This document shows, piece after piece, positions 1 through 64,000 of a stretch of DNA of 64,000 nt. This DNA is from an uncultured Pelagibacteraceae bacterium. GTDB taxonomy: Bacteria; Pseudomonadota; Alphaproteobacteria; Pelagibacterales; Pelagibacteraceae. A program made the position numbers and the translations under genes. Every line of letters starts with the position of its first letter. Position 1 is the first letter of the stretch. The stretch is from the NCBI GenBank assembly GCA_902597515.1, contig CACJYB010000002.1, forward strand, positions 5,065 to 69,064. The letters run 5' to 3'. The notes under the pieces were generated by a model. The model searched no databases and was not told the origin of the DNA. It worked only from the letters and a program-made list of their open reading frames with translations.

Positions 1-1230
1 GTGTTTGATATTTGTCATGGATGCCGAAGATGTTTTAATCTTTGTGATTCATTTCCAAAGTTATTTGACATGATTGATGAATCTAAAAATGAAGATGTTG
101 AAAGCTTATCTAGCGATCAATTTGCCCCTGTAGTTGATGCATGTACATTGTGTGATATGTGTTTTATGACTAAATGCCCATATGTTCCACCACATGATTT
201 TGATTTAGATTTTCCACATTTAATGCTGCGATATAGAACAGCTCAAAAAAGGTTAGGTAAATTACCAAGCGTGCCAACACAATTAGCCCAAATAGACCGA
301 AACGCTAAAATTGGTGTTATGTTCTCTAAAATAGTTAATTGGGCATCAAATATTAAAAATAAATTAATTAGAAAAATCTTAGAATTAATTACTGGAATAG
401 ATAAAAGGGTTCAATTACCAAAATATAACTCAGAAACTTTTTCTAATTTTTTCAAAAAAAATAGAGATAAGATAAATTATCAAACATCTTCTAAAGATAG
501 AAAAGTTGTTATTTATTCAACTTGTTTTGTAAATTTTAATAAAAAAAATACAGGTGTTGCCGCTTTAAAAGTTTTGAAAAAAAATGGTGTAGAAGTTCAG
601 GAAGCTTACCCTGGTTGTTGTGGGATGCCATTTCTAGAGCAAGCTGATCTGTCAAAAGTTGTTGAACAAGCAAAAAAAGTTTCTAAGGATTTAGTCGAAT
701 GGATTGATAAAGGATATAAAGTAGTAACATTAACAGCGAGTTGTGGGTTGATGTTAAAATTTGAATGGCCTTTGTTGTTACCAAATGATGAAAAAATAAA
801 AAAATTATCTGCAAATGTTATGGATATTGATGAGTATGTTGTGGATATTGCAAACAATGAGGGATTAGCAGAAGGATTAAATGAGATTGACGGGGGAGTA
901 ACCGTGCATCATGCTTGTCATGCTAGGGCACAGAACATGGGCATCAAAGCAAGAGATATGTTAAAACTAATACCAAACGTTAAAATTGATGTAGTTGAAA
1001 GATGTGCAGGTCATGGTGGTACTTTTGGAGTAATGAAAGAAACTCATGATTTAGCAAATAAAGTTGGAAGGCCTACAGCTAGACAAATAAAAACCAAAAA
1101 TAATAAGTATATGGCTTCTGATTGTCCCTTAGCTGGTAAACATTTAAAACAGTTAGAAGTTGATACAAACATATCTAACGATGAGGCACTACATCCTATC
1201 GAATTGATGGCAAAAAGTTATAACTTATGA
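1..1230 (+). CDS. Fe-S oxidoreductase (GlpC/heterodisulfide-reductase-like, CCG domains), 5' end runs off window
   Basis: CHGCRRCFNLC and CTLCDMCFMTKC ferredoxin-like motifs plus CCG motifs (GCCGMP, RCAGHGG); followed by DUF3501 as in the rubrerythrin-associated cluster. Confidence 0.8.
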   Translation: MFDICHGCRRCFNLCDSFPKLFDMIDESKNEDVESLSSDQFAPVVDACTLCDMCFMTKCPYVPPHDFDLDFPHLMLRYRTAQKRLGKLPSVPTQLAQIDRNAKIGVMFSKIVNWASNIKNKLIRKILELITGIDKRVQLPKYNSETFSNFFKKNRDKINYQTSSKDRKVVIYSTCFVNFNKKNTGVAALKVLKKNGVEVQEAYPGCCGMPFLEQADLSKVVEQAKKVSKDLVEWIDKGYKVVTLTASCGLMLKFEWPLLLPNDEKIKKLSANVMDIDEYVVDIANNEGLAEGLNEIDGGVTVHHACHARAQNMGIKARDMLKLIPNVKIDVVERCAGHGGTFGVMKETHDLANKVGRPTARQIKTKNNKYMASDCPLAGKHLKQLEVDTNISNDEALHPIELMAKSYNL

Positions 1231-1826
1231 TTATGCCGAGAGAAAAAAGAGAAATTCAAAAAGAAGACATCATTCCCTTAGATGTTTATACAGAAAAGAG
1301 ACGTGAATTAAGAAAAAACATTGTTGATTATAAAAAAAATAGAAGAGTTGCTTTAGGTCCTTATGCCACTTTTTATTTTGAAAGTTATGAAACAATGTTA
1401 GCCCAAGTACAAGAAATGTTGTACATTGAAAAAGGTGGTGACGAGCAACTTCATGATGAGTTATCTGCGTACAATCCTTTAATACCTAACGGCAAAGAAC
1501 TAACTGCAACTTTAATGTTTGAAATAGATAATCCTATTTCAAGGGCTGCCTTTCTTGGAAAAGTTGGTGGAATAGAAGAAACAGTATTTATGAAAATAAA
1601 TGGTGAGAAAATTAAAGCAGTGCCTGAAGAAGATGTTGATAGAACCTCTGCTGAGGGAAAAGCTTCTTCTGTACAGTTTATTCACTTTAATTTTACTGAT
1701 GATCAAATAGAAAAATTTCAATCTAACAGTTCAGAAATTGAGCTTGGTATTGATCATAAAGAATATTCTCATAGCACAAAATTATCTAAGGAAAATATAG
1801 CTTCATTATCTGCTGATTTTAATTAA
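1227..1826 (+). CDS. DUF3501 family protein
   Basis: Motifs FESYETMLAQVQEMLYIE, AYNPLIP, ATLMFEI, KASSVQF; coupled to the Fe-S oxidoreductase. Confidence 0.75.
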   Translation: MIMPREKREIQKEDIIPLDVYTEKRRELRKNIVDYKKNRRVALGPYATFYFESYETMLAQVQEMLYIEKGGDEQLHDELSAYNPLIPNGKELTATLMFEIDNPISRAAFLGKVGGIEETVFMKINGEKIKAVPEEDVDRTSAEGKASSVQFIHFNFTDDQIEKFQSNSSEIELGIDHKEYSHSTKLSKENIASLSADFN

Positions 1827-2278
1827 TTTAGTCCCCAAATATTATCTGTTTTAATCCAACCTTCAAATTCTTCTGATGTAATTTTGCACCAATTTTGTTC
1901 ACACTTTTCTATAATTAGTAATCTTCCTTCTTTTATTTGAGCAACTGGTTTAGCAAAAGATGTAGGTTTCTTAAATAAAACTTTGTCTTTTGTGGCTATT
2001 ACTGAATTATTTTTTTTTAATTGTGAAATATGAATCCATCCGCTGTTATTTTTAAAATCAATAATTCGTCTAAAATTTTCTTTTTTATCGATTTGTTTTA
2101 AAGGTAAATTTATTTTTTTGTAAACATACTTGATGTCAGATTCAAAACTTGGTCCATAGCGTACATTCACCTTATTTTTTTTAAGAGAAACGAATATTTC
2201 TCCTGCATTACTTGAGGTAATAAAGAATATTAAAAGAGAGAATATAAAAATATTATTTATTAGATTTTTTATTTTCAC
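1823..2278 (-). CDS. Secreted bacterial SH3-domain protein (two SH3 repeats)
   Basis: Signal peptide; FVSLKKNKVNVRYGP, GWIHISQL, WCKI...GWIKTDNIWG. Confidence 0.8.
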   Translation of the reverse strand: MKIKNLINNIFIFSLLIFFITSSNAGEIFVSLKKNKVNVRYGPSFESDIKYVYKKINLPLKQIDKKENFRRIIDFKNNSGWIHISQLKKNNSVIATKDKVLFKKPTSFAKPVAQIKEGRLLIIEKCEQNWCKITSEEFEGWIKTDNIWGLN

Positions 2279-3020
2279 TTTTCTTTGTTTTATTTAATTT
2301 AACTTTTCTAAAGCTTAAATTTAATAAATCTATAATAAGAATAAATCCATTTAAATTTTGACCAATTTTTAATATTTTTTTTAAAACTTCATTAGCTAGC
2401 ATTGTTCCAATTGTTCCTGCTACTGGTCCCAATATTCCTTCGTATTCACAGTTTAATATTTCATCAGTAATAACTTCCTCTTGATAGAAGTCTCGTAAAG
2501 AAGGAGTATTTTTATCTACAAAATTAAAAGTAAAAATATGACCATCAAATTTACTAATTGCTCCAGTCACAAGAAATTTTTTATATTTTAAACTTAAATC
2601 ATTTATTAAAAATTTACTTTCAAAATTGTCAGTACCATCAATAATGAAGTCATAATTTTTTATTATTTTTTTAAATTTTACTCTATCCATTTTAAAGTTA
2701 TAAAGATTTATTTTTGTTTTTGGGTTTATTCTATTTAGTTTTTTTTTGGCAATTATAACTTTTGAGTGATTTAAATCTTTTTCATCATATAAACTTTGTC
2801 TATGAATATTTGATAGACTAACAATGTCATGATCAACAATTCCTAGTTTCCCAATGCCAGATCGGGTCAAAAAATCAGCCGCTGGACATCCTAGACCACC
2901 CATCCCAATTATTAAAACCTTTGAGTCTAGTATTTTTTTTTGTCCTAATGGACCTATGTTTTTTAAAATTATTTGTCTAGAAAATTTATCTATTTCTTTT
3001 TTGCTTAAATTTTTGCTCAT
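2253..3020 (-). CDS. HesA/MoeB/ThiF family adenylyltransferase
   Basis: FSRQI, GMGGLG, D..SLSNIHRQ, DGTDNF motifs. Confidence 0.85.
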   Translation of the reverse strand: MSKNLSKKEIDKFSRQIILKNIGPLGQKKILDSKVLIIGMGGLGCPAADFLTRSGIGKLGIVDHDIVSLSNIHRQSLYDEKDLNHSKVIIAKKKLNRINPKTKINLYNFKMDRVKFKKIIKNYDFIIDGTDNFESKFLINDLSLKYKKFLVTGAISKFDGHIFTFNFVDKNTPSLRDFYQEEVITDEILNCEYEGILGPVAGTIGTMLANEVLKKILKIGQNLNGFILIIDLLNLSFRKVKLNKTKKSENKKSNK

Positions 3021-3454
3021 TTTCCAGTAGAGCCAAAACCACCTTCTCCTCTAATTGTTTCTGGTAGATCATCAGTTTCCTCAAGATCCATTTTAATTAC
3101 AGGAGTTAAAATCATTTGTGCTATTCTATCCTTATTATTTATCAAGAAATCATTTTTCCCGTGATTAAAAAGGATTACTTTTATTTCTCCCCTGTAATCA
3201 CTATCAATAGTTCCAGGTGTATTTAAAACACTTATACTGTTTTTTGCAGCTAAACCAGATCTTGGCCTTATTTGGATTTCGAAATCACTTGAAAATGCAA
3301 CCGCAAGCCCTGTTGGAATTAAACATGATGAGTTTGGTTTAAGATTAATAGGTTCTTTTACTAATGCCATCAAATCCATACCAGATGCACCTTCTGTTTT
3401 GTAAGTAGGTAATTCAACCGCAGGGTCTAACTTTTTGATAAGAACTTTTGCCAT
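3017..3454 (-). CDS. dut: dUTP diphosphatase
   Basis: GMDL, RPRSGLA, GTIDSDYRGE, RGEGGFGSTG motifs. Confidence 0.98.
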   Translation of the reverse strand: MAKVLIKKLDPAVELPTYKTEGASGMDLMALVKEPINLKPNSSCLIPTGLAVAFSSDFEIQIRPRSGLAAKNSISVLNTPGTIDSDYRGEIKVILFNHGKNDFLINNKDRIAQMILTPVIKMDLEETDDLPETIRGEGGFGSTGK

Positions 3455-4659
3455 TAATTTAATTGATCAATTATTCTATCAACTATTTCATCAGAAATTC
3501 CAGATTTTTTTTTATATGAAAGTTTTTCTTTTTCAACGTCTTTGTTTTTATAATGAATTGTTACCTCATTATAATCAGAATTAAATCCTATATCTTTATT
3601 TGATACATCATTAGAAATTATCCAGTCACAATTTTTCTTGTTTAATTTTTCCTCTGCATTTTTATCGATCTGATTAGTTTCTGCTGCAAATCCTATTACA
3701 AGTTCAGGTCTCATAGAGTTATGGTTAGACACATAATGAAGTATGTCTACATTCTTTTCTAAATTTAAGTTTAAGTTCTCTTGTTTTTTAATTTTATTTT
3801 CATACTTTTTGTTAATCTTAAAATCAGCTACCGCAGCAGAAAAAATTGCTACATCAACAGGTAAATTTTCTTGAGTGGCAATTAACATTTCATCTGCTGT
3901 TTCGACTTTTATAAGATTAATATCTTTAGTTATTTCAAGATTAGTTGGACCTGATATTAATGTTGTATCAAAACCTTTTTTGGATAATGATTTTGCTAAT
4001 TCGTATCCTTGTTTTCCACTTGATTTATTCGTAATAAAACGAACTGGATCTATATACTCATTAGTTGGACCTGCTGTAACTAATGCTTTAAATTTTTTGT
4101 TATTTTTTTGAGTTAAGAAATATTTATCAATTTCTTCAGCAATTATTGATGGGTCTGACATTTTACCCTCTCCATATTCACCACATGCCATATCACCAAC
4201 CTCTGGACCTATTAGTTTATATCCAAACTCTTTTAATTTTTTTATATTTGTTTTAGTAGTTGGATGCTCCCACATTCTTACATTCATTGCTGGCGCTAAA
4301 ATAATGTCTTTATCTGAAGCCAAAACAACAGTGGATGCTAAATCATCAGTTGTTCCTTGAGCCAGTTTTGAAATTGTATTTGCTGTTGCAGGCGCAATTA
4401 CAATTATATCTGCCCATCTTGAAAGTGAAATATGATCCATTTCTGTCTCATTTTCTACACTAAATAAATCGCTATAAACTTTACCTTGAGAAAGTGATGT
4501 TACTGAAAGTGGAGTTACAAACTCTTTTGCACTTGTTGTAAGAATTGTCTTTATATCTGCACCATTCTTTTTAAAAAGCCTAATTGTTTCAAGACTTTTA
4601 TAAGCAGATATTCCTCCACAGATAATAAATAGTATTTTTTTATTTAACAAATTTTTCAT
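3454..4659 (-). CDS. coaBC: Bifunctional phosphopantothenoylcysteine decarboxylase/ligase
   Basis: GGISAYK, APATAN, PAMNVRMW, TAGPT.E.IDPVRFITNKSSGKQG. Confidence 0.97.
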   Translation of the reverse strand: MKNLLNKKILFIICGGISAYKSLETIRLFKKNGADIKTILTTSAKEFVTPLSVTSLSQGKVYSDLFSVENETEMDHISLSRWADIIVIAPATANTISKLAQGTTDDLASTVVLASDKDIILAPAMNVRMWEHPTTKTNIKKLKEFGYKLIGPEVGDMACGEYGEGKMSDPSIIAEEIDKYFLTQKNNKKFKALVTAGPTNEYIDPVRFITNKSSGKQGYELAKSLSKKGFDTTLISGPTNLEITKDINLIKVETADEMLIATQENLPVDVAIFSAAVADFKINKKYENKIKKQENLNLNLEKNVDILHYVSNHNSMRPELVIGFAAETNQIDKNAEEKLNKKNCDWIISNDVSNKDIGFNSDYNEVTIHYKNKDVEKEKLSYKKKSGISDEIVDRIIDQLN

Positions 4660-4667
4660 CTGCAGAA

Positions 4668-6236
4668 TTAAAATACTATAAGGCCAAAAATTACAAGAAG
4701 TAATAAACCAATAATAGATTGATTTCTAAATGCTATCATTTCTGATTTCTTATCATTCAGAGCTGTGTAAGAATTTGAATTTTGTGGAATTTGACCACTA
4801 GCTAAAAATGTTAATGCTTGGTTTGCTTTATCCATAATCTCAGGAAATTCTGGCAAACGTTTAATAACTTCAGATGTATTTTTTAAAGTTTCATTTAAAT
4901 TATTAATTGGGTCTTTTGTTTCCTTAAGCCAATTTTCTAGTACAGGCTTTGAGGTTGTCCAAATATTTGTGTTTGGATTTAATTTTCTTGCCACACCTTC
5001 AACAACAACCATAGTTTTTTGCAACATTAATAATTGAGGTTGAGTTTGCATATTAAACTTTTCTGTTACATCAAACAATTGTTTGAGTAATTTACCTCCT
5101 GAAATATCTTTTACTTCTTGACCAAATATAGGCTCACCAATAGATCTCAAAGCTTGAGCTAGATCATCGATTGGCACTTCTTTAGGAACTAATCCAGCCA
5201 CTAAATGAACTTCAGCTACTTTACGATAATCTCTTTGAATAAATCCAAATAAAATTTCTGCTAAAAACCTTTTACTAAGTTTGTCTAACCTGCCCATAAT
5301 CCCAAAATCTATAGGTACAATTTGGCCACTATTATCAACAAAAATATTTCCTTGATGCATATCTGCATGAAAAAAACCATCTCTTACAGCATGTCTTAAA
5401 AAATGTTGGATAATATCTTCAGCTATTTTGTTAGTATCTAAATTTCTTTTCTTTAGCTCCTCAGCTTCTCTTATTGAAATTCCATCTATCCAATCCAAAG
5501 TCATTACATTTTCACTAGTAAAATTCCAATAAATTTCAGGAACTTTAAATCCAGCATCATTTTTAGTGTTTTCAGCATATTCATTAGCCGCAGCAGCTTC
5601 GAATCTTAAATCCATTTCAAGATTAGTTATTTCTTTAAGTAAAAAAACAACTTCAACAAGTTTTAATCTTTTTGTTTTTTTTACAAATGACTCAATAATA
5701 AATGCAAATAACATCATTGCATCTATTTCCTCATTGAATATTTTTTTTATATTTGGTCTTAAAATTTTTATTGCTACATCTTTAATTGTTCCATTATCAT
5801 TTATTTTTGCTTTATGAACTTGTGCAATTGATGCAGCAGCAACTGGTTCACTTAAATCAATTATTGAATTAAATGCATCAACTCCAAGATCTTCTTTTAT
5901 AATTTCTTTTGCTTCATGAATTGAAAAAGGGGGTAATCGATCTTGAAGTTTTTCTAGCTTTAAAGATAATTCTTCTCCAATTATATCTGGTCTAGTAGCA
6001 AGAAATTGACCAAGTTTGATGAATGTTGTACCCATAGATTCTAATGACCTAGATAGTCTTTCACCATCATCATCAATTAAACTACTTTGTTCCTTTTTTT
6101 CAAATGAAATAGATAAAATTTGGAATAATATTGTTACAGCTAAAGGAGGTTTTTTAAATTTTGATGCAATTTTTAAAATATCTGATTTTGCAATTTTTCT
6201 ACCTAATTTAAATAAAGTAATAAGTTTTTTAATCAT
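4668..6236 (-). CDS. ubiB: Ubiquinone biosynthesis regulatory kinase (ABC1 family)
   Basis: IKLGQ, AAASIAQVH, FFHADMHQGN, DFG; ATG at 6236 overlaps the ubiE stop (TAATG). Confidence 0.95.
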   Translation of the reverse strand: MIKKLITLFKLGRKIAKSDILKIASKFKKPPLAVTILFQILSISFEKKEQSSLIDDDGERLSRSLESMGTTFIKLGQFLATRPDIIGEELSLKLEKLQDRLPPFSIHEAKEIIKEDLGVDAFNSIIDLSEPVAAASIAQVHKAKINDNGTIKDVAIKILRPNIKKIFNEEIDAMMLFAFIIESFVKKTKRLKLVEVVFLLKEITNLEMDLRFEAAAANEYAENTKNDAGFKVPEIYWNFTSENVMTLDWIDGISIREAEELKKRNLDTNKIAEDIIQHFLRHAVRDGFFHADMHQGNIFVDNSGQIVPIDFGIMGRLDKLSKRFLAEILFGFIQRDYRKVAEVHLVAGLVPKEVPIDDLAQALRSIGEPIFGQEVKDISGGKLLKQLFDVTEKFNMQTQPQLLMLQKTMVVVEGVARKLNPNTNIWTTSKPVLENWLKETKDPINNLNETLKNTSEVIKRLPEFPEIMDKANQALTFLASGQIPQNSNSYTALNDKKSEMIAFRNQSIIGLLLLVIFGLIVF

Positions 6237-6940
6237 TAAATTTTCCAACCACTATGAATTGAAACAATACCACCAGAAAGATTTCTATAAGAACATTTAT
6301 GAAAATTATTTTTTTCCATCAACTCTATTAATTCATCTTGATTAATAAATTGTTCAATACTTTTGATTAAGTATTCGTAAGGTTCTTTTTCTCCAACTAC
6401 AAACTGACCAATAATAGGAATAAGTTTTGAATAATTTTTATATACAAAATCAAGATTTGAATTTTGAATCTTAGAAAATTCCAGACATAGATAGCGTCCA
6501 CCAGGCTTTAAAACTCTATAGGCTTCTGAAAGTGCTTTATTTAAATTTTTTGTATTTCTTAGCCCAAAGCTAATAGTGTAATAATCAAATGAATTGTCTG
6601 TTATTGGTAATTTTTCTGCTGGAGAAATAACCCATTTTACATTTTTGTAATTAGATAATTTTTGCTTTCCTTGACTAACCATTCCTTTATTAGGGTCTAC
6701 ACAAGTAATTTCAGCTTCTTTATTTGTGCTATCTAAAAATAACTTTCCAACATCCCCCGTCCCACAAGCAACATCTATCAATTTTCTATTAACTCTTGGA
6801 TTCATCATATTTATTAAACTTTTTTTCCAATATCTATGTACACCCATAGACATAAAGTCATTCATCAAGTCATATTTGTTGTAGACCTGATTAAACACAT
6901 TTTCTACAAGTCCTTTTTTATTTTGAAGATTTTGTTGCAT
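6236..6940 (-). CDS. ubiE: Ubiquinone/menaquinone C-methyltransferase
   Basis: YDLMND.MS.G.HR.WK, DVACGTGD, FGLRN, RVLKPGGR. Confidence 0.95.
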   Translation of the reverse strand: MQQNLQNKKGLVENVFNQVYNKYDLMNDFMSMGVHRYWKKSLINMMNPRVNRKLIDVACGTGDVGKLFLDSTNKEAEITCVDPNKGMVSQGKQKLSNYKNVKWVISPAEKLPITDNSFDYYTISFGLRNTKNLNKALSEAYRVLKPGGRYLCLEFSKIQNSNLDFVYKNYSKLIPIIGQFVVGEKEPYEYLIKSIEQFINQDELIELMEKNNFHKCSYRNLSGGIVSIHSGWKI

Positions 6941-6969
6941 AAAAAAATATATATTGAATATAGTATCAA

Positions 6970-7833
6970 ATGCCAGAATTACCAGAAGTAGAAATTGTTA
7001 GACAATCCCTTCATAAAAAGATTAAAAAAAAAAGCATAAAAAAAGTAATAATCAGAAACAGGAATTTAAGGTTTAAAATACCAAGTGATTTTGAAAGTTT
7101 TCTTAAAAATAAAAAAATAATTAAAGTTAGTAGGTTTTCTAAATATTTGATTATCCATTTTCAAAATGAAGATTATTGTTTAATCCATTTAGGAATGTCA
7201 GGAACAATTCATATTCTTGATAAGAAAAAGCCTCTAAAATTTACTAATACTAGTTTTTATCATTCACCTTTTTTACCTAAAACACATAATCATGCAGAGT
7301 TTATTTTTGATAGCTTGAAAGTAATTTATAATGATCCAAGACGTTTTGGATTTTTTGAAATAATTAAAAATTATCAAGATCTACAGAGAAGATTTAAATC
7401 AATGGGACCTGAACCATTTAGTGAAAAATTTAACTTAAATTATGTACTTAATTATTTTAAGAAAAAAAATAAGGATATAAAAAGTTTCTTAATTGATCAG
7501 AGATTTGTTTCTGGAATAGGTAATATTTATGCAAGTGAAATTCTTTTCGCTAGTAAAATAAATCCATTTAAAAAGGCAAAAAGACTTAACAAAAATGAAT
7601 GTTTAAATATTATTTTAAATTCTAAGAAAATACTTCAACAGGCAATTAATAAGGGAGGTTCAAGTATAAGAGATTTTAAAGACATTTCAGGTAACAAAGG
7701 TAACTTTCAAAAAGAGTTTAAAGTTTATCAGCAAGACGGTATTGGTTGTAAGCGTACGCAGTGCAAGGGTATTATAAAAAAAAAAATAACATCAAATAGA
7801 TCAACTTTTTTTTGTATTTCTTGTCAAAAATAG
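6970..7833 (+). CDS. mutM: Formamidopyrimidine-DNA glycosylase
   Basis: N-terminal PELPEVE, HLGMSG, DPRRFG, GIGNIYASE, C-terminal zinc finger. Confidence 0.97.
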   Translation: MPELPEVEIVRQSLHKKIKKKSIKKVIIRNRNLRFKIPSDFESFLKNKKIIKVSRFSKYLIIHFQNEDYCLIHLGMSGTIHILDKKKPLKFTNTSFYHSPFLPKTHNHAEFIFDSLKVIYNDPRRFGFFEIIKNYQDLQRRFKSMGPEPFSEKFNLNYVLNYFKKKNKDIKSFLIDQRFVSGIGNIYASEILFASKINPFKKAKRLNKNECLNIILNSKKILQQAINKGGSSIRDFKDISGNKGNFQKEFKVYQQDGIGCKRTQCKGIIKKKITSNRSTFFCISCQK

Positions 7834-7845
7834 TTAAATATTTAG

Positions 7846-7874
7846 TTGACCACTTTAAATTCTCAAGCTATACC
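7846..7874 (+). promoter_or_regulatory. sigma70-type promoter of rpsT (near-leaderless)
   Basis: TTGACC-17 bp-TATACC, 9 nt before ATG at 7884; no SD. Confidence 0.6.
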
Positions 7875-7883
7875 CCTGCGCAG

Positions 7884-8144
7884 ATGGCAAACACAAAATC
7901 AGCAATTAAGAGAATTAGAAGAATTTCTAAACAAACTGCGGTAAATAAAGCTAGAAAGAGCAGGTTTAGAAACGCTCTTAAGAAAATGAACCTTCTAATT
8001 GATGGAAAAAAGAAAGATGAAGCTCTTAAATTTTTACCAAAGTTAAACTCTGAGTTGATGAAAATTGCAAAAACAGGAATAATAAAAAAACAAAATGCCT
8101 CTAGAAATGTTTCTAGAATAACAAAAAAAATTGCTGCAATCTAA
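7884..8144 (+). CDS. rpsT: 30S ribosomal protein S20
   Basis: MANTKSAIKRIRR; start corrected from 7812 to the internal ATG. Confidence 0.95.
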   Translation: MANTKSAIKRIRRISKQTAVNKARKSRFRNALKKMNLLIDGKKKDEALKFLPKLNSELMKIAKTGIIKKQNASRNVSRITKKIAAI

Positions 8145-8247
8145 ACGTTAGTTTAAATTTTCAAACAACTCCTGATATCCACATTATATATTTAAGTTTT
8201 GTATTAAGTTACTATATTTAGATTTAGTAAATATTTGGATTATCGTC

Positions 8248-8310
8248 ATTCAATCTATATTCGATTTAATTTTAATTCAATAAATTAATTGATTCAATCT
8301 ATATTCGATT
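8248..8310 (+). repeat. 19-bp direct repeat ATTCAATCTATATTCGATT x2 upstream of dnaA
   Basis: Copies at 8248-8266 and 8292-8310. Confidence 0.85.
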
Positions 8311-8457
8311 CAATTTATAATTTTAAATTTAAGTTTAATTTAGAATTTATTTTTTAAAATATAAATCACAATCATAGATTTTATTTTTTTTTTATTTTTC
8401 TTATTAACTTGTTGCAAAATTTTTTAAATCGTTCTAACTGAGATTTCCCCTTAAGTT

Positions 8458-9876
8458 ATGAATAAATTAACAAATACAAAAAATATTAATAATTTTTCTT
8501 CTGAAGGCTTTGAATGGAAGCAAGTACAGAATGAAATGAAAAATAAACTAGGCTTAGACGTTTATGAGAGCTGGTTAAAAAAGATTTCTTTTGTTGAAGA
8601 ATTCAATAATTACTTATTATTATCAGTTCCAACAAGATTTATTAGAGATTGGATCACATCAAGGTATTTAGACCAAATATTACAGATAATTAAGGTATTT
8701 AAAAAAGACATTATTAGAATTGAGTTCAAAATAGTTGAAAAAGCTCAAGATATCACCTTAAAAGAAAATAATATTAAAGAGGATAATACTAATGAAAATG
8801 TTTCATTTATAAAAGACTCTTATCTTCAGTATAATCGAATTGATCCAAATAAAAGATTTGATAATTTTATAACAGGTTCGAGTAATAAATTAGCATACGA
8901 AGCTTCTTTAAAAGTTTCAGAAAATATATCTCATTATAATCCACTTTATATTTATGGTGGTGTTGGAATGGGAAAAACTCACTTATTAAATTCAATAGGT
9001 TTAGAGCTTAAAAAAAATAATAAAGTGATGTTTATTTCTGCCGAACGTTTTATGTATCAGTTTGTAAAATCAATTAAATCAAACGACATGGTTAAGTTTA
9101 AAGAATATTTTAGAAATACAGATATTTTATTAATCGATGATATTCAGTTTATAAGTGGGAAAGAGGCTATGCAGGAGGAGTTCTTTCATACATTTAATGC
9201 ATTACTTGATAAGGGATCTCAAATAATCGTATCAGCTGATCGAGCACCTAACAAATTATCAAGAATTCAAGAAAGAATTAAATCAAGATTTTCTGGCGGA
9301 TTAGTTGTTGATATTCAAAAACCAGATCTTGAGCTAAGAAAAAAAATAGTTGAAAAAAAAACCGAAGAATTGAATGCTTTGTATTCTGAACAATTACAAG
9401 TTTCTAGAGAAATTCAAGATTTTATAAGTAATGAGATAACTGGAAGTGTAAGGGAATTAGTTGGTGCAATAAACAGAGTTGTTTCATTTTCAAGAATTTA
9501 CAACAAGGTCCCAAATCTAGCTGAAACTAAAATAGTTTTAAAGGATTTATTAAATTTAGCAGAAAATAAGGTTACAATAGATCTAATTCAGACAATTGTT
9601 TGTAAGTTTTTCAAAATCAGCAAAAATGAAATGTTATCATCGAGAAGATCAAGATATTTAGTTAGACCTAGGCAAACAGCAATTTATTTAACTAAAATTT
9701 TGACTTCTAAATCATTACCTGAAATTGGAAGAGAATTTTCTAACCGAGACCATACAACAATAATTCATTCAGTAAAAACTATTGAAAAGATAAAAGAAAA
9801 AGATCCTGAGATGGTTGATAATATAAATAAATTAAAAAACCAGATTTTATATAATAATAAAGAAAATGAAATTTAA
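8458..9876 (+). CDS. dnaA: Chromosomal replication initiator DnaA
   Basis: YNPLYIYGGVGMGKTHL, DDIQF, QEEFFHTFN, RDHTTIIH. Confidence 0.99.
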   Translation: MNKLTNTKNINNFSSEGFEWKQVQNEMKNKLGLDVYESWLKKISFVEEFNNYLLLSVPTRFIRDWITSRYLDQILQIIKVFKKDIIRIEFKIVEKAQDITLKENNIKEDNTNENVSFIKDSYLQYNRIDPNKRFDNFITGSSNKLAYEASLKVSENISHYNPLYIYGGVGMGKTHLLNSIGLELKKNNKVMFISAERFMYQFVKSIKSNDMVKFKEYFRNTDILLIDDIQFISGKEAMQEEFFHTFNALLDKGSQIIVSADRAPNKLSRIQERIKSRFSGGLVVDIQKPDLELRKKIVEKKTEELNALYSEQLQVSREIQDFISNEITGSVRELVGAINRVVSFSRIYNKVPNLAETKIVLKDLLNLAENKVTIDLIQTIVCKFFKISKNEMLSSRRSRYLVRPRQTAIYLTKILTSKSLPEIGREFSNRDHTTIIHSVKTIEKIKEKDPEMVDNINKLKNQILYNNKENEI

Positions 9877-10978
9877 CGTAAATCAACAGGATCTTCAGCA
9901 AGCTTTAAATTATTGCCAAGGCGTTATTGAGAAAAGAAGCACGCTGCCAATTCTTTCAAATATTCTGTTAGATGCAAGTAATTCAAAACTTACTATTACA
10001 GCAACTGATCTAGATTTAATATTTATACACCAGTTAAACAATGTAGAAATACTAGAGGAGGGAAAAACAACTACAACTTCCTCAATAATGTATGATATTA
10101 TCAGAAAGTTTAACTCAGGAAAAAAAATAAATCTTTCTCTAACAGATATTAGTAAATTACAAGTAGAGTCTGAAAAATCCATTTTTAATTTGAATTGTAT
10201 AAGTGCAACAGAGTTTCCACTGACAGATGAAAATTTTAATCAAAATGAATTTATAATTAAATCAAAACAACTTTTAAAATTATTAAATAAATGTAAATTT
10301 TCAGTTTCTAATGACGAAACGAGGCATTACCTAAGTGGAATTTATTTTCATCAGACAGAAGTTGAAGATAAAAATTATTTAACAGCAGTTGCAACTGATA
10401 GTCATAGAATGTCTATTTCAAAAACTAGATTAGAGGAAAAAATTGATTTTGATCCAATAATTTTACCTAAAAAAACAATTTTTCAACTCTGCTCTATATT
10501 AGATAGCTATGATGGAGATGTAAAAGTTTCAAATGTGAAATCAAAAATAAAATTTGAATTAAATAATAGTATTTTAATTTCAAAACTTATTGATGGAAAA
10601 TTTCCTAATTACATTCAAGTTATACCTAAAAATAATCAAAAAAAATTAGAAATAGACTTAAAATTATTTTTAAATTCTGTTGATAGAGTAGCCTCTGTTT
10701 CATTAGATAAAAAAGATGGTGTGAAATTCAATTTATCTAAAGACACTCTAGATCTTTCGGTAAATAATACCAACAGTGGCGATGGTAAAGAAACTTTAAA
10801 TGTTAAGTTTGATCATGACTTAGAGATAAGTTTTAACTCTAGATATTTGATAGACGTTGCTTCACAACTAGATGGAGATAGAGTTGAAATTTTCTTTAAT
10901 GATACTGGTTCACCAGCACTGATAAAAGATCCAGGTGATTTCGATAGTATTTTTGTTGTTATGCCTATGAAGGGCTAA
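9866..10978 (+). CDS. dnaN: DNA polymerase III beta clamp
   Basis: LPILSNIL, ATDL, ATDSHR, GKFPNY, C-terminal VVMPM. Confidence 0.98.
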   Translation: MKFNVNQQDLQQALNYCQGVIEKRSTLPILSNILLDASNSKLTITATDLDLIFIHQLNNVEILEEGKTTTTSSIMYDIIRKFNSGKKINLSLTDISKLQVESEKSIFNLNCISATEFPLTDENFNQNEFIIKSKQLLKLLNKCKFSVSNDETRHYLSGIYFHQTEVEDKNYLTAVATDSHRMSISKTRLEEKIDFDPIILPKKTIFQLCSILDSYDGDVKVSNVKSKIKFELNNSILISKLIDGKFPNYIQVIPKNNQKKLEIDLKLFLNSVDRVASVSLDKKDGVKFNLSKDTLDLSVNNTNSGDGKETLNVKFDHDLEISFNSRYLIDVASQLDGDRVEIFFNDTGSPALIKDPGDFDSIFVVMPMKG

Positions 10979-11685
10979 TTAATTAAATCTAACTCTGAAT
11001 AAATATTTTTTTCAAGAATTTGAATAAAATTTTCCTTTGTTAACCCAGAAGGAATTGGTTTTAGAATAGAGATTGTAATTGTTTTATTAGATTTCTTTTT
11101 ACCTTTTTTAGGCCACACATATCCAGAGTTAATTGCAACTGGCTGGCAAGCAACATTAAGCTCTTCATAAATTCTCGAAGCACCTTTTTTAAAAGGTGGT
11201 CTTTCGTTTGGAAGAACTCTGGTTCCTTGAGGAAAAATAATTAAAGGTCTATTAGAATTAGCTATCATTTTTGAAATATCATCAAAAAAACCCAAGTTAT
11301 CTTTTGTAACTTTGTTTCTTTTTATTGAAATTGATCCTATTTTTTTTAAGTACCAACCAAAAATTGGAATTAACAATAATTCTTTTTTTAGAATAAATAC
11401 AGGTGAGTTAAAGATTGTTTGTAAATAAAAAGTTTCAAACATTGATTGATGAGATGCTGCTATAAAAAATTTTTCATTATTAATAATATTTTCTCTTCCT
11501 TTGATTGAAATTTTTACTGAAAGAACAAACCTTAAACAAAAACTGGCCCAATGGCCCATTAATTTACCTCCTACCAAAACAACTTTTTTTGGTAAAAAAT
11601 ATGATGGTAAAAAAATTATCGAAATAAAGATGATTCCAGTGAAAAACAATATTGAAAATAAAAAGTTTCTTATCATTTTTGTCAA
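10975..11685 (-). CDS. plsC: 1-acyl-sn-glycerol-3-phosphate acyltransferase (PlsC family)
   Basis: SHQSMFE, KKELL.IP.FGW, IFPQGTR. Confidence 0.85.
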   Translation of the reverse strand: MTKMIRNFLFSILFFTGIIFISIIFLPSYFLPKKVVLVGGKLMGHWASFCLRFVLSVKISIKGRENIINNEKFFIAASHQSMFETFYLQTIFNSPVFILKKELLLIPIFGWYLKKIGSISIKRNKVTKDNLGFFDDISKMIANSNRPLIIFPQGTRVLPNERPPFKKGASRIYEELNVACQPVAINSGYVWPKKGKKKSNKTITISILKPIPSGLTKENFIQILEKNIYSELDLIN

Positions 11686-11688
11686 AAG

Positions 11689-12903
11689 CTAAATTATATC
11701 TTTATGCTTTTGTCTTTTTCTTATTACTTTAATTTTTGATCCCTTTATTAATAATTCTATTGGCTTAGGTCTTAAATTATAATTTGAGCTTAGTGACATT
11801 CCATAAGCTCCCACATCACATATTGCTATTAAATCTTTTTCATTCAACACTTGAAATTTTTTTAATGTAACAAATTTATCTGTACTTTCACAAATAGGAC
11901 CTACAAATTCATATGGTTTTTTAGACGTTTTGTTAGATTTTGTAACAGGTAAGGTTTTATGAAACGCACCATACAAAGCAGGTCTCATTAAATCGTTCAT
12001 TGCTGCATCTAAAATTATAAATTTTTTACTTCCGCTATCTTTTATATAGATTATTTTTGACACTAATGTCCCGGTATCGCCAATAATTGACCTACCTGGC
12101 TCAAATATAATTTTAACTTTATGTTTTCTTAAAAATTTAAGAATAGCCGTGTTGTATTTTTTATAATTAAGTTTTTTATTTTTATCAGTGTAAGTAATGC
12201 CCATACCTCCACCTAAATCTATAAATTCAAATTTATGATTTGTTTTATTGAGAATTTGACTGACCGCTTTAAGCATTTTTTCATAAGGTCTATGGTCTAA
12301 AATTTGACTGCCTATATGGACGCTTAGACATTTTAAATCAATATTTTTTGAATTATTGCAATAATTTATAATTTCATAGAATGTATTTTTATTTACACCA
12401 AATTTATTTTCTTTTTTCCCAGTTGATATTTGGCTTAATGTTTTTGCATCAGTATTAGGGTTTAGTCTTACACCAATTTTTATTCTTTTATTTTTTGATT
12501 TTGCTATTCGATTTATTTCTTCTATTTCACTTAAAGACTCTGCGTTAATAAGCAATATTTTTTTATCAATAGCAAAGCTGATTTCACTTGTTGTTTTACC
12601 AACACCAGAAAATACTATTTTGCTTGGATTAATTCCTGCTTTTAGTGCCATCATCAGTTCTCCTACTGAAACAACATCAGCACCTAATCCAAATTTTTTA
12701 ATTTCTCTAATTATATTAACATTGGTGTTGGATTTGACTGCAAAGCAGATAAGTGGTGAAAAGGATCTAAAGCTTTTTTTAAAATTATTAATATTTTCTT
12801 TTAATTTAGAATAAGAATAAGAATAAAATGGAGTTCCAAATTTACTTGCAATTTTTTGGAGACTAATTTTTTCTATTGTTAATCTTCTATTTATGTATTT
12901 CAT
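11689..12903 (-). CDS. lysA: Diaminopimelate decarboxylase
   Basis: FAVKSN, HIGSQI, DLGGG, EPGR, GPICESTD, GAYG. Confidence 0.97.
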   Translation of the reverse strand: MKYINRRLTIEKISLQKIASKFGTPFYSYSYSKLKENINNFKKSFRSFSPLICFAVKSNTNVNIIREIKKFGLGADVVSVGELMMALKAGINPSKIVFSGVGKTTSEISFAIDKKILLINAESLSEIEEINRIAKSKNKRIKIGVRLNPNTDAKTLSQISTGKKENKFGVNKNTFYEIINYCNNSKNIDLKCLSVHIGSQILDHRPYEKMLKAVSQILNKTNHKFEFIDLGGGMGITYTDKNKKLNYKKYNTAILKFLRKHKVKIIFEPGRSIIGDTGTLVSKIIYIKDSGSKKFIILDAAMNDLMRPALYGAFHKTLPVTKSNKTSKKPYEFVGPICESTDKFVTLKKFQVLNEKDLIAICDVGAYGMSLSSNYNLRPKPIELLIKGSKIKVIRKRQKHKDII

Positions 12904-13034
12904 TAAGTTAAGTTAATTGAAACTTTATTTATTTCTGCTTTTTTATCTGGATCTACGTATTTAGGATCACCTTTTTTTCCACAAGAAATAACTACACAAA
13001 ATAACAATATAATTATGGTAAATTTTTTTATCAT
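12903..13034 (-). CDS. Small lipoprotein, LptM/YifL (LppL)-like, 43 aa; not in ORF track
   Basis: MIKKFTIIILLFCVVISCGKKGDPKY...; lipobox plus CGxKG motif; ATG overlaps argH stop, stop overlaps lysA ATG. Confidence 0.8.
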   Translation of the reverse strand: MIKKFTIIILLFCVVISCGKKGDPKYVDPDKKAEINKVSINLT

Positions 13035-14422
13035 TTTACTTTTTTATATTTCATTATCATTTTTTTAATATTATCAAAAGAAGTTCCACCATAAGATTTT
13101 TTTGAATTAATTGAATTTTTTAAGTTAAATACTTTCAATACATCTTCTTTAAGTTTAGGTTCAATTTTTTTTAACTCATCTAAAGTTAATTCATTTAACT
13201 TCTTTTTTCTTTTTTCAGCAAAATTAACTATAGCAGCAGTTTTTTGATATGCTTTTCTAAACGACATTGAGTGATTTTTTACAAGATAGTCAGCCAAATC
13301 AGTTGCTGTAATGTATCCAGAATTAGCAAGTTCTAACATTTTACTCTTATTTGGATTACAATTTTTTAAGACTTCATCAAAAATTTTTAAACAATTATTA
13401 AGATTATCGTTTGATTTAAAAACAATTTCCTTGTCGTCTTGTAAATCTTTAAAATAAGACAATGGTAAACCTTTTAAAATTGTAAGCATCGAAAATAAAT
13501 TTCCATATGCGCTTCCTGATTTTCCACGCAAATATTCTAAAAGATCAGGATTCTTCTTTTGTGGCATTATCGATGATCCAGTAACAACTTTATCAGATAA
13601 ATTGATCAACTTAAAACCATCAGAATTCCAAATAATTAACTCTTCAGCAATTCTAGAAATATGCATAGCACACACAGATGAAGCATATAAAAAATCTAGA
13701 ACAAAATCTCTATCCGAAACTGTATCAATAGAATTATTTGTAGGTAATTTAAAACCAAGTTTTTTAGTTGTATAATTTCTATCTATATTAAATGATGTTC
13801 CTGCTAAAGCTGCAACACCTAGAGGATTTTCATTTAAACTGTTTAAATTATTAGAAAATCTCTTTTTGTCTCTATTAAACATTTCTACATAAGACATTAA
13901 ATAATGTGCAAAAGAGATAGCTTGTGCATTTTTAAGATGTGTAAAACCAGGCATGATAGTCTCAACATTTTTTTCAGCTAACTTGATTGTGCTCTTAATT
14001 ACTTTATTAATATTGCTATTTATTTCGTTGGTCGAATTTTTCATCCAAATTTTAAAATCAGTAATTACTTGATCATTTCTTGATCTTGCAGTGTGAACAT
14101 AGCCAGCTTCTTCACCTATTATTTGAAAAAGTCTTTTTTCGATATTCATATGAATATCTTCATATTTTTTATTAAACTCAAATTTATTTTTTGCGATTTC
14201 CTTATCAATTTTTGTTAGTCCATAAATAATTTTATTTTTTATTTTAAATGAAATTATTTTTTGCTTAAAAAGCATCTCAACATGAGCAATTGATCCTTGA
14301 ATATCTTCTTTATAAAGTCTTTTATCAATATCTATTGAATTACCAACTTTTTGAAACAAACTTGACGCATTTTTTTTTATCCGTGTGTTCCAGATTGCTT
14401 GGTTGTTTTTATTTTTTGCCAT
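13031..14422 (-). CDS. argH: Argininosuccinate lyase
   Basis: HTARSRNDQV, MPGFTHL, GSSIMPQKKNPD. Confidence 0.98.
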   Translation of the reverse strand: MAKNKNNQAIWNTRIKKNASSLFQKVGNSIDIDKRLYKEDIQGSIAHVEMLFKQKIISFKIKNKIIYGLTKIDKEIAKNKFEFNKKYEDIHMNIEKRLFQIIGEEAGYVHTARSRNDQVITDFKIWMKNSTNEINSNINKVIKSTIKLAEKNVETIMPGFTHLKNAQAISFAHYLMSYVEMFNRDKKRFSNNLNSLNENPLGVAALAGTSFNIDRNYTTKKLGFKLPTNNSIDTVSDRDFVLDFLYASSVCAMHISRIAEELIIWNSDGFKLINLSDKVVTGSSIMPQKKNPDLLEYLRGKSGSAYGNLFSMLTILKGLPLSYFKDLQDDKEIVFKSNDNLNNCLKIFDEVLKNCNPNKSKMLELANSGYITATDLADYLVKNHSMSFRKAYQKTAAIVNFAEKRKKKLNELTLDELKKIEPKLKEDVLKVFNLKNSINSKKSYGGTSFDNIKKMIMKYKKVK

Positions 14423-14446
14423 GATATTTAATTATACCTATTTAAC

Positions 14447-14956
14447 ATGAGATTTTTAATAATATTTATTTTTTTGATAACAAATGTTGTAGCTGAAGAA
14501 CTACCTGGTATTAAAAATATTGTAATCCATAAAATACCAAAAACACATGATAATGTTATTTTTTTAGACAAAAATGATCAAAAAATTAATATCAATCAAT
14601 ATACTGGGAACTTATTGATATTAAATTTTTGGGCGACTTGGTGTGAACCTTGTAAAGAAGAAATGCCATCTTTAGATAAACTCCAAGTCAACCCAGAGTT
14701 GGATAAAATAAAAATTTTCGCAATTAATATTGGGAAAGAAACTTTAGGTAAAGTTAATAAATTTTTTATAGATCTCAACATTAAAAATTTTGAACCTTAT
14801 TTTGATCCACCTACTACATTAGCAAAAATGTTTTCTTTAAGAGGTGTCCCTACAACAATTTTAATTAATAAAGAGGGCCAAGAATTTGCTAGAGTAATAG
14901 GTTCAATTGATTTTGAAGATAAAAATTTTATTAATTGGATAAAAAAATATAACTAA
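14447..14956 (+). CDS. TlpA-family thiol:disulfide oxidoreductase
   Basis: LNFWATWCEPCKEEMP, GVPTT; N-terminal signal/anchor. Confidence 0.9.
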   Translation: MRFLIIFIFLITNVVAEELPGIKNIVIHKIPKTHDNVIFLDKNDQKININQYTGNLLILNFWATWCEPCKEEMPSLDKLQVNPELDKIKIFAINIGKETLGKVNKFFIDLNIKNFEPYFDPPTTLAKMFSLRGVPTTILINKEGQEFARVIGSIDFEDKNFINWIKKYN

Positions 14957-15156
14957 TTTTTAAAAAAATAAGCAAAGCCAACTAAAGCAATAATAGCAAT
15001 AAACTGTAAAATAACTCTTAACTGCATTAATTTATTTGAATATTTTTTACTTGTCTCTCCTCCCTTAAAAAGAGTCCCTATACCTAAAATTAAAACTATC
15101 CCTACGGCTATCAAAAGGGCTATTGATAAAACTTTTACTAATATTCCTGAAATCAT
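14953..15156 (-). CDS. HIG1-domain twin-transmembrane small protein
   Basis: Two TM helices with SNKLMQLRVILQ motif. Confidence 0.85.
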   Translation of the reverse strand: MISGILVKVLSIALLIAVGIVLILGIGTLFKGGETSKKYSNKLMQLRVILQFIAIIALVGFAYFFKN

Positions 15157-15205
15157 TTTTTTATTTTAGATTGTGTTTTGACATAAAAAACATAATTTAT
15201 CTACT

Positions 15206-15856
15206 ATGACATTTTGCCTAGATTCCATAATTATTAAACCAGAAAATGGTACTGAAATTAAAAAAGCAATTATTTTGCTTCATGGTTATGGAGGTGATGG
15301 AAAGGATATTAGCATGCTGTCTTTGAACTGGAAAAGATATATGCCCGATACAGTCTTTATCTGTCCTAATGGTCATGAGCCATGCTCTATAAATCCTTCT
15401 GGTTATCAGTGGTTTGATTTAACAAAAGATGATTCTGATTACATATTAGAGCAATCAATTAAGGCTGAAGAAGTTTTAAAAAAATTTATTAATGAAATAA
15501 AACAAGAGTTCAAATTATCAAACAATCAAATCTGTTTATCAGGATTCAGCCAGGGATGTATGATGTCTTTAAATGTTGGTCTTACAGCTGAAGAAAAATT
15601 TTTATGTATAGTTGGTTTTTCTGGAAAGATAATAAATCAAAAGGATTTAAAAAACAGAATCAAAAATAATACTGAAACATTACTTATACATGGCGATGCT
15701 GATCAAATTGTCTCATCAACACATTTACTAGAAGCAAAAGATTTCTTAATTAGAAACAATGTTAAAGTTGATACATTACTAATAAAAAATTGTGATCATC
15801 ATATTCCTATTGAGGCATCAAGTACAGCTTTAAATTTTATTTTAAAAAAAATTTAA
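15206..15856 (+). CDS. Phospholipase/carboxylesterase (alpha/beta hydrolase)
   Basis: LHGYG, GFSQG, HGDAD, C-terminal His. Confidence 0.88.
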   Translation: MTFCLDSIIIKPENGTEIKKAIILLHGYGGDGKDISMLSLNWKRYMPDTVFICPNGHEPCSINPSGYQWFDLTKDDSDYILEQSIKAEEVLKKFINEIKQEFKLSNNQICLSGFSQGCMMSLNVGLTAEEKFLCIVGFSGKIINQKDLKNRIKNNTETLLIHGDADQIVSSTHLLEAKDFLIRNNVKVDTLLIKNCDHHIPIEASSTALNFILKKI

Positions 15857-15868
15857 CATCTCTTATTA

Positions 15869-15897
15869 TTGATAAAATTGTTTAACTAAGTTAAAAT
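15869..15897 (+). promoter_or_regulatory. sigma70-type leaderless promoter of HNH gene with overlapping palindrome
   Basis: TTGATA-17 bp-TAAAAT-6 nt-ATG(15904); TTTAACT-A-AGTTAAA at 15881-15895. Confidence 0.55.
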
Positions 15898-15903
15898 TAG
15901 TTG

Positions 15904-16473
15904 ATGGATAATTTTATTGAACAAAATGTTTCATTAGAAAAGTGCCCTGCGCTAGTACTCAATGCAGACTATAGACCTTTGAGTTACTACCCTTTGTCTT
16001 TATGGTCATGGCAGGATACTGTTAAATCAGTTTTTCTTGATAGAGTTATTATTGTTAGTAATTACGATAGAACTATAAGAAGTCCATCATTTAATATGAA
16101 ATTACCAAGTGTCATCGCATTAAAGGATTATATCGTTCCTCAAAGCAAGCCGAGTTTTACTAGATTTAATGTGTTTTTAAGAGATAAATTTTCCTGTCAA
16201 TATTGTGGAAGTAACGAAGAGTTAACTTTTGATCATCTATTACCTAGATCAAAAGGAGGCGAGACTAATTGGGATAATGTTGTAACAGCTTGTTCTGCAT
16301 GCAATGTGAAAAAGGGAGGAAAACTATTAAAACATTCAGGTATGAAGCTGCATCAGTACCCTTATAGACCATCAACAGAGGATCTACATAAGAATGGTAA
16401 AAATTTTCCACCAAATTTTTTACATAAAAGCTGGATGGATTACTTATATTGGGATGTAGAACTAGAAACTTAA
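15904..16473 (+). CDS. HNH endonuclease (McrA-like, conserved alphaproteobacterial family)
   Basis: LVLNADYRPL, RD.F.CQYCG, TFDHLLPRSKGG, NVVTACSACNVKKG. Confidence 0.9.
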   Translation: MDNFIEQNVSLEKCPALVLNADYRPLSYYPLSLWSWQDTVKSVFLDRVIIVSNYDRTIRSPSFNMKLPSVIALKDYIVPQSKPSFTRFNVFLRDKFSCQYCGSNEELTFDHLLPRSKGGETNWDNVVTACSACNVKKGGKLLKHSGMKLHQYPYRPSTEDLHKNGKNFPPNFLHKSWMDYLYWDVELET

Positions 16474-17003
16474 ATTTTCTCAGAAATATTTATTGCAATT
16501 TTTGATCCAGTTTTAATAATTTTATCTAATATAGAGTATGGACCTTCTTTTGTAGCCCCTTTTTCATAGGCAATATCTTTATGACTTAATTCATCTTCTC
16601 TAAATTTAATTATTTTTTTTTTAAGTTTTGTTTCACTATTATCAAGTTGTTTTATTTGGTTTAAATAATGCTCATCTATCACTTCTTCAACGGAAGCAGT
16701 GCAAAGCATAGCTGCTTTTTTACCAAGTAAAGTTGAACCAAAACCCAACCCTACACCTAATAAATCCCATAAGGGTAAAAATTTTGTCGGTTTTATATTT
16801 CTTTTTTTAATTTCTTCTTCAAAAAAATTAGAGTGTTCTTTTTCATGAACTTTCATTTCTTCAATTGTTTTTTTTAAAGCTTCATCTTTAACTAGTGTGT
16901 TTAGAGCAAGTAATTGTCCCTCATAAATTTTTACAGCACCACGCTCCCCAGCATGATCAACTCTAATAAATTCTTCTATTTTCTTTTTATTTATTGTTGT
17001 CAT
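16470..17003 (-). CDS. coq7: Demethoxyubiquinone hydroxylase (di-iron, Coq7)
   Basis: RVDHAGERGAVKIYEGQ, EKEH, VEEVIDEHY, DELSH. Confidence 0.93.
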   Translation of the reverse strand: MTTINKKKIEEFIRVDHAGERGAVKIYEGQLLALNTLVKDEALKKTIEEMKVHEKEHSNFFEEEIKKRNIKPTKFLPLWDLLGVGLGFGSTLLGKKAAMLCTASVEEVIDEHYLNQIKQLDNSETKLKKKIIKFREDELSHKDIAYEKGATKEGPYSILDKIIKTGSKIAINISEKI

Positions 17004-17472
17004 AGTTTAAATAAGATCTTGTTGTAAAATATACTATTAATATTGATATTATAATATTGTAACTTGTAAGTGATAATCCTAAAATTTTAAATGTAACATC
17101 TTTGCAGCTTACATTCTTTTCTTGTAACTGTCTTAATATATCTTCTTTTGATAGTAAATTAGAGCCATTTTTTAAATCGCAAACCAATGATTCTTCAATA
17201 AAACCTTGCTCAATACCTAAATGATATAAAGATAAAATAGTAGCAGCTAAAAAAATTAAAATAAGAGAAAAAATGAAATATTTTTCAAGTTTTTTAAATT
17301 TATAATTTAATACAATAATTATTAATGCTAATAGGTATGGAATTCTTTCCAATATACACAAGTTACAAGGTTGATGACCTAAAATATATTCAATAAAAAA
17401 TGCTGAAGATAAAGCAATAATACTAATTAAAAAAATTAATTTTAATGTAATTGTTTTGTTAAGCTCAACCAT
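16987..17472 (-). CDS. Disulfide bond formation protein B family
   Basis: PCNLCILER motif, four TM helices, second Cys pair. Confidence 0.85.
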   Translation of the reverse strand: MVELNKTITLKLIFLISIIALSSAFFIEYILGHQPCNLCILERIPYLLALIIIVLNYKFKKLEKYFIFSLILIFLAATILSLYHLGIEQGFIEESLVCDLKNGSNLLSKEDILRQLQEKNVSCKDVTFKILGLSLTSYNIIISILIVYFTTRSYLNYDNNK

Positions 17473-18070
17473 TAAATTTCAAAAATAAATAAATAATAAT
17501 AAATATTATAACTATAATAATTCCAATTATGGTGAACCATTTTGATCCATGTTTTTCCATGTACTCTGTAAATAATTCTCCAAATCTATAAGATAAATAG
17601 GCAACTATAAAAAATCTAAGGCTTCTTGAAATTAAACTAACAATTATAAAAATAGGAAGGTTAAAAGCAATTAAACCACTTGAAATCGTAAAGACTTTAT
17701 AAGGTAATGGAGTAAAGCCAGCTAAAAAAAGAATACTCAGCCATGCGAGGAATCCACTACCTTGAGACATACTTATTTTTAAATTTTCAACTTTATCTTG
17801 ATAACCATAAAATTCGATTAGATACATTGCTAAATCTAAAAATAAATAACCTATCAAATAACCAAAGATTCCTCCAAGAACTGAAAATATTGATGCTATT
17901 AAAAATATTTTCAGATATTCCTTTTTTTTAGCAATAACCATTGGGATTATCATTGCATCTGGAGGTATAGGAAAAAAAGAACTTTCTATAAAAGATACAA
18001 GCCCTAAATAAAAATTTGAACTTTTATGTGCAGCTAATTCTAAACATTTTTTGTAAAGTGTTTGAAACAT
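17465..18070 (-). CDS. YqaA/DedA family membrane protein
   Basis: SFIESSFFPIPPD, GFTPLPYK, SRSLRFF. Confidence 0.88.
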   Translation of the reverse strand: MFQTLYKKCLELAAHKSSNFYLGLVSFIESSFFPIPPDAMIIPMVIAKKKEYLKIFLIASIFSVLGGIFGYLIGYLFLDLAMYLIEFYGYQDKVENLKISMSQGSGFLAWLSILFLAGFTPLPYKVFTISSGLIAFNLPIFIIVSLISRSLRFFIVAYLSYRFGELFTEYMEKHGSKWFTIIGIIIVIIFIIIYLFLKFNG

Positions 18071-18132
18071 TTTTTGGTTTTAATATAAATTTAGTTCTTA
18101 TACTATTTAAATATAATTTAATGGAATACTTA

Positions 18133-18217
18133 GGGCGAATGGCGGAATTGGTAGACGCGCACGACTCAAAATCGTGTTTCGCAAGAAGTGAGAGTTCGAT
18201 TCTCTCTTCGCCCACCA
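18133..18217 (+). tRNA. tRNA-Leu(CAA)
   Basis: GGGCGAA/TTCGCCC acceptor stem, CACGA-CT-CAA-AA-TCGTG anticodon arm, long variable arm, encoded CCA. Confidence 0.97.
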
Positions 18218-18224
18218 ATAAACT

Positions 18225-19955
18225 ATGAATTTAAATAATTTAAATAATTTGATCGAATTATTTGCTAATCAAGCAAATAAACAAAATAAAAGAGATATTT
18301 TTTTAGAATGGCTAAACCCAAGTAATAAAAAAACATACACATGGGAACAAACTGAAAAGAATATTTTAAAATTATCAAAAGTTATTAAAGAAAATATAAA
18401 AGAAGGCGATAGATGTCTTTTAGTTTCGGAGAATAGACCTGAGTGGTTTGTTTCTGATTTAGCTATAATGTTAGCTGGTGGAATTACAGTTCCAGCATAT
18501 ACAACTTATATAGAAGATGATTATAAGTATTTGATAGAAGACTGTGAACCTAGCTTAGTTATTGTTTCAAATAATGAAATGCTAAAAAAATTAAATAATA
18601 TAATTAATGAAAAAGACTTTATTAAAAAAGTAATTACTTTAGATCAAATAGATAAGGTAATAAATAATTTAAATATAATTAATAAAGAAACATATTTAGA
18701 TTATAATTCAATTATAGAAAATAATTTATTAGCAGAAGATAAAATTGAAAATAATAAATTAAAAAGAAGCTCTCCTGCATGTATCATTTATACTTCCGGA
18801 ACCGGAGGAAATCCCAAGGGTGTAATTTTAAGTCACGGTGGAATTTTAAATAATGTTGTTGGATCGTCTGAAATTACAAAACCATTATTTAATTCAAGAC
18901 CAGTATTTTTAACTTGGCTTCCGCTTTCTCATTCTTATGAGCACTGTCTTCAATTTGTACAGATAGCAGTAGGAGCTAGAGTGTTCTATGCTGAAAAAAT
19001 CGAAAAACTTCTAGAGAATATTTCTGAAGCAAAGCCTACAATTATGGCAGCTGTCCCTAGGTTCTACCAAAACCTTTACAATAAAATAAACATGAATTTA
19101 AAAAAACAGACAGGTTTAAAAGCAAAATTAATTGATGCAACAATTCGTTTGGGAAGAAAAAAATTATTAAATCAAAAAATGACTTTTTCTGAAAAATTAC
19201 TTAATTTTGTAGTTGATAGATTAGTTAGAAAAAAAATTAAAAAACAGTTCGGTGGGAATTTGAAAGCTTTCGTTTCAGGTGGTGGTGCTTTAGATAAAGA
19301 AATAGGTGAATTTTTAAATGCCATAGGGTTACCGACTCTCCAGGGCTATGGTTTAACAGAAACATCACCAGTGGTAAGTTGCAATCCTATACACAAAATA
19401 AAAGTGGAAACTGTAGGACCTCCATTTAAAGGAAATGAGGTTAAAATTGCTGAAGATGGAGAAATTTTAGTCAAAGGCGAAAATGTAATGCTAGGATATT
19501 GGAACAAAAAAGAAGAAACTGAAAAAGTAATCATAAACGGATGGCTTCATACAGGTGATATTGGAGAGATAGATCCAAATGATGGTTATTTAAAAATTAC
19601 TGATAGAAAAAAAGATATCATAGTAAGTGCTGGCGGAGATAACATTTCACCTGCTAAAATCGAAAATATGATTACAAATGAGCCAGAAATAGATCAATGT
19701 ATGGTTTATGGTGATAAAAAAAATTATTTAGTTGCTTTAATTGTTCCTAATAAAGATTTTTTAAATGAAAAAGAAAAAATAAATAAAGTAATTGAGAAAA
19801 TAAATAAAAAATTAACCTTATTGGAAAAAATAAAAAGAATTCAATTAATAGATGAAAATTTTTCTATTGAAAATGGTTTAATGACACCAACAATGAAAGT
19901 AAAAAGAAAAAAAGTTACAGAAAAATATAAAAATCAGCTAGAAAATCTTTATTAA
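18225..19955 (+). CDS. Long-chain fatty acid--CoA ligase (AMP-dependent synthetase)
   Basis: YTSGTGGNPKG, LPLSHSYE, QGYGLTET, WLHTGDIG. Confidence 0.9.
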   Translation: MNLNNLNNLIELFANQANKQNKRDIFLEWLNPSNKKTYTWEQTEKNILKLSKVIKENIKEGDRCLLVSENRPEWFVSDLAIMLAGGITVPAYTTYIEDDYKYLIEDCEPSLVIVSNNEMLKKLNNIINEKDFIKKVITLDQIDKVINNLNIINKETYLDYNSIIENNLLAEDKIENNKLKRSSPACIIYTSGTGGNPKGVILSHGGILNNVVGSSEITKPLFNSRPVFLTWLPLSHSYEHCLQFVQIAVGARVFYAEKIEKLLENISEAKPTIMAAVPRFYQNLYNKINMNLKKQTGLKAKLIDATIRLGRKKLLNQKMTFSEKLLNFVVDRLVRKKIKKQFGGNLKAFVSGGGALDKEIGEFLNAIGLPTLQGYGLTETSPVVSCNPIHKIKVETVGPPFKGNEVKIAEDGEILVKGENVMLGYWNKKEETEKVIINGWLHTGDIGEIDPNDGYLKITDRKKDIIVSAGGDNISPAKIENMITNEPEIDQCMVYGDKKNYLVALIVPNKDFLNEKEKINKVIEKINKKLTLLEKIKRIQLIDENFSIENGLMTPTMKVKRKKVTEKYKNQLENLY

Positions 19956-20075
19956 ACTATTTAATTAAAATTGTTTATTAACCGCATAAACATTAACTAA
20001 ATTAATAAAAAAAGTTTTATAAAAAAGTAAAAAGTTAAAAATAATTTTTATAAAATTTAACTTTTAATTAAAGAA

Positions 20076-20150
20076 TTGACATAACTTATAGAAAAAAATA
20101 AAAATATGTTAACAGCGAATCAATTTGATTCGTTTAACTAAAAAAGGGAG
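20076..20150 (+). promoter_or_regulatory. Promoter and leader of the small basic-protein gene
   Basis: TTGACA 20076-20081, weak -10 TAAAAA after 17 bp; palindrome CGAATCAA-T-TTGATTCG 20116-20132; SD AAGGGAG 20144-20150. Confidence 0.6.
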
Positions 20151-20156
20151 CTAAAG

Positions 20157-20249
20157 ATGCCTAAGAAAAGAAAAAAAGCGGCAAAGAAAACTAAGAAAAA
20201 AGCTAAGAAAAAAGCTAAGAAAAAAGCAAAAAAAAGAAGAAGAAAATAG
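20157..20249 (+). CDS. 30-aa Lys/Arg/Ala-rich basic protein (histone H1/protamine-like); not in ORF track
   Basis: MPKKRKKAAKKTKKKAKKKAKKKAKKRRRK; SD 6 nt upstream; own promoter and terminator. Confidence 0.8.
   Translation: MPKKRKKAAKKTKKKAKKKAKKKAKKRRRK
20191..20226 (+). repeat. 12-bp tandem repeat CTAAGAAAAAAG x3 inside the basic mini-gene
   Basis: Three perfect copies, in frame (KKKA units). Confidence 0.9.
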
Positions 20250-20267
20250 TAACTTAGTATTCTTTAC

Positions 20268-20310
20268 AAAAAACGCTTCTCATTACAGTTTGTGTGAGAG
20301 GCGTTTTTTT
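20268..20310. terminator. Bidirectional rho-independent terminator between mini-gene and carD
   Basis: AAAAAACGCTTCTCA...TGAGAGGCGTTTTTTT: stem with A-tract before and T-tract after. Confidence 0.85.
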
Positions 20311-21197
20311 TATTCGTCAATTGGCTCGTCGCTATCAGAAATTGGCTCGTCTACAGGTAGCTCACTAGTTGGAGCTTTTGTAGTTGCCACTGGTTGGGCC
20401 TGTCCACCTAAATTCCTTTTTAGTGCTTTATCTAATTTTTTCTGAGTATCCTCTAAAGAAACATTCAAAACAATCTGAAATTCAGACAAAATTCTTTCAT
20501 AGGCTTTTTCAAACAATTGTCTTTCACTATAAGATTGATCAACCATAAGATCATCACCTTTATTTAAATCTCTAACAACTTCAGCCAACTCATATATTTT
20601 TCCTGAAGAGATTTTAGCTTCATATTCTTGTGCTCTTCGACTCCACATTGACCTTTTTATTTTTGGTTTGCTTTTTAATATTGAAATACATTTGTTAACT
20701 TGGTTAATAGTTGCTAACGGCCTTAGGTGAGATTGTTTGTTTACAGGCACCATTCCATTAGCTTTATCTTTTTCAAATTTAATAACATATGTTTCAACAT
20801 CAATTCCCCCAATGTTAATTTTTTTAAATTCGGTAATTTGCCCTACTCCATGTTTTGGATAAACAACATGATCTTTAATCTTGTATTCTCTTTTTTCAGT
20901 TTCTTGTTTTTTAACTTTCTTTATCTCAGGTTTAACTTCGTTTGTTTTTGAAATTCTTAAATTATCTACTTTTGGCTCAGCTGTTGTTTCTGTAACTTTA
21001 ACAGTTTTTTTTATTTTACTTTTTTTAGGTGAAACTTTTTTAACAACTTTCTTGACTTTTTTTATAATTATTTTTTTAGCTTTTTTAGCTTTTTTAGCTT
21101 TTACAACCTTTTTTTTAGAAACTTTTCTTTTCACCTTTTTGTCTGTTTTGCCTTTAAAGATTTTCTTTAAAATATTTTTCGTACTTATTTTGCTCAT
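20310..21197 (-). CDS. carD: CarD/CdnL family transcription factor with Lys-rich N-terminal extension and acidic tail
   Basis: [22 protein letters not shown] (conserved Trp), [18 protein letters not shown]; start uncertain (ATG 21197 or GTG 21134). Confidence 0.9.
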
Positions 21198-21480
21198 TTT
21201 TAAATTTCTCGTGATCCGCAGGTGGATCTTTCTTTTCACTTATGTTAGGCCAGATTTCAGAATACTTTTTATTGATCTCTAACCATTTTTCACTTCCAGG
21301 TTCGGTGTCTGCTTTTATGGCATCGACAGGACATTCTGGCTCGCAAACGCCACAATCTATACACTCATCGGGTTTAATTACAAGCATATTTTTACCTTCG
21401 TAAAAGCAATCAACTGGGCAGACATCAACACAGTCTGTTAGTTTGCATTTAATACAATTGTCGTTAACGATATAAGTCAT
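21154..21480 (-). CDS. fdxA: 7Fe ferredoxin
   Basis: [29 protein letters not shown]...[12 protein letters not shown]. Confidence 0.95.
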
Positions 21481-21887
21481 TTTGAATTTCGTTTAATTTT
21501 TTCTTTAATATCGCCCATAGTTTTGTTGTCAATATAAAGTAATCCCGCAAGTCGTCTCATTAAATTAGTTTCGTACATATCAGCATCATTGTTTGAGTAA
21601 ATGATAGACCATAAAGCCTCTATGATTTTAATTTTGTCTTGTTCAGGTAAATTTTTTACTTCTCTAGTAAAATCTAAAATTTGATTTGAGTTTTCTTCAA
21701 TTACTTTTGCTTCTTTAATTGTTTTAGCAATATTTTCATCTTCTACGCCAAGCTCATTAAGTGTTTTTTTAATAATTTCTTCCTCTTTATCTGTGTAATT
21801 CTCATCAATTTTAGCAGCATGAATTAATAAAGCACAAACTTTTGTTAGAAAATTATTATTTTTTTTTTCTTCTTTTTTAAAAAACAT
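21477..21887 (-). CDS. TerB-family (tellurite resistance-like) protein
   Basis: [32 protein letters not shown]. Confidence 0.75.
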
Positions 21888-21888
21888 T

Positions 21889-24369
21889 TTAACTTAAATT
21901 TAAATTCTTTAATATTTTAAATGGATTTTCATTTGAGATCTTCTTTTGAGAAATTTTTTTAAATTTCTTAGTAGGACTATATTTAAAAAATGTTTCATTT
22001 TCTTTTTCAAATATTTTATAATTCATTTTTTGAAGTAATTTTTTAAAATTATCTTTACTACATCCTAAAAGATTTAACATTTCTGGAACTAATTTTATTT
22101 CAGAATTTTCTTTTGAACTAGAATTTATTATTAATACAAATAATCTTTCCAAAATATCAATTCTTACAAAAAAATTATCAAATCTTTCAAATCCACACAA
22201 AAGCATAAAGTTTTTATTGTTTATTTCTTTATCATCTAAAAAATTCAAACCGAAGGTAGGAGGTTTTAAATTATGAAATTTTTGATAAAAATTTTTCCAC
22301 AATAATGTTCTCAAAGATACTGCTTCTGGTTTAATTAATTGATAAAGGAAAACATGATATCTTCCAAACTTTACTCCTAAGTCTCTAAGAATTTTTCTTT
22401 CATTTTGTTCTAGATTTTTTAAGTATTCAGAAACTTGCTCTCGTTTTAATACCCCATTATTTTCATAGAGCTGGTATGCAAGTGCTTTAATTGATGAATT
22501 ATTTTCTTTTATATTTTTTAAATCAATTAAACTTTTAAGAACGTTATTTATTTTTGAATGTATCCATTTATTAACATAGTCATTTAATTTCTGTTTAGTG
22601 TTTTGTTCAATGATATCATCAACGATTAAATCAAAATTAGGATTTAAATAATCATTACCCGTTGTTAATTTAGCAATTGGGAAATCATTCCAGTAAATTT
22701 TAAAATCTTCATTCAAACTAATTAATCCTGTATCAATTATTGATTGAACACGTTTTTCTAATTCCGGACCAATAGTTTGTCTTGCAGCTTTTTTTAAAGA
22801 TTTAATATCAGTTTCCAAAGCACCTTTTTTTAAATCTAGTTCTAATTTTAGCCCTTTTATCTTTCCGATGAATTGATCGTCAATTTTAACATCATTGTTT
22901 TGTAAAATTTCAGTTTTAAATTCCATATCTTGTTTTAAACCTCTAGCGAGCACGCTTGCTCTTTTGTCAATAAAAGTTTTAGTAAGTTCTTCATGTAATC
23001 TGTCTGAAAGTCTATCTTCTAAGTGTTTAGTTTTTTCAATCCAATAACTTTGATTTTCTACCCAATTATTTTTATTCGAAACATATGACCAAGTCCTGAC
23101 ATTTGCAATTCTATTTGATAAAGAATCTACATTTCCATCTAATTTATCTAGTTTCATGAGCTGTAATCTCATATAATCTTCAGAAATTAGTCCTTTTTTG
23201 CTAGTTAAAAACTTAAATACATTTCCAATAACTTCAAAATGATTTCCATAAGTTTTTTTTACAAAATCAGGTATTTGGCAACATTCCCACAAGAGCATTA
23301 AAGTTTTCTTATCAAATTCTTTATTTAAAATTTTTTGATCTTTTAAAAAATATTTAAGTGCTTTTTCATCCTCACATTCATGAATTTTTCTTAGCCATTC
23401 CACCTGAGGTTTTTCCTCTAAACTTTTAATTAAACTAATTGGGTTATTGAAATTAAGATTTGAATTTCTCCAAAACAAAGTTCTTATTTCTTCAAATTTA
23501 TGATTTTCTAATAATTCTACCTCTTCTGGAGATATTTCTTTACAATCACCAGTAATACCAAAACTTCCATCGTTAAGGTATCGACCAGCTCTACCGGCTA
23601 TTTGACCTATTTCAGATAAATTTAATCTTCTTAATTTTTTTCCATCAAATTTCTTAACATTTGAAAAATAAACAAAATCTAAATCCATGTTTATTCCCAT
23701 CCCAATTGCATCTGTTGCAACTAGGAAATCAACATCCCCAGATTGATATAATTCAACTTGAGCATTTCTTGTTTTTGGACTTAGTGATCCCATTACAATA
23801 GCGGCACCACCCTTTTGTCTTCTTATTAACTCAGCGATTGCATAAACCTCCTCTGCTGAAAATGCAATGATTGCTGTTTTTCTGTCAATTCTTGATACTT
23901 TTTTATGACCAGCGTAGGTAAGTTTAGATAGTCTTTCTCTATTTATAAATTCAATATCTCCATCTAATTTTGAAATAATATTTTTAATGGTACTTGAGCC
24001 CATTAGCATTGTGAGTTTTTCCCCCCTCATATTTAAAAGTCTATCAGTAAAAATATGACCTCTTTCATGATCAGAGCACATTTGAATCTCGTCAACGCCA
24101 ACAAACTCAAGATGTTTGTCAATTGGCATAGACTCCACTGTGCATAAAAAATATTTTGCATTAGATGGGATTATTTTTTCTTCTCCAGTTATAAGTGCAA
24201 CTTTATCTAAACTTATTTTCTTGATTACTTTGTCATATACTTCTCTAGCAAGTAATCTAAGTGGAAATCCAATCATGCCACTCTCAAAAGAAAGCATGGT
24301 TTCGATAGCAAGATAGGTTTTGCCTGTATTTGTAGGACCGAGAACAGCTGTAATTTTATTTTTAGTCAT
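21889..24369 (-). CDS. Suv3-like superfamily 2 helicase
   Basis: GPTNTGKT, PLRLLARE, CTVESM, DEIQ, ATDAIGMG.N, QIAGRAGR. Confidence 0.9.
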   Translation of the reverse strand: MTKNKITAVLGPTNTGKTYLAIETMLSFESGMIGFPLRLLAREVYDKVIKKISLDKVALITGEEKIIPSNAKYFLCTVESMPIDKHLEFVGVDEIQMCSDHERGHIFTDRLLNMRGEKLTMLMGSSTIKNIISKLDGDIEFINRERLSKLTYAGHKKVSRIDRKTAIIAFSAEEVYAIAELIRRQKGGAAIVMGSLSPKTRNAQVELYQSGDVDFLVATDAIGMGINMDLDFVYFSNVKKFDGKKLRRLNLSEIGQIAGRAGRYLNDGSFGITGDCKEISPEEVELLENHKFEEIRTLFWRNSNLNFNNPISLIKSLEEKPQVEWLRKIHECEDEKALKYFLKDQKILNKEFDKKTLMLLWECCQIPDFVKKTYGNHFEVIGNVFKFLTSKKGLISEDYMRLQLMKLDKLDGNVDSLSNRIANVRTWSYVSNKNNWVENQSYWIEKTKHLEDRLSDRLHEELTKTFIDKRASVLARGLKQDMEFKTEILQNNDVKIDDQFIGKIKGLKLELDLKKGALETDIKSLKKAARQTIGPELEKRVQSIIDTGLISLNEDFKIYWNDFPIAKLTTGNDYLNPNFDLIVDDIIEQNTKQKLNDYVNKWIHSKINNVLKSLIDLKNIKENNSSIKALAYQLYENNGVLKREQVSEYLKNLEQNERKILRDLGVKFGRYHVFLYQLIKPEAVSLRTLLWKNFYQKFHNLKPPTFGLNFLDDKEINNKNFMLLCGFERFDNFFVRIDILERLFVLIINSSSKENSEIKLVPEMLNLLGCSKDNFKKLLQKMNYKIFEKENETFFKYSPTKKFKKISQKKISNENPFKILKNLNLS

Positions 24370-24542
24370 TTCTATCTTTTGTGCTTCTTTTTTTTTACCT
24401 ACCAGATATTGTTACTGCTAAAGAACAAAAATAGACTAAAACATGACCGAATCGGAGGGTAAAAAGTTCTCATTTTCTTTTAAATGTTAGTGAGATTATC
24501 ATAAATAAGATTAATTCTATAACAGTAATTTAATTTAATAAA

Positions 24543-26504
24543 ATGAGTAAAAAACTTTGGCAACCTTCTATAATTGTAAAAAAAAATTCAAATTTATTTG
24601 CTTTTGAAAATTACATTTCAAAAAAATTAAAAATAAAATTTAATAAAAACTATAAAAAATTATTAAATTGGAGTATTAAAAATTCACCTGAGTTTTGGAG
24701 TAGATTTTGGGATTTTAGCAAAATAAAGGGATTTAAAAGTAATAAAAATTTCAGAAAATCAAAGACTTTTTATAAAAATTTATTTTTACCAGGCAGCAGA
24801 CTAAATTTTGGTGAAAATTTATTATCTAAAAACAACAATGACAAAGCAGTAACCTTTATTAGTGAAAATGGATTTAGAGAAGAAAGATCATGGAGACAAT
24901 TAAATTTAAATACTAATAAAATTTCAAAGTTTCTAAAAAAAATAAATATTAAAAAAGGAGATAGAGTAGCTGCATATATGCCAAATACTATTGAAACTGT
25001 TGAAGCATTCATTGCTACAACTTCTTTGGGAGGTATTTGGTCTTCTTGTAGTCCTGATTTTGGATCTAAAGGGGTTATAGAAAGATTTTCTCAAATTAAT
25101 CCAAAAGTTTTATTCATTACTGATCAGTATTTTTATAATGGAAAAAAAATAGATATTTTAAATAGACTTCCAGAGATTTTAAAATTAATTCCATCAATTA
25201 AAAGTGTTGTAATTAGTAACTATCCTGGAAAAAAGTTTATTAAAAATAAATATAAATTTAAAAAAATTAATTTATTTAAATGGAATGAGTTAATGCAGAC
25301 TAATACTGAAAAAATTGATTTCAAAAGATTTGATTTTGAAACAGAGTTAGCAATATTATATTCAAGTGGAACTACTGGAAAACCTAAATGCATTTGTCAT
25401 CGATCTGGTGGTGTTTTAATCCAGCATATGAAGGAACATCAATTACATTGTAATATTAAAGAAAATGATAACGTTTTTTATTTTACCACATGTGGATGGA
25501 TGATGTGGAATTGGTTGGTTAGTTCATTAGCTTCGAAGGCATCTATTGTTCTTTTTGATGGATCACCAATGTTTAAATCATCCGATTTGCTTTTGAAAAT
25601 AGCACAAAGAGAAAAAATAACTTTATTTGGAATAAGTGCGAAGTATGTAGATGCTTTAAGAAAATTTAAACCAAAATTAAAATATAAATTTAAACTAAAT
25701 AAACTAAGAACAATTTGTTCAACTGGCTCACCTCTTTCAGAAGAAAGTTTTAAATATGTTTATAAGCATATTAAAAAAAATGTGCACTTGTCATCTATTT
25801 CTGGTGGTACCGATATTGTTTCGTGCTTCGTATTAGGAAATTTATATCAGCCAGTGAATATAGGAGAAATACAAAACAATGGTTTGGCTTTAGATGTAGA
25901 TGTTTTAAGTGATAAAGGGAAGTCTTTAAAAAATAGTAAAGGAGAACTTGTCTGTAAAAATCCCTTTCCATCAATGCCTTTAAAGTTTTGGAATGATAAA
26001 AATGATATTAAACTTAATAGCGCTTATTTTAATAGATTTAAAAATATATGGCACCATGGAGATTACGCAGAGATAAAAAATAGTGGTGGATATATAATTC
26101 ATGGAAGATCAGATACCACTTTAAATCCAGGAGGTGTAAGACTTGGAACAGCAGAGATATATTCAGAAGTTGAAAAGTTTAAAGAAATAAAAGAGTCTAT
26201 TGTTGTAGGACAATCATGGGATAATGATGTTAGAATAGTTTTATTTATTATAATGAGCAAAAATTATTCATTAACAACAAAATTAATCAACAAAATTAAA
26301 TTACAAATAAAAAAAAATGCATCTCCTAGACATGTTCCAAGTAAAATTATTGTTGTAAAAGATATACCTCGAACAAAAAGTGGCAAAATAGTTGAACTTG
26401 CAGTTAAAAGTAAGATAGAAGGAAGTCAAATTAAAAACATTGAAGCTTTAGCAAATCCCGAAGCTCTTGAACAATTTAATAATTTAAAAGAATTGAGCAA
26501 TTAA
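24543..26504 (+). CDS. Acetoacetate--CoA ligase
   Basis: WSSCSPDFG, SSGTTGKPKC, TTCGWMMWNW, SGGTD, GRSDTTLNPGGVRLG. Confidence 0.93.
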   Translation: MSKKLWQPSIIVKKNSNLFAFENYISKKLKIKFNKNYKKLLNWSIKNSPEFWSRFWDFSKIKGFKSNKNFRKSKTFYKNLFLPGSRLNFGENLLSKNNNDKAVTFISENGFREERSWRQLNLNTNKISKFLKKINIKKGDRVAAYMPNTIETVEAFIATTSLGGIWSSCSPDFGSKGVIERFSQINPKVLFITDQYFYNGKKIDILNRLPEILKLIPSIKSVVISNYPGKKFIKNKYKFKKINLFKWNELMQTNTEKIDFKRFDFETELAILYSSGTTGKPKCICHRSGGVLIQHMKEHQLHCNIKENDNVFYFTTCGWMMWNWLVSSLASKASIVLFDGSPMFKSSDLLLKIAQREKITLFGISAKYVDALRKFKPKLKYKFKLNKLRTICSTGSPLSEESFKYVYKHIKKNVHLSSISGGTDIVSCFVLGNLYQPVNIGEIQNNGLALDVDVLSDKGKSLKNSKGELVCKNPFPSMPLKFWNDKNDIKLNSAYFNRFKNIWHHGDYAEIKNSGGYIIHGRSDTTLNPGGVRLGTAEIYSEVEKFKEIKESIVVGQSWDNDVRIVLFIIMSKNYSLTTKLINKIKLQIKKNASPRHVPSKIIVVKDIPRTKSGKIVELAVKSKIEGSQIKNIEALANPEALEQFNNLKELSN

Positions 26505-27731
26505 ATGTTAAAAAATCTTGTCAAAGATCTGAGGCCTTCATCTACTCTTGCAATTAACGAAACTTCAAAACAATTAGAACAACAAGGAAAAAAAATCTTT
26601 AAATTTGGTTTTGGACAATCACCATTTAAAGTACCTGAGGATGTTGTTGAAGAATTAAAAAGTAATGCCTATCAAAACAAATATTTACCCATGCAGGGCC
26701 TTGAGGAATTAAGGGAAGCTGTAGCGAAATATTCATCTAAAAAGAAAAATTATAACTACAAAGCTAACAATGTAATTATTGGACCAGGATCTAAAGAATT
26801 AATGTTTTTATTACATGTAATTTTTGATGGTGAAATTATATTGCCAGCACCCAGTTGGGTTTCATATGCACCACAAGCTATTTTAGGGAGAAATAAAATT
26901 CAAATTCTCCAAACAGAAAGAGGAAACAACTGGTTTCCTATTGGACCACAGATTGAGAAAATCATATTAAAAGATAAAGATAAAAATTATTTATTATTTT
27001 TAAATTCACCGAACAATCCTTCTGGACAGGTTTGTAACAAATTAGAAGAAATTTCAGAAATTGCCAAAAAGTATAATCTTATAATTTTATCGGATGAAAT
27101 ATATTCAGAATTAACATTTTCAAAAAATTTTAAATCTATCTCAAGTTATTGTCCTGAAAAAACTATTATTAGTACTGGACTTAGTAAATGGTGTGGTGCA
27201 GGAGGATGGAGACTTGGTTATTTTATAATTCCAGATGAATTGAATAATATAAAAAATATGATCAATGTATTAGCTAGTGAAACTTTTTCTGCTGTGAGCG
27301 CACCTATTCAGTATGCAGCAATCAAAGCTTACGAAAATGATCATTCAAATTATATTACAAAATCAGTAAATATTTTAAGTGCAGTTGGTAAATATGTTTT
27401 TTCAAATTTAAAATCAAATAAGGTATTGATTAATGAACCTCATGGAGGATTTTATTTAATGCCAGAATTTTTAAATAACAAATTTAAAACTTCATCAGAA
27501 ATGTGTAAGGATATATTAAATAATACTGGAGTTGCTTTATTACCAGGTTCTGATTTTGGGTTTAATCCAGATAAAATGTTAGCAAGGTTAAGTTTTACAG
27601 ATTTTGATGGACAAGAGTTTATGAACAATATTGATGAAACAAAAAAAATTGATGAAAATTTAATTAATAAGTTTGCGCCAAGAGTAGTAGAAGGTGTTAA
27701 TAAACTAAAGAATTGGTCAGAAAACTTATAA
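26505..27731 (+). CDS. Class I/II PLP-dependent aminotransferase
   Basis: NSPNNPSG, SDEIY, SKWCGAGGWRLG. Confidence 0.9.
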   Translation: MLKNLVKDLRPSSTLAINETSKQLEQQGKKIFKFGFGQSPFKVPEDVVEELKSNAYQNKYLPMQGLEELREAVAKYSSKKKNYNYKANNVIIGPGSKELMFLLHVIFDGEIILPAPSWVSYAPQAILGRNKIQILQTERGNNWFPIGPQIEKIILKDKDKNYLLFLNSPNNPSGQVCNKLEEISEIAKKYNLIILSDEIYSELTFSKNFKSISSYCPEKTIISTGLSKWCGAGGWRLGYFIIPDELNNIKNMINVLASETFSAVSAPIQYAAIKAYENDHSNYITKSVNILSAVGKYVFSNLKSNKVLINEPHGGFYLMPEFLNNKFKTSSEMCKDILNNTGVALLPGSDFGFNPDKMLARLSFTDFDGQEFMNNIDETKKIDENLINKFAPRVVEGVNKLKNWSENL

Positions 27732-27810
27732 AATCACTCTGTACACCTACGATTATTTTTTGTTAGAATAAACTTATAAAAATAACGACATATAAATAGA
27801 GGGGTAAACA

Positions 27811-28815
27811 ATGAGAAAAATAATCACATCTCTATCAAGTGCTTTACTGATTTTATTTGCATCATTGTCTTTGACAACTGTTGCTAAATCAGCTGAGTTC
27901 TTTACGATAGGAACAGGCGGACCTACAGGAGTATACTTCCAAACAGGGAACGCTATATGTAAAATGCTACACAAATCAGCAATTAGTGCTGAACATGGTA
28001 GAAAAAAAGGTACAGCTAAAGCTTATAGATGTACTGCTCCATCCACTGGTGGATCTAACTACAATATTGGTCAGATAGCAGCTGGAGAATTCCAATTTGG
28101 TGTAGCGCAATCAGACTGGCAGTATCATGCTGTTAATGGATCTAGTAAATGGGAAGGAAAACAATTTAGTAATTTGAGAGCAGTTTTCTCAGTTCACAAT
28201 GAGCCTTTTCAAATTTGGGCTAGAAAAAAAGCAAAAATTAAAGATTTTGCTGGATTAAAAGGAAAAGTAGTTAACATCGGTAATCCTGGTTCAGGTCAAA
28301 GAGGAACTATGGAAGAACTGATGAAAGCAATGGGTGTTGATAACAGTTTCTTTAAATCAACAACTGAACTTACATCTTCTGAACAAGTTAAAGCGCTATG
28401 TGACGGAAAAATAGATGCATTTGGTTATTCTGTTGGATTTCCAAATGGTGCTATGGAACAAGCAGCAACTTGTGCAGCTAAAGCATCTCCAATTAATTTA
28501 ACAGGTTCTGAGGTTCAAGGTTTAATTGATGGTGCAGATTATTATGCACAGGCAGTAATACCTAAAGGAACTTACACAGGTCAGAAAAAAGATGCTACAA
28601 CTTTTGGTGTAAAAGCTACTGTTGTTACTTCTGCAGATGTTTCTGAAGAGCTTGTTTATTTAGTTACAAAAGCTGTGATGGAAAATTTTGATGATTTCAA
28701 AAAACAACATCCAGCATTTGGATTCTTGGAAAAGAAAAACATGATTAAAGATGGTTTATCTGCTCCATTACATCCAGGTGCAATAAAATACTATAAAGAA
28801 GCTGGGTTAATGTAA
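27811..28815 (+). CDS. TAXI-family TRAP transporter solute-binding protein
   Basis: Signal peptide, IGTGGPTGVYF, STGGS..N, GNPGSGQR, PLHPGA.KYYKEAG; SD GAGGGG. Confidence 0.93.
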   Translation: MRKIITSLSSALLILFASLSLTTVAKSAEFFTIGTGGPTGVYFQTGNAICKMLHKSAISAEHGRKKGTAKAYRCTAPSTGGSNYNIGQIAAGEFQFGVAQSDWQYHAVNGSSKWEGKQFSNLRAVFSVHNEPFQIWARKKAKIKDFAGLKGKVVNIGNPGSGQRGTMEELMKAMGVDNSFFKSTTELTSSEQVKALCDGKIDAFGYSVGFPNGAMEQAATCAAKASPINLTGSEVQGLIDGADYYAQAVIPKGTYTGQKKDATTFGVKATVVTSADVSEELVYLVTKAVMENFDDFKKQHPAFGFLEKKNMIKDGLSAPLHPGAIKYYKEAGLM

Positions 28816-28832
28816 TCCAATTTTTATTAATT

Positions 28833-28868
28833 AAAAAGGCCTGGTAATTTTTACCGGGCCTTTTTTTT
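28833..28868 (+). terminator. Intra-operon terminator/stabilising hairpin after the TAXI binding-protein gene
   Basis: AAAAAGGCCTGGTAA-TTT-TTACCGGGCCTTTTTTTT. Confidence 0.85.
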
Positions 28869-28886
28869 ATGGTATGAATAATTTTA

Positions 28887-31208
28887 ATGAGCGACTCAAT
28901 CAGCAGTAAAATTAAAAATAAAATAAGCGAAGACTTATCACCAACTAGAAATATTACTGGTTTTCATTTAAAAATTGTTTCAGCAATAGCAATTATTTGG
29001 TCACTATTTCAACTTTGGTACGCTTCACCATTTCCATTTATGCTTAATTTTGGAATGTTTAAGGGATTGCCAGCAAGAGCAATTCATTTAGGTTTTGCTT
29101 TAACTCTAGCCTTTTTAATTTACCCAATCTCAAAAGGTAAGAAAATTTCGTTTTTTGATGTTTTGATCAGTTTTATGGGAGCGATATCGTGTCTTTATAT
29201 TTATTTTTTTTATGATCAGTTGGTTGAAAGAGGGGGTGTTCTTTTAAATCTGAAGATATCAGAAACATTAAATTTTCCATTAGAATTGATTTTAGGAGGA
29301 TGTGGAATTTTAATTCTTTTAGAGGCCACCAGAAGAGCAATTGGTTTACCTTTGGTAATTATAGCTAGTTGTTTTCTGTTGTTTTCATACTTTGGAAGGT
29401 ATGCACCTGAAATAATTTCTCATGGTGGTTTGTCTTTAAATAGACTTGTAGGCTTCCAGTGGCTTGATCAAGAAGCAATTTTTGGAATTCCAATTGGGGT
29501 ATCAGTAGATTTTATTTTCCTATTTGTTTTATTTGGCGCTTTGCTTGAAACTGCTGGTGGTGGAAAATATTTTTTAGATCTTGCTTTTGCAATGGTTGGA
29601 AAAATGAGAGGAGGACCTGCAAAGGCAGCAATATTAGGCTCAGGTATGACTGGATTAATTTCGGGATCTTCAATTGCAAACACAGTTACTACTGGAACTT
29701 TTACAATTCCAATTATGAAAAAAACTGGTTTTTCAAAAGAAAAAGCTGGTGCTATCGAGGTTTCCTCATCAGTCAATGGTCAGATCATGCCACCTGTCAT
29801 GGGCGCGGCTGCATTCGTAATGGCAAGTTTTATTGGTGTAACTTACTTTGAAATAGTTAAACATGCTTTCTTACCAGCAATTATTTCTTACATAGCATTA
29901 TTTTATATTTCACATTTAGAAGCTTTAAAATTAAATCTCAAAGGAATGGATGATGCAGATGTTCCTCATTTAAAAAAAACTTTTTTATCTGGGATACATT
30001 TTTTAATACCAATTTTTGTTTTAATTTATACTTTGGTTTATTTAAGATTTACTGCCTCATATTCAATTTTTTATGCAACCATTACTTTGGTTTTAGTCAA
30101 TTTGATAAATTTGTTAATTAAAAATGAAATTAAAAAAGATGCTCTTAAAGAATGGTTTAATCAAACAATAGTTGGTTTTGAAAAAGGCGCTTTAAATATG
30201 GTTGCTGTTGGTATAGCGATTGCAACTGCAGGAATTATTGTTGGTGCAGTTGGCTCGACAGGCCTAAGTACTAATTTAATAATAGTTATAGAATCTATAG
30301 CTAAAGATAACGTTACTATATTATTATTTTTAACAATTATTTTGTGCTTACTTTTAGGAATGGGTTTGCCAACAACGGCAAATTATGTTGTTGTTGCTTC
30401 TTTAATGGCGACTGTCTTGGTGGATGTTGGGAATGCCTCAGGTTTTATTTTTCCGTTAATTGCGGTTCATTTATTTGTCTTTTATTTTGGCTTAATGGCT
30501 GATGTAACGCCACCAGTGGGACTTGCCTCTTATGCAGCTGCAGGAATATCTGGTGGAGATCCCTTAAGAACAGGGGTGCAAGCTTTTTGGTATAGTTTAA
30601 GAACAGGAATTTTGCCGATTGTATTCTTATTTAATCATGAACTTTTACTTATTGGTATTGAAAATATTTGGCATGGATTGATTGTAATTATAACTTCTTT
30701 AATTGGGATTTTAGTATTTACCTCAGCCACTCAAGGATGGTTTATTAATAAACTTAAATGGTATGAAATAATTATTTTTTTAGTAATTTCTATTTCCTTG
30801 TTATCACCCGACTTTGTTTTAAATAAATTTTATCCAAAATATAATTATGAGGAAATTACTAAAATTAATTCAATGAAATTAGACTCAACAAAAGAAATTC
30901 AAATTAAAATAACAAGGCCTAGTTTATACGGAGAAAGATATAAGTTATTTGTGATATCAAAAAATACTTTTGAAGATAAATTTACTTTAGAGGACTATGG
31001 AATTACATTAATGAAACAGGATGATAAAGTTGTTGTTGATAATTTGAAATGGAATGGAGAAGCTAAAAAAAGTGGTTTTGAAATGGGAGACTATATAAGT
31101 GAATTTAAAATTGAAAATTCAGATAGACCATCCAAAAATATCGTTTATCCTATAGCAATATTATTGTTAGTAGTATTTGGCTACTTTAACTTAAAAAGAA
31201 AAGAGTAA
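28887..31208 (+). CDS. TRAP transporter fused 4TM/12TM permease
   Basis: GGPAKAA, GQIMPPVMGAAAF, GMGLPTTANY, TPPVGLA. Confidence 0.93.
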   Translation: MSDSISSKIKNKISEDLSPTRNITGFHLKIVSAIAIIWSLFQLWYASPFPFMLNFGMFKGLPARAIHLGFALTLAFLIYPISKGKKISFFDVLISFMGAISCLYIYFFYDQLVERGGVLLNLKISETLNFPLELILGGCGILILLEATRRAIGLPLVIIASCFLLFSYFGRYAPEIISHGGLSLNRLVGFQWLDQEAIFGIPIGVSVDFIFLFVLFGALLETAGGGKYFLDLAFAMVGKMRGGPAKAAILGSGMTGLISGSSIANTVTTGTFTIPIMKKTGFSKEKAGAIEVSSSVNGQIMPPVMGAAAFVMASFIGVTYFEIVKHAFLPAIISYIALFYISHLEALKLNLKGMDDADVPHLKKTFLSGIHFLIPIFVLIYTLVYLRFTASYSIFYATITLVLVNLINLLIKNEIKKDALKEWFNQTIVGFEKGALNMVAVGIAIATAGIIVGAVGSTGLSTNLIIVIESIAKDNVTILLFLTIILCLLLGMGLPTTANYVVVASLMATVLVDVGNASGFIFPLIAVHLFVFYFGLMADVTPPVGLASYAAAGISGGDPLRTGVQAFWYSLRTGILPIVFLFNHELLLIGIENIWHGLIVIITSLIGILVFTSATQGWFINKLKWYEIIIFLVISISLLSPDFVLNKFYPKYNYEEITKINSMKLDSTKEIQIKITRPSLYGERYKLFVISKNTFEDKFTLEDYGITLMKQDDKVVVDNLKWNGEAKKSGFEMGDYISEFKIENSDRPSKNIVYPIAILLLVVFGYFNLKRKE

Positions 31209-31210
31209 AA

Positions 31211-31636
31211 TTACCCACCTGGACCTAAATTAGAAGGCTTTATTTTAATAATTTTCCATACTCCAGACGCAGAGGTAATTATTTTATCATTACACTTTAG
31301 CTCACAAAATAAAAACACAAGAGTATTCGTTTTTTTTAAAATTTTTGTATGTCCAATAATTTCATCTCCAACTTTTGAAGCGCCTATAAATTTTATATCT
31401 AAGGAGATAGTTACACATGGAGCATTTCCTGCAGCTCTATGTGCGGCTGTTCCTGCTCCTGCATCTATTAAAGCAGATAAATAACCCCCATGAGTTATTC
31501 CAGCAGCATTTAAATGATTTTCATTAATTATAGATTTAAATTCATATTCATTTTCTGAAATAGCCCTAAATAAAACACCTCCATTGTGTTTCATAAATCC
31601 AGGTTTAATACTTATTTGCTCAAATTCTTTGCTCAT
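31211..31636 (-). CDS. PaaI-family thioesterase
   Basis: HLNAAGITHGG...LID hot-dog motif. Confidence 0.88.
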   Translation of the reverse strand: MSKEFEQISIKPGFMKHNGGVLFRAISENEYEFKSIINENHLNAAGITHGGYLSALIDAGAGTAAHRAAGNAPCVTISLDIKFIGASKVGDEIIGHTKILKKTNTLVFLFCELKCNDKIITSASGVWKIIKIKPSNLGPGG

Positions 31637-31642
31637 AATTTT

Positions 31643-31741
31643 TTATAATACAAAAGTTAAAATTAATAAAATAATAAAAATAATTATAAAAAAATAAATT
31701 ACTGATTTTTGTAAAGATGCTTTTAAAAGCCAATCAAACAT
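31643..31741 (-). CDS. 32-aa single-TM small protein directly downstream of tRNA-Arg
   Basis: MFDWLLKASLQKSVIYFFIIIFIILLILTFVL; SD-like AAGG about 8 nt upstream; fills the gap to the PaaI gene. Confidence 0.5.
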   Translation of the reverse strand: MFDWLLKASLQKSVIYFFIIIFIILLILTFVL

Positions 31742-31755
31742 TTTCATTTCCTTTT

Positions 31756-31832
31756 TGGTGGACCGCCCAGAACTCGAATCTGGAATCTCCCGGTTCGTAG
31801 CCGAGCGCCTTATCCAATTTGGCCAGCGGTCC
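31756..31832 (-). tRNA. tRNA-Arg(ACG)
   Basis: GGACCGC/GCGGTCC acceptor stem, CTCGG-CT-ACG-AA-CCGGG, TTCGA loop, encoded CCA. Confidence 0.95.
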
Positions 31833-31989
31833 TCAAATTGCTTTTCTAAATATACCAAAGTTACTGCATTTTTTGATTTTATTAACAAATTTTGTTAAAT
31901 AAAAATACAGCTTTGCACAAAAAGTCTAATTAATGTGCTAAAATAACATTAAACATACTTTTATATGGGTATATAAACCCTTTTTAAAA

Positions 31990-34900
31990 ATGAGTGAAAA
32001 AATACTTGTACCTGACATTGGTGACTTTGAAAATGTTGAGGTTATAGAGATACTTGTAAAATCTGGTGATCAAATTAAAGAAAATGATCCGATAGTCACA
32101 ATTGAAAGTGACAAATCAAGTGTTGAAATTCCTTCTACTGTTTCTGGAAAAGTAGATAATGTAGCAGTTAAAGTTGGTGATAAAGTTTCTAAGGGAGATT
32201 TATTGCTCAATCTTACATCATCATCAAAAACATCATCTGAAAACACTCTTCCAAAAGATACAGAAAATATAATTAAACAAGCTGAAGAAGCAATGGCTGA
32301 AAAAAAAGAGGAAAAAAAAATTATATCTGAACCTATAATTGAAAAAAAACAATCCACAATTCAAGTAGTTAATGGGGCTGATATTGATCCACTTGAAACT
32401 CAAGATTGGTTAGAGTCTTTATCTGCAGTTATTTCGAAAGATGGAAATCACAGAGCCCATTTTTTAATAAAAGAATTAATTAATAAAGCTTATCGTGAAG
32501 GAGCAAATATTCCTTATACTCAAAATACACCATACATTAACACAATACCTCCTGAGTCTGAAGTAAAGTCTGGTGGCGATCAAAATATTGAAAGAAGAAT
32601 TAGATCGTTGATTAGATGGAATGCGGCAGCAATGGTAGTTCGAGCAAATAAAAAATATCCTGAGCTTGGTGGACACATTGGTACATTTGCTTCTGCTGCA
32701 ACATTATATGATGTTGGGATGAATCATTTTTGGAGAGCAAAAAATAACAAATTTGGAGGAGATTTAATTTATTTTCAAGGACATAGTGCTCCAGGAATGT
32801 ATGCAAGAGCTTTCTTGGAAGGTAGATTAAATGAAAAACAATTAGATAGTTTCAGACAGGAGGTAAAACCTGGGGGTCTATCGTCGTATCCACATCCATG
32901 GCTAATGCCAAATTTTTGGCAGTTCCCCACTGTATCCATGGGGTTAGGTCCTATGCTTGCTATATATCAAGCTAGATACATGAAATATTTAATCAATAGA
33001 GGTTTGATTAAAGATGAAGGAAGAAAAGTATGGGCCTTTTTAGGCGATGGGGAGATGGATGAGCCTGAGTCAATGGGAGCTATTGGATTAGCTGCTAGAG
33101 AAAATTTAGATAATTTAATATTTGTAATAAATTGTAATCTTCAAAGATTAGATGGTCCCGTTAGAGGTAATGGAAAAATTATTCAAGAGCTTGAGGGAAG
33201 TTTCAGAGGATCTGGCTGGAATGTAATTAAAGTTATTTGGGGGTCATATTGGGATTCGTTGCTTGCTAATGATAAAACTGGTCACTTAATAAAAATTATG
33301 AACGAGACAGTAGATGGTGAGTACCAAGCAATGAAAGCAAGAGACGGTGCTTATGTAAGAGAAAAGTTTTTTGGGAAATCTCCTGAAGCATTAGAATTAG
33401 TTTCAAGCATGTCAGATACAGATATTTGGAGACTTAATAGAGGTGGTCACGATCCTCACAAAGTTTTTGCTGCATACGATAAAGCGACTAAACATCAAGG
33501 AAGCCCAACAGTGATAATTGCAAAAACTATTAAAGGATATGGAATGGGAAAATCAGGAGAAAGTGTAAATACTACTCATCAAACGAAAAAATTAGATGTT
33601 GATGACTTGATGTATTATAGAGATCGATTTGATGTTCCCTTAACAGATGAACAAGTGAGAAATATTGAATACTTTAGGCCTGACGAAAAATCTCCAGAAA
33701 TAAAATACATAAAAGATAGAAGAATTAAATTAGGTGGATATTTACCCGAACGTTCGACTTTCGCTAAACCAATCAAAGCACCCTCAAAAGATATTTTCGA
33801 TTTCATGAAAGTATCAACTGGAGAAAAAGAAATGTCTACTACTATGGCACTTGTGAGAATGTTAACTAATTTATTAAGAGATAAAAATATATCTCCTAGA
33901 CTGGTTCCTATAATTCCTGACGAAGCAAGAACGTTTGGCATGGAAGGATTTTTTCAAAAAATAGGGATTTATGCTCATGAAGGACAAAAATATGAACCTG
34001 AGGATGCAGCTCAATTAAGTTCTTATAGAGAAGACAAAAGTGGTCAAGTTTTAGAGGAAGGTATCAATGAAGCGGGTGCTATGTCTTCATGGATTGCTGC
34101 TGCCACTGCATATACTAATCACGATATCGAAATGATTCCAATTTATATTTTTTATTCAATGTTTGGTTTCCAAAGAATAGGAGATCTAGCTTGGGCAGCC
34201 GGGGATAGTCAGGCTAGAGGATTTTTGGTAGGTGCAACAGCTGGAAGAACAACATTAGCTGGAGAAGGCTTACAACACCAGGATGGCCATAGTCATTTAA
34301 TCGCATCAACTATTCCAAATTGTGTAACTTATGATCCTACATTTCATTATGAATTAGCGGTAATTTTTCGAGAAGGTCTAAGAAGAATGCATGAAAAAAA
34401 TGAGAATGTTTTTTATTATATTACAACAATGAATGAAAATTACTCACACCCAGAAATGCCAAAAGATAAAAATTGTGAGGAAGGCATTTTAAAGGGCATG
34501 TATAAAATAAAAGAATTTAACAAATACAAAAAAACTAAAATCCAACTTTTAGGATCAGGAACAATCTTAAGAGAAATGATTTCTGCTGCAGAGATTTTAC
34601 AAAATGATTATCAAATTGACAGTGAGATATGGAGTGTAACAAGTTTTAATGAATTAAGAAAAGATGGAATGGAGGTAGAAAGATTTAATCTTTTGAATCC
34701 TGATAAAGAACCTAAAAAATCTTATGTTGAGCAGTGCCTGGGCCAAACAGAGGGCCCAATTATGGCTGCATCTGATTATATGAGAATGAATTCAGATCAA
34801 ATAAGACCTTATACTAATAAAAGCTTTTATTCATTAGGAGCAGATGGTTTTGGAAGAAGTGATACAAGAAAAAATTTAAGAAAATTTTTTGAGGTAGATA

Positions 34901-35028
34901 AAGAACATTTGGTTGCTTATGGTTTAAGTATTTTAGCAAAAGAACAGCTTATTACTTCCAAACATGCAAAAGATGCAATGAAGAAGTATAATATTGACAC
35001 CAACAAACCAATGCCAACAAAATTATAA
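31990..35028 (+). CDS. aceE: Pyruvate dehydrogenase E1 (homodimeric type) with N-terminal lipoyl domain
   Basis: IESDKSSVE lipoyl motif; DIDPLETQDWLES, QFPTVSMGLGP, GDGEMDEPES, PDEARTFG. Confidence 0.97.
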   Translation: MSEKILVPDIGDFENVEVIEILVKSGDQIKENDPIVTIESDKSSVEIPSTVSGKVDNVAVKVGDKVSKGDLLLNLTSSSKTSSENTLPKDTENIIKQAEEAMAEKKEEKKIISEPIIEKKQSTIQVVNGADIDPLETQDWLESLSAVISKDGNHRAHFLIKELINKAYREGANIPYTQNTPYINTIPPESEVKSGGDQNIERRIRSLIRWNAAAMVVRANKKYPELGGHIGTFASAATLYDVGMNHFWRAKNNKFGGDLIYFQGHSAPGMYARAFLEGRLNEKQLDSFRQEVKPGGLSSYPHPWLMPNFWQFPTVSMGLGPMLAIYQARYMKYLINRGLIKDEGRKVWAFLGDGEMDEPESMGAIGLAARENLDNLIFVINCNLQRLDGPVRGNGKIIQELEGSFRGSGWNVIKVIWGSYWDSLLANDKTGHLIKIMNETVDGEYQAMKARDGAYVREKFFGKSPEALELVSSMSDTDIWRLNRGGHDPHKVFAAYDKATKHQGSPTVIIAKTIKGYGMGKSGESVNTTHQTKKLDVDDLMYYRDRFDVPLTDEQVRNIEYFRPDEKSPEIKYIKDRRIKLGGYLPERSTFAKPIKAPSKDIFDFMKVSTGEKEMSTTMALVRMLTNLLRDKNISPRLVPIIPDEARTFGMEGFFQKIGIYAHEGQKYEPEDAAQLSSYREDKSGQVLEEGINEAGAMSSWIAAATAYTNHDIEMIPIYIFYSMFGFQRIGDLAWAAGDSQARGFLVGATAGRTTLAGEGLQHQDGHSHLIASTIPNCVTYDPTFHYELAVIFREGLRRMHEKNENVFYYITTMNENYSHPEMPKDKNCEEGILKGMYKIKEFNKYKKTKIQLLGSGTILREMISAAEILQNDYQIDSEIWSVTSFNELRKDGMEVERFNLLNPDKEPKKSYVEQCLGQTEGPIMAASDYMRMNSDQIRPYTNKSFYSLGADGFGRSDTRKNLRKFFEVDKEHLVAYGLSILAKEQLITSKHAKDAMKKYNIDTNKPMPTKL

Positions 35029-36290
35029 TGTCAGAAACTGAGATTAAAGTACCTAATATTGGAGATTTTAAAGATGTTGAGGTTATTGAGGTATTAGTTA
35101 CCGAAGGTCAATTAATTAAAAAAAACGATGCCCTAATAACAATTGAAAGTGATAAATCTAGCGTAGAAATACCATCAAATTTAGAAGGTAAAATTAAAAA
35201 TTTAAAAATAATAGTAGGAGACAAAGTTTCTGAGGGCGACTTAATTTTAACTATAGAAAGTGATTCAGAAGTTAAAAAGGAAGAGATTAAAGAGAAACCA
35301 GAAATTGAAAAATTGTCAAAAAATATTGAGGTAATAAAACCTGAAATCCAAGAAAAAACATTTTCTAAAAATAATATTTCAGACATTTCGTCTGCAAGTC
35401 CAAAAGCTAGAAAATTTGCAAGAGAACTTGGAGTAGATATTAATCAAGTAGCAGGAAGTCAGAAAGATGGCAGAGTTGTTGAAGATGATATTAAAAAATT
35501 TGTTTCATCTAATTCAAAAAACAACGTTGTAGTAAAAGATAGTAAACCAGATAAAATTAAAAACGAATTTGAACATTCTGATTTTGGTGAAATAGAAATT
35601 AAAGACATACCAAGAGTAAAAAAATTATCATCAAAATATCTTACAAATTCATGGACAACAATTCCTCATGTTACAAATCATGATGAAGCCGACATAACGG
35701 AGATGGAAAGTTTTAGAAGTTCATTAACAGATATGTATACTGGAGAAAAAATTAAAATTACACCTCTAGCATTTATAATAAAGGCTTTAGTTGCATCTCT
35801 AAAGAAATTTCCTAGCTTTAATTCCTCTATTGATGAAATCGAGACTGGAAAAATGACTTTAAAAAAATATTACCATATTGGGATAGCAGTTGATACGCCA
35901 AATGGATTAATGGTTCCAAAAATAAGAAATGCAAATAACAAAAAAATTTCTCTGATAAGCAAAGAGTTAAAAGAGGTAAGTGAACTTTGTAGAAATTTAA
36001 AAATTGATAAAAAAGAATTGTTTGGTGGCTCGATGACGATTACGAGTTTAGGTGGTATAGGAGGTTCATTTTTTACTCCTATAATTAATTATCCTGAAGT
36101 TGCTATATTAGGAGTAGGAAGATCAGAAAAAAAACAAATTTTTATGAATGGAAAGTTTCAAACTAGGACTATGCTGCCAATTTCTTTATCTTATGATCAC
36201 AGAATTATTGATGGTGCAGAAGCAGCTAGGTTTAATAATGATCTAAAAGAAAACTTAGGCAAGAATTTTGCCTATAAACTAGCTGTCTAA
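35028..36290 (+). CDS. aceF: Dihydrolipoamide acetyltransferase E2
   Basis: One lipoyl domain, ASPKARKFARELG, DHRIIDGA. Confidence 0.95.
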   Translation: MSETEIKVPNIGDFKDVEVIEVLVTEGQLIKKNDALITIESDKSSVEIPSNLEGKIKNLKIIVGDKVSEGDLILTIESDSEVKKEEIKEKPEIEKLSKNIEVIKPEIQEKTFSKNNISDISSASPKARKFARELGVDINQVAGSQKDGRVVEDDIKKFVSSNSKNNVVVKDSKPDKIKNEFEHSDFGEIEIKDIPRVKKLSSKYLTNSWTTIPHVTNHDEADITEMESFRSSLTDMYTGEKIKITPLAFIIKALVASLKKFPSFNSSIDEIETGKMTLKKYYHIGIAVDTPNGLMVPKIRNANNKKISLISKELKEVSELCRNLKIDKKELFGGSMTITSLGGIGGSFFTPIINYPEVAILGVGRSEKKQIFMNGKFQTRTMLPISLSYDHRIIDGAEAARFNNDLKENLGKNFAYKLAV

Positions 36291-36296
36291 TTAAAA

Positions 36297-37190
36297 ATGA
36301 GTAAATCCATATCATTATTAAGTGCCTTATTGTGCACTTTTATTTGGGGTACAACTTTTATTGCCCAAGATACGGGCATGGATAATATTGGCCCTTTTAC
36401 ATTTAATGCTGTGAGGTTTTTTGTTGGTTTTCTGGCCATAATTCCACTTATGATTTTATTTGAATTAAAAAATTTTAAATCAGAATTTAAATTAGATAAA
36501 AAAACTTTCATAATTTATTCATTATTAATTGGAATTTCTTTATTCTTAGGCTCAGCACTACAACAAGTTGCTTTACTTTATACAGATGTTGCAAATGCTG
36601 CTTTTTTTACAATTTTTTATGTACCAATGGTACCGATTATCATTTTTATGTTTGGTAAAAAATCAATGCATTGGAGTGTATGGCCTTCTGTAGTTCTATG
36701 TTTAATTGGAGGATATTTATTAACAAATTTTCATGATGCAACAGTTAGATTAGGAGATACTTTAGTTGTTCTTGGAGCTTTATTTTGGAGCACTCATATA
36801 ATTTTTACTGGGATCATTATAACTAAATACAATCTTCCACTCACCTTAGGAGCTGCGCAGACTTTAATTGTGGCTATTTTTTCATTTATAATTGGAATTA
36901 TTTATGAAGAATTTATTTTCAGTAATATTTTAATGGAAATTTATTCAATTTTATATGCAGGTATATTATCTGGTGGATTTGCATTTGTATTACAAATTTA
37001 TGCCCAGCGTAATATTACTCCAGCACCTGCGGCTATAATTTTTTCTCTTGAAGGTGTATTTGCGACTGTAGCTGCTTGGTTTATTTTAAATCAAATTCTA
37101 GATGTTAATAATTTACTTGGATGCTTTTTTATTCTATGTGGAGTTCTCTTGTCTCAATTACTGCCTTTAATTAAAAAGAAATATATTTAA
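36297..37190 (+). CDS. DMT/EamA family transporter
   Basis: IWGTTFIAQ, about ten TM helices, AAIIFSLEGVFA. Confidence 0.88.
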   Translation: MSKSISLLSALLCTFIWGTTFIAQDTGMDNIGPFTFNAVRFFVGFLAIIPLMILFELKNFKSEFKLDKKTFIIYSLLIGISLFLGSALQQVALLYTDVANAAFFTIFYVPMVPIIIFMFGKKSMHWSVWPSVVLCLIGGYLLTNFHDATVRLGDTLVVLGALFWSTHIIFTGIIITKYNLPLTLGAAQTLIVAIFSFIIGIIYEEFIFSNILMEIYSILYAGILSGGFAFVLQIYAQRNITPAPAAIIFSLEGVFATVAAWFILNQILDVNNLLGCFFILCGVLLSQLLPLIKKKYI

Positions 37191-37951
37191 TAAATTAAAC
37201 TAAATAAAATCAAAGCAATTATTATTCTATAAATTACAAACGCATTCATTGAAAATTTATTTATATAAATTAAAAAGAATTTAACTGTTAGAAAAGAAAA
37301 AATAAAAGAAGATATAATTGCGATAACAACTAAGTAATTAAACTGAATTGATTGTTCAACAATATCTTTCAAGCTTAAGACACTAGCTCCAGCCAACGCT
37401 GGGATTGAAAGTAAAAAAGATATCTTACTTGAGTCTACTCTATTAAATTTTAAAATTCTCGCAGCTGTTATAGTAATTCCCGCCCTACTCACTCCAGGTA
37501 CAAGAGAGAAAATTTGAAAAATACCTATAAATATTATTGACTGAAAATTTAAATTTGACGAAATTTTTTTATCAAATCGATTTTTGTCTGAGATGTATAA
37601 AATTATTGCGAATATTAAAGTAGTCCAAGCAATGACTTCTAAATTTCTTAACTGATAAATTAAATTTGTACTATAAAGTATGTATCCAACAATTATTAAT
37701 GGAATAGATCCCAATACAATTAAATTTAAAATCCTTTTATTTTTTCTGGTATCAAACAATTCATCTTTAAAAAAATAAATTATTGCTATTAGTGAACCTA
37801 GATGGAGGCTGATATCAATAAGCAAAGAACTAGATTTAAATTCATATAACGTAGAAACTAAAATTAAATGAGCAGAAGAACTAATAGGAAGAAATTCAGA
37901 TATTCCTTGAATTGCAGAGAGAATTAAAACTTCTATAATATTTTGAAACAT
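37187..37951 (-). CDS. uppP: Undecaprenyl-diphosphate phosphatase
   Basis: QGISEFLPISSSAH, PGVSRAGIT, SFLLSIP. Confidence 0.95.
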   Translation of the reverse strand: MFQNIIEVLILSAIQGISEFLPISSSAHLILVSTLYEFKSSSLLIDISLHLGSLIAIIYFFKDELFDTRKNKRILNLIVLGSIPLIIVGYILYSTNLIYQLRNLEVIAWTTLIFAIILYISDKNRFDKKISSNLNFQSIIFIGIFQIFSLVPGVSRAGITITAARILKFNRVDSSKISFLLSIPALAGASVLSLKDIVEQSIQFNYLVVIAIISSFIFSFLTVKFFLIYINKFSMNAFVIYRIIIALILFSLIY

Positions 37952-38134
37952 TATTTCTACGTAACTTATAAAGTATTTATTTAAAACAATTCGATTTAAG
38001 CATAATAGCTATGCAAAAATTAAAAACTTGTGTATTAGAGGTAATAATTTAAAAATTAAGGTCAATATATATGACCTATTTTATGCTTTAAATACATAAA
38101 TCAAGGTATATTTTGCCGGAACTTAAATAATATT

Positions 38135-39574
38135 ATGCCAGATAAAATGCTTAAATTTGTTAAAATAGGTCAACAAACTCCACCTAAAAGAGAAGTTGAT
38201 ACGAGAAAGGAAGATTTTAAGGAAATCTATGATGAGTATATAAATGAAAAAGCTAAAGAACAGTCGAGTAGGTGTTCGCAATGTGGAGTACCTTTTTGCC
38301 AAGTTCATTGTCCTTTAAGTAACAACATTCCAGATTGGCTTAAGCTCACAGCTGAGGGAAGATTAAAAGAGGCGTATGAATTATCCCAAAGCACAAACAA
38401 TATGCCTGAAGTGTGTGGCCGAATTTGCCCCCAAGATAGATTATGCGAGGGAAATTGTGTAATTGAACAGTCTGGTCATGGAACAGTAACTATTGGATCA
38501 GTAGAAAAATATATTACAGATAATGCTTGGGATCAGGGTTGGGTAAAACCAATTAAGGTAACGAATGAAAAAAATCAAAGCGTAGGAATTATAGGGGCAG
38601 GTCCTGCTGGGTTAGCCGCTGCAGAACAATTAAGAAAAAACGGCTATAAAATAACTGTCTACGATAGATATGATAGAGCAGGAGGATTATTAATTTATGG
38701 AATACCAAATTTTAAATTAGAAAAAGAAGTTGTAGAGCGAAGAACAAAACTCTTAAAGGATGGAGGAATTGAATTTGTTCAAAATTTTGAAGTTGGTAAG
38801 GATGCAAGCCTAGACCAATTGAGAAAAAAACACGATGCAATTTTAATTGCTACAGGAGTATATAAAGCAAGAGAAGTAAACTTACCTGGAAATGATCTTG
38901 ATAATATTTTTCCTGCAATGGATTTTTTAACAGCATCTAATAAAAAAGGTCTAGGAGATGATGTTGAGTTGTTTGATAAAGGAATTTTAAACGCAGAAGG
39001 CAAAGATGTTGTTGTAATTGGTGGGGGTGACACGGCAATGGATTGTGTAAGAACTTCTATAAGACAGAAGGCAAAATCTGTTAAATGTTTGTATAGAAGA
39101 GATAAACAAAATATGCCAGGATCTGCAAGAGAAGTTGCAAATGCAGAAGAAGAAGGTGTTGAATTTGTTTGGTTATCAAGTCCTAAAGAATTTAAAGGTA
39201 CAAATAAAGTAGAAAAAATAATTGTAGATCAAATTAAACTAGGTGATCCAGACGAGACAGGAAGAAGAAAACCACAAGTACAAGAAGGCTCAAGTTACGA
39301 AACAAAAGCAGATATGGTTATCAAAGCACTAGGTTTTGATCCTGAGGATTTACCGAATTTATTTGATAGTAGTGAACTACAAGTAACAAAGTGGGGAACT
39401 ATTAAAACAGATTTTGATACTATGGAAACAAATATAAAAGGGGTGTTTGCTGCTGGAGATATAGTTAGAGGAGCTTCATTAGTTGTTTGGGCGATAAAGG
39501 ATGGAAGAGATGCAGCAGCTTCAATTAAAACTTATCTAGAGAGCAAATCTAAAGTGGAAAAAAGAGTGGCTTAA
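38135..39574 (+). CDS. gltD: Glutamate synthase small subunit
   Basis: RCSQCGVPFCQVHCP, GRICPQDRLCE, GAGPAG, GGGDTAMDC. Confidence 0.97.
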   Translation: MPDKMLKFVKIGQQTPPKREVDTRKEDFKEIYDEYINEKAKEQSSRCSQCGVPFCQVHCPLSNNIPDWLKLTAEGRLKEAYELSQSTNNMPEVCGRICPQDRLCEGNCVIEQSGHGTVTIGSVEKYITDNAWDQGWVKPIKVTNEKNQSVGIIGAGPAGLAAAEQLRKNGYKITVYDRYDRAGGLLIYGIPNFKLEKEVVERRTKLLKDGGIEFVQNFEVGKDASLDQLRKKHDAILIATGVYKAREVNLPGNDLDNIFPAMDFLTASNKKGLGDDVELFDKGILNAEGKDVVVIGGGDTAMDCVRTSIRQKAKSVKCLYRRDKQNMPGSAREVANAEEEGVEFVWLSSPKEFKGTNKVEKIIVDQIKLGDPDETGRRKPQVQEGSSYETKADMVIKALGFDPEDLPNLFDSSELQVTKWGTIKTDFDTMETNIKGVFAAGDIVRGASLVVWAIKDGRDAAASIKTYLESKSKVEKRVA

Positions 39575-42500
39575 TGAAAAATTATAGAAAGAACCTTCAC
39601 ATTTTAAAAGAAAATAATGTTTATTCAGAAGACATGGAGCATGATGCTTGTGGTGTTGGTATAATTGCATCAACTGAAGGTAAAAAATCTCGTAAAGTTG
39701 TAGAGTATGGTATTGAAGCGTTGAAAGCAGTTTGGCATAGAGGCGCTGTAGATGCCGATGGGAAGACTGGTGATGGAGCTGGAATCCATGTTGAAATACC
39801 AAAAGATTTCTTCATTGAAAAGATAGAAGTGACAGGACACACACATGACAATTCTGAAATATGTGTGGGCATGATATTTCTGCCTAGGAATGATTACGCA
39901 GCGCAAGAAAGTTGCAAAACTATTGTAGAAAGTGAATTAACAAAAAATGATTTTAGTATTTACGGTTGGAGACAAGTTCCAGTTAATCCAAAAGTTTTAG
40001 GAGAAAAGGCATTCCAAACAATGCCTGAAATTATCCAAGTATTGTTTAAACCTTATAATCCAGAATTAACAAATAAAGATTTAGAAAGAAAAATTTATGA
40101 AACTAGAAGAAAGATAGAAAACGAAGCTTTTAAAAAATCTTTAAATAATTTTTATATTTGTTCATTGAGTTCTAAATCTATCATTTACAAAGGAATGTTT
40201 TTAGCTGAAGCTATCTCAGATTTCTACCTTGATTTAAAAGATGAGAGATTTGTTTCAAGGTTTGCTATTTTTCATCAAAGATTTTCAACAAATACAGCGC
40301 CTAGCTGGAATTTAGCTCAACCTTTTAGAGCTATAGCGCATAATGGAGAAATTAATACTTATAGAGGAAATAAAAATTGGATGAAAGTTCATGAACAAGA
40401 GATGAACAGTCCTCTTTTTGACGATGTTGAGAACTTAAAACCTGTTATACAACAGGGAGCATCGGACTCTGCTGCATTAGACAATGTTTTTGAATTATTA
40501 AATATATCTGGTCAGCCCGCACCTTTGGCGAAACTTATGTTAGTTCCAGACGCATGGTCTAAAAAAAATAAAACTCTACCAAAAGATCACCAACAATTAT
40601 TTAATTTTTTAAACAGTACTATGGAGCCATGGGATGGACCAGCTGCTATTGCTGGAACTGATAATGAGTGGGTTATAGCTGCAAATGATAGAAATGGATT
40701 AAGACCTTTAAGATACGCAATTACAAAAGACAAATTATTATTTGCAGGTTCTGAAACAGGAATGATTGAATTAAATGAAAAAAGAATTTTGTCAAAGGGA
40801 AGATTGGGTCCTGGGGAAATAATTGGAGTTAGAATAGAAAAAGGTAAAGTATTTACAAACAAGCAAATAAAAGATTATTTAGCCAAAGAGTATAAACACT
40901 TTAATTCACAAATTATCGACCTAGATGATAAATTAACTATTTCAGATGAAAAAAATTCTTTTTCGGGAGATGATTTAAGAAGAAGGCAATATACTTTTGG
41001 AATAAGTCTAGAAGATCTTGAGCTCATACTGCATCCTATGGCAGAAGATGCTAAAGAAGCAACTGGATCTATGGGGGACGATACACCATTGGCTGTTTTG
41101 TCAGATAGGTATAGACCGATGTATCATTTTTTTAGACAAAATTTTAGTCAAGTCACAAACCCACCAATAGACTCTTTAAGAGAAAACAAGGTTATGAGTT
41201 TGAAAACAAGATTTGGAAATCTTGGAAATATTTTAAATTTTGATAATTTAACAAAGCAAAATATTTATGTTTTAAATAGTCCAATATTATCAAATTCTCA
41301 GTTTGAAAAATTTATAAATTTTTTTGGTAACAATTCATCTATAATTGATTGTACTTTTTCTGAGCATGAAACTTTATTTGATTCAATTAAAAAAATTCAA
41401 AAAGAAGCTGAAGTTGCAGTAAGACAGGGAGTTACTCAATTGATTTTAAGTGACAAAGAGCTTTCTAGCTTAAAACTTCCAATACCAATGCTTTTAGCTG
41501 TTGGGTCAATTAATTCATTCCTTATTGAAAAAAAACTGAGAGGATATGTATCAATAAATGTTCAATCTGGAGAGGCTTTAGATACACACTCTTTTGCAAC
41601 TTTAATAGGAGTTGGAGCAACTACTGTAAATCCGTACTTAGCATTTGATAGTTTATTTCAGCGTCATGAAAAGAAATTATTTGGTCAATTTAGCTTTGAT
41701 GAATGTGTAGAGAGATACATAAAATCAGTAAATGCAGGTTTACTAAAGATCATGTCTAAGATGGGTATTTCAGTTCTAAGTTCTTATAGAGGTGGATGTA
41801 ACTTTGAAACCGTAGGTTTAAGTAGAACAATTGTTGCAGATTATTTTCCAGGAGTTGTCTCTAAAATTTCAGGTATTGGACTTACGGGTATAGAGAAAAA
41901 AATTAGAGAAATACATAAAGAGGCATTTGAAAGTTCTGAAACCATATTGCCGATAGGCGGTATATATAGATATCGTAAAAATGGTGAAACTCATCAATAT
42001 CAAGGAAAATTAATTCATTTACTTCAAAGTGCAGTAGGATCTAATTCTTATGATGCCTATAAAAGATATGCGGATGGAATATACAGCTTACCACCTATTA
42101 ATCTTAGAGACTTAATTGATTTCAGAGAAAAAAAATTAAGTGGGCCAATAGATATTTCTGAGGTTGAGCCAATAGAAAATATTTTAAAAAGATTTGGAAG
42201 TGGGAGCATGTCTCATGGAGCTTTATCAAAAGAGGCGCATGAAACTTTGGCAACTGGTATGAATAGGATTAAAGGTGCTTCATGTAGTGGAGAGGGCGGT
42301 GAAGATGCAAGTAGATTTAAAGTTTTAGATAATGGTGACAGCGCAAACTCAAGAGTTAAACAAATAGCTTCTGCAAGATTCGGAGTTACAGTTAATTATC
42401 TTAATAATTGTAATGAGATAGAAATTAAAATTGCACAAGGCGCTAAGCCTGGTGAGGGAGGTCAGCTACCAGGATTTAAAGTTACAGAGGAGATTGCTAA

Positions 42501-44079
42501 ACTTAGACATTCAACTCCTGGAGTTACTTTAATATCTCCACCACCACATCATGATATTTATTCAATCGAAGATCTTGCACAACTAATTTATGATTTAAAA
42601 CAGATAAATCCTAAAGCAAGAATTGGAGTTAAGCTTGTTGCTTCCTCTGGAGTAGGAACAATTGCAGCTGGTGTGGCTAAAGCAAAAGCAGATATAATAT
42701 TAATTTCTGGACATAATGGTGGAACAGGAGCAACACCACAGACTAGTGTTAAGTATGTTGGAATACCATGGGAAATGGGTTTGACGGAAGCAAACCAAGT
42801 ATTAACTTTAAATAATCTTAGACATAAAGTTACATTAAGAACAGACGGTGGAATTAAAACTGGAAGAGATGTGGTGATAGCTGCAATGATGGGTGCTGAA
42901 GAATATGGTGTTGCTACTACAGCTTTAGTTGCAATGGGTTGTATAATGGTAAGGCAGTGTCATTCAAATACATGTCCTGTAGGTGTTTGTACTCAAGATG
43001 AAAAGCTTAGAGAAAAATTTACTGGGACTCCAGAAAAAGTAGTTAATTTGTTTACATTTATAGCCAGTGAAGTAAGAGAAATATTAGCAAATTTAGGTTT
43101 TAAATCATTAAATGAAGTGATTGGTAGGACAGACTTGTTAAAACAGGTTAGTAAGGGTTCTCCAAATTTAGACGATTTAGATTTAAATCCTTTATTTGTT
43201 CAAGCTGATACTGGAAATAATCCAAGGTATTGTGAGGATCAAGAAATAAATAGTGTACCAGATACTCTTGACCAACAAATTTGGCCAGAAATTGAACAAA
43301 CTTTAGATAATTCTAAAAAAATTGAGAAAGAATATCAAATAAAAAATACTCATAGGGCAGTAGGCACTAGAATTTCTCATCATTTGTATAAAAAATATGG
43401 TTATGAAAAACTTGATGAAAACTTTTTAGTTTTAAATTTTAAAGGATCAGCAGGTCAATCATTTGGTGCATTTTCTTCTAAAGGTTTAAAACTTGTATTA
43501 AAGGGAGATGCAAATGATTATGTTGGTAAAGGTTTGTCAGGAGCTACTATTTCAATAAAATTACCTGAAGAGAGCAATTTAGTTTCAAATGAAAATACAA
43601 TTTTAGGAAATACTGTTCTTTATGGAGCTACTTCAGGAAAACTTTTTGCTGCTGGCCAAGCTGGTGAAAGATTTTCAGTTAGAAATTCTGGTGCAGTTAC
43701 AGTAATTGAAGGATGCGATTCTAATGGATGTGAATATATGACTGGTGGAACTGTAGTAATTTTAGGTGATGTCGGTGATAATTTTGCAGCTGGTATGACA
43801 GGTGGAATGGCCTTTATATATGATAAATCTCAACAATTTGAAAAGAAAGTAAATCCAGAATCAGTAGTTTGGCAAAATGTAGAGACAGATTATTGGAAAG
43901 AATATTTAAAAAATTTAGTCAGTGAGCACTTTAAAGAAACTGAGTCTCAATTATCGAAAAAAATAATTGAAAACTTTGATGATGAAGTAAATAATTTTAT
44001 TCAGGTGTGTCCTAAAGAAATGTTAGATAAATTAAAAAATCCAATTACTTTAAAAAAAGATATAAAAAAAGTTAGCTAA
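39574..44079 (+). CDS. gltB: Glutamate synthase large subunit
   Basis: HDACGVG, HQRFSTNT, AQGAKPGEGG, CIMVRQCHSNTC. Confidence 0.99.
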   Translation: MKNYRKNLHILKENNVYSEDMEHDACGVGIIASTEGKKSRKVVEYGIEALKAVWHRGAVDADGKTGDGAGIHVEIPKDFFIEKIEVTGHTHDNSEICVGMIFLPRNDYAAQESCKTIVESELTKNDFSIYGWRQVPVNPKVLGEKAFQTMPEIIQVLFKPYNPELTNKDLERKIYETRRKIENEAFKKSLNNFYICSLSSKSIIYKGMFLAEAISDFYLDLKDERFVSRFAIFHQRFSTNTAPSWNLAQPFRAIAHNGEINTYRGNKNWMKVHEQEMNSPLFDDVENLKPVIQQGASDSAALDNVFELLNISGQPAPLAKLMLVPDAWSKKNKTLPKDHQQLFNFLNSTMEPWDGPAAIAGTDNEWVIAANDRNGLRPLRYAITKDKLLFAGSETGMIELNEKRILSKGRLGPGEIIGVRIEKGKVFTNKQIKDYLAKEYKHFNSQIIDLDDKLTISDEKNSFSGDDLRRRQYTFGISLEDLELILHPMAEDAKEATGSMGDDTPLAVLSDRYRPMYHFFRQNFSQVTNPPIDSLRENKVMSLKTRFGNLGNILNFDNLTKQNIYVLNSPILSNSQFEKFINFFGNNSSIIDCTFSEHETLFDSIKKIQKEAEVAVRQGVTQLILSDKELSSLKLPIPMLLAVGSINSFLIEKKLRGYVSINVQSGEALDTHSFATLIGVGATTVNPYLAFDSLFQRHEKKLFGQFSFDECVERYIKSVNAGLLKIMSKMGISVLSSYRGGCNFETVGLSRTIVADYFPGVVSKISGIGLTGIEKKIREIHKEAFESSETILPIGGIYRYRKNGETHQYQGKLIHLLQSAVGSNSYDAYKRYADGIYSLPPINLRDLIDFREKKLSGPIDISEVEPIENILKRFGSGSMSHGALSKEAHETLATGMNRIKGASCSGEGGEDASRFKVLDNGDSANSRVKQIASARFGVTVNYLNNCNEIEIKIAQGAKPGEGGQLPGFKVTEEIAKLRHSTPGVTLISPPPHHDIYSIEDLAQLIYDLKQINPKARIGVKLVASSGVGTIAAGVAKAKADIILISGHNGGTGATPQTSVKYVGIPWEMGLTEANQVLTLNNLRHKVTLRTDGGIKTGRDVVIAAMMGAEEYGVATTALVAMGCIMVRQCHSNTCPVGVCTQDEKLREKFTGTPEKVVNLFTFIASEVREILANLGFKSLNEVIGRTDLLKQVSKGSPNLDDLDLNPLFVQADTGNNPRYCEDQEINSVPDTLDQQIWPEIEQTLDNSKKIEKEYQIKNTHRAVGTRISHHLYKKYGYEKLDENFLVLNFKGSAGQSFGAFSSKGLKLVLKGDANDYVGKGLSGATISIKLPEESNLVSNENTILGNTVLYGATSGKLFAAGQAGERFSVRNSGAVTVIEGCDSNGCEYMTGGTVVILGDVGDNFAAGMTGGMAFIYDKSQQFEKKVNPESVVWQNVETDYWKEYLKNLVSEHFKETESQLSKKIIENFDDEVNNFIQVCPKEMLDKLKNPITLKKDIKKVS

Positions 44080-44819
44080 ATTAATAATTTAAGCTCTTTT
44101 AAAATTATATTTAACCATTTTTTATTTGATAAACTGTGATCACCTTTTTTTATAATATTTAATTTTTTTTTAGCTTTTGGAAATAATCTCAAAACTTTTC
44201 TTGAATATGAGACAGGAACTGCCTCATCTTTTTCACCATGAACCATTGTTACTTTAATATTTAAATTTATTTTCTTATTTAAGACTTTGTTTTTTCTTCC
44301 ATCTTTTATTAATTGTAGAGTAATTGGATATTCATAATTGCCATGTTTCAATTGATAAATACCCTTACGTATTGTTTCCTCTTTCATTTTTTTGGTAAAT
44401 TTTTTCCACATTAAATTTTCTAAAAATTCAGGAGCAGCACCTATTCCTAAAAATCCTTTAATCTGTTTTTTGAAAATTTTAAATTGATTAAGCGAAATCC
44501 ATGCGCCCATACTTGAACCAATTAGTACAAATTCTTTTTTTTTAACGTATTTTCTAATTAAAATTGACGTCTCTTTACTCCATTTTGAAATATTTCCATT
44601 TATAAATTTTCCAGAAGATTTTCCATGCCCAGAGTATTCTAGTGCTAAAAAACTTACTTTATTTTTTTTAGCAAATTTCAAAAATGCATTTGGTTTTTTT
44701 CCTTCAAGATCTGACATAAAGCCATGCAAAAAAACTATAAAAGAACTATTTTTAAAAATTTTAGAAATATGTCTAATTTTCTTTGTATTTGATATTTGAT
44801 GAAATCTGAAATTTGCCAT
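44076..44819 (-). CDS. Alpha/beta hydrolase
   Basis: HGFMSD, YSGHG.S.G, GSSMG, HGEKD, GDHSLS. Confidence 0.88.
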   Translation of the reverse strand: MANFRFHQISNTKKIRHISKIFKNSSFIVFLHGFMSDLEGKKPNAFLKFAKKNKVSFLALEYSGHGKSSGKFINGNISKWSKETSILIRKYVKKKEFVLIGSSMGAWISLNQFKIFKKQIKGFLGIGAAPEFLENLMWKKFTKKMKEETIRKGIYQLKHGNYEYPITLQLIKDGRKNKVLNKKINLNIKVTMVHGEKDEAVPVSYSRKVLRLFPKAKKKLNIIKKGDHSLSNKKWLNIILKELKLLI

Positions 44820-44861
44820 AATCGTTTATAAGTTTTGTCTATTAATATATAATCATATCAA

Positions 44862-46016
44862 ATGTCATCTGATTTAAAAGTTTTACAAGTAATACCAAAA
44901 TTAGGTTATGGAGGAGCTGAAACAGGCTGTTATGATGTTGCGCATTATTTAACAGAAAATAATTGTAAATCATTTATTGTAACAAGTGGTGGTGAATTAC
45001 TTAAATTTGTAGATAGGAAAAAAGTTAAAATATTTAGACTTCCAGTGCAAAGCAAAAATCCTCTACTAATTTTAATTAATGCTTTTATCTTAACTGGAAT
45101 AATTTTAGTTTATAATATTTCCCTTGTTCACGCGAGAAGTAGAGCACCTGCTTGGTCGTGCTTATTAGCAACAAAAATCACTGGGCGAAAATTTGTAACT
45201 ACATTTCACGGGACATACAATTTTAAGAGCAATATAAAAAAAATTTATAATTCAGTAATGACTAGAGCAGATTTAATAATTGCAGGATCTAATTTTATTT
45301 TTTCTCATATTAAAAAAAATTATTCAAAATATTTAAATGGGAAAAAAAAATTAATGGTTATTTTTAGAGGAATAAACGTTGACTATTTTGACCCAACAAC
45401 CAAAATTGAAATTGATGAAAAAAAAATATTAAAAAAATGGGACATTGAAAAAGATAAAAAAATTATACTTTTACCTGGTAGATTAACTTCATGGAAAGGA
45501 CAGGAAGTTTTTATAGAGGCAATTAATTTAGTTAATATAGAACTGGGTTATGAAGCCTTTTATGCTGTCATTCTAGGTAGTGATCAAGGTAGAGATTTAT
45601 ATAAGAAAAAATTAATAAGACTTTCCGAGCAATATAGATTGTCTAAACAAATAAGATTTATAGATCATTGTAAGGATATGGCATTAGCTTATAAAGTTTC
45701 TGATATTATTGTTTCAGCTTCAACAGAGCCAGAGGCTTTTGGTAGAGTTGCTGTTGAAGCACAATCGATGGAAAAACCGATTATAGCAAGTAACATTGGT
45801 GGTTCTAATGAAACAATAATTGATGAAAAAACTGGTTTTTTATATGAAGCAGGAAATGCTAAATCATTAAGTAATAAAATATTAAGAACTCTTAACATGG
45901 ATGAAACTCTATTAAAATCAATTGGTAAGGAGGGAAGAAAAAACATAGTTCAAAAATTTAATGTTGAAAAAATGTGCTTTTCTACTTATTCAGAGTATAA
46001 AAGATTATTAAATTAA
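44862..46016 (+). CDS. Glycosyltransferase family 4
   Basis: GGAE, HARSRAPAW, PGRLTSWKG, EAFGRVAVEAQ. Confidence 0.9.
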   Translation: MSSDLKVLQVIPKLGYGGAETGCYDVAHYLTENNCKSFIVTSGGELLKFVDRKKVKIFRLPVQSKNPLLILINAFILTGIILVYNISLVHARSRAPAWSCLLATKITGRKFVTTFHGTYNFKSNIKKIYNSVMTRADLIIAGSNFIFSHIKKNYSKYLNGKKKLMVIFRGINVDYFDPTTKIEIDEKKILKKWDIEKDKKIILLPGRLTSWKGQEVFIEAINLVNIELGYEAFYAVILGSDQGRDLYKKKLIRLSEQYRLSKQIRFIDHCKDMALAYKVSDIIVSASTEPEAFGRVAVEAQSMEKPIIASNIGGSNETIIDEKTGFLYEAGNAKSLSNKILRTLNMDETLLKSIGKEGRKNIVQKFNVEKMCFSTYSEYKRLLN

Positions 46017-47933
46017 ATGCCGATAATAACATTACCTGACGGAAACAATATTGATTTTCCTAATAAAGTTACTGGATTGGAAGTAGCTGAAAAAATTAGT
46101 AAATCATTAGCTAAACAAGCCATGGTCATAAGTGTTGATGGTGATCTTAAAGATCTTGATTTTCTAATTGAAAATGATTGTTCTGTAAAAATTTTTACAT
46201 CTAAAAATCCTGAGGGCTTGGAAACTATAAGACATGATACAGCTCATATTTTAGCTATGGCTGTTCAAGAATTATTTCCTGGCACACAGGTAACAATTGG
46301 ACCTGTGATAGAAAATGGGTTTTACTACGACTTTGCTAGAAAAGAACCATTTACAGAGGATGATCTAGTAAAAATTGAAAATAAAATGAAAGAGATTGTT
46401 GATAGGAATGAAATAACAAAAAGAGAAGTTTGGGATAGAAACAAAGCAATTAACCATTTTAAAAAAAAAGGAGAAACTTATAAAGCTGAGCTTATTGAAG
46501 CAATACCTGAAAACGAAGATGTATCAATTTATTTTCATGGAGAATGGCATGATTTATGTAGAGGTCCACATCTTTCCTCTACAGGCAAAATAGGAAAATA
46601 TTTTAAACTTACAAAGGTGTCAGGAGCATATTGGAGAGGAGACTCTAATAATGAAATGTTGCAACGAATCTATGGTACGAGTTGGGCGACTCAAAAAGAT
46701 CTAGATGAGTATTTAATAAGAATAGAAGAAGCAGAAAAAAGAGATCATAGAAAATTAGGTAGAGAAATGGATTTATTTCATTTTAGAGAAGAAAGTCCTG
46801 GCTCAGTATTTTGGCATGAAAGAGGATGGGGTTTATTTCAAAAGCTCATTAACTATATGAGAAGCAGACAAGATGCTGCTGGTTATAAAGAAGTAAATAC
46901 TCCAGAGGTACTAGACAGACAACTATGGGAAAAATCTGGGCATTGGGAAAAATATGGAGAAAACATGTACACTTCTGAAACACCAGATGAGAAAGTTTTT
47001 GCGATTAAACCAATGAATTGCCCTGGTCATATCCAGGTATTTAATCAAGGCTTAAAAAGTTACAGAGATCTTCCGTTACGTTTTGCTGAATTTGGGAAAG
47101 TTCATCGTTATGAGCCATCAGGCGCTTTACATGGGTTATTAAGAGTAAGAGCCTTCACTCAAGATGATGCCCATATTTTTTGTACTGAAGATCAAATTAC
47201 AAGTGAATGTTTAATTGTTACAAATCTAATATTAGATATTTATAAGGACCTTGGTTTTGAAAATGTGATTCTAAAATATGCAGATAGGCCAGAAGTAAGA
47301 GTTGGTGATGATTCTGTATGGGATAAAGCAGAAGCTTCTTTGCTTGAAGCCGTTAAAGCTTCTAAATTAGAATATACTATTAATAAAGGTGAGGGAGCAT
47401 TTTATGGTCCTAAAATTGAATTTGTTTTACGAGATGCTATTGGCAGAGATTGGCAATGTGGAACTTTGCAAGTAGATTTAAATTTACCTGGAAGATTAGA
47501 TGCTTCTTATGTTGATAAAGATGGAACTAAAAAAGTTCCTGTCATGTTGCACAGAGCATTATTTGGTTCTCTAGAGAGGTTTATTGGAATTTTAATTGAA
47601 AACTATGCAGGCAAGTTTCCATTTTGGATATCTCCTTTACAAACTATGGTAATACCTATCTCAGAAGAATTTAATGAATATGCAGTCGAGGTGTCAAATA
47701 AAATTAAAAATTCAGGCATAAGTTCTGCAGTTGATTTAAAAAATCATAATTTAAATTATAAAATTAGAGATCATTCTTTAGCAAAAATACCGCTTTTATT
47801 AATTTGTGGTAAAAAAGAAGTTGACTCCAATTCAGTAACGATTAGAAGATTAGACTCTAATAAACAAGAAAATATGGGTATAGATCAATTCTTAAAAACA
47901 TTCTCTGCTTTAAACAAAGCATCATCAAACTAA
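46017..47933 (+). CDS. thrS: Threonine--tRNA ligase
   Basis: RHDTAH, DLCRGPH, RDHRKLG, KPMNCP, MLHRA. Confidence 0.99.
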   Translation: MPIITLPDGNNIDFPNKVTGLEVAEKISKSLAKQAMVISVDGDLKDLDFLIENDCSVKIFTSKNPEGLETIRHDTAHILAMAVQELFPGTQVTIGPVIENGFYYDFARKEPFTEDDLVKIENKMKEIVDRNEITKREVWDRNKAINHFKKKGETYKAELIEAIPENEDVSIYFHGEWHDLCRGPHLSSTGKIGKYFKLTKVSGAYWRGDSNNEMLQRIYGTSWATQKDLDEYLIRIEEAEKRDHRKLGREMDLFHFREESPGSVFWHERGWGLFQKLINYMRSRQDAAGYKEVNTPEVLDRQLWEKSGHWEKYGENMYTSETPDEKVFAIKPMNCPGHIQVFNQGLKSYRDLPLRFAEFGKVHRYEPSGALHGLLRVRAFTQDDAHIFCTEDQITSECLIVTNLILDIYKDLGFENVILKYADRPEVRVGDDSVWDKAEASLLEAVKASKLEYTINKGEGAFYGPKIEFVLRDAIGRDWQCGTLQVDLNLPGRLDASYVDKDGTKKVPVMLHRALFGSLERFIGILIENYAGKFPFWISPLQTMVIPISEEFNEYAVEVSNKIKNSGISSAVDLKNHNLNYKIRDHSLAKIPLLLICGKKEVDSNSVTIRRLDSNKQENMGIDQFLKTFSALNKASSN

Positions 47934-48479
47934 GTGGCAGACTTCAAACAAAATTATTTTCAAAGAAGAACTAAGGACAGAGGTCCAAGATCTAATAATA
48001 GAATTTCTTCTCCTGATGTACAAGTTATAGCAAGTGATGGAGAAAATCTTGGTGTGATGAATACCAATGAAGCTATTTCTATGGCAAAAAATCAAGGTTT
48101 AGATTTAATTGAAATAGCGCCTAATGCAAATCCTCCTGTATGTAAAATAATGGATATGGGTAAATATAAGTATGATGCCCAGAAAAAAGCAAATCTTGCA
48201 AAGAAAAAACAAAAAATTATTTCCTTAAAAGAAATTAAAATGAGGCCCGTTACGGAAACCCATGATTATGAGTTTAAAGTCAAAAATGCTAAAAAATTTA
48301 TAGCTAAAGGAGATAAGGTTAAATTCACTATTAGATTTAAAGGTAGAGAACTTCAGCATTCCCATCTAGGAAATGAACTAATGGGTAAAATTAAAGAAGA
48401 TATGAAGGATATCGGTAAGGTAGAACTGCATCCTAAGTTTGATGGGAAGCAAATGATCATGGTAATTCAGCCTTTATAA
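47934..48479 (+). CDS. infC: Translation initiation factor IF-3
   Basis: GLDLIEIAP.ANPPVCKIMD.GKYKY, KEIKMRP, RFKGRE; GTG start right after the thrS stop. Confidence 0.95.
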   Translation: MADFKQNYFQRRTKDRGPRSNNRISSPDVQVIASDGENLGVMNTNEAISMAKNQGLDLIEIAPNANPPVCKIMDMGKYKYDAQKKANLAKKKQKIISLKEIKMRPVTETHDYEFKVKNAKKFIAKGDKVKFTIRFKGRELQHSHLGNELMGKIKEDMKDIGKVELHPKFDGKQMIMVIQPL

Positions 48480-48492
48480 GCCTTAATAGAGG

Positions 48493-48521
48493 TTGTAAAA
48501 TTATATCTTTCTTTGTATAAG
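48493..48521 (+). promoter_or_regulatory. sigma70-type promoter for rpmI-rplT
   Basis: TTGTAA-17 bp-TATAAG, 11 nt before ATG. Confidence 0.55.
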
Positions 48522-48532
48522 TCCGCTGAATT

Positions 48533-48739
48533 ATGCCAAAACTAAAAACAAAAAGCTCAGCAAAAAAAAGATTTAAAATATCCGCTAAGGGTAAAGTTAT
48601 TTCCGCTCAATCAGGTAAAAGACATGGTATGATCAAAAGAACGAATTCACAAATAAGAAAACTAAGAGGCACCACAACATTGTCAAAACAAGATGGAAAA
48701 ATTGTTAAGTCATACATGCCTTACAGTTTAAGAGGTTAA
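48533..48739 (+). CDS. rpmI: 50S ribosomal protein L35
   Basis: [15 protein letters not shown]. Confidence 0.97.
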
Positions 48740-48741
48740 TA

Positions 48742-49098
48742 ATGGCAAGAGTTAAAAGAGGTGTAACTAGTAAAGCAAAGCATAAAAAAGTTTTAAAAGC
48801 TGTAAAAGGTCAATGGGGCAGAAGAAAAAATACCATTAGAGTTGCTAAGCAAGCTATGGAAAAATCTATGCAATACGCTTACAGAGACAGAAGAAATAAA
48901 AAAAGAGATTTTAAATCATTATGGATACAGAGAATCAATGCTGGAGTTAGGGCTGAGGGCTTAACTTACTCGAAATTTATCAATGGATTAAATAAATGCG
49001 GTATTGCAATAGATAGAAAAATTCTTGCTGAAATTGCTTACGATAGCCCAGAGGCATTCAAAACAATTGTACAAAAAGCTCAATCAGCTTTAAATTAA
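48742..49098 (+). CDS. rplT: 50S ribosomal protein L20
   Basis: [23 protein letters not shown]. Confidence 0.98.
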
Positions 49099-49141
49099 TC
49101 TTCGCTATTGTTTTTATTTCTTAAGGAAATAATCTACTAAT

Positions 49142-50209
49142 ATGTCAGAGATAAAAAATATTAGAGATCAGTTTATGTCAAAGCTTAAAGATGTTTTAAG
49201 CATTGATCAAATAAATGAAATCAAAACCGAGCTCTTTGGTAAAAATGGTGTAATTTCATCAAAATTTAAAACAATAGGGTCAATTCCAGAGACTGATAGA
49301 AAAAAATTTGCATCAGATTTAAATCAAGCTAAAGATGAACTTCAGAATTTGATAACTTCTAAAATTAGTGAGATAGAAGGAAAAAAAATAAACGATAAAT
49401 TAGAAAAGGAAAAAGTTGATATAACTTTACCTGAAAGACCATTCGTTAGAGGAAAAGTTCATCCGGTATCACAAACTATTGATGAAATTTCATCTATTTT
49501 CTCTGAAATAGGATTTAGTGTTGAGGAAGGCCCTGATGTTGAAAATGAATATAACAATTTTACTGCTTTAAACACACCTGACAATCATCCAGCAAGAGAT
49601 ATGCATGATACTTTTTACTTAGATGAAAATAAAGAGGTTTTGTTACGAACTCATACGTCACCAGTTCAAATCAGAACTATGCTAAAAGACAATCCACCAT
49701 TTAAGATCATTGCTCCTGGAAGAACATATCGATCTGATAGTGATCAAACACACGCACCAATGTTTCATCAAGTAGAAGGTTTGCATATTGACACAAATAT
49801 TAATATGGGGCATTTGAAAGGATGCTTGAATTATTTCATTAAAGAATTTTTTGAAGTCGAAAAAATTAAAATGAGATTTAGACCTAGTCATTTTCCATTC
49901 ACTGAACCATCTGCTGAAGTAGATATTGGTTATGAAATAAAAGATGGCAAAATAATTATCGGAGAAGGAGATAAGTGGCTTGAAATTTTAGGCTGTGGCA
50001 TGGTGCATCCTAATGTTTTAAAAAATGTAAAGGTAGATCCTTCTAAATATCAAGGATATGCTTTTGGAATAGGTATAGACCGATTAGCAATGCTTAAATA
50101 CGGCATTAATGATTTAAGAGCGTTTTTTGATTGTGACTATAGATGGCTAAATCATTTTGGTTTTGATCCACTTGATGTTCCTTCAAATTACAGAGGTTTA
50201 AGCAGATGA
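49142..50209 (+). CDS. pheS: Phenylalanine--tRNA ligase alpha subunit
   Basis: [33 protein letters not shown]. Confidence 0.98.
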
Positions 50210-52614
50210 AGATTACATATGATTGGTTAAAAGACCATTTAAAAGTAAGTGCTAAAGAAGATAAACTTCTTGAGAAACTTACAGACATAGGTCTTGAGGT
50301 TGAGAGTATAGAAAATTTATCAGAAGGATTAGACTTATTTAAGGTAGCAAAAATTATAAAAACAGAAAAACATCCTAATGCAGACAGACTTAAAGTTTGT
50401 GATGTTGATGTTGGTAATAAAGAAATCAAAAAAGTTGTTTGTGGTGCTGCAAATGCAAGAGAGGGCCTACTTACTGTATATGCCCCACCAGGCGCAATAA
50501 TCCCAAAAAACAAAACTAAACTTGTTGTTGCTAAAATTAGAGACGTTACATCATATGGAATGCTCTGTTCTGAATCTGAATTGAATTTATCAGATGAAAG
50601 TGATGGAATTACGGAGCTGTCACCTTCCAAATATGCGAAAAATATTGGAAAAAGTTATTTTTCTAAATCAAGTTCTAATCTTATTGATTTATCAATTACA
50701 CCAAATAGACCAGACTGTCTTGGTGTTCGGGGGATAGCAAGAGATTTATCAGCTGCAGGTTTTGGAAACTTAAAAACAGAAAAAGATAAAAAAATTAAAT
50801 CTAATAAAAATCAAACCTTAAAAGTAAAGATAATAAAAGAAAAAAATCAAGGCTGTTTATCTTTTGGTAGTTGCTTGATAACTAACGTCAAAAATACAGA
50901 AAGCCCTCAATGGTTGAAAGATAAAATAATTTCTATAGGCCAAAAACCAATATCTGCAATCGTAGATATCACAAATTATGTCATGATTGATATTAATCGT
51001 CCTTTGCATGCATACGATGCTGACAAAATTGATAAGGGAATAATTGTTAGAAATTCAAAGTCAGGAGAAGAATTTACTGCTCTAGATAATAAAAATTATA
51101 AACTAGATGGTGGAATGTGTGTAATAAGTGATAACAAAGGCGTTTTAGGCCTAGGAGGAATTATTGGAGGAACAAGATCTGGTACAGAACTAGATACAAA
51201 AAATGTTTTACTAGAGTCAGCTTATTTTGATCCAAGATCAATCAGGAAAACTGCAAAAAAATTGAATATCGATACAGATGCTAAATTTAGATTTGAAAGA
51301 GGTATTGATCAGTTATCTATTGAAGAGGGATTAAATAAAGCAGCTTTTTTAGTCAAGGAAATTTGTGGTGGTGAAATTAGTAAAATAGATATTCAAAAAA
51401 TTGAATCTTATAAAAACAAAGTAATAAAATTTGAACCAAAAATGTTTGAAAAAGTTACTGGTTTTAAAATTTCAACCAAGGAAATGATAAACATTTTAGA
51501 AAAACTTGGTTTTAAATTAAAAAAAGAAAAAAAATTCTTTAAATTATCAGTTCCATCTTGGAGACCAGATATTGTACAAGAAATTGATATAGTTGAAGAG
51601 CTTGTAAGAATTAGCGGTTATGAAAAAATAAAAATAGAAAATCCTATTAAAGAAAGATCAAAAAATACTTTAAATCCAACTCAAAAGTTATTTCATTTTC
51701 TTCAAAGGGCAGTAGCATCCAAAGGGTATTTGGAAGCAATTACCTGGTCTTTTACAGACACTAAATATAATGATCATTTTAAAGAAGACGGTAAAGAAAT
51801 AAAAATTGTAAATCCAATTAGCTCTGAATTAGGAGTATTAAGAAACTCTATTTTTTCAAATTTAGTAATGTATATGAGCAAAAACTTAGATAGAGGAATA
51901 AAAGATTTATCAATATTTGAAATAGGGCCAATATTTTTTGGCTCACAACCCGGAGAACAGAATACAGTTGTTTGTGGTTTGTCCGCTGGAAAAAAATCTA
52001 GACTTTCATGGATTGAAAAAGAGAGGCATATTGATGTTTTTGACATTAAAAGAGATGTAATACAGACTTTAGTAGAAGCTGGTTATGATCCTGAAAAACT
52101 TTATATTGATGATGAAAGCCCCAATTATTATCATCCAGGAAAATCAGGAAGAGTTTTTTTAAATAAGGGAAAAGATAAGGTGGCTGCCTATTTTGGTGAA
52201 ATTCATCCAAACATTATCAAAATGCTAGATATTAAAACAGAGTCTTTAGTAGGTTTCGAAATATTTTTAGATAATTTAAAACTACCAAAAAAACCTTTAA
52301 AAGATCAAAAATCAAAATATTCAGTATCAGACTTTCAAAAATCTGAAAGAGATTTCGCATTTATTGTTGATAAAAAAATAAGTGTGCAAGATTTGGTGAG
52401 TGTAATTTCAAATATTGATAAAAATTTAATTTCAAACATTAAAGTATTCGATGTTTATGAGGGAGAAAATATTCCTGAAAATAAAAAATCAATTGCTATA
52501 AGTGTTACTATTCAATCATTTGAAAAAACTTTAACCGATATTGATTTGGAAAAAATTAATAAACTGATAATAGAAACAGTTGAAAATAAAACTGGTGCTA
52601 TAATTCGTTCCTAA
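50206..52614 (+). CDS. pheT: Phenylalanine--tRNA ligase beta subunit
   Basis: [31 protein letters not shown]. Confidence 0.98.
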
Positions 52615-52622
52615 AAAAAATA

Positions 52623-54431
52623 ATGAGCACTATTGATAATATAAGAAATTTTGCAATTATTGCGCATATTGATCATGGAAAATCTACTATAGCTGATAGA
52701 ATTATTCATAGCTGTGGTGGATTAACTGAAAGAGAGATGAAAGCTCAAGTTTTAGACTCTATGGATATTGAACGTGAAAGAGGAATCACAATTAAAGCTC
52801 AAACAGTAAAACTAAATTACAAAGCTAAAAACGGAAAAAATTATATTTTAAATATAATTGATACCCCAGGCCATGTTGATTTTAGTTATGAAGTTAGTAG
52901 ATCTTTATATGCATGTGAGGGTTCAATTTTAATCGTAGATAGCACACAAGGTGTTGAAGCTCAGACTTTAGCGAACGTTTATCAAGCTTTAGACACTAAC
53001 CATGAGATAGTGCCAGTTTTAAATAAGGTTGATTTAGCTGCATCAGATTTAGATAGAACAAAAAAACAAATAGAAGAAGTGATAGGAATTGATACTGAAA
53101 ACGCAATTCCATGTTCAGGTAAAACTGGTGAAGGAATAGATGATATTTTAGAACAAATAATCACAACATTACCTGCACCAAAAGGGGAAAGCTCAGCAGA
53201 TCTAAAATGCTTATTGGTAGATAGCTGGTATGATACGTATCTGGGTGTAGTAATTTTAGTGAGAGTGATAGATGGCAAACTTTCAAAACATATGAAAATT
53301 AAAATGATGTCTACTAATCAAGAATATATTGTTGAAAAAGTTGGAGTTTTTACTCCAAAACCAGTGGATATAAATGAATTAAAAACAGGTGAAATTGGAT
53401 TTATTACAACAGGAATTAAAGTTCTGTCAGAAACAAAAGTAGGAGATACAATTTGTGATGCTTCAAAACCATTAGATGAAGCTTTACCTGGATTTAAACC
53501 AAGTAAACCAGTAGTTTTCTGCGGGTTATTTCCAGTAGATAGTTCTGAGTTTCAAAAACTTAAAGATGGTTTAGCAAAATTACAATTAAATGATGCAAGT
53601 TTCTCGTTTGAAGCTGAGTCATCATCTGCTTTAGGACTAGGTTTTAGATGTGGATTTTTAGGTTTGCTTCATTTGGAAATAGTGACAGAAAGACTAGAAA
53701 GAGAATTTGATGTTAATTTATTAACAACTACACCTGGTGTTGTTTATAAAGTTCACCTTAATAATGGAAACGTAATTGATCTTCAAAATCCATCAAGTTT
53801 ACCAGATCCAACTGTAGTAAAATATATTGAGGAGCCATGGATAAAAGCAACAATTATTACACCTGACCAATATTTAGGCTCAATTATTAAAATGTGCCAG
53901 GATAAAAGAGGAATTCAGACCAATTTAAGTTATTCAGGTAACAGAGCTGTAGTGAATTATGAGTTACCATTGAATGAAGTTGTTTTTGATTTTAATGATA
54001 GATTAAAATCAATGACTAGTGGATATGCTAGTTTTGATTATGAAATAATTGAACATAGAGAGGGAGATCTAGTTAGGTTAGGAATACTGGTTAATGGCGA
54101 ACCTGTTGATGCTTTAGCCATGATGATTCATAAAGATTTTGCTCAAAAGACTGGAAGAGAAGTTTGCGAAAAATTAAAAGATTTAATTCCTCGACATAAT
54201 TTTATGATCCCGGTTCAAGCTGCAATAGGAGGTAAAATAATTGCCAGAGAAACAATTAAAGGATTTAAAAAAGATGTTTTAACTAAAATTCACGGTGGTG
54301 GGGCAACCGATAGAAAAAGAAAACTTTTAGAAAAACAGAAAAAAGGAAAAGCAAGATCTAAACAATTTGGAAGAGTTGAGATCCCTCAAGAAGCTTTTAT
54401 AGGAGTATTAAAAATATCAAAAGAAAAATGA
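52623..54431 (+). CDS. lepA: Elongation factor 4
   Basis: [38 protein letters not shown]. Confidence 0.98.
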
Positions 54432-55213
54432 AAAATTTTTTTTTAGTTATATTAATTATATCAAATTTTATTTTTATTTTTATTCAATTTAAAAAAAAAA
54501 TTAAAAATATTTTTTATAAAAAAAAAATAATAGAAACCGATGTAAACGAAATACATAATATATTTAAAACAATAAAAATTGACGAAATAACTCAAGCACC
54601 TAAAAAGGAAGCAATTATTAAATCTTTTTCCATTTCTGCTGAAAACAAAATAGTAGGAATGACCTCTGATTATGAAGCATGGATAATTGGATGTTTAAGT
54701 AAGGTAAGTAAGAATATTTTTGAATTTGGCACATGTAGTGGCAAAACAACATATATAATGGCTTTGAATTCATCTATTGATAGTAAAATTATAACTTTAA
54801 CTTTAGGTCCAAAAGAAGCTGAAGATCTTAGAATTGATAATGCTGACAATAAAGTCTCTTTTAGAAATATTATTAATGAAAGCATATACAAAAATTTTCT
54901 CTTCTCAGGCACGGAGCAAGAAAATAAAATTGAGGTAATTTTTAAAAACTCTTTAAAATTTGATGAAAAAATTTATGAAAAAACTTTTGACCTTATATTT
55001 ATTGATGGAGGTCACACATACAGTATTGTTAAAAATGACAGTGAAAAAGCATTTAAAATGATTAGAAAAAATGGAATAATTCTTTGGCACGACTATAACG
55101 TCGGCAAAACTTCATCTAAAGATGTAGTTAAATACATTAATCAAGTGTCTGAAAATAGAAAAATAAAAAAAATAAAAAATACTTCTCTGTGTTTTTATAA
55201 AGAGGAAGGTTAA
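54428..55213 (+). CDS. Class I SAM-dependent methyltransferase with N-terminal TM anchor
   Basis: [28 protein letters not shown]. Confidence 0.8.
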
Positions 55214-55230
55214 TTAAATTATAAAATTAA

Positions 55231-56490
55231 ATGAAATTAAAAAAAGTAGTTTTTTTTGTATTTTTTGTTTCGGCCTGTTTTGTTTTAGCTTTAAAAATAG
55301 AAAAATATTTATATCAAGATAAGCTTGTAAAGATTTTTTTATTATCTTTTTTGGCATTTTTCTTCATTACTTGTTTTTTTTTGTATGAAAAATATAGCAA
55401 GTATCTAAAAATATTTTTTTTTAATTTTGTTATAATTATCTATTCATTAAATTTTCTTTTTGGATTTTATTTTTTAAATCATTCTATTGATAATCGTCAA
55501 AAACAGGAGTTAAAAAAATTAGGCATAAATTATGATTCAAGAACACAATTTGAATATATAAAAGATAGTTCAGATAAATTGTTTCCCATGATAACACCAA
55601 GAGAGATAATGCAAAAAGAGAATTTTTTAATTTTATCAAATATTTCAAATTCAAATTATGTTCAATGCAATGAATATGGTTATTGGAAATTGATTTCAAC
55701 TGACGAGTATGGGTTTAATAATAGTAATTTAAAAAAAAATTATAAGATACTCCTATCAGGAGATTCATTTGCACATGGTTTTTGTGTAGATGAAAATAAA
55801 GAGATTCACAAAATACTTATTTCAAAGGGCATTGATACCTATTCGATTGGTATTGCTGGAAATGGTCCTCTGATTTCATTATCATCAATGATTGAAATAA
55901 ATAAAAAAATAAATTTTGAGGAAATCTATTGGTTGATTTATAGAAACGATTTTTTTGATTTAAATTGGGAGCTAGAAAATAAATATTTAAAAAAATATCT
56001 TGATAGTGATTTTGGTGGATTTAATTATTTTGATAATCTTGAAGTAAAAAATTCTTATCAAGAAAACTTTATATCTAAAAACAAAAATCAAAAAAAAAAT
56101 TTTTCTTATAAAGAATCTTTTTTTGAGTTAAAATTTTTAAATGATATAATTAAAAAAATTTTTATAGGAAAAAATGAGTCAGAGTTGAATGATAAATATA
56201 TTAAGCAGATCTTAAAAGTATTTAGTATAAAATTTCCAAAAATTAAAAAAACTATAGTTTATTTACCAAGCTACAATTGTTTCGAAATTGAAATTTTATT
56301 ATGTAAAATGGAGTATGATTTATTAAATAAAATTTCAAATAATTTAAATATTAAAACTATTAATTTTAAAAATTATATTGATGACAAAAACTTTAGGAAA
56401 ATATTTGCTTTGGAATTAAATGGACTTCATTATTCTGATTTAGGATATTCAAAACTCGCGAATATTATTTATAATGAATATTTAGAGTGA
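55231..56490 (+). CDS. Membrane-anchored SGNH/GDSL-like hypothetical protein
   Basis: Three N-terminal TM helices, TDEYGF, GDSFAHG, C-terminal HYS..GY. Confidence 0.6.
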   Translation: MKLKKVVFFVFFVSACFVLALKIEKYLYQDKLVKIFLLSFLAFFFITCFFLYEKYSKYLKIFFFNFVIIIYSLNFLFGFYFLNHSIDNRQKQELKKLGINYDSRTQFEYIKDSSDKLFPMITPREIMQKENFLILSNISNSNYVQCNEYGYWKLISTDEYGFNNSNLKKNYKILLSGDSFAHGFCVDENKEIHKILISKGIDTYSIGIAGNGPLISLSSMIEINKKINFEEIYWLIYRNDFFDLNWELENKYLKKYLDSDFGGFNYFDNLEVKNSYQENFISKNKNQKKNFSYKESFFELKFLNDIIKKIFIGKNESELNDKYIKQILKVFSIKFPKIKKTIVYLPSYNCFEIEILLCKMEYDLLNKISNNLNIKTINFKNYIDDKNFRKIFALELNGLHYSDLGYSKLANIIYNEYLE

Positions 56491-56502
56491 AATTTATTAT
56501 TT

Positions 56503-56592
56503 GGAGAGGTGGCCGAGTGGTTGAAGGCGCACGCTTGGAAAGCGTGTAAAGGAGCAATTCTTTCATGGGTTCGAATCCCATTCTCTCCGCCA
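56503..56592 (+). tRNA. tRNA-Ser(GGA)
   Basis: GGAGAGG/TCTCTCC acceptor stem, CACGC-TT-GGA-AA-GCGTG, long variable arm, encoded CCA. Confidence 0.97.
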
Positions 56593-56653
56593 TTCAATAA
56601 GCTTTATTTTTCAAGGGTAATTTAGGCATTTTAGACTTTTTTTGTTAAGATAA

Positions 56654-58771
<2,118 letters not shown>

Positions 58772-58773
58772 AA

Positions 58774-60054
58774 ATGAAGTTCTTTGAAACTTCGAAATAT
58801 CATTCTTTTAAAAAATCAACTTATATAACCCTTAGATGGATTGGAATTATTGGACAACTAATTGCAGTAAATTTTGTATATTTGTTTTTAAATTCTAGTT
58901 TCGATTTTATTACTTCAAATTTAGTTATATTTTTAGGAATATTAAGTAATTTATATTTAATATTTATTTATAAAAAAACACAATTATCAGATAGATCTGC
59001 TTTTATCTTCCTGCTTATTGATATTTTGCAATTAGGTGTCCTTCTTTATTTCTCAGGGGGAATAACTAATCCATTTGTAATTTTTATATTAATACCAAGT
59101 GTTTTTTCTTCATCAAATTTAAGCTTAAGAACTAATACTTTGTTAGTAATTTTAACAATATGTATAATTGTATTTTTAACTTTTAATTATGAAGATTTGC
59201 CAATTAATTTAAATAGTGATTTTCATAACAATCATTATTTTTATTATTCCATCCCAGTTTCTTTGATTATCGCTTTAGTATTTTTAAATTATTTTGCAAT
59301 GACATTTGGCACACAATCTAGATTAAGAAAAGAGGCATTAGGAAAAATGGAAGAGGTAATGGCTAAAGAACATGAGCTTTTATCTTTAGGTGGTCAAGCT
59401 GCAGCAGCTGCACATTCTTTAGGCACACCACTTTCCACAATAACAATAATTGCACATGATTTAATGAAGCAATTTAAGGGGCAAAAAGATTTAGAAAAAG
59501 ATATAGAGTTATTGAATAGTCAAGTTGAGCGATGTAATGAAATTTTAAAGAGATTAACTTTAAATCCTGTGGAAGAGGATGAATTTATTGATAAAGATAT
59601 TAATATACGTGATTATTTGCATGAAATTATCTCATCATTTAAGGAAATAAGTAAAAAGGAATTTGTCTTCAATTTTGATCAAGACTCAAACCCAAAAAAA
59701 ATAAGTAAATCTATTGAAATAGTTTATGGATTAAGAAATTTCATAGGAAATGCGAATAAATTTGCCAAAAATTCTATTTTTATTAATTTAAAAAGCGATA
59801 GTGAGTTTACAGAAATTACAGTAGAAGATGATGGTAATGGTTATCCACGAGATATTATATCGAAAATTGGAGAACCATATTTAAAATCAAATTATTCAAA
59901 AGATAAGTCTAAAGAGGGTTTAGGACTAGGATTGTTTATTGGAAAAACTTTATTAGAAAAAAATTTTGCATCAGTCAATTGCAGAAATTCAAAAACTCGT
60001 GATGGTGCCGAAGTTGTTATTAGATGGAAGAATAAAGAATTATTTAATATTTAG
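58774..60054 (+). CDS. regB: RegB/PrrB/ActS-family redox sensor histidine kinase
   Basis: LRW start, GGITNPF quinone-binding motif, [13 protein letters not shown]-box, redox Cys in [14 protein letters not shown]. Confidence 0.9.
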
Positions 60055-61850
60055 TGATACTTGTTCCTTGTTTCAAATAAAGAGCTTAATTGAGATATCA
60101 TAACATCTCCTAATTCATTTACGTCGGTAATTTTGATAGCTTTATTATAATATCTTGAAACATCATGACCAATTCCTATAGCCAAAACTTCAATATCTGA
60201 TTTATTTTCAATAAACTTCACAATCTTTTTTAAATGTTTTTCTAAAAAGTCACCTGAATTTACAGAAAGAGTTGAGTCATCTACAGGCGCTCCATCAGAA
60301 ATAACCATTAATATTTTTCTTTCTTCTTTTCTCTTTTTAATTCTATTATAGGCCCATGATATAGCTTCTCCATCAATGTTCTCTTTGAGCAATCCTTCTT
60401 TTAGCATTAGTCCCAAATTATTTTTCGCTTGTCTCCAATGGGTATCTGCTCCTTTGTAAATTATATGTCTTAGATCATTCAATCTTCCTGGTGTTTTAGG
60501 TTTAGAATTTTTAGTCCATAATTCTCTACTCTGTCCACCCTTCCAATTTTTGGTTGTGAAGCCTAAAATTTCAACTTTAACAGAGCACCTTTCTAATGTT
60601 CTAGATAAGATATCTGCACAAATAGCTGCAATAGTAATTGGTCTTCCTCTCATAGATCCAGAATTATCTATAAGTAGAGTCACTACTGTATCTTTAAAAT
60701 CTAAATCTTTTTCTTTTTTAAAAGATAAAGAATTATAAGGGTCCATTATAATTCTTGGAAGTTTTGAGCTGTCTAATAGTCCCTCCTCTAAATCAAATTC
60801 CCATGCTCTATTTTGTTTTGCAAGTAATTGTCTTTGAAGTTTATTTGCAAGTTTTGTTATAATATCTTGAAAGCCGATTAATTGTTGATCTAAATTTTTT
60901 CTTAATTTTGTCGCTTCATCTGCATTTTCTAGATTTTCAGCTTTTACAACTTCATCAAACTGAGTTGTAAATATTTTATAATCTAAATTGATATTATCTA
61001 TTTTTTTTTGTGCTACTTGCTCAGAACTTTGCTCATCTGACTCTGTGTCCGACAGCTGTTCGTCAAAGTTAAATTCATCAACACTATAATCAGCATCTAG
61101 TGAAGCTTCTGATACATTTTCATCTTTTTCATCTTTATTATCTTCTTTGTCATTATTTTCATCTTCATTTGATGGATTATCTTGTCCTTGATCTTGATTT
61201 TCTTCTTTTCTTTCATCTTCATCTTCACTTTGAAAAATGTCCATTTCTTCCAATATTTCTGAAAACTTTGAACTATAAATGTTTTGATCTTCGAGATTCT
61301 TAAGTAAAAATTCTTTATGTTTTTCTATAGCTTCCTCAAAGTCTTTTTCCCAAAAATTAAGCATTTTTGTTGTTAGAGGATTTAGCTTAATTTTATGAAA
61401 ATTCTTAAGCATATATAGTTCGAATGCTTCTGATACAGATACATCCTCTTTAGTTTTTAATTGATCTTTGCGTTTACGGTTTATTATTTGATGATAATTT
61501 TCTTGAAAATTTTTCTCAATTCCTTTTAACATTTTTCCTCCGAGAGTCTCATAACGTATTTTTTCAGCTATATTATAAAGAGATCTAGAAGATGTATTTG
61601 AGGGAAGGTTTTTTTTGTAAATTGTTTCATTACAAAATTTTTTTTTCAAAGCAGAGGAGTCTGTTTCTGCACGTAATCTTATAAAATCAGCTGGACTAGT
61701 TAAATTATCAATCTCTAGAAAATTAAATTCTTTTATTTTTTTTTCTTCAGAATTTGTTTTTTTTACATCAAAATCATCAGCAATTACTTTTGCTGTAGAA
61801 GTTAAAGCAATTTTGAATTTTTCTTTTAAATTATTTTCTTTAGTGCTCAT
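60051..61850 (-). CDS. cobT: CobT-like vWA-domain protein
   Basis: [38 protein letters not shown]; acidic linker. Confidence 0.92.
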
Positions 61851-62710
61851 TAGATTTGAATATTAATCAAAGATTCTGGCAACTCTTCACCAAAACATCT
61901 TTGATAATATTCTGCGATGGTATTTTTTTCAATATCATCACATTTATTAAGAAAAGTTACTCTAAAAGCGTAACCAGTGTCTTTAAATATCTCTGCATTT
62001 TCTGCCCAATGTAACACTGTTCTTGGGCTCATCACTGTTGAAATGTCTCCTGCGATAAATCCTTTACGCGTTAAAGATGCTACTTTTATCATGTTAGCAA
62101 CCTTTTCTTTTCCCTTTGCGTTATTTAAGTTTTTATTTTTAGACAAAACAATGTCCATTTCTCTATCTAGGCTAAGATAGTTTAAAGTTGTAACAATATT
62201 CCATCTATCCATCTGACCTTGGTTAATTTGCTGCGTACCATGATAAAGACCTGTCGTATCACCAAGTCCAACAGTATTTGAAGTAGCAAATAATCTAAAA
62301 AATTTATTTTGTTTAATTACTTTGTTTTTATCTAGTAATGTAAAATTTCCCTCAGCTTCTAAAACTCTTTGAATTACAAACATTACATCAGGTCTACCAG
62401 CATCATATTCATCAAACACAAGTGCAACTGGATTTTGTATAGACCATGGTAAAATTCCCTCGTTAAATTGAGTTACTTGTTTGCCATCTTTAAGTACAAT
62501 CGCATCTTTTCCAATCAAATCAATTCTACTTACATGACTATCTAAATTTACACGGATGCAAGGCCAATTCAATCTTGCAGCAATTTGCTCAATGTGAGTA
62601 GATTTACCAGTGCCATGATATCCTTGAACTAAAACTCTTTTATTATAAGCAAATCCTGAAATAATGGCTAAAGTAGTATCTCTATCGAATTTGTAGTTTT
62701 TATCAACCAT
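61850..62710 (-). pseudogene. cobS: CobS AAA+ ATPase, 5'-truncated at an inversion junction
   Basis: [26 protein letters not shown]; the usual N-terminal segment is replaced by antisense aroB sequence. Confidence 0.8.
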
Positions 62711-63330
62711 CGCTGGTTCTATCAGATATTCAATTGCTTAAATCTTTATCAAAAAGAGAAATAATTTGTGGATATGGAGAAATATTGAAGCATTCTTTAA
62801 TTGATAATAAAAAATTTTTTAGTTTCTTGAATAAAAATCTTAAAAAGATTTTAAGTCTTTCTTCTCCATTTATTGAAAAAGCAATTTATGAAAGTTGTAA
62901 AATTAAAAAAAAAGTAGTTGAAAAAGATGAAAAAGAAATAGCATTAAGAAAAGTATTAAATTTTGGCCATACATTTGCCCATGCTTATGAGGCAGGCTTA
63001 GGGTACAGCCATAAACTAAATCATGGTGAAGCCGTTATACTTGGAATGAAAACAGCACTGAGTTTTAGTTTTAAGGAAAAAATGCTTAGTAAAAGTGAAT
63101 ATAATTTAATTATAAATCATATTGATAATTCTGGTCTACCTTCTTCTATAAAAAAATATTTTTCTATCAGTGATTTAAATAAGATTTTGTCTTTTATGAT
63201 CAAAGATAAAAAAAATAATTCTGAAAAAATTAACTTAGTTTTGTTGAAAAAAATTGGTAAGCCAATTTTCAACAAACAATACTCCAAAAAAAAGTTAAAT
63301 TTATTTTTGAAAAAATTTTTAGCTAATTAA
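62692..63330 (+). pseudogene. aroB: 3-dehydroquinate synthase, C-terminal part only
   Basis: Frame reads [11 protein letters not shown]...GYGEILKH...LNFGHTFAHAYE...HGEAV...DKK; in-frame TAG at 62674, N-terminal NAD-binding half absent. Confidence 0.85.
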
Positions 63331-63579
63331 AATTTGGATTGAATGAATAAATTTTTTTAGCTCTTGATCTAAAATCTTATAAATTTTTTTATTACTTTCA
63401 ATTTTACTCATTTTTTTTAGTTCCTGAGAAACGATAATTAATTTTAAATGATATTTTCCTTCTTGATTTCCTTTATGATTTTTATGAAGGAAAGATTTAT
63501 CTTCAATATTTATACTTTCAATATTTATTTGATTTAATAATTTATTTTTTACAATTGTAATTAACTCATTTATATCCAT
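63319..63579 (-). CDS. bolA: BolA family protein
   Basis: DKSFLHKNH, HLKLIIVS, IY.IL..EL...IHSIQI. Confidence 0.85.
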   Translation of the reverse strand: MDINELITIVKNKLLNQINIESINIEDKSFLHKNHKGNQEGKYHLKLIIVSQELKKMSKIESNKKIYKILDQELKKFIHSIQILIS

Positions 63580-63596
63580 ATATGTTATTATATATC

Positions 63597-64000
63597 ATGA
63601 AAAATATTTGTGACTGGAATAATTGTAATGAAATAGGTGAATATAAGGCACCAGTTGAAAAAGATAATAGCAGAAAATTTAGAATGCTTTGCCTTGAGCA
63701 TGTAAAAGAATTTAATAAAAATTGGAACTATTTTTCAGGAATGAATGATGACCAAGTAATGGATTTTTTAAAATCTGACATGACTTGGCACAAACCTACG
63801 CAAAGCTTTAGCTCTTCAGATAATTTTTTCAAAGTGTTATGGAATACAACTTTGAGAGATGAGTTAGATAAAGAAAAAATAAATGGAGATTATAATCATA
63901 TGCGTCAATTTAAATTTGATCATAAAGATATAAAAGCTTTTGGAATATTGGGGGTTTCTGTGGGTTTAAAGTGGAAGAAAATACAAGATAAATTCAAATT
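63597..64000 (+). CDS. Alphaproteobacterial J-domain (DnaJ-class) protein, runs off window; not in ORF track
   Basis: MKNICDWNNC...YKAP...CLEHVKEFNKNWNYFSGM...TWHKPT, the N-terminus typical of the gene between bolA and cobS. Confidence 0.75.
   Translation, partial: MKNICDWNNCNEIGEYKAPVEKDNSRKFRMLCLEHVKEFNKNWNYFSGMNDDQVMDFLKSDMTWHKPTQSFSSSDNFFKVLWNTTLRDELDKEKINGDYNHMRQFKFDHKDIKAFGILGVSVGLKWKKIQDKFK

Follow-up and report, generated by a model that had tools for sequence, protein, structure and literature searches.

The closest described parallel to the locus reported here is found in Chlamydia, where the RNA IhtA occludes the AUG of hctA and holds back the genome-condensing protein HctA (Hc1) until it is needed (PMC4355289, PMC3469542). 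Both the Chlamydia pair (PMC8343073) and the SAR11 pair consist of a small, very basic protein and a hairpin RNA whose loop lies, in the SAR11 case by prediction, over the translation start. There are several differences. No Pfam match links the SAR11 peptide to Hc1 or Hc2; unlike in HctA/IhtA, the peptide is 19-91 aa long and of pure K/R/A type, with a GcrA box at its gene; and the predicted pairing extends over 18-23 nt and covers the Shine-Dalgarno (SD) sequence, whereas that of IhtA comprises 6-7 nt and spares it. SAR11 is not known to have a developmental cycle. The SAR11 system is best read as one that would work like HctA/IhtA without being its homologue.

Other described systems resemble single parts of the locus. 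The H1-tail-like proteins (Hc2 PF07382, Bordetella BpH1, Pseudomonas AlgP and the C-terminal domain of H1) contain, like the SAR11 peptides, a variable number of K/A/P repeats, but the SAR11 peptides stay below the profile thresholds, are much shorter, have Arg-rich termini and lack a globular or acidic domain. The tiny ribosomal proteins bS22/mS38, bTHX and eL41 (20-35 aa) are K/R-rich and escape gene callers as well as trypsin proteomics, as the mini-protein does; however, the latter shows no sequence match to them, varies four-fold in length and has no fixed non-basic residues. On the regulatory side, the GcrA/CcrM-dependent sigma70 promoters of Caulobacter (PmipZ type; PMC4647560, PMC9976885) carry the top-ranked word TGATTCG in one or two copies between +5 and +30, as is seen at the mini-gene, although there the two words also serve as arms of a hairpin in the RNA leader and the gene concerned is one for a small polycation. 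Finally, the Rfam family rhtB (RF01814), described as having a conserved loop and stem and an unknown function (Meyer et al. 2009, PMC2704228), is the same hairpin as the first of the two antisense types discussed below, and a candidate target can now be assigned to it. Judged by its sequence, the mini-gene qualifies as a putative GcrA-type promoter and a putative antisense target, but not as a member of Hc1/Hc2 or of the tiny ribosomal proteins.

The mini-gene is located on the forward strand at 20157..20249 of the window, i.e. the whole stretch of 64,000 nucleotides that was analysed (GC content 29%), and was characterised from its ORF and by orthologue comparison. The window belongs to Candidatus Pelagibacter, and a 25-nt word taken at the start of the gene has matches in named Pelagibacter genomes. 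The first-pass annotation had described an ORF from ATG at 20157 to TAG at 20249, and this is what we find: 30 residues, namely 18 K, 4 R and 5 A plus M, P and T, with no acidic or aromatic residue in the translation. The TAG is directly followed by a TAA. The gene fills a gap of 354-355 nt that is bordered on one side by an acyl-CoA synthetase-like gene of the AMP-binding type and on the other by the convergent carD/cdnL gene (20310..21239, reverse strand), whose product has the domains CarD_TRCF_RID and CarD_C and which served as the synteny anchor. The earlier remark that most genes in this genome overlap was overstated, as a rough ORF call finds overlaps in about 41% of neighbours; by the same rough call the median intergenic gap is 3 nt and about 4% of the gaps are 350 nt or longer. 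Among the 7,927 short ATG ORFs of the genome the mini-gene is the only one with a K+R fraction of 0.6 or more, and a comparable ORF appeared in none of 20,000 shuffles of the intergenic gap.

The expression signals named in the first-pass annotation are present. The -35 element TTGACA occupies 20076..20081, and the probable -10 region at 20099..20105 can be read either as TAAAAA (17-nt spacing) or as AAAAAT (18-nt spacing), which would place the transcription start near 20111-20112. The SD sequence AAGGGAG (20144..20150), with a 6-nt spacer, forms an anti-SD duplex of -7.8 kcal/mol and ranks among the strongest 6% of the starts in the genome. The terminator is a hairpin at 20268..20309 (-21.3 kcal/mol, z = -5.9 on the strand of the gene and -3.4 on the opposite one); since it folds on both strands, we regard it as a bidirectional intrinsic terminator that is common to the mini-gene and the convergent carD. 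Similar hairpins are located 3' of the ORF in the orthologous loci. A role as a leader or attenuator peptide was rejected, as no gene lies on the same strand 3' of the terminator.

The neighbourhood deserves a few comments. CarD itself has a K-rich N-terminal arm of about 100 aa and an acidic C-terminal tail, and in other alphaproteobacterial families, at least 6 of the 40 compared, CarD likewise has a K/A-rich arm; a derivation of the mini-gene from this arm was rejected, since the two do not align. In Pelagibacter some 10 kb separate dnaA (window 8458-9876, forward strand) from the mini-gene, and a conserved proximity to the origin was rejected on the ground that dnaA is about 170 kb away in genera g12/g17.

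The orthologue search was anchored on carD and used a GGAG-type SD as one of its filters; the genomes compared are kin and not independent, and no claim is built on the unpublished genome G182. In the family 16 genera, and in the sister family 3, have an orthologue that is arranged tail-to-tail with carD, which bears out for Pelagibacterales the conserved frame and the in-frame length variation beside carD that the first-pass annotation had proposed to look for. Within the family an orthologue was found at carD in 48 of 50 loci and then in 12 of 13 further ones, the exceptions being two loci at the end of a contig and a third whose copy seems to have an indel. In the sister family all 16 carD loci have one (40-91 aa), and in this form a short non-basic stretch at the start precedes the APKKK/PAKKK repeats. 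All genera examined have the gene as a core gene in single copy. The 71 distinct orthologous peptides are 19-91 aa long, their length changes are in frame, and only 4 columns of the alignment are invariant, even though both termini are conserved (M-A/P-K-K/R... and ...KKRRR). After the start, the peptides of the main family contain nothing but K, R, A, T, P, G, S and V (K 56%, R 19%, A 18%; no D, E or aromatic residue). This is a K/A(P)-rich low-complexity sequence with a variable number of repeats, as the earlier comparison with H1 tails and protamines had it. No such gene was present in the carD neighbourhoods of 40 representatives of other alphaproteobacterial families, where about 2.5 kb on each side, i.e. 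only the surroundings of carD, were covered. Two local observations may be added: in L445 (G043:C6) carD and the mini-gene occur as two inverted identical copies on a single short contig, which probably reflects an error of assembly, and G120 has a 29-aa form of the mini-gene near position 410,500.

Codon usage speaks to the same question. AAG makes up 28% of the Lys codons in the mini-genes as compared to 12% genome-wide, and the mean length of the longest A-run is 7.2 nt, whereas permuting the synonymous codons of each gene among themselves gives 9.1 +/- 0.2 nt, and genome codon usage would give 10.6 nt. From what is established about ribosome slippage on poly-A, we infer that this codon choice fits selection against slippage. 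Open alternative frames are uninformative here, because openness follows from composition: the +1 frame is open in 40 of 41 sequences and two reverse frames in all 41. Frameshift or dual-frame decoding was rejected on the same ground, and also as the A-runs are shortened rather than lengthened. Among 80 named Pelagibacter loci only one copy is frameshifted. Taken together, the 30-codon ORF is a real gene of Candidatus Pelagibacter, and the data support the view that it is a conserved, selected coding unit.

The databases have little to say about this gene. The 30-aa peptide and its aligned orthologues hit none of the Pfam families; an 85-aa form gave only an irrelevant Pfam match (E = 8.5) and a 58-aa form none, and the mini-protein has no match in NCBIfam, PDB or the HMMER representative set. 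Negative profile searches are weak evidence here, because low-complexity sequences are down-weighted. The peptide is absent from a set of 15 billion proteins, as are 11 orthologues that were looked up by exact match, and two sister-family forms (50 and 64 aa) are present in that set, without a name. The ESM Atlas, on the other hand, has a letter-for-letter copy of the 30-aa peptide labelled as a hypothetical protein. The exact copy means that some pipeline has called the gene, which the first-pass annotation had placed below the size of normal ORF calling. The nearest named cluster in the ESM Atlas carries HC2 PF07382 (0.90, 23% of members), which we take as a lead only. The prediction that trypsin proteomics would miss the peptide held, its longest tryptic fragment being 3 residues. 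Contigs from four marine metatranscriptome studies span the mini-gene, two of the pieces without a mismatch, which shows presence and not level or strand. Read depth peaks over the mini-gene in 3 of the 4 metatranscriptomes, in contigs that are summed over strains and in runs that were found with this very stretch. Our literature search found no description of the peptide. In the libraries searched the mini-gene has no family, name or paper, and it is an overlooked gene.

The leader of the mini-gene contains two conspicuous words. The first, CGAATCA at 20116..20122 (reverse complement TGATTCG, inferred position about +5 to +11), includes a GANTC CcrM site; the second, TGATTCG at 20126..20132 (about +15 to +21), is found in the genus Pelagibacter and some others. 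The consensus word of GcrA in Caulobacter is TGATTCG, with the CcrM site GANTC inside it (PMC4647560), and GcrA boxes act from +5 to +30 (PMC9976885). With the start site as inferred above, the mini-gene box lies within the positions given for the word YGAKTCG, i.e. -20/-30 or +5 to +30. The first box (once as CGAATCG) follows TTGAC of the -35 element at a fixed distance of 37-42 nt in 181 of 182 unique leaders from the two families, and is absent in G015. The second is present in 77 of 79 named Pelagibacter loci and is elsewhere replaced by G-U-compatible variants or absent. The two words are also the left and right arm of a 5' leader hairpin (20114-20134), so that conservation of the box could in part be due to its role in this hairpin. 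A role at the DNA level is nevertheless likely, because the CGA bases are invariant even in the 20 leaders in which they are predicted to be unpaired, whereas the right arm drifts.

The box is rare in the genome (39 occurrences in 907 kb), and 13 of the 39 are intergenic as compared to 7.8% non-coding DNA (p ~5e-6; 11 of 37, p ~8e-5, if the two boxes of the mini-gene are removed). Boxes are also found upstream of mraZ, recA, clpP, clpX and smc, and there is one 237 nt before an HU gene (among L469-L472; G000:C1, C4, C25). The boxes at mraZ, smc, recA, clpP, clpX and HU suggest a small putative GcrA regulon in SAR11. Two further intergenic boxes are located in the window, one at 18162-18168 near a tRNA-Leu, 63 nt before the acyl-CoA synthetase-like gene, and one at 24448-24454 between divergent helicase-like and acetoacetyl-CoA synthetase-like genes; the region upstream of ccrM has three GANTC sites. 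Both regulators are encoded in the genome. GcrA keeps the residues R33, N34, I37, G38, K39, H41 and R42 that read the base or its methyl group (PMC5887438). The best PDB match of CcrM is CcrM itself (3e-103), and its NCBIfam score is below the whole-protein cut-off, with just a 220-aa part scanned. GANTC is depleted (1214 sites vs 1686 expected), and its methylation tracks replication in Pelagibacter (PMC9516812). A survey assigned a high regulation probability to few Pelagibacter orthologues of known GcrA targets (PMC7987155). On the basis of the promoter geometry and the conserved box, we are inclined to think that the mini-gene depends on GcrA.

A second layer of control is suggested by complementarity. 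The rhtB RNA has a loop whose sequence is the reverse complement of the mini-gene from the SD across the spacer to the AUG, and a weak minus-strand Rfam match to rhtB falls over the start of the gene. The putative target site at 20146..20166 (forward strand) can form 14 perfect pairs over the SD and the AUG, a mismatch at +4 and 6 more pairs. The rhtB locus was not found in this assembly, which is 69% complete, and was studied in 20 complete congeners. In 19 of them the 14-mer GGGAGCTAAAGATG occurs exactly twice, once in the mini-gene and once in the hairpin, while in the twentieth the hairpin copy carries one change; a reversed control 14-mer does not occur at all. When 990 starts were ranked by the computed duplex with rhtB, the mini-gene came first (-34.2 kcal/mol; next -22.7, mean -6.3). 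A change from Ala to Pro in codon 2 within Pelagibacter is ignored by the hairpin and leaves one mismatch, so no co-variation is seen within this genus. In G120 the rhtB element lies at the coordinates given in PMC2704228, by which G120 appears to be HTCC1062. A coding role for the strand opposite rhtB was rejected, as a stop follows after 3 codons in several genomes.

In genera g10, g12 and g15 the SD-AUG spacer differs, and so does the hairpin, which is found at a non-syntenic locus. This second family, which is missed by the Rfam model, is located after DUF502 on the opposite strand, and its loop can form up to 23 pairs, partly G-U, with the spacer of its own genera. In G015 both the codon-2 and the spacer changes, which are unique to it, are mirrored in its hairpin. 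Cognate duplexes amount to -30 to -38 kcal/mol, those across ribosome-binding-site (RBS) types mostly to -10 to -30. Co-variation is seen in the stem of the second family, where double changes occur in 21 cells as compared to 10 in shuffles, and on the antisense strand promoter-like words stand just 5' of hairpins of either type. A search of 4 complete genomes gave no Hfq, which fits the long pairing of the hairpin RNA with its predicted target. The search for an antisense hairpin was negative in g2, g4, g5, g7, g8, g9, g14, g17 and G026. In G026 the hairpin after DUF502 has been lost and codon 2 of the mini-gene is changed, as would be expected with relaxed pairing, and G005 is discordant, with a g1-type RBS and a g10-type hairpin, perhaps due to a mixed bin. 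In L088 (G025:C36) the DUF502-linked hairpin adjoins a frameshifted integrase-like gene, so integration may have taken place here. That phages carry the RBS or the hairpin was rejected, the 4 viral matches being unrelated genes and the phage BLAST results at chance level. From the complementarity and its uniqueness in the genome, antisense repression of the mini-gene appears probable to us for the genus Pelagibacter.

What might the peptide do? With a net charge of about +22 in 30 aa it is probably disordered, and no orthologue has a hydrophobic or aromatic segment that could serve as an anchor. As the length is free and the sister-family peptides consist of APKKK/PAKKK repeats, non-specific binding to polyanions is favoured over a fixed ribosomal pocket. 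We consider the chances to be about even that the product is a non-specific, H1-tail-like polycation that coats DNA and is under cell-cycle and antisense control. In this mechanism, the peptide would coat and compact chromosomal DNA as do the H1 C-terminal tail, AlgP and Hc1/Hc2. GcrA, bound to the methylated box just 3' of the start site, would stimulate sigma70 transcription, and the output of the mini-gene would follow the state of CcrM methylation, i.e. of replication. In Pelagibacter and in g10/g12/g15, a trans-encoded hairpin RNA of about 55 nt would cover the SD and the AUG without Hfq and block translation; when this RNA falls, e.g. on slowing growth, the peptide would accumulate and condense or silence the nucleoid. 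The two control layers, which the first-pass annotation had missed, suggest a protein that is made conditionally rather than a constitutive packing protein. The peptide would come on top of SMC and of the three HU/IHF-family genes that SAR11 has in any case, probably as a conditional addition. A more specific version, a minimal chromatin switch with a protamine/H1-tail-like peptide of 20-90 residues, in which transcription gated by promoter methylation (CcrM/GcrA) and Hfq-independent gating by an antisense RNA, encoded at two different loci depending on the genus, restrict compaction to a given phase of the cell cycle or of growth, is a tentative proposal that we regard as doubtful.

Composition cannot separate DNA from RNA or polyphosphate as the target, and that DNA is the main one we hold to be an evenly balanced proposition. 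A polycation binds the most abundant polyanion, which is RNA, and a product that binds RNA or the ribosome under the same controls (bS22/mS38/eL41-like, a coat of rRNA or mRNA, or a hibernation aid) would have the size and K/R content of the tiny ribosomal proteins, while conserved termini and a strong SD would also suit it. Peptides that bind in a ribosomal pocket keep their length and specific residues, whereas the SAR11 peptides gain and lose repeats between 19 and 91 aa around 4 invariant columns. The gene, moreover, is outside the ribosomal operons, its product has no PDB match, and antisense repression and a GcrA box suit a stoichiometric part of the ribosome poorly. The fixed pattern of a pocket binder is in fact shown by a separate SAR11 micro-ORF. 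We therefore think this explanation rather unlikely. The micro-ORF is located outside the window at L473:329-412 (G000:C41:2028-2111, forward strand), between mnmA-like and metC-like genes, and encodes a basic peptide of 27 aa that starts with M-S/G-YPKKHRGRRK; its length and non-basic residues are fixed, it is present in 15 of 18 congeners, and it has no Pfam or NCBIfam match. It appears to be a better candidate for a tiny ribosomal protein than the mini-gene. Further short basic ORFs encode 28 aa in G037 (L096) and 24 aa in G048 (L050:3212-3286).

If only charge and length are constrained, as it appears, the peptide might also be a general counter-ion, a condensate former or a store, i.e. 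a substitute for polyamines, a binder of polyphosphate or a nitrogen-rich reserve, the computed content being 2.0 N per residue. This we judge to be improbable, as 30-90 residues made by the ribosome are a costly store, the Ala/Pro spacing is kept as in H1 tails, and two layers of control imply that dosage matters.

A small peptide with an Hfq-independent hairpin forming 18-23 pairs over its RBS also recalls a type I toxin-antitoxin pair, in which a toxic cationic peptide and its trans antisense RNA would act in dormancy or abortive infection. The type I toxins that act on membranes have a hydrophobic segment, which is missing here; in addition, the mini-gene is a core single-copy gene in all examined genera whereas about half of these yielded no hairpin, and the two loci are unlinked. 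We find such a role very improbable, even though HctA offers a parallel in that it kills E. coli in the absence of IhtA (PMC3469542). Least credible of all is that the transcript acts as an RNA, be it a decoy for the rhtB hairpin or a purine-rich sRNA, around an incidental ORF: the openness of the +1 and reverse frames does deprive an open frame of its weight, but the ATG stands at SD distance, an in-frame stop comes right after the Arg-rich end, synonymous swaps, broken A-runs and the single frameshift among 80 loci point to translation, and the ORF persists in genera in which no hairpin was found.

The H1-tail-like reading brings together a GcrA-type box on the mini-gene, a second hairpin family that mirrors another RBS, and a bacterial H1-like polycation with putative antisense control. 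For the SAR11 order, the mini-gene adds a core gene that trypsin proteomics cannot detect. The orphan RNA rhtB, whose function has been unknown since 2009, gains a testable target, and with it comes a candidate case of sRNA control that does without Hfq in a streamlined genome. The mini-gene is also a concrete candidate for a GcrA/CcrM target in Pelagibacter, for which a link between GANTC methylation and the cell cycle has been described but no target genes were known. If it is true that the peptide compacts DNA, the finding would bear on how chromosomes are packaged or silenced in ultra-small, slow-growing cells.
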